A stretch of 32,000 bases of DNA from Candidatus Saccharimonadota bacterium (lineage in GTDB: Bacteria > Pseudomonadota > Gammaproteobacteria > Enterobacterales > Enterobacteriaceae). The notes below the pieces were generated by a model. It did not search any database. It was not told where the DNA came from and saw only the letters and a program-made list of their open reading frames with translations. This document shows, piece by piece, positions 1-32,000 of this stretch. How positions within the stretch are numbered: position 1 is the first letter of the stretch; every line of letters starts with the position of its first letter. The DNA lies in the NCBI GenBank assembly GCA_036689235.1, contig CP144769.1:178481-210480 (forward strand), written 5' to 3'. The position numbers and the translations under genes are program-made.

Positions 1-1082
1 ACAAAAAACATATAAGAACAAAAGATAAATGATGTATATATCCTACATATGATTTTTCACATTGCATAGCTGATTCTATAGAAAAAATAAGCCATTCTTT
101 ATGTACATTAGAATTTTTAAATAATAAAATATTATATAATTGAATTTTAAATAATATAGATATAAAACATAAACCAAAACAATATGAATTTTCAAGATTA
201 AATATTACAAATAATATAACTTCTAAAAGAAAAATAAATGTTTTAATTAAAAAAAAAATAATAAAAAATTGAAATGATCCAAGATTAATGACTATATCAG
301 GAATGAAAAAAAAAGGATATACAAAAAAATGTATATTAAATTTTTGTAAATATTTAGGAATAAGTAAACAAGAAAGTATAATAAATATTAATGTATTAAA
401 AAATTTATTAAGAAAAGATTTAAATAAAACTTCATTAAGAACAATGGGAATAATAAATCCTATTAAAATAATTTTAATAAATATTAAAAAAAAAGAAAAA
501 ATATATATACCTAATCATCCAAATAATAATAGTTTTGGTAAAAGAAAAATATATTTATATAAAAAAATATATATAGATAAAAAAGATATTAAAATAAATA
601 AAAATTTAAAATTGAATAAAATATCATTATTAAATAATAAATTAAAATTAAAATATTCTAAAATTATAATTATAAAAGATATAATATTTAATAAAAAAAA
701 TAAAATTAAATTTATAAAATGTAAAATTTCAAAAGAAAAATATATTAAAAAAAAATATAAAATAATACATTGAATATCAAAAAATGATTCAATAAAAGTA
801 AAATTTAAAATATTTAAAAATTTATTTAAAAAATATAATTTATTAAAAAATAATAATAATTTTTTAAATTATATAAATAAAAAATCTATAAAAAATAAAA
901 TAGGATATATAAATAAAGATATATTAAATAATAAAAATAAAATTTTTCAATTAGAAAGAGAAGGTTATTTTAAAATTAAATTTAAAAATAATATAATATT
1001 AAATAAAATAATATCTTTAAAAAAATAATAATTAAATGAACAAATCTATTAAAATTAAAAAAAAAAAAAAAAATTTTTATAG
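1..1082 (+). CDS. glnS: glutaminyl-tRNA synthetase, C-terminal part (5' end lies outside the window)
   Basis: Translating the frame starting at position 3 with TGA=Trp gives [32 protein letters not shown]...[21 protein letters not shown]...[18 protein letters not shown]...IIHWIS...FQLEREGYF. This is collinear with E. coli GlnRS. The first in-frame TAA/TAG is TAG at 1080-1082. The exact 3' end is uncertain because A8 and A16 tracts lie in the last 60 nt. Confidence 0.9.
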
Positions 1083-1758
1083 AAATAATTTAAGTAAAAT
1101 ATTAAATTTTTTTTTATATAAAATATATTATTTTAATAAAAAAAACATAAAAAAAATAATAAATTTTTTTAGTAAAAAATATAATTTTCATAATTTAAAA
1201 AAAATATTTAAAAAAATATCTTTTATAATAGATAAAAAAATATTAAATATATATAAAAAAAAAAAAATATATAAAAAAATAAATATATTATATAATTTAA
1301 TAGTAAAATTAAATAATAGTCATATATATATATATATATATATATTATATAATAAAAAAAATTTTTTTTTAATAAAAATAGATTTAGAAATATATACATA
1401 TAAATATTTACCATTAAAAATAATAAATTACTTAATTTCAAAATTTAAATCAGATATAATATTAATTAATTATAAAATAACAAAATTTATAAATAAAAAA
1501 AATATATATAATAAATATAAAATAAAATCATTACAAAATTTTATAAATAAAAAGTATAAAAAAAAATATGATTTACTAGATATAAATTTATATAATGAAA
1601 ATATATTCCAAACTAAAATGATAATTAAAAAAATAAATTTAAAGAAAAATATTTTTAATTATAAAAATAAAAAATTTAATAAAAAAAAAAAAATAAATAT
1701 ATTACAATTAATATGAAAAGAAATTAAAAAAATATATTATAATAAAAAAAAATTATAA
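1036..1758 (+). CDS. hypothetical protein (orphan, K/N/I/Y-rich, about 240 aa)
   Basis: ATG at 1036. The frame stays open for about 240 codons (one TGA=Trp at 1714-1716) until TAA at 1756-1758. In DNA this AT-rich, TAA/TAG should occur every few tens of nt, as they do in all frames of the 4103-4732 spacer. I recognised no family motif. The ORF contains an (AT)12 run and an A16 run. Confidence 0.5.
1058..1073 (+). repeat. A16 homopolymer in the glnS 3' end / orphan ORF 5' end overlap
   Basis: Direct count gives 16 consecutive A bases. They are read as a Lys run in both overlapping frames. Confidence 0.95.
1322..1345 (+). repeat. (AT)12 dinucleotide microsatellite inside the orphan ORF
   Basis: Direct reading finds 24 nt of alternating AT, translated as IYIYIYI. 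Confidence 0.9.
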
Positions 1759-2496
1759 AGTTAAAATTTTATATCCATTTTTAGTAACTAAAATAGTATG
1801 TTCATATTGAGCTGATAAACTATTATCTTTTGTTTTAACTGTTCATCCATCTTTATCAATATAAGTATCACTTTTACCTAAATTAATCATTGGTTCAATA
1901 GTAAAAACCATACCAGTTTTCATATAAAAATTATAATTATTTTTATAATGTAAAATTTGTGGAAATTCATGAAGTTTTTTTCCTATTCCATGTCCACAAT
2001 AATTTTTAACTATAGAATAACCATAATAATTAATATATTTTTGTATATTTTTACCAATTAAATTAATTTTATTACCATTTTTAACATATTTAAGAGCATA
2101 AAAAATACTATTATAAGCAACATTACATAATTTTAAAATATTTATATTAGGAGTTCCTACAAAAAACATTTTAGAAGAATCAGAATAATATTTATTTTTA
2201 CAAATAGAAATATCTATATTTATAATATCTCCATCTTTTAAAATACAATTGTAATCTGGTATTCCATGACAAACAACATTATTTACAGAAGTACATATGG
2301 ATTTAGGATAATTCATATATCCTAAAATAGCAGGATAAGCTTTATAATAATTTATTATTTTTGAATGACATATATCATTTATATAACCAGTAGAAATACC
2401 TTTTTTTACATATTTTGAAATATATAACAATAAATTTTTTACTATATTTCCAACTAAAAACATATTTTTAATATCTTTATTATTTTTAACTATCAT
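1753..2496 (-). CDS. map: methionine aminopeptidase, type I
   Basis: MetAP metal-ligand blocks are present: VCHGIP, DGDIINIDIS, CGHGIG, FTIEP, AQYEHTILVT. The ORF-track piece 1843-2496 extends through one TGA (DKDGWTVKTKD) to TAA (complement of 1753-1755). The gene is divergent from rpsB, as in proteobacteria. Confidence 0.93.
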
Positions 2497-2577
2497 ACAA
2501 TTAATCCTTTTTTTTTAAAATAATATAATTAAATATAAAATATACATATATAATAATATAAAAATATATTTTAATAA

Positions 2578-3261
2578 ATGGTAATTAATATGATAAATTT
2601 TTCGATTAAAGAAATGATAAAAGCAGGAATACATTTTGGTCATCAAACAAAATATTGAAATCCAAAAATGAAACCTTATATATATACAAAATACAATAAA
2701 ATACATATTATAAATTTAAATAAAACTATAAAATTATTTAATATAGCAATTAAAGAATTAAAAAAATTACAAAAAAATAAAAAAAAAATATTATTTATAG
2801 GTACAAAAAAACAAGCATCTAAAATAATAAAAGAAACAGCAATTATTTGTAAACAATTTTATATAAATAAAAGATGATTAGGAGGTACATTAACAAATTG
2901 AAAAACAGTTAAAAAATCAATTAAATATTTAAAAAAATTAGAAAAAGAATATAAAAAACTATTATTAAATAAATATGTCAAAAAAAAAGAAATATTATTT
3001 AAAAAAAAAAAAATTAAAAAATTAAAAGATAATTTAGAAGGAATAAAAAATATAAAAGGATTACCTAATGCTATATTTGTAATAGATGCAAAATATGAAA
3101 AATTAGCAATAAAAGAAGCAAAACAATTAAAAATAAAAATTTTTTCTATAGTAGATACTAATAATAATCCAGATAATATAGATTATATTATACCAGGTAA
3201 TGATGATTCAATAAAATCTATAAAATGATATTTAAATATAATATGCAAAACAATAAATTAA
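2578..3261 (+). CDS. rpsB: 30S ribosomal protein S2
   Basis: [36 protein letters not shown] matches the E. coli S2 N-terminus, with TGA 2656-2658 at the conserved Trp. The C-terminal block reads IIPGNDDSIKSI. Ends at TAA 3259-3261. An alternative ATG lies at 2590. Confidence 0.93.
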
Positions 3262-4001
3262 AAGAAAAAAAAATAAATTTAATAAAAAAATTAAGAAATT
3301 TAACTAAAATAAGTATAATAAAATGTAAAAAATCATTAGAAAATAATAATTATAATTTTGAAAAATCATTAATATATTTAAAAAAATTAAATATAAAAAA
3401 TAAAAATATTACAAAAGAAGGTATTATTATAAATAAATGTAAAAATAATAATGCAATAATGTTAAAATTACTTTGTGAAACAGATTTTACTTCAAAAAAT
3501 AAATATTTTAAAAAATTTGCAAATAAAATAATAAACTTTTGTTTAAAAAAAAATATATACAAAATAAAAAAAATAAATAAAATTTTTAAAAATAAATTAA
3601 AATATTTAAAAATAAAATTTAATGAAAATATTATTATATATAATATATGTCATTTAAAAGGGAAATATATAGGAAATTATTTATATAATAATAATAAAAT
3701 AGGATCAATATTAAAAGTTAAAAGTAAAAAAAATAATATAGAAAAAAAATATATAAAAAAATTATGTATTCATATAACAGCAATGAATCCAAAATATATA
3801 GATCTTAAAAATATATCATTAAATATAATTAAAAAAAAAATAAAAAATAAATTAATTTATAATAAAAAAAAAATTAATGAAAAAATTAAAAAAAAAACTT
3901 TACTAGAACAAAAATTTATTTATAATAATAAAATTAAAGTAAAAGATTTTATAAATAAAAAAAATATTAAAATAATAAATTTTTATATATATAAAATTTA
4001 A
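3243..4001 (+). CDS. tsf: elongation factor Ts
   Basis: LIKKLRNLTKISIIKCKKSLENNNYNFEKSLIYLKK resembles the EF-Ts N-terminal domain (VKELRERTGAGMMDCKKAL). The gene lies directly after rpsB. An in-frame alternative ATG at 3225 is the one used by the ORF track. The gene overlaps the rpsB 3' end. Confidence 0.85.
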   Translation: MQNNKLKEKKINLIKKLRNLTKISIIKCKKSLENNNYNFEKSLIYLKKLNIKNKNITKEGIIINKCKNNNAIMLKLLCETDFTSKNKYFKKFANKIINFCLKKNIYKIKKINKIFKNKLKYLKIKFNENIIIYNICHLKGKYIGNYLYNNNKIGSILKVKSKKNNIEKKYIKKLCIHITAMNPKYIDLKNISLNIIKKKIKNKLIYNKKKINEKIKKKTLLEQKFIYNNKIKVKDFINKKNIKIINFYIYKI

Positions 4002-4018
4002 ATAATAATAATAAAATT

Positions 4019-4102
<84 letters not shown>

Positions 4103-4732
4103 TTTTATATTTTTTTTTTAAATATTTTTAAATAATTTTAATTAATATAATAATAATTATTTAAATTTAAATAATAAAAACATTTATATAAATAAATTAT
4201 AAGTATAAATTAATAAAATAATATTTTTTATAATAAATAAATTTAATTATAAACAAAATAAAAATATTATAATTTATTATTAATATTATAAATAACAAAT
4301 ATATATTATAATAATTAAAAATATAATAAAATATTATTAAGTAATATATTTATAATTAATATATTTAAATATAATATAAATAATAAATAATTATTAATAA
4401 ATTAAAATAAATATTTAAAATAATATTAATTTTACATAAATATATAATATTTAATAATAAGATAATTAAAATAACATATATATTGAATATATTTTTAAAA
4501 TAATTAAAAAATATTTATATATAAATATAAAATAAAATAAATATAAGTATATAAAATAATTTAATTTAAATAATATAATATAATTTATTTTAAAATATTT
4601 TAAAAATATTTATTAAAATAAATAAAAAACTTAATTAATATATAAAAATTCTTAAATATCAAATAATAATAATATAATTTTAAAATAAATTTAATTTTAT
4701 TTTTTTATAAATAATAAATTATTATATAAAAT
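4103..4732. other. about 630 bp non-coding spacer of nearly pure A/T
   Basis: A hand count finds only about 13 G/C bases in about 630 nt. Stop codons are frequent in all six frames and no ORF-track entry falls here. It is the largest non-coding interval in the window by far; the next largest are under 100 nt, apart from the tatD remnant. Confidence 0.85.
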
Positions 4733-6439
4733 ATGAATATTAATTACATTAAAAAAAAAATATTAAAAATAAAAAAAAAAATAAAAATATTTTCTTATTA
4801 TTATTTTAATAAAAATAAAAGTATAATTTCAGATGAAAAATATGATTTATTATTAAAAAAATTAGAAAAACTTGAAAAAAAATATCCATTATTAAAATCT
4901 AAAAATAGTCCAACAAAGAATATATATTATAAATTTAAAAATAATTTTATAAAAAAAAAACATAGTATACCAATGTTATCAATTAAAAATTTTTATTCAT
5001 TTAAAGAAATAAAAAAATATTTAAAAAGAATAAATAAAAAATATAAAATAAATAACTTTTGTTGTGAATTAAAAATAGATGGAATGGCAATTAGTTTAAT
5101 TTATAAAAATAATTTATTATATAAATCTTTAACTAGAGGTGATGGTATATATGGAGAAAATGTAATAAAAAATATAAAATATATAAATTCAATACCTAAA
5201 AATATAAAATTAAAAAAAAATATATATAATATAGAAATAAGAGGAGAAATTTATATTTCTAAAAAAAAATTTATTAAAATAAATAAAAATAAAATATTTT
5301 CAAATAGTAGAAATATAATTTCAGGAACAGTAAGAAATTCAAATAAAAAAATAATAAAAAAAAGAAAATTATCATTTATAGCATATGACATAATTATTAA
5401 TAATAATAGAAAAATTTTTTTAACTCAATATAAAAGTTTAAAAAAAATTAATAAATTAGGTTTTAAAATAGATAAAAAAACTAAATTAATTAATAATATT
5501 AAAGATATAAAAAAATATTATAATAAAATTAAAAAAATAAAAAAAAAAATAGATTTTGATATTGATGGAATAGTAATAAAAATAAATAATAAATTAATAC
5601 AAGAAAAAATAAAAAATAATAATAAATATATTAAATGATGTATAGCATGAAAATTTCCATCTAAAAAAAAAATAACAAAAGTAAAAAATATAATTTTTAA
5701 AATTAATAAAACTGGAATAATAATACCTATAATTATAATAAAAAAAATAAAAATACAGCAAGTTAAAATTAAAAAAATTAATTTATATAATTTAAATTAT
5801 CTAAATAAAAAAAAAATAAATATAGGAGATAATGTTATAATAGAAAGAAGTGGAAATGTTATTCCAAAAATAATTAAAATAATTAAAAAAAATAAAAAAA
5901 AATATTTTATAAATAAATGTCCTTTTTGTAAAAAAAAAATAAATATAAATGAAAAAATTCCAAAATGTTATTATAAAAAATGTTATAAAAAAATAATAAG
6001 TAAAATAATATATTTTTGTTCAAAAGAAGCATTTAATATAATAGGATTAGGAAAAAATATAATTAAAAAATTAGTAAAATATAAATGTATAAAAAATATA
6101 ATAGATATATTTAAAATTTCAAAAAAAAAATTAATTAAAATACCTAAAATTAAAAATAAATTATCAAATAATATAATAGAATCTATAAATTTATCAAAAA
6201 AAAAAATAAAATTAAATAATATAATAAATTCTATTTCAATTCCAAATATAGGAAAATATTCTTCAATTAAAATAAGTAAAAATATAAATTGTTTTAAAGA
6301 ATTTATTAATTTAAATAAAAAAAAAATTTATAAAATAGAAAACATAAGTAAAAAAAAAAAAAAATCAATAATAAAATATTTAAATAATAAAAAAAATATA
6401 AAATTTTTAAAAAAATTAAATAAAATTTTATTTAATTAA
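4733..6439 (+). CDS. ligA: NAD-dependent DNA ligase (short form, apparently lacking a C-terminal BRCT domain)
   Basis: Adenylation motif CELKIDGMAISL (KxDG). IKWCIAWKFPSK uses two TGA=Trp codons. Cys4 zinc finger CPFCKKK...PKCYYKKC, followed by a helix-hairpin-helix-like region. Ends at TAA 6437-6439. Total 568 codons. Confidence 0.9.
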
Positions 6440-7835
6440 AAAAATTTTTAATACAATATTTTATTCTATATAAAAATTTTTTTTTTTTTAATAAAAAAAT
6501 TATTTTATTAATACTTGGTGTATTTTCTTTACCTGTTATAAAAAAATGTAAAATTTTAAATATATAATTAATTTTAATATTAAAAAATTTTTTAATTAAA
6601 TTATTAATACATAAATTGATATTTTTAATATTTCATATATATATATTAAATATTTTTTTATATAAAAATGATAATATTAAAAAAGAATTATTATTATTAT
6701 ATTTATTTACAAGTAAAGAATTAAAATATATTTTTTTATTAAAAATTAAACAAAAATATACTATATCTTTAATTAAATAACTTCTTTTAATAATAAAAGA
6801 TATTATTTCATCTAAATTATCAATATTATCTAAAAATATTTTATTATTAATAATAAAATATTTAAAATAAATTTTAAATTTTTTATAAGATATATTATAT
6901 AAATAATATTTATTTAAAAATAAAATTTTTTTATTATTTAAAATACAAGGTGATTTATTTATTTTAAATAAATTATTTATATATTTCATTTCATTTATAT
7001 CATTAAATTTAATATTTAAATAATTTCTACCTATATTTAATAAATAATTTAATATAGATATTGGTAAATATCCATCATAAATATATTTTTTTATATTAAA
7101 TAAAAAATTTTTTTTAGATATTTTTTTTTTATTTTTATCTAACATAATTGGTAAATGAACATATTTAGGAATTTTATAATTTAATGATTTTAAAATATTT
7201 ATTTGTCTAGGAGTATTATTTATATGATCTTCACCTCTTATTACATGACTAATAGACATATAATAATCATCAATTATTACACAAAAATTATAAGTTGGAG
7301 TTCCATCACTACGTTGTATTATAATATCATCTAATTGATTATTATTAATTACTATATTTTTAAATATAATATCATTAAAAAATACATCACCATTTAATGG
7401 ATTTTTAAATCTCACTACATATGATTTATTTTTATAATTAAAATATTTATTTCTACAAAAATTATCATATTTTGGTTTTAAACCATTTTTAATACATATA
7501 TTACGTATATTATTTAATCTTTTATTAGAACAATAACATTTATATGCTAAATCATTAGATAACATATAATTTATTATATTAATATATTTTTCAATTCTAC
7601 TAGATTGATAATATACTTCATTATCTCAATATAAACCTAATCACTCTAATGTATATAATATATAATCAGAATATTTTTTATTAAATTTATTATATTCAGT
7701 ATCTTCTATACGTAAAATAAATTTACCATTATTTTTTCTTGCATATATTCAAGAATATAATGCAGTTCTTATATTACCAATATGTAAGTATCCAGTTGGA
7801 CTAGGAGCAAATCTTGTAATAATATCATTATTCAT
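6432..7835 (-). CDS. gltX: glutamyl-tRNA synthetase
   Basis: The N-terminus [47 protein letters not shown] carries the HIGH motif and has TGA (complement of 7749-7751) at the conserved Trp. A KISKK (KMSKS-like) motif is present. Traced codon by codon through TGA codons to TAA (complement of 6432-6434). Total 467 aa. The 3' end overlaps ligA by 8 nt. Confidence 0.92.
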
Positions 7836-7928
7836 ATTTATTAATTAAAAAAAAAAATTAAATTTATATATTATAATTATATAATTTTAATAATAACATT
7901 TATTTTATAAAATTTATAATTAAAATAT

Positions 7929-9731
7929 ATGAATAAAAAATATATAAGAAATTTTTCAATAATAGCTCATATAGATCATGGAAAATCAACATTATCTGAT
8001 CGTATAATAGAAATATGTACTGGAAAAAAAATAAGTAAAAAAAATTCTAGAATTTTAGATTCAATGGAAATAGAAAAAGAAAAAGGAATAACTATAAAAT
8101 CACAAAGTGTATTATTAAAATATAAATTTAAAAAAAAAATATATAAATTAAATTTAATAGATACACCAGGACATATAGATTTTAATAATGAAGTATCCAG
8201 ATCATTATATATATGTGATGGAGCTTTATTATTAATAGATTCAATAAAAGGTATACAATCACAAACAATAACAAATTATAAAATAGCAAAAAAATTAAAT
8301 ATTAAAATTATACCTATAATAAATAAAATTGATTTATTATATAATGATATAAAAAATATAAAAAATCAAATAAAAAATATATTTAAAATAAAAAAAAAAA
8401 AAATAATTTTGTGTTCAAGTAAAAAAGGAATAGGAATAAAAAATATTATATTAAAAATAATAAAAAATATTCCTTATCCAAAAGGATCTATAAATTTACC
8501 TTTACAAGCAATAATAATAGATTCATATTTTGATAAATATTTAGGAATATTTTTTTTAATTAAAGTTATTAATGGAAATATTAAAAAAAATGATATTATT
8601 AAAATAATAAATTTAGATAATAAAAAATATTATATAAAAACAATACATATATATATACCAAAAAAAAAAAATATAAATATTTTATATTGTGGTGAAATAG
8701 GTTGAGTATCATGTAATATAAAAATAATAAAATATTTTAATCCAATAGGTAAAGTAATAACAGATTATAAAAATAATAATTTAATTAAAATATCTAATTT
8801 TAAAAAAACAAAACCACAATTATATGCTAGTATATATCCTGAAAATAATAAAAATTTTTTATATTTTAAAAAATCAATAGAAAAATTAAGTTTAAATGAT
8901 TATTCTTTTGTTTTTAAACAAGAAAATTCTTATTTATTAGGAAATGGATTTAGATGTGGTTTTTTAGGAATATTACATGTAGAAATTATAAAAGAAAGAT
9001 TAAAAAAAGAATATAATTTAAATATAATAATAACTTCACCATCAATAATTTATAAAATAATAACAAAAAAAAAAAAAATATTATATATAGAAAATCCAAA
9101 TAAATTACCACCAAAAAATGAAATAAAAGAAATACAGGAACAAATATCAATATGTAAAATAATTACACCACAAATATATTGCGGTAAAATAATTAATTTA
9201 TGTATAAATAAAAGAGGTATACAAAAAAAAATAATATATTTTAATAATAATAATGTTTATTTAAAATATGAATTACCTACTAATGAAATAATAACAAATT
9301 TTAGTAATATAATTAAATCAATATCTCAAGGATATGCTTCATTTCAATATAAATTTAAAAAATATAGAAAATCAAATATTGAATTAATAGAATTTTTAAT
9401 AAATAATAATAAATTAGAAGGATTTTCTATATTAATACATAAAAATAAAATAAAAAAATATAGTGAAAATATTATAAATACAATAAAAAAAAATTTAAAT
9501 AAACAACAATTTGAAATTAAAATTCAATCAAAATGTAATAATAAAATTATTTCTTCATGTATAATAAAATCTTTTAGAAAAAATGTAATTTCAAAATGTT
9601 ATGGCGGAGATGTTACAAGAAAAAAAAAATTATTAGAAAAACAAAAAAAAGGTAAAAAAAAATTAAAAAAAATTGGAAATATATTAATATCATCAAAAAT
9701 ATATTTTGAAACAATTAAAAAAAAAATTTAA
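7929..9731 (+). CDS. lepA: translation elongation factor 4 (LepA)
   Basis: IAHIDHGKSTLSDR (G1), DTPGH (G3), NKID (G4), and the LepA-specific C-terminus CYGGDVTRKKKLLEKQKKGKKKLKKIG. Ends at TAA 9729-9731. Confidence 0.94.
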
Positions 9732-9732
9732 T

Positions 9733-10608
9733 ATGACATATAATAAAATATTATTTTTTATAATAATAATAAACTTTATAATTAAAATATACAATAATTT
9801 AAATAAAAAAAAATATTTCATTAACATAATTAATATTAATTCTATATTGATATTTATATTTATATTTAGATCTTTTATTTATGAACCATTTAAAATACCA
9901 TCAGCTTCAATGTTACCAAATTTATTAATTGGTGATATGATACTCGTAAATAAAACAAAATATAATATAAAAAATCCATTAACAAATAAAACTATATTAA
10001 ATATAGGTAAACCTAATTATGGAGATATAATTGTATTTCAATATCCAAAAAATAAAAAAATATATTATATAAAACGTATAATTGCTTTACCTAACGATAA
10101 AATAATATATAACAAAGAAAGTAAAAAAATTAGTATATATAAATTTAATAAAAATAAAAAAAAATATTACAAAAAAAATATTGTAAAATATAAAAATATT
10201 AAGATAAATAATTTTATAGAAGAGATATATATATCAAATAATAATAATATATATGAAAATTTTTTTAATATAAAAAAAATAAATATAATTAATTTAAATA
10301 AAAAAATATTTTCAAAAATAATATTTTTAATTAAAAAAACAGAATATATTAAAAATAATAAATATAAAATATTATTAATACCATATAAAAAAAAATATAA
10401 AAAAAAAATAAAAAAATGAATTATACCTAAAAATAAATATTTTGTTATGGGAGATTATAGAGATAATAGTAAAGATAGTAGATATTTAGGATTTATAAAT
10501 AAAAATTTAATTATAGGAAAAGCAGAGTATATATGAATGAGTATAAATAAACAAAAAAATTTTTTATCAATATATATAAGATTTAATAGAATAGGTAAAA
10601 TAATTTAA
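9733..10608 (+). CDS. lepB: signal peptidase I
   Basis: N-terminal TM segment, then PSASMLPNLLIGD (catalytic Ser box), GDIIVFQYP, YIKRIIALPNDKI (Lys box), and GDYRDNSKDSRYLGF after a TGA=Trp. Ends at TAA 10606-10608. An alternative in-frame ATG at 9706 would overlap lepA. Confidence 0.9.
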
Positions 10609-10613
10609 AATTT

Positions 10614-11291
10614 ATGATTAATATAAATTATTTAGAAAAAAAAATAAAATATAAATTTAATAATAAAAAAATATTATTATTATCTTTAACACATAAAAGT
10701 TATAATAAAAATCATAATGAAAGATTAGAATTTTTAGGAGATTCAATATTAAATTTTATTATTACAAATAAAATATATAAAAAATTTTATAATTTTAAAG
10801 AAGGATTAATGACAAGAATTAGATCTAAATTAGTAAATAAAAAAAATTTATTTAAAATTGCAAATAAAATTAAATTATATAAATATATATTATTAGGAAA
10901 AGGTGAAATTAAAAATAATAAAAAAAATAATAAAAAATCTATTTTGGCAAATACATTAGAAGCTATAATAGGTGCCATATTTATAGATAGTAAAAATATA
11001 AAAATAATAAAAAAAATAATAATATATTTATTTTTTAAAAATCAAATATTAAATAAAAAATATAATTATAAAGATTATAAAACTTTATTACAAGAATACT
11101 TACAAAAAATAAAATTACCATTACCCATATATTTTTTAGGTAAAAAAAAAGGAAAAGATCATAAACAAATATTCACAATATATTGTAAAATTAATAATTT
11201 AAATAAAATCAATAAAGGTATAAGTTATAATAAAAAAAATGCTGAACAAATAGCTGCTAAAAATACATTAATAAATTTAGGATTAATTTAA
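10614..11291 (+). CDS. rnc: ribonuclease III
   Basis: RNase III signature NERLEFLGDSILNFII. C-terminal dsRBD-like segment AEQIAAKNTLINL. Conserved lepB-rnc-era order. Confidence 0.92.
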   Translation: MININYLEKKIKYKFNNKKILLLSLTHKSYNKNHNERLEFLGDSILNFIITNKIYKKFYNFKEGLMTRIRSKLVNKKNLFKIANKIKLYKYILLGKGEIKNNKKNNKKSILANTLEAIIGAIFIDSKNIKIIKKIIIYLFFKNQILNKKYNYKDYKTLLQEYLQKIKLPLPIYFLGKKKGKDHKQIFTIYCKINNLNKINKGISYNKKNAEQIAAKNTLINLGLI

Positions 11292-11293
11292 TA

Positions 11294-12172
11294 ATGAAAA
11301 AAAAATGTATTTATATATCTATAATAGGTAGAAGTAATGTAGGAAAATCTACTTTATTTAATTTATTAATTAATAAAAAAATTTCTATAACTTCAAAAAG
11401 AAAAAACACAACTAAAAAATATATTTTAGGAATTAATACTATAAATAATAATCAATATATATATATTGATACTCCTGGATTTAATAATTATAAAAATTTT
11501 AAAAAAATATTTAATAAAATAAATTATTTTTTAAACAAAAATATATATTTAAATATTAAAATAAATTTAATAATAATAATTATAGAAAATAAATATTTCT
11601 TTTACGAAAAAAAAATAATAAAAAAAATAAATATAAAAAAAATACCAATATTAATATTAATTAATAAAATAGATAAAATAAAAAATAAAAATATAATACT
11701 TAATTTTATTAAAAAATTAAAAAATAATATAAATAATGAAAATATTATACCTATATGTATAAAAAAAAAAAAACATATAAAATATTTACAAAATATAATA
11801 AATAAATATTTAATAAAATCTAAACATTATTTTAAAAAAAATATAAAAACAATACATAATATAAAATTTATAATTAAAGAGATAATAAAAGAAAAAATTT
11901 TAAAATTTATAAGAGAAGAAATACCATATAATATATTAATAAAAATAAAAAAAATTATAAATTTAAATAAAAAAAAAATAATTTTTTGTAATATATATAC
12001 AAAAAATAAAAGACATATAAATATAATAGTAGGTAAAAATGGAAAAAATATTAAAAATATAAATAATTTATCTAAAAAAGATATAGAAAAATATTATAAT
12101 AATAAAAAAAAAATAGAATTATTTATTCATATAAAAAAAAAAAATGATAAACTGAAAAAAAATAATAGGTAA
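11294..12172 (+). CDS. era: GTPase Era
   Basis: [12 protein letters not shown] (G1), DTPG (G3), NKID (G4), and a C-terminal KH-like region. Lies immediately downstream of rnc. Confidence 0.9.
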
Positions 12173-12200
12173 AGAAAAAAAAAAAAAATATTTTATTAAA

Positions 12201-12794
12201 ATGAAATATTTTTTAGAAAAAGAATATAAAAATAAAATTATATATCCTAAAAAAAATAAAATTTTTGAAGCATTTAAATTAACAAAATTTGAAAATATTA
12301 AAGTAGTTATTGTAGGACAAGACCCTTACTGTAATAAAAATCAATCACATGGACTTGCTTTTTCTTTATTACCTAATATTAAAATAACTCCTTCTTTAAA
12401 AAATATATATATAGAAATAAAAAATGAATATCCAAATTTTAAAATTCCTAATAATGGATATTTATTAAATTGAACTAAACAAGGAATTTTATTATTAAAT
12501 AGTATTTTAACTATAGAAAATAAAAAAATTTTATCACATAAAAATATAGGATGAGAAATATTTACTAACAATATAATTAAATATATAAATAAATATAAAA
12601 ATAATATTGTATTTTTATTATGAGGTAAATTTGCTCAAAAAAAAATAAATTTAATTAATAAAAATAAACATTTAATATTAATATCTTCTCATCCATCTAA
12701 ATTATCTTTTAATAAAGGATTTTTAAATTGTAATCATTTTAAAAAAACTAATTTTTTTTTAATTAAAAAAAATAAAAAACCTATAATATGATAA
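12201..12794 (+). CDS. ung: uracil-DNA glycosylase (family 1)
   Basis: [21 protein letters not shown] (catalytic GQDPY block), [33 protein letters not shown] (His block), FLNCNHF. Collinear with E. coli Ung. Several TGA=Trp codons. Ends at TAA 12792-12794. Confidence 0.92.
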
Positions 12795-12795
12795 G

Positions 12796-13800
12796 TTAAT
12801 AACTAATATCCATATTTTTATATATTATAGATATATTTCTTTTAGCAATCTTTTTAACTTTTAATTTACCATTTAATAATATTTTTTTTAAAAAATTTTT
12901 TTTTTTTCTAAAAAAAAAATATTTATTTTGTAAATTTTTTAAAAAATTATTTAATTTTAAAATAAGTATATCTTTAAATTCTTTATATGAAAAATTTTTA
13001 AATTTATTTTCTAATTTTAAAATAGATATATTTTCTATTCCAGAAAATATATCTAATAAATTAGATATACCAGGTTTATTAATTTTATCATATAAAATCT
13101 TAGGAGGATTTTGAGAATCAGTTATAGAATTACTAATTTTTTTTTTAATATTATCAATATTATCCAATAAATAAATAACATTATTTTTATTAATATCAGA
13201 TTTAGACATTTTTATATAAGGATTACATAAAGACATTATTTTAGAACAATCTTTAGATAAAATATATTCAGGAATAACAAATATATTTTTAAAATAAAAT
13301 TTATTAATTCTATTAGCAATTATTTTAGTTAACTCTAAATGTTGTATTTGATCATATCCAATAGGAACATAATTAGAATTATATAATAATATATCTGCAG
13401 ACATTAATATAGGATAATTTAATAAAGCACAATTTATTTTATTTTTTTTATTTTTAAATTTACTTTTAAATTGAGTCATTCGATTTAATTCACCTATATA
13501 TGTATAACAATTTAATATTCAATAAAGTTTCATATGTTCAATAATATTAGATTGTAAAAAAATATTACAATTCATAGGATTTATACCAATAGCTAATATT
13601 ATAGATAATAAATCATAAATATAATTTTTAATTTTTGTTTTATCTTTTATACTAATTAATGAATGTAAATCAGCAATACAAAAAAAACAATTATACTTAT
13701 TTTGATTATAAAATCAATTTTTTAATACTCCAATATAATGACCAATAGTTAATTTTCCAGTAGGTTGAATAGCACTAAAAATATTTTTTTTTTTAATCAT
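12796..13800 (-). CDS. trpS: tryptophanyl-tRNA synthetase
   Basis: N-terminus [29 protein letters not shown], then CIADLHSL, LNCYTYIGELNRMTQFK and a KMSKS motif (IKMSKSD). Collinear with E. coli TrpRS. Total 334 aa. The stop is the complement of 12796-12798. Confidence 0.93.
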
Positions 13801-13805
13801 TTTAA

Positions 13806-18011
<4,206 letters not shown>

Positions 18012-18020
18012 AAATTAATA

Positions 18021-18025
18021 TTCCT
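18021..18025 (-). promoter_or_regulatory. Shine-Dalgarno-like AGGAA upstream of rpoC
   Basis: The complement of ttcct reads AGGAA, with about 10 nt between AGGA and the rpoC ATG. These are the only G bases on the coding strand of the 38-nt rpoB-rpoC spacer. Confidence 0.3.
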
Positions 18026-18049
18026 AAAAAATTTATAATAATTTATTTA

Positions 18050-22081
<4,032 letters not shown>

Positions 22082-22102
22082 ATAATTTTATCCATATATA
22101 AT

Positions 22103-22474
22103 TTATTTTAAAATAATTTTAGCACCAACTTCTTCTAAAGATTTTTTTAATAAATCACAATCTTTTTTTTGAATTTTATTTTTTATTAATACAGGACATG
22201 ATTCTACCAAATCTTTAGATTCCTTTAAACCTAAATTTAAAAAACTACGTATTATTTTAATAACCGCAATTTTATTATTTCCTATAGAATCTAAATAAAA
22301 ATCAAATTCATCTTTTTTATTTTCTTTAATTTCATTTTTATTAATATTACTATTTATTTGATAATCATTAGAATTTATACCAAATTTTTTTTCTATATCA
22401 TTAATCAATTCTATAATTTCAATTAATGTCATAGATGAAATTTTATCTAAAATTTTTTTATTATTACTTTTCAT
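22103..22474 (-). CDS. rplL: 50S ribosomal protein L7/L12
   Basis: 123 aa. C-terminal domain VIKIIRSFLNLGLKESKDLVESCPVLIKNKIQKKDCDLLKKSLEEVGAKIILK. Lies between rplJ and rpoB. Confidence 0.93.
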   Translation of the reverse strand: MKSNNKKILDKISSMTLIEIIELINDIEKKFGINSNDYQINSNINKNEIKENKKDEFDFYLDSIGNNKIAVIKIIRSFLNLGLKESKDLVESCPVLIKNKIQKKDCDLLKKSLEEVGAKIILK

Positions 22475-22479
22475 ATATA

Positions 22480-22980
22480 TTAACCTTTAAATTTAATATC
22501 CTTAATAATTAATAAAATATATAAAAGTTTAATTATAGAAATATTTTTTATATAAACAATTAAATATTTTAATGATTTTTTTTTACTACTTAATAATGAA
22601 ATTTTTTTATGTATACTATAATCAACTATTTTTTTATTAATACAAATAGTATTTAATCTAATTTTATTTTTATATTTAAATATAAATTTTTCAAAAATTA
22701 AAGAAGGATAACTATAAGATTTTAAAGAATAAAATATTAATATAGAACCATTAATTTTTTCTACTAAAAAATTTAAATTTAATTTATTTAAAATAATTTT
22801 AAATAATTTATTATGTATTATAGAAATAAAAAACCCCTTTTTATTACTATTTTTACGTAAAAATATCAAATCATTTGATTTTAATTTTTTAAAATTAATA
22901 ATTAAAATAGACAGACAATTATCTATTTTATATTTCATATTTAAAATATATTTTTTTTTATTTTCTAAACTTAATGACAT
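22480..22980 (-). CDS. rplJ: 50S ribosomal protein L10
   Basis: 166-aa ORF in the conserved rplA-rplJ-rplL slot. The sequence is highly diverged, so the call rests mainly on synteny and size. Confidence 0.8.
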   Translation of the reverse strand: MSLSLENKKKYILNMKYKIDNCLSILIINFKKLKSNDLIFLRKNSNKKGFFISIIHNKLFKIILNKLNLNFLVEKINGSILIFYSLKSYSYPSLIFEKFIFKYKNKIRLNTICINKKIVDYSIHKKISLLSSKKKSLKYLIVYIKNISIIKLLYILLIIKDIKFKG

Positions 22981-22998
22981 TAAAAACCCTATAAAATT

Positions 22999-23646
22999 TT
23001 AATTTAAATTAATAATATAACTTTTACCCATTGTACTTGATATACTAATTTTTTTTATAAAATTATTATTTTTATTTTTATTAAATTTATTTAATAAAAT
23101 AGAATTTATTAAATAATTAAAATTAGATAATAATTCATCATTAGAAAAATTAATCTTACCTATACTTAAGTGAATAATTCCATATTTATCACTTTTATAT
23201 ATAATATTACCTTTAATAAAATTATTAATAGTATATTCAATATTATCAGTAATTGTTCCTAAATTTAAATTAGGCATTAAACCTTTAGGACCTAATATAT
23301 ATCCTAATTTACTAACAAAATTAACATAATTACTACTACAAATAACTAAATCATATTTAATTTCATTATTTTTAATTTTATTAAATAAATCATCATTACC
23401 TACATAAAAAGCTCCAGCTTTATAAGCAATTTTAAAATTTGATTCATCAGTAAAAACAACTATTTTTTTTTTTAAATTTACTTTATAAGGAAATATTAAA
23501 TTACCATAAATATTTTGATTACTATTTTTATAATCTAATAATAAATTTATATCAACATCTATTGATTCATTAAATTTTTTATTAGAATTATTTTTTATTA
23601 AATTAAATATTTTAATAATATTTTTATTATTTTTATTTTCTTTCAT
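22999..23646 (-). CDS. rplA: 50S ribosomal protein L1
   Basis: GPKGLMPNLNLGTIT matches the L1 block GPRGLMPNPKVGTVT. 215 aa. Conserved rplK-rplA order. Confidence 0.9.
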   Translation of the reverse strand: MKENKNNKNIIKIFNLIKNNSNKKFNESIDVDINLLLDYKNSNQNIYGNLIFPYKVNLKKKIVVFTDESNFKIAYKAGAFYVGNDDLFNKIKNNEIKYDLVICSSNYVNFVSKLGYILGPKGLMPNLNLGTITDNIEYTINNFIKGNIIYKSDKYGIIHLSIGKINFSNDELLSNFNYLINSILLNKFNKNKNNNFIKKISISSTMGKSYIINLN

Positions 23647-23648
23647 AA

Positions 23649-24074
23649 TTAATCTTTAATTTTAACTCCCATAGACATAGCAGTTCCAATTATAGATTTA
23701 CAAATAGAATCTAAATTACAACTATTTGTATCCAAATATTTTATTTTAGCAATATCAAGTATAAAAGATCTTTTAATATAACCAATAATATCATGACCCG
23801 GTTTTTTAGAACCAAAATTAATAGATATTTTTTTTTTAATTAAATATGAAACTGGTGGACTTTTAATAGAAAAAGTAAAACTACGATTAGAATAAATTTT
23901 AATAATAACTGGTATAGGAATACCTTTTTCCATATTAGAAGTTTTTTCATTAAATAATTTACAAAATTGCATAATATTAACTCCTCTTTGACCTAAAATA
24001 GGTCCTACAGGAGGACTAGGATTAGCCATACCAGATAAAACTTGTAATTTTACATATGTATATTCTTTTTTCAT
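23649..24074 (-). CDS. rplK: 50S ribosomal protein L11
   Basis: VKLQVLSGMANPSPPVGPILGQRGVNIMQFCKLFNEKT is the conserved L11 N-terminal domain. 141 aa. Confidence 0.94.
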   Translation of the reverse strand: MKKEYTYVKLQVLSGMANPSPPVGPILGQRGVNIMQFCKLFNEKTSNMEKGIPIPVIIKIYSNRSFTFSIKSPPVSYLIKKKISINFGSKKPGHDIIGYIKRSFILDIAKIKYLDTNSCNLDSICKSIIGTAMSMGVKIKD

Positions 24075-24103
24075 TTTTTTTCATCTATACATTCTAAAAA
24101 AAA

Positions 24104-24652
24104 TTAATAATCATTTTTTTCTACTTGAGAAAAATCTAATTCAACAGGAGTAGATCTACCAAATATTAAAACAGATACTTTTAAACGATTTTTATCATAA
24201 TCAATTTCCTCAACAGTACCACTAAAATCACAAAAAGGACCATTATTAATTCTAATTAATTCTCCATATTCAAATAAAATCTTTGGTCTAGGTTTACCAC
24301 TTATTTTATTTAATTTATTTTTTATAATTTTAATTTCTTTTTTATTAACAGGAAAAGGATTACCAAAATTACCTCCAATAAATCCAACTATTCCACGCAT
24401 ATTATTAATTAAATATCAATTTTTATTATTCATAATCATATTAATTAAAAAATAACCAGGAAAAAATTTTTTTTCACTTTTTTTTCTAATACCATTTTTT
24501 ATCTCAACTATTTCTTCACTAGGAATTAAAATTTCTCCAAAATCATCTTCTAATTTATATAATTTTATATATTTTTTTAAAGATTTAATAACTTTATTTT
24601 CAAAATTAGAAAATACTTGAACTACATATCATAACTTTTTTTTATTATCCAT
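24104..24652 (-). CDS. nusG: transcription termination/antitermination factor NusG
   Basis: N-terminus [21 protein letters not shown]...[15 protein letters not shown] region [47 protein letters not shown]-track piece 24104-24400 extends 5' through TGA codons. Total 182 aa. Confidence 0.92.
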
Positions 24653-24662
24653 ATTTTTTTTT

Positions 24663-25013
24663 TTAAAAAAATAAATTACTAACAATAAAAATTATATATA
24701 ATATAATCTTATCAATTAATCAAATAATAAATGATATTAAAAAACTAAACAAAAAAAATATAATAATACTTTTATTAACTTTATTAAAAGATGGTCAAAT
24801 AATTTTTGAAATTTCTAATTTAGATTTACTTAAAAAAAAAATAATATTTTTAAATATTCTTTTTTTTTTTAAAAAATAAAAAAATAAATAAGAAAATAAA
24901 ATTTTTAAAAAAAAATTAAAAAAAAAAATATACTTATATAAAAAATAATTAAATATAAAATATATTTTTTTAAATAAAAAATAAAAATTTATTTTTTTAA
25001 AATAAGTATTCAT
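24663..25013 (-). CDS. secE: preprotein translocase subunit SecE
   Basis: LEISKIIWPSFNKVNKSIIIFFLFSFLISFIIWLIDKII resembles the conserved SecE C-terminal amphipathic helix plus TM segment (VRKVIWPTRQE...). Hydrophobic N-terminal segments are present. Lies immediately upstream of nusG. The 5' end is less certain. Confidence 0.8.
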
Positions 25014-25045
25014 TAATATTATAAATTAAATTGTTAATAATAAAT

Positions 25046-26095
25046 TTAATTAAAATTATACATAAATTTATTAAAAAAAATAACTTTAATTTCTAATTCT
25101 AATAAAATATTAAATTTACTAAATACTTTTTTCTTAATAAAATTAATCAAATTAAATATATCTATAGGTAAAGCATTATTAAAATTAATAATAATTAAAG
25201 GTTGTTTATTATAAACTTTAGCTCCACCAATAGTATAACCTTTTAATCCACACTTATCAATTAATAAAGCAGCAGATATTTTAATATATTTATTCAAAAT
25301 ATTATATTTAATATTTTTAAATATATTAAAATATTTTATTTTTAATTTAATAAAATCTTTAATATTTAAAATAGGATTTTTAAAAATACTACCAATATTA
25401 CCAAATAATTTATAATTAGGTAATTTATAATTTCTTAAATTAATAATAAAATTATATATATCTATAGGTTTTATATTTAAATTTAATGGATTAAAAAAAT
25501 ATAATAAATCTTTATATAATAAACAAGGTGTTCAATTTTTTTTAATCTTTAATATAATACTTACTATTATTAATTTTTTATATAAAAATTCTTTAAATAT
25601 ACTATATCTATAAGAAAAAAAACAATTATAATTATTAATATAATAAAATAAACCATTAAATATATTTAAAACTTTTACATAAAAAACAAAATCTTTTATT
25701 TCACAACCATATGCTCCTATATTATTAACTACTGCAGAACCTATAGTTCCAGGTATTTTAGATAAGTTTTCTAAACCAAAAATACCATTAATAAAAGAAA
25801 AATTTATTACATCAAATAATAATTCACCAGAATTTATATTTAAAAATCAAAAATCTATATTTTGATGAATAATTTTAATACCTTTAATTTTATTAATAAT
25901 AACAATTCCGTAAAAATTTTCCATTAATAATATATTACTACCTTTACCTAAAAAAATAAATTTAATTTTTTTTTTAATACATCAAAACAAAATTTTTTTT
26001 AATTCATTAATATTATTAATTATAAAAATATCATTAGCAAAAACATCAATACCAAAAGTATTAAATTTTTTTAAAGAATTATTTTTATTAAACAT
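25046..26095 (-). CDS. murB: UDP-N-acetylenolpyruvoylglucosamine reductase
   Basis: N-terminus MFNKNNSLKKFNTFGIDVFAN...FLGKGSNILL. Mid-protein LSKIPGTIGSAVVNNIGAYG. C-terminus SAALLIDKCGLKGYTIGGAKVYNKQPLIIIN. Collinear with MurB. Total 349 aa, with TGA=Trp codons inside. Confidence 0.88.
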
Positions 26096-26122
26096 TTTAA
26101 ATTAAAATTTATATATTTAATT

Positions 26123-26590
26123 TTATTTTTTTTTTTTAAATTCTATATATTTTTTTTTTCAAATATTATAAAAAAAAAATTTTTCATATATTAACATAAT
26201 TTTATAATCACTATATTTTTTATGACCAAAATTTAATAAATGTAATATACCATGTATTAATATATATGAAAAATAAAATAAATATTTTATATTTTTTAAT
26301 TTAGATATTCTATATATTTCAAATGGACATAAAACAATATCTCCTAATAAATTATTTTTGATATTTCAATTATAAGAAAAAGATAAAATATTAGTAATAC
26401 AATTTTTATTATTATATTTTTTATTTAAAAAAATCATATCTTCACAATTTAATATAATTATAAAAATATCTTTTTTAATATTAAAAAATGAATAAAAATT
26501 TTTTAATACTTTATAAAAAAAATACTTTTTAGGTACTAATTTAAAATTTTTATAAAAATATATTATATTTAATTTTTTTTTTTTAATCAT
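26123..26590 (-). CDS. ybeY: rRNA maturation endoribonuclease YbeY
   Basis: 155 aa. GDIVLCP...ILIHGILHLLNFGH is a somewhat degenerate version of the YbeY H-G-x-L-H-L-x-G-x-x-H metal motif. Lies downstream of ybeZ as in E. coli. Traced through two TGA codons to TAA (complement of 26123-26125). Confidence 0.85.
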
Positions 26591-26603
26591 AAATAATTAT
26601 TAA

Positions 26604-27293
26604 TTATATTTTTTTTTCATATCTATTATATGATTTTATAATATTACTTACAATATTTGAACGCATAATATCTTTAGTTTTAAAATAAACAACACCTATA
26701 TCTTTTAAATTCTTACAAATTTTAACAGAATGTTTTAAACCAGAATAAATATTTTTAGGTAAATCTATTTGAGAAATATCACCATTAATAATAGCTTTAG
26801 AATTAAAACCTAATCTTGTTAAAAACATTTTCATTTGAGTAATAGTAGTATTTTGAGCTTCATCTAATATTACAAAACAATCATTAAAAGTTCTTCCTCT
26901 CATATATGCTAATGGAACAATTTCTATAATATTACTATATATATATTTTTTATAAAAATTAGATCCTAAAATTTCAAATAAAACATCATATATAGGAGAT
27001 AAATAAGGATCTATTTTTTGATTAAAATTACCAGGTAGAAAACCCAATTTTTCTCCAGCTTCAACAATAGGTCTAGCTAAAATAATTCTATTAACTTTTC
27101 TTTTTTTAAAAAAATAAATTGCAGCTGCTGTTGCTAAATAAGTTTTACCTGTACCTGAAACACCTATACCAAAAGTAATAATATTATTAAAAATACTATT
27201 TAAATATAAATTTTGAATTTTAGTTTTAGGTTTTATATAACAAAATTTATTTTTTAAAAAAAAATCACATTTTTTTTTTATATTATTTAACAT
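26604..27293 (-). CDS. ybeZ: PhoH-like ATPase (PhoH/YbeZ family), core domain only
   Basis: Walker A GVSGTGKTYLATAAA, then ILARPIVEAGEKLGFLPG, ILDEAQNTT and GDISQIDLP. 229 aa. Only 11 nt remain before the miaB stop, so there is no room for an N-terminal extension. Confidence 0.9.
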   Translation of the reverse strand: MLNNIKKKCDFFLKNKFCYIKPKTKIQNLYLNSIFNNIITFGIGVSGTGKTYLATAAAIYFFKKRKVNRIILARPIVEAGEKLGFLPGNFNQKIDPYLSPIYDVLFEILGSNFYKKYIYSNIIEIVPLAYMRGRTFNDCFVILDEAQNTTITQMKMFLTRLGFNSKAIINGDISQIDLPKNIYSGLKHSVKICKNLKDIGVVYFKTKDIMRSNIVSNIIKSYNRYEKKI

Positions 27294-27304
27294 ATATTAT
27301 AAAA

Positions 27305-28636
27305 TTATAAAATTATACCATATAATGAACTATTTTTATTTTTTAATATTTTAATATCTATTATATTACCTATTAAATTATATCTATTACTCTTAAAATA
27401 AACAATTTTATTATTAAAACAACGACCATAATAATAATTATTTCTTTTAGTATAACCTTCTACTAAAACACTTTGAATAGAATTAATCATTTTTTTACTT
27501 CAATATATACAATTTTTATTTAATAAATATTGAATTTTATTCAATCTTTCTTTTTTAATTAATATAGAAACATCATTTTTTATATTATAAGATTTAGTCC
27601 CTTCTCTAGGAGAATAAATAAACGCATAACTAGTATCAAATTTTATTTCTTTAATTAATTTTAAAGTTAAATTAAAATCATAATCATCTTCAGAAGGAAA
27701 ACCAATTATAAAATCAGAACCAAATAACATATTTGGTCTTATATCTAATATTTTATTTATAATATTTTTATAATACTTTATATTATAATTTCTTTTCATA
27801 ATATTTAATATTCTATTAGATCCACTTTGAACAGGTAAATGTAAATAATCAACTATTTTAGGAATATTTTTATAACATAAAATAATATCTTTTTTAAAAT
27901 CTATTGGATGACTACTAATAAATTTTATTCTTTTAATACCTTTAATTTCTGAAATTAAATTTAATAAATAAGAAAAATTACATTTTTTACCATCAGAAAA
28001 ATAACTCAAATAAGAATTTACATTTTGTCCTAATAAATTAACTTCACATATACCATTATAAACTAAATATTTTATTTCAGAAATAATATCCTCAGGAAAA
28101 CGACTTATTTGAGTACCTCTAGTAAAAGGAACAATACAATAAGAACAAAATTTATTACAACCCTCCATAATAGTAACAAAAGTTTTATCTAAAAAATTAC
28201 TATTATTATTAATATGAAAAATATTTTTTTTAAGTTTTTTAGAAAAATTAACATCTAATATTTTTTTTTTATTTTTATAAAAATTATCAATTAAAATAGG
28301 AATATTTTTTATATTTTGAGTACCACAAATAATATCAATTATATTTCATTTATAAAATAATTTATTTTTTTCTTTAGAAGCAATACATCCACAAACAATA
28401 ACAATTAAATTATTATTTTTTTTTTTAATTACTTTAATTTCATTTAAATAAGAATATAATTTATATTCTGCTTTTTTTCTAACAGAACAAGTATTTAAAA
28501 TTATTAAATCTGCATTTAATAAAGAATTAACTAAAAAATATTTTTTTGATGAATTAAATAAATATGAAATAATTTTATTAGAATCATATTTATTCATTTG
28601 ACATCCTCATGTCTTTATATATAAATTTATACACAT
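27305..28636 (-). CDS. miaB: tRNA-i6A37 methylthiotransferase MiaB
   Basis: N-terminus MCINLYIKTWGCQMNKYDS. Radical-SAM cluster CNKFCSYCIVPFTRG. C-terminal TRAM-like segment. Three ORF-track pieces share one frame and are joined by TGA. Total 443 aa. Confidence 0.93.
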
Positions 28637-28666
28637 ATTAAATTAATAAAATAATAATTTTATAAA

Positions 28667-28739
28667 TAGCTATGATGGGTTTTGAACCCATGACCTCAGC
28701 GTTATGAATGCTGTGCTCTACCAACTAAGCTACATAGCT
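28667..28739 (-). tRNA. tRNA with CAU anticodon (elongator Met, or Ile2 if the anticodon is lysidine-modified)
   Basis: The reverse complement AGCTATGTAGCTTAGTTGGTAGAGCACAGCATTCATAACGCTGAGGTCATGGGTTCAAAACCCATCATAGCTA folds as a cloverleaf with anticodon loop TTCATAA. The A1-U72 pair and the absence of a GGG/CCC anticodon stem argue against an initiator tRNA. Confidence 0.85.
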
Positions 28740-28741
28740 TT

Positions 28742-28812
28742 CAGGGATATCAGGATTCGAACCTGAGATCTCGGGATCAAAACCCGATGCCTTACCACTT
28801 GGCTATATCCCA
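28742..28812 (-). tRNA. tRNA-Gln (anticodon UUG)
   Basis: The reverse complement TGGGATATAGCCAAGTGGTAAGGCATCGGGTTTTGATCCCGAGATCTCAGGTTCGAATCCTGATATCCCTG has anticodon stem TCGGG/CCCGA and loop TTTTGAT. It closely resembles E. coli tRNA-Gln. Discriminator G. Confidence 0.88.
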
Positions 28813-28816
28813 ATAT

Positions 28817-28898
28817 TACGGAAGACGAGATTTGAACTCGTAAACAATTAAGTACTAGACTCTAATTCTAGTGCGTTTACCAATTTCGCCACTTCCGC
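28817..28898 (-). tRNA. tRNA-Leu (anticodon UAG)
   Basis: The reverse complement GCGGAAGTGGCGAAATTGGTAAACGCACTAGAATTAGAGTCTAGTACTTAATTGTTTACGAGTTCAAATCTCGTCTTCCGTA has anticodon stem CTAGA/TCTAG, loop ATTAGAG (anticodon TAG) and a long variable arm typical of Leu. Confidence 0.88.
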
Positions 28899-28936
28899 AA
28901 AATTTATATAAAAATAAATATATTATATAATATATC

Positions 28937-29812
28937 ATGAAAAATAAATTATTTTTATATTTATTTAAATATTGTATAAACTTATTTAAAAAAAACAATA
29001 TCTATTATGGTCATAATACATATAATTATTACTCAGAAACAATACATTTAATATATTCAATTTTAAATATTAATATAAATAAAAAATATAATAAAATAAA
29101 AAATATATTTATAAGTAAAAAAAAAAAAAAAAAAATATTAAAACTAGCAAAATTAAGAGTTAAAAAAAGAATACCTATAGCATATTTAACAAAAAAAACA
29201 TGATTTTGTAAAAAAAAAATTTATATAAATAAAAACGTTTTAATTCCAAGATCTCCTATATCAGAAATAATAAATAAAAAATTAATAAAATTAAAAAAAA
29301 AACCAAAACATATTTTAGATTTATGTACAGGAAGTGGGTGTATAGCTATAGCCTGTTCATATTTATATCCTAAATGTAATATAGATGCTTCAGATATATC
29401 AAAAAAAGCTTTAAAGATAACTAAAAAAAATATTTTTTTACATAAAAAGAATAAAAAAATTAAAATAATAAAATCAAATATATATAAAAATATAAAAAAT
29501 AAAAAATATGATTTAATAATATCTAATCCTCCATATTTAAGTAAAAATGAAATAAAATATTTACCTAAAGAATATCATTATGAACCAAAAATAGCATTAA
29601 TAACAAAAAATAATGGATTATATATAATTCAAAAAATAATTAATAAATCATATAATTATTTAAAAAAAAATGGATATTTAATATGTGAAACAGGCCATCA
29701 AAAAAAAAAAATAATAAAAAATAATAAAGGAATAAAATTTAATTGATTTAAATTTAAAAATAAAAATAATAAAGTATTTTATATAAAAAAAAAAAAATTA
29801 AATTTTAAATAA
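28937..29812 (+). CDS. prmB: ribosomal protein L3 N5-glutamine methyltransferase (PrmB/YfcB-like)
   Basis: Collinear with E. coli PrmB: [76 protein letters not shown] (SAM-binding block), DLIISNPPYL (NPPY), YHYEPKIAL, GYLICE. Ends at TAA 29810-29812. Contains an A19 tract. Confidence 0.88.
29117..29135 (+). repeat. A19 homopolymer inside the prmB coding sequence
   Basis: Direct count gives 19 consecutive A bases, read as AAA x6 plus the A of ATA (ISKKKKKKIL). Confidence 0.95.
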
Positions 29813-29829
29813 ATTAATAAAATTATTAT

Positions 29830-30580
29830 AACAAATATTTAATATAAAATTAAAATCTAATTTTTTTAGTAAAAAAACTTTTTTTTTGATTATAAAAATA
29901 ATTTTACTTGAATCATTTTTTTATATCTATAAAGTTTAGGAGTTAAATAAGAAAAATTAGTTTTAAACAATAATTTATCTAAAGAAATATATTTTATAAT
30001 TTTTTGTAAAAAAAAATTATTTTTAAAAGTTATTAAATCTAATAATGAAATATATAAATCTAAAAATTTATATAAAATTTTTTATTTTAATAACTAAAAC
30101 AATATAATACAACACCAAAATTTAAAATATTAAATTTTTTAATTATATTTAAAATATCTAAAAAATATAATATAGAATTTATAATAAATGATTTATTATA
30201 TTTATTTGATAAATATAATTGATTAATAAATATTTCAATTTATTTATTTTTATTAAAATTTTTATTACTAATATATTTATAATTTAAACCACATTTACCT
30301 ATAACTACAATATTTTTAAATAATATAATTTTTTTTTAAACAATATAAATCATCTTTTTTTATAAATTCTATATATAAAGGATAAATTCCATAAGATAAT
30401 TTAATTATATCTTAATTAATATAAGATAACATAAAAAATATATTAAAAAATTTTTAATAATAACAGAAACAAATAATATTTTTTTTTTTTTTTTTTAAAT
30501 AATAAAAAATATTTTATATTTTTAAATGAAAAATGTAAAAAAATTTTATCTATATGATAATGTAAATCAAATAAATATAT
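29830..30580 (-). pseudogene. decayed TatD-family deoxyribonuclease/hydrolase gene (ycfH/tatD-like) downstream of holB
   Basis: The minus-strand conceptual translation spans three frames. It gives IYLFDLHYHID (compare MFLVDSHCHLD), IKLSYGIYPL (compare FSCGVHPL), IVVIGKCGLNYKY (compare VVALGETGLDYYY), IEIFINQLYLSNKYNKSFIINS (compare QESFIHHIQIGRELNKPVIVHTR), FGVVLYCFSY (compare GGVLHCFTE) and KTNFSYLTPK (compare ETDSPYLAPV). The sequence is interrupted by TAA (complement of 30454-56, 30412-14, 30240-42, 30087-89) and TAG (complement of 30060-62). Frameshifts fall at T18 (30479-30496) and T9 (30329-30337). There is no ATG start. The 3' boundary is approximate. Confidence 0.8.
30479..30496. repeat. 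T18 homopolymer (A18 on the tatD-remnant coding strand)
   Basis: Direct count gives 18 consecutive T bases. The reading frame of the tatD remnant changes across this tract. Confidence 0.95.
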
Positions 30581-30585
30581 TTAAA

Positions 30586-31572
30586 TTACTTTTTATTTAA
30601 TTTAATTAATAAAAAATTTATTAAATCATATAACAAAATATCTTTATTTATATTATTAATATTTTTAATAATTGATAAACAAAAAATAATTTTATTTAAA
30701 ATTAAATATATATCATTTATATTTAAAAAACAAATATTTTTATTAAAAAAAATATATATATCTAAATTATATAAATATTTAATAATTTTATATTTATATT
30801 TAATATAATCTAAAAATAAAGTAATTAATATATATAAATTAATTTCTAAATTATCATTATTTATAATTCTTACTATATTATTAATATTAAATTTATTTAA
30901 ATTTAATATTAAATTAATAATTTTTTTTTTAATTAAAATATTTTTTTTAATTCAAATTAAAGAATTAATTGGAGAATTATTACTTAATCTAATACAAGAT
31001 AAAAAAATATTTTTATTAAAATTATTTTTAAATTTATTTAATAATCATTTTAATATAATGTTTTCTTTAGGAAATTTAATTCTTAATAAAAATGATCTAC
31101 TTAATATAGTATTAGGTATAAATATATTATCTGAACAACTAAATATAAAAATAATTTTTCCATTATTTTCTTCTAATATTTTTAATAAAAAATTATTAAC
31201 ATAATAATTATCAAATTTAAAATTATCAAAAAAAATTATTTTAATATCATTAATACTAATATTAATTAATAATTTATTATATATTTTTTTAATTAAATTA
31301 ATATTTATATTATTATTAATATAATAATAATTAAAATAATTTTTATTTTTAAATGAAATACAATTAAAACATTTATTACATGATAAATATTTTTTTTTAT
31401 TTTTACAAAAAATTCATTTTATTAAACAAATTATTAAAATATTAATATTTAAATTACAAGAATATTTAAATATAAAATTAAAAATATTTAATCTATTAAT
31501 ATTTAAAATATTTATTATATAAATATAATTACTTTTAAATCAAGAATAAATAATATTTTTATTAAATAACAT
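30586..31572 (-). CDS. holB: DNA polymerase III subunit delta prime
   Basis: The region is absent from the ORF track because there is no internal Met and TGA codons are present. I checked it triplet by triplet: there is no TAA/TAG from ATG (complement of 31570-72) to TAA (complement of 30586-88). Total 328 aa. Features are a Cys cluster CLIKWIFCKNKKKYLSCNKCFNC (delta-prime zinc module), FLLKILEE (compare LLKTLEEP) and TILSRS (compare the SRC motif). Confidence 0.85.
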
Positions 31573-31649
31573 AATTTTAATAAATATAATATAAGAAAAT
31601 AAAATAATTATTATATAATTATATAATATATATATAACATAAATAAAAT

Positions 31650-31653
31650 AGGA
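31650..31653 (+). promoter_or_regulatory. Shine-Dalgarno-like AGGA upstream of the peroxiredoxin gene
   Basis: AGGA lies 11 nt upstream of ATG 31665 in an otherwise G-free leader. Confidence 0.3.
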
Positions 31654-31664
31654 TATAAAAAAAA

Positions 31665-32000
31665 ATGTTAGTAACTTTTAAATCTCCAGATTTTACAACT
31701 AAAGGTATTGATACAAATAATAAAATTATTAATTTTAATTTATATAAAAATACAAAAAATAAAAATATATTATTATTCTTTTGACCTTTAGATTTTACAT
31801 ATATATGTCCATCAGAAATAATAGCATTAAATAATAGATATAATGAATTTAAAAATAAAAATACAAAAATTTTTGGAATATCTATAGATTCTGTTTATAC
31901 ACACATAGCATGAAAAAATACACCTATTAAAAAAGGAGGAATAGGATTAATAAAATTTATTATTTTATCAGATATAAATAGAAAAATACAAAAAAAATAT
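31665..32000 (+). CDS. ahpC: 2-Cys peroxiredoxin (AhpC/Tsa family), N-terminal 112 codons (3' end lies outside the window)
   Basis: ILLFFWPLDFTYICPSEI is the peroxidatic-Cys motif (FYPLDFTFVCPTEI), with TGA at the aromatic position. Also GISIDSVYTHIAWKNTP and KKGGIG...ILSD. Confidence 0.88.

Follow-up and report, generated by a model that had tools for sequence, protein, structure and literature searches.

The systems closest to the locus described here are Buchnera aphidicola, Blochmannia vafer and the other sequenced members of Stammera. In Buchnera, pseudogenes that arise through frameshifts in homopolymers were reported by Moran et al. (2009), as cited in Degnan, Ochman and Moran (2011; PMC3164680), and in Blochmannia vafer the hot spots of insertion and deletion are long homopolymers and short multimeric repeats (Williams and Wernegreen, PMC3268670). 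For Stammera, a study of 50 genomes documented unidirectional gene loss and high synteny, and its Pseudofinder analysis, which gives counts only, predicted 0-13 pseudogenes per genome (Garcia-Lozano et al., bioRxiv 10.1101/2023.12.12.571295). So far as the text and supplement of that study are searchable, we found no mention of ycfH or tatD in them, and our literature search found no paper that names both Stammera and tatD. To that extent, a locus-level decay series for ycfH is absent from Garcia-Lozano et al.

YcfH is a group II (HxH) member of the TatD family of metal-dependent 3'-exonucleases and AP endonucleases, and its gene follows holB in Enterobacterales. The HxH motif defines group II of the family and contributes to metal binding (PMC10085689). 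The E. coli enzyme acts both as a 3'-exonuclease and as an AP endonuclease and is not essential; even the triple deletion of tatD, yjjV and ycfH is viable and is chiefly sensitive to H2O2 (PMC10085689).

Here we analyse the interval that follows holB in a Stammera chromosome. Positions 29798-30580 on the minus strand are almost certainly a non-functional, nearly full-length ycfH pseudogene, which would have decayed after selection on it lapsed. The same syntenic slot in other Stammera genomes holds copies from intact to entirely deleted.

Source of the sequence and comparison set

Stammera is a pectinolytic, extracellular foregut symbiont whose hosts are tortoise and hispine leaf beetles (Cassidinae), and its genomes are among the most AT-rich bacterial genomes known. 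The window, by which we mean the whole 32,000-nt stretch of DNA that was analysed, has an average G+C content of ~14%. When its MiaB was searched against one genome per species, the 27 closest loci all came from Candidatus Stammera capleta (53-81% identity), and judged by its sequence the window is part of a Candidatus Stammera capleta chromosome (Enterobacterales). Zinderia, a betaproteobacterium to which the low G+C and the reading of UGA as Trp might also point, is thereby rejected as the source. These 27 loci, each turned so that miaB lies on the plus strand, form the Stammera comparison set, and L-numbers below refer to them. Genes in the window are continuous only with TGA read as tryptophan, and code 11 splits miaB into three pieces. 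All translations were made with genetic code 4 (UGA = Trp), the published code of Stammera (Garcia-Lozano et al., bioRxiv 10.1101/2023.12.12.571295). Homopolymers are common throughout: the window contains 67 runs of at least 10 nt, one of which is an in-frame A19 within the intact prmB. The genes around the locus are arranged as follows.

27305-28642, minus strand: miaB
28667-28899, minus strand: tRNA-Met, tRNA-Gln and tRNA-Leu
28937-29812, plus strand: prmB (ribosomal protein L3 glutamine methyltransferase), intact convergent neighbour
29798-30580, minus strand: ycfH (TatD-family) pseudogene, identified by its PF01026 match, its synteny and 81-87% nucleotide identity to L001-L004
29798-29800, minus strand: ancestral TAA stop of ycfH, still present within the prmB 3' end, at the same place as in L001
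30586-31572, minus strand: holB (DNA polymerase III delta'), intact upstream neighbour, 6.5% G+C
from 31665, plus strand: ahpC

The gap between prmB and holB measures 773 nt (29813-30585), and the start site of the dead gene lies 4 nt past the holB stop codon. An earlier note on this DNA had let the gene end at 29830; it runs on to the TAA at 29798-29800 and thereby overlaps prmB. The pseudogene is 783 nt long, its closest intact orthologues 789-795 nt, and it has so far suffered a net loss of 12 nt.

Identity of the decayed gene

The Pfam model TatD_DNase (PF01026) matches two minus-strand frames of the gap separately, one with 29.3 bits (E 7e-7, profile positions 84-157) and one with 21.4 bits (profile positions 165-216), and finds no match in the plus-strand frames. 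Joining three minus-strand frames roughly by hand raises the score to 74.5 bits, and the fully frame-corrected translation reaches 91 bits (E 1e-25) over the entire profile (1-253 of 253). With the family model TIGR00010 the window copy scores 98.8 bits, under the 206-bit cut-off, whereas the intact L001 orthologue exceeds that cut-off with 219.7 bits.

Synteny leads to the same gene. An intact ycfH ORF of 254-270 aa occupies the holB-ycfH-prmB slot in 23 of the 27 other Stammera loci, and its products begin with M(Y/F/L)(L/I)(F/I)D(S/T)HCH. A tblastn search with the L001 copy recovers all 23 intact orthologues, each in a single frame, and returns from the window five HSPs that switch among three frames. 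At the nucleotide level, the reverse complement of 29800-30590 is 81-87% identical, with few gaps, to the ycfH of the four closest intact loci (L001-L004). The recognition of a TatD-family gene in the conserved position after holB, made originally by eye, is therefore borne out both by the significant minus-strand profile match and by the syntenic relatives, in which intact copies exist and which make it clear that ycfH and no other gene gave rise to the interval. The motifs named at that time, namely DLHYH, GIYP, GKCGLN, IINSI, LYCF and KTNFS, had also been read correctly and in the right order.

Within the family, the paralogue can be narrowed down further. The L001 protein aligns with E. 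coli YcfH (PDB 1YIX) from one end to the other at E 1e-53, its best PDB match, compared with 4.5e-16 for E. coli TatD and 2e-14 for YjjV. PRK10812 is the top paralogue-specific model, yet the score remains under its equivalog cut-off. The gene order tmk-holB-ycfH of E. coli K-12 is also found in Stammera L009. Because the best paralogue match is YcfH and the position is directly after holB, the gene is, by similarity and context, ycfH specifically and not tatD proper.

Lesions in the window copy

Lesions were called from DNA and codon alignments to the four closest intact orthologues, as changes relative to all four. They include the loss of the start codon, five frameshifting and two in-frame indels, and several nonsense substitutions, listed here in the direction of transcription (all minus strand; sizes and bases refer to the coding strand).

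30578-30580: start codon lost, ATG to ATA
30479-30496: frameshift 1, net -7 nt at an A18 tract
~30445-30451: frameshift 2, -1 nt within the T8 run of the orthologues
30412-30414: nonsense change of Gln59, CAA to TAA, from the frame-corrected alignment
30329-30341: frameshift 3, +1 nt, either A8 to A9 at 30329-30337 or a G gained at 30341
30240-30242: nonsense change of Gln116, CAA to TAA, at a residue invariant in the 23 Stammera orthologues
30087-30089: nonsense change of Ser167, TCT to TAA, from the frame-corrected alignment
30078-30083: frameshift 4, -1 nt, A5-T-A-T4 to A6-T4
30054-30064 (~30059): in-frame -6 nt between the direct repeats TTTAGA/TTTAGG, two codons of LDLGLY gone
29916-29922: frameshift 5, -1 nt, A8 to A7
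29878-29880: in-frame +3 nt at an A run

At the site of the A18 tract the orthologues carry A8 to A14, which code for a run of lysines. The alignment fits both placements of frameshift 3; the simplest is A8 to A9, which restores LYCLKK-IILFKN without a stop. Frameshift 4 is the sole frameshift that lies outside the long homopolymers of the orthologues. After full frame correction three nonsense codons are unambiguous, and the placement of the +1 decides whether there is a fourth. Altogether, the window copy carries at least nine independent disabling lesions of three kinds. The tract lengths, that of A18 above all, may be affected by mis-assembly of short reads, and indel sizes at these tracts are less certain than the substitutions.

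Several of these features had been anticipated. The absence of an ATG is confirmed by the ATA at the orthologous start, and the two poly(A) tracts to which frameshifts had been assigned are exact in position (on the plus strand, T18 at 30479-30496 and T9 at 30329-30337). The earlier counts have to be revised, to five frameshifts instead of two, and to three certain stops and one alignment-dependent stop instead of at least five; they differ because only some of the shifts had been corrected.

Motif damage and relaxed constraint

The 23 intact Stammera YcfH proteins share 40 invariant residues, of which 15 differ in the window copy: C8Y, H69Y, E98K, D102N, Q116*, P133S, H137N, R139I, H162Y, S185L, P204S, E211K, D213N, P215S and I239V. 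In the TatD family, the Glu of GExGLD, the His of IHxR, the His of HCF and the Asp of ETDxP serve as metal ligands. The corresponding Glu, His, His and Asp of the Stammera motifs GExGLD, IHSR, LHC and ETDSP are invariant in the 23 orthologues, and all four are replaced in the window. The motif sites, placed by alignment on the minus strand, are the following.

30554-30562: HxH motif retained (DLHYH), in which the unchanged His7 and His9 flank C8Y
30294-30296: E98K (GAA to AAA) in the GExGLD motif, with D102N at 30282-30284
30177-30179: H137N in the IIHSR motif, with R139I at 30171-30173
30102-30104: H162Y in the LHC motif
29956-29958: D213N in the ETDSP motif, with E211K at 29962-29964 and P215S at 29950-29952

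Because the open reading frame and four of the six catalytic-motif residues are lost, the window copy, as read from its sequence, cannot be a working member of the TatD family.

The direction of change is strongly biased. Of 54 substitutions specific to the window copy, 33 run from GC to AT and seven from AT to GC. The G+C content of the pseudogene is 8.2% over 29798-30580 (8.5% over the shorter extent assumed in the earlier note), in agreement with the ~8% first counted by hand. The additional claim that this value is intermediate between live genes and an eroded spacer depends on the reference chosen: it is correct beside the 12.5-13.8% of the four closest intact orthologues and the 2.1% of the spacer at 4104-4729, and it fails against the live neighbour holB, which is lower still. 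Comparing the window with the intact copies gives a Nei-Gojobori dN/dS of 0.74-0.97, and comparing intact copies with one another gives 0.36-0.47, although these estimates are crude at ~3% GC3. The contrast is not decisive alone, because the values for the live holB (a 328-codon ORF) are also high (0.56-1.15) and because of the low GC3.

Losses elsewhere in Stammera

A neighbour-joining tree from RpoB, MiaB, PhoH, L1, NusG and MurB (2,833 columns) places the window as sister to L001, L002 and L003, with L004 and then L005 branching outside. Since ycfH is intact in all of L001-L004, this tree position shows, as far as these alignments reach, that the ancestor shared with the closest sampled relatives still had an intact gene, which was then disabled on the window's own branch. 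In four further lineages the slot between holB and prmB no longer contains an intact ycfH.

L024 (CP144843): holB-prmB interval of 720 nt, 94% of full length, 2.8% G+C
L070 (CP144782): AT-rich gap of 290 nt, 3.1% G+C, called a remnant by position alone
L023 (CP043978): holB-prmB interval of 62 nt
L005 (CP043989, the smallest genome): neither ycfH nor prmB left

Between the L024 remnant and the intact ycfH of its sister L027 the identity is 74%, compared with 59.9 +/- 1.4% (maximum 63%) for shuffled sequences. Pfam searches of all frames found no match in the L024 remnant, nor in the window's own spacer at 4104-4732, and both are too eroded for a Pfam signal. For the 290-nt gap of L070, blastn against intact ycfH returned low-complexity matches only, on both strands, and homology is not demonstrable there. 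With L025, L027 and L001-L004 still carrying an intact ycfH, the tree gives at least five apparently independent losses of the gene in Stammera (L024, L070, L023, L005 and the window). The description of the window copy as a rare snapshot of gene death overstates the case, given that four more lineages have a dead ycfH or none at all and that 0-13 pseudogenes are predicted in each published Stammera genome.

The lineages also differ in how far decay has proceeded, and at 2.8% G+C the L024 remnant would already have come to compositional equilibrium. RpoB identity is 86% between L024 and L027, and 83% between the window and L001. Because the L024 remnant has reached spacer composition at 94% of its length despite having the closer sister, we infer that inactivation in the window is comparatively recent and that, in Stammera, compositional erosion runs far ahead of deletion.

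A weak pattern accompanies the loss of ycfH. The chromosomes of all five loss lineages are at most 266 kb, while all 14 genomes of at least 291 kb keep the gene, and rpoB plus miaB G+C is slightly lower in each loss lineage than in its nearest ycfH-retaining sister. That the loss of ycfH, instead of being neutral, tracks, or even feeds, the slide to extreme AT content and a small genome is an idea that we regard as unlikely. The pattern could arise just because genomes that are more eroded have fewer genes left, and a causal link from ycfH loss to the mutation spectrum is speculative.

Alternative readings and the order of events

Two readings would deny that the interval is simply a dead gene. 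The gene might be intact and expressed, its frameshifts being sequencing or assembly errors in homopolymers or being rescued when transcription slips at poly(A) tracts. Long A/T runs do hold four of the five frameshifts, and such runs are typical sites of both assembly error and RNA polymerase slippage; Stammera genomes were built from 150-bp Illumina reads with MEGAHIT (bioRxiv 10.1101/2023.12.12.571295), and slippage rescue has been reported for a Buchnera locus (as cited in PMC3164680). Neither error nor slippage would account for the lesions away from homopolymers, however, which are the change from ATG to ATA, three clean nonsense substitutions and one frameshift outside long runs, or for the alteration of 15 of 40 invariant residues, including E98K, H137N, H162Y and D213N. 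Rescue would moreover demand five slippage corrections and three readthroughs on one transcript, which is not credible, and we consider the probability of this reading to be negligible. Slightly less remote, and still very unlikely, is that the interval has been co-opted as a 3' untranslated region or terminator for the convergent holB and prmB, as a small RNA or as a short ORF. Its position between convergent genes with an overlap into the prmB 3' end, and the retention of nearly all its length (783 of ~795 nt), would be compatible with such a role. Yet Rfam gives no match in 29600-30800 at E up to 1, and within 29813-30585 neither strand holds an ORF of at least 30 aa under code 11 or of at least 70 aa under code 4. 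The interval has shrunk to 62 nt in L023 and 290 nt in L070 with both neighbours intact, which argues that the sequence is dispensable, and the 720 nt kept by L024 at so low a G+C content indicate that retained length reflects slow deletion. No observation speaks against the status of the interval as a pseudogene.

For such a pseudogene the remaining question is what struck first, and it bears on the proposal in the earlier note that homopolymer slippage inactivated the gene. The link between indels and homopolymers is supported. In L001, runs of at least 7 nt make up 6.7% of the bases of ycfH, and just four runs reach 8 nt or more (at gene positions 93, 138, 252 and 673); each of these differs in length in the window, and together they hold four of the five frameshifts (P ~1e-4 if indels fell uniformly). 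The signature of homopolymer slippage in the dead ycfH is therefore, at the level of sequence, real. What does not follow is that slippage was the inactivating event, as the start loss, the three or four stops and the four motif changes coexist with the frameshifts in no recoverable order. A point mutation in the start codon, a nonsense codon or the active site, or relaxed selection itself, could have come first, with the homopolymer indels accumulating later as neutral changes. We hold this to be a serious possibility that falls somewhat short of probable. The number and variety of the disabling lesions, which carry no sequence clue to their order, speak in its favour, as do the excess of substitutions over indels on the window branch (54 versus 7) and the classification of Degnan et al. 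(PMC3164680), under which three or more mutations take a pseudogene out of the 'single homopolymeric frameshift' class. On the other side, 42 of 69 young, lineage-specific pseudogenes of Buchnera with a single lesion arose via homopolymer frameshifts (PMC3164680), a prior that favours an indel as the first hit, and the ancestral ycfH already offered four runs of at least 8 nt, with an A14 in L003.

Proposed course of decay

The history of the locus as a ycfH pseudogene may be reconstructed as follows. E. coli can do without ycfH, as evidently can this sheltered symbiont, and purifying selection would have ceased to maintain the gene. AT-biased point mutation would then have lowered its G+C content from ~13% to 8%, and would have produced TAA stops from CAA and TCT codons as well as the replacements of His by Tyr or Asn, of Glu by Lys and of Asp by Asn. 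Through replication slippage all the long A/T homopolymers, and one short direct repeat, would have altered in length. Further along the same path, other Stammera lineages would have passed to the 720-nt remnant, the 290-nt AT-only gap, the 62-nt gap and the loss together with prmB. The genome-reduction literature predicts that a bottlenecked symbiont sheltered by its host will lose a repair nuclease that is not essential. The locus represents ordinary, well-understood gene decay, either as a fresh instance or as one already tallied, and is probably unannotated.

As a single locus it carries little weight, being a repair-nuclease pseudogene formed as the literature on Buchnera and Blochmannia predicts. 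Its modest value lies in the series: one syntenic slot across Stammera displays every stage of gene death, from an intact gene at 13% G+C through a full-length corpse at 8% and a full-length but unrecognisable remnant at 2.8% to a 290-nt stub, a 62-nt spacer and co-deletion with a neighbour, which makes it an example of teaching quality. Combined with the published dated host phylogeny, the series could yield rates of compositional decay and of deletion, and a half-life for pseudogenes. It could also be used to test whether losing YcfH shifts the mutation spectrum.

Comparison with known systems

Among characterized proteins, E. coli YcfH (1YIX) is the nearest counterpart. The intact Stammera orthologue shares with it the motifs DSHCH, GExGLDY, (I/V)H(S/T)R, LHC and ETDSPYL and the position after holB, whereas the window copy has lost its ORF and four of the six His, Glu and Asp residues of the catalytic motifs.

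The mode of decay resembles that of Buchnera aphidicola, likewise an AT-rich obligate insect symbiont, in which indels in A/T homopolymers disable genes and in which spacers are pseudogenes at different stages of decay (PMC3164680). Repeated independent loss is common to both: Buchnera has lost murF four times and hns three times (PMC3164680), and Stammera has lost ycfH at least five times. The two systems differ in that Stammera is an extracellular foregut symbiont, and in composition, with a pseudogene at 8% G+C and old remnants at 2-3%. Furthermore, the window ycfH belongs to the multi-lesion class of pseudogenes and not to the young class with a single frameshift.

With Blochmannia vafer the locus shares the sites of change, that is, four homopolymer indels and a 6-nt deletion between TTTAG(A/G) direct repeats. 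The indels of Blochmannia vafer are intraspecific polymorphisms and mostly intergenic, whereas those of the window are fixed differences in a former coding region.

Composition, selection and decay around ycfH

The gene adjoining the ycfH pseudogene remains alive at an even more extreme base composition, its G+C being 6.5% versus 8.2% in the pseudogene.

30586-31572, minus strand: holB, an intact 328-codon ORF and live gene

Because chance could not keep so long an ORF clear of TAA/TAG at 6.5% G+C, holB is under selection. A crude estimate of dN/dS against its orthologues gave 0.56-1.15, and at the residue level this selection is apparently no more than weak.

Only one other large non-coding stretch lies within the window.

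4104-4732: non-coding spacer of 629 nt following tRNA-Ser, 2.1% G+C

A search of all six frames of this spacer returned no Pfam signal. The spacer resembles what is left of ycfH in L024, one of the Stammera loci used for comparison, where erosion is complete, and may itself be a gene that died longer ago. The remnants left by ycfH deletion or decay in L024 and in a second Stammera locus, L005, were also observed to contain expanded (TA)n microsatellites.

L005, 9378-9700: (TA)n microsatellite inside the remnant
L024, about 8480-8520: (TA)n microsatellite inside the remnant

Homopolymers in intact genes

Window-wide, 67 A/T homopolymers of at least 10 nt occur in 32 kb, and many of the long tracts lie within intact ORFs, including that of prmB.

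29117-29135: in-frame A19 tract in the intact prmB ORF, encoding a run of Lys

These homopolymers are standing slippage hazards, and transcriptional slippage at them is possible.

Gene content, gene calling and published values

Beyond ycfH, the surroundings of miaB (10 kb on either side) show further differences in gene content when loci L001-L027 and L070 of Stammera are compared. MurB had no match within this interval in L005, L023, L024, L025, L027 and L070, nor had PhoH in L004 and L025. The tmk gene lies upstream of holB in L009 and is absent from the window and L001, where ahpC adjoins holB instead; L005 has lost prmB.

When ORFs were listed under code 11, in-frame TGA codons divided miaB (27305-28642) into three fragments; tools based on that code will under-call genes in the window. 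In the published Stammera pangenome study, the 'AT Content (%)' column of Table S2 holds values of 13.9-20.4 (Garcia-Lozano et al., 10.1101/2023.12.12.571295), which are clearly G+C percentages.
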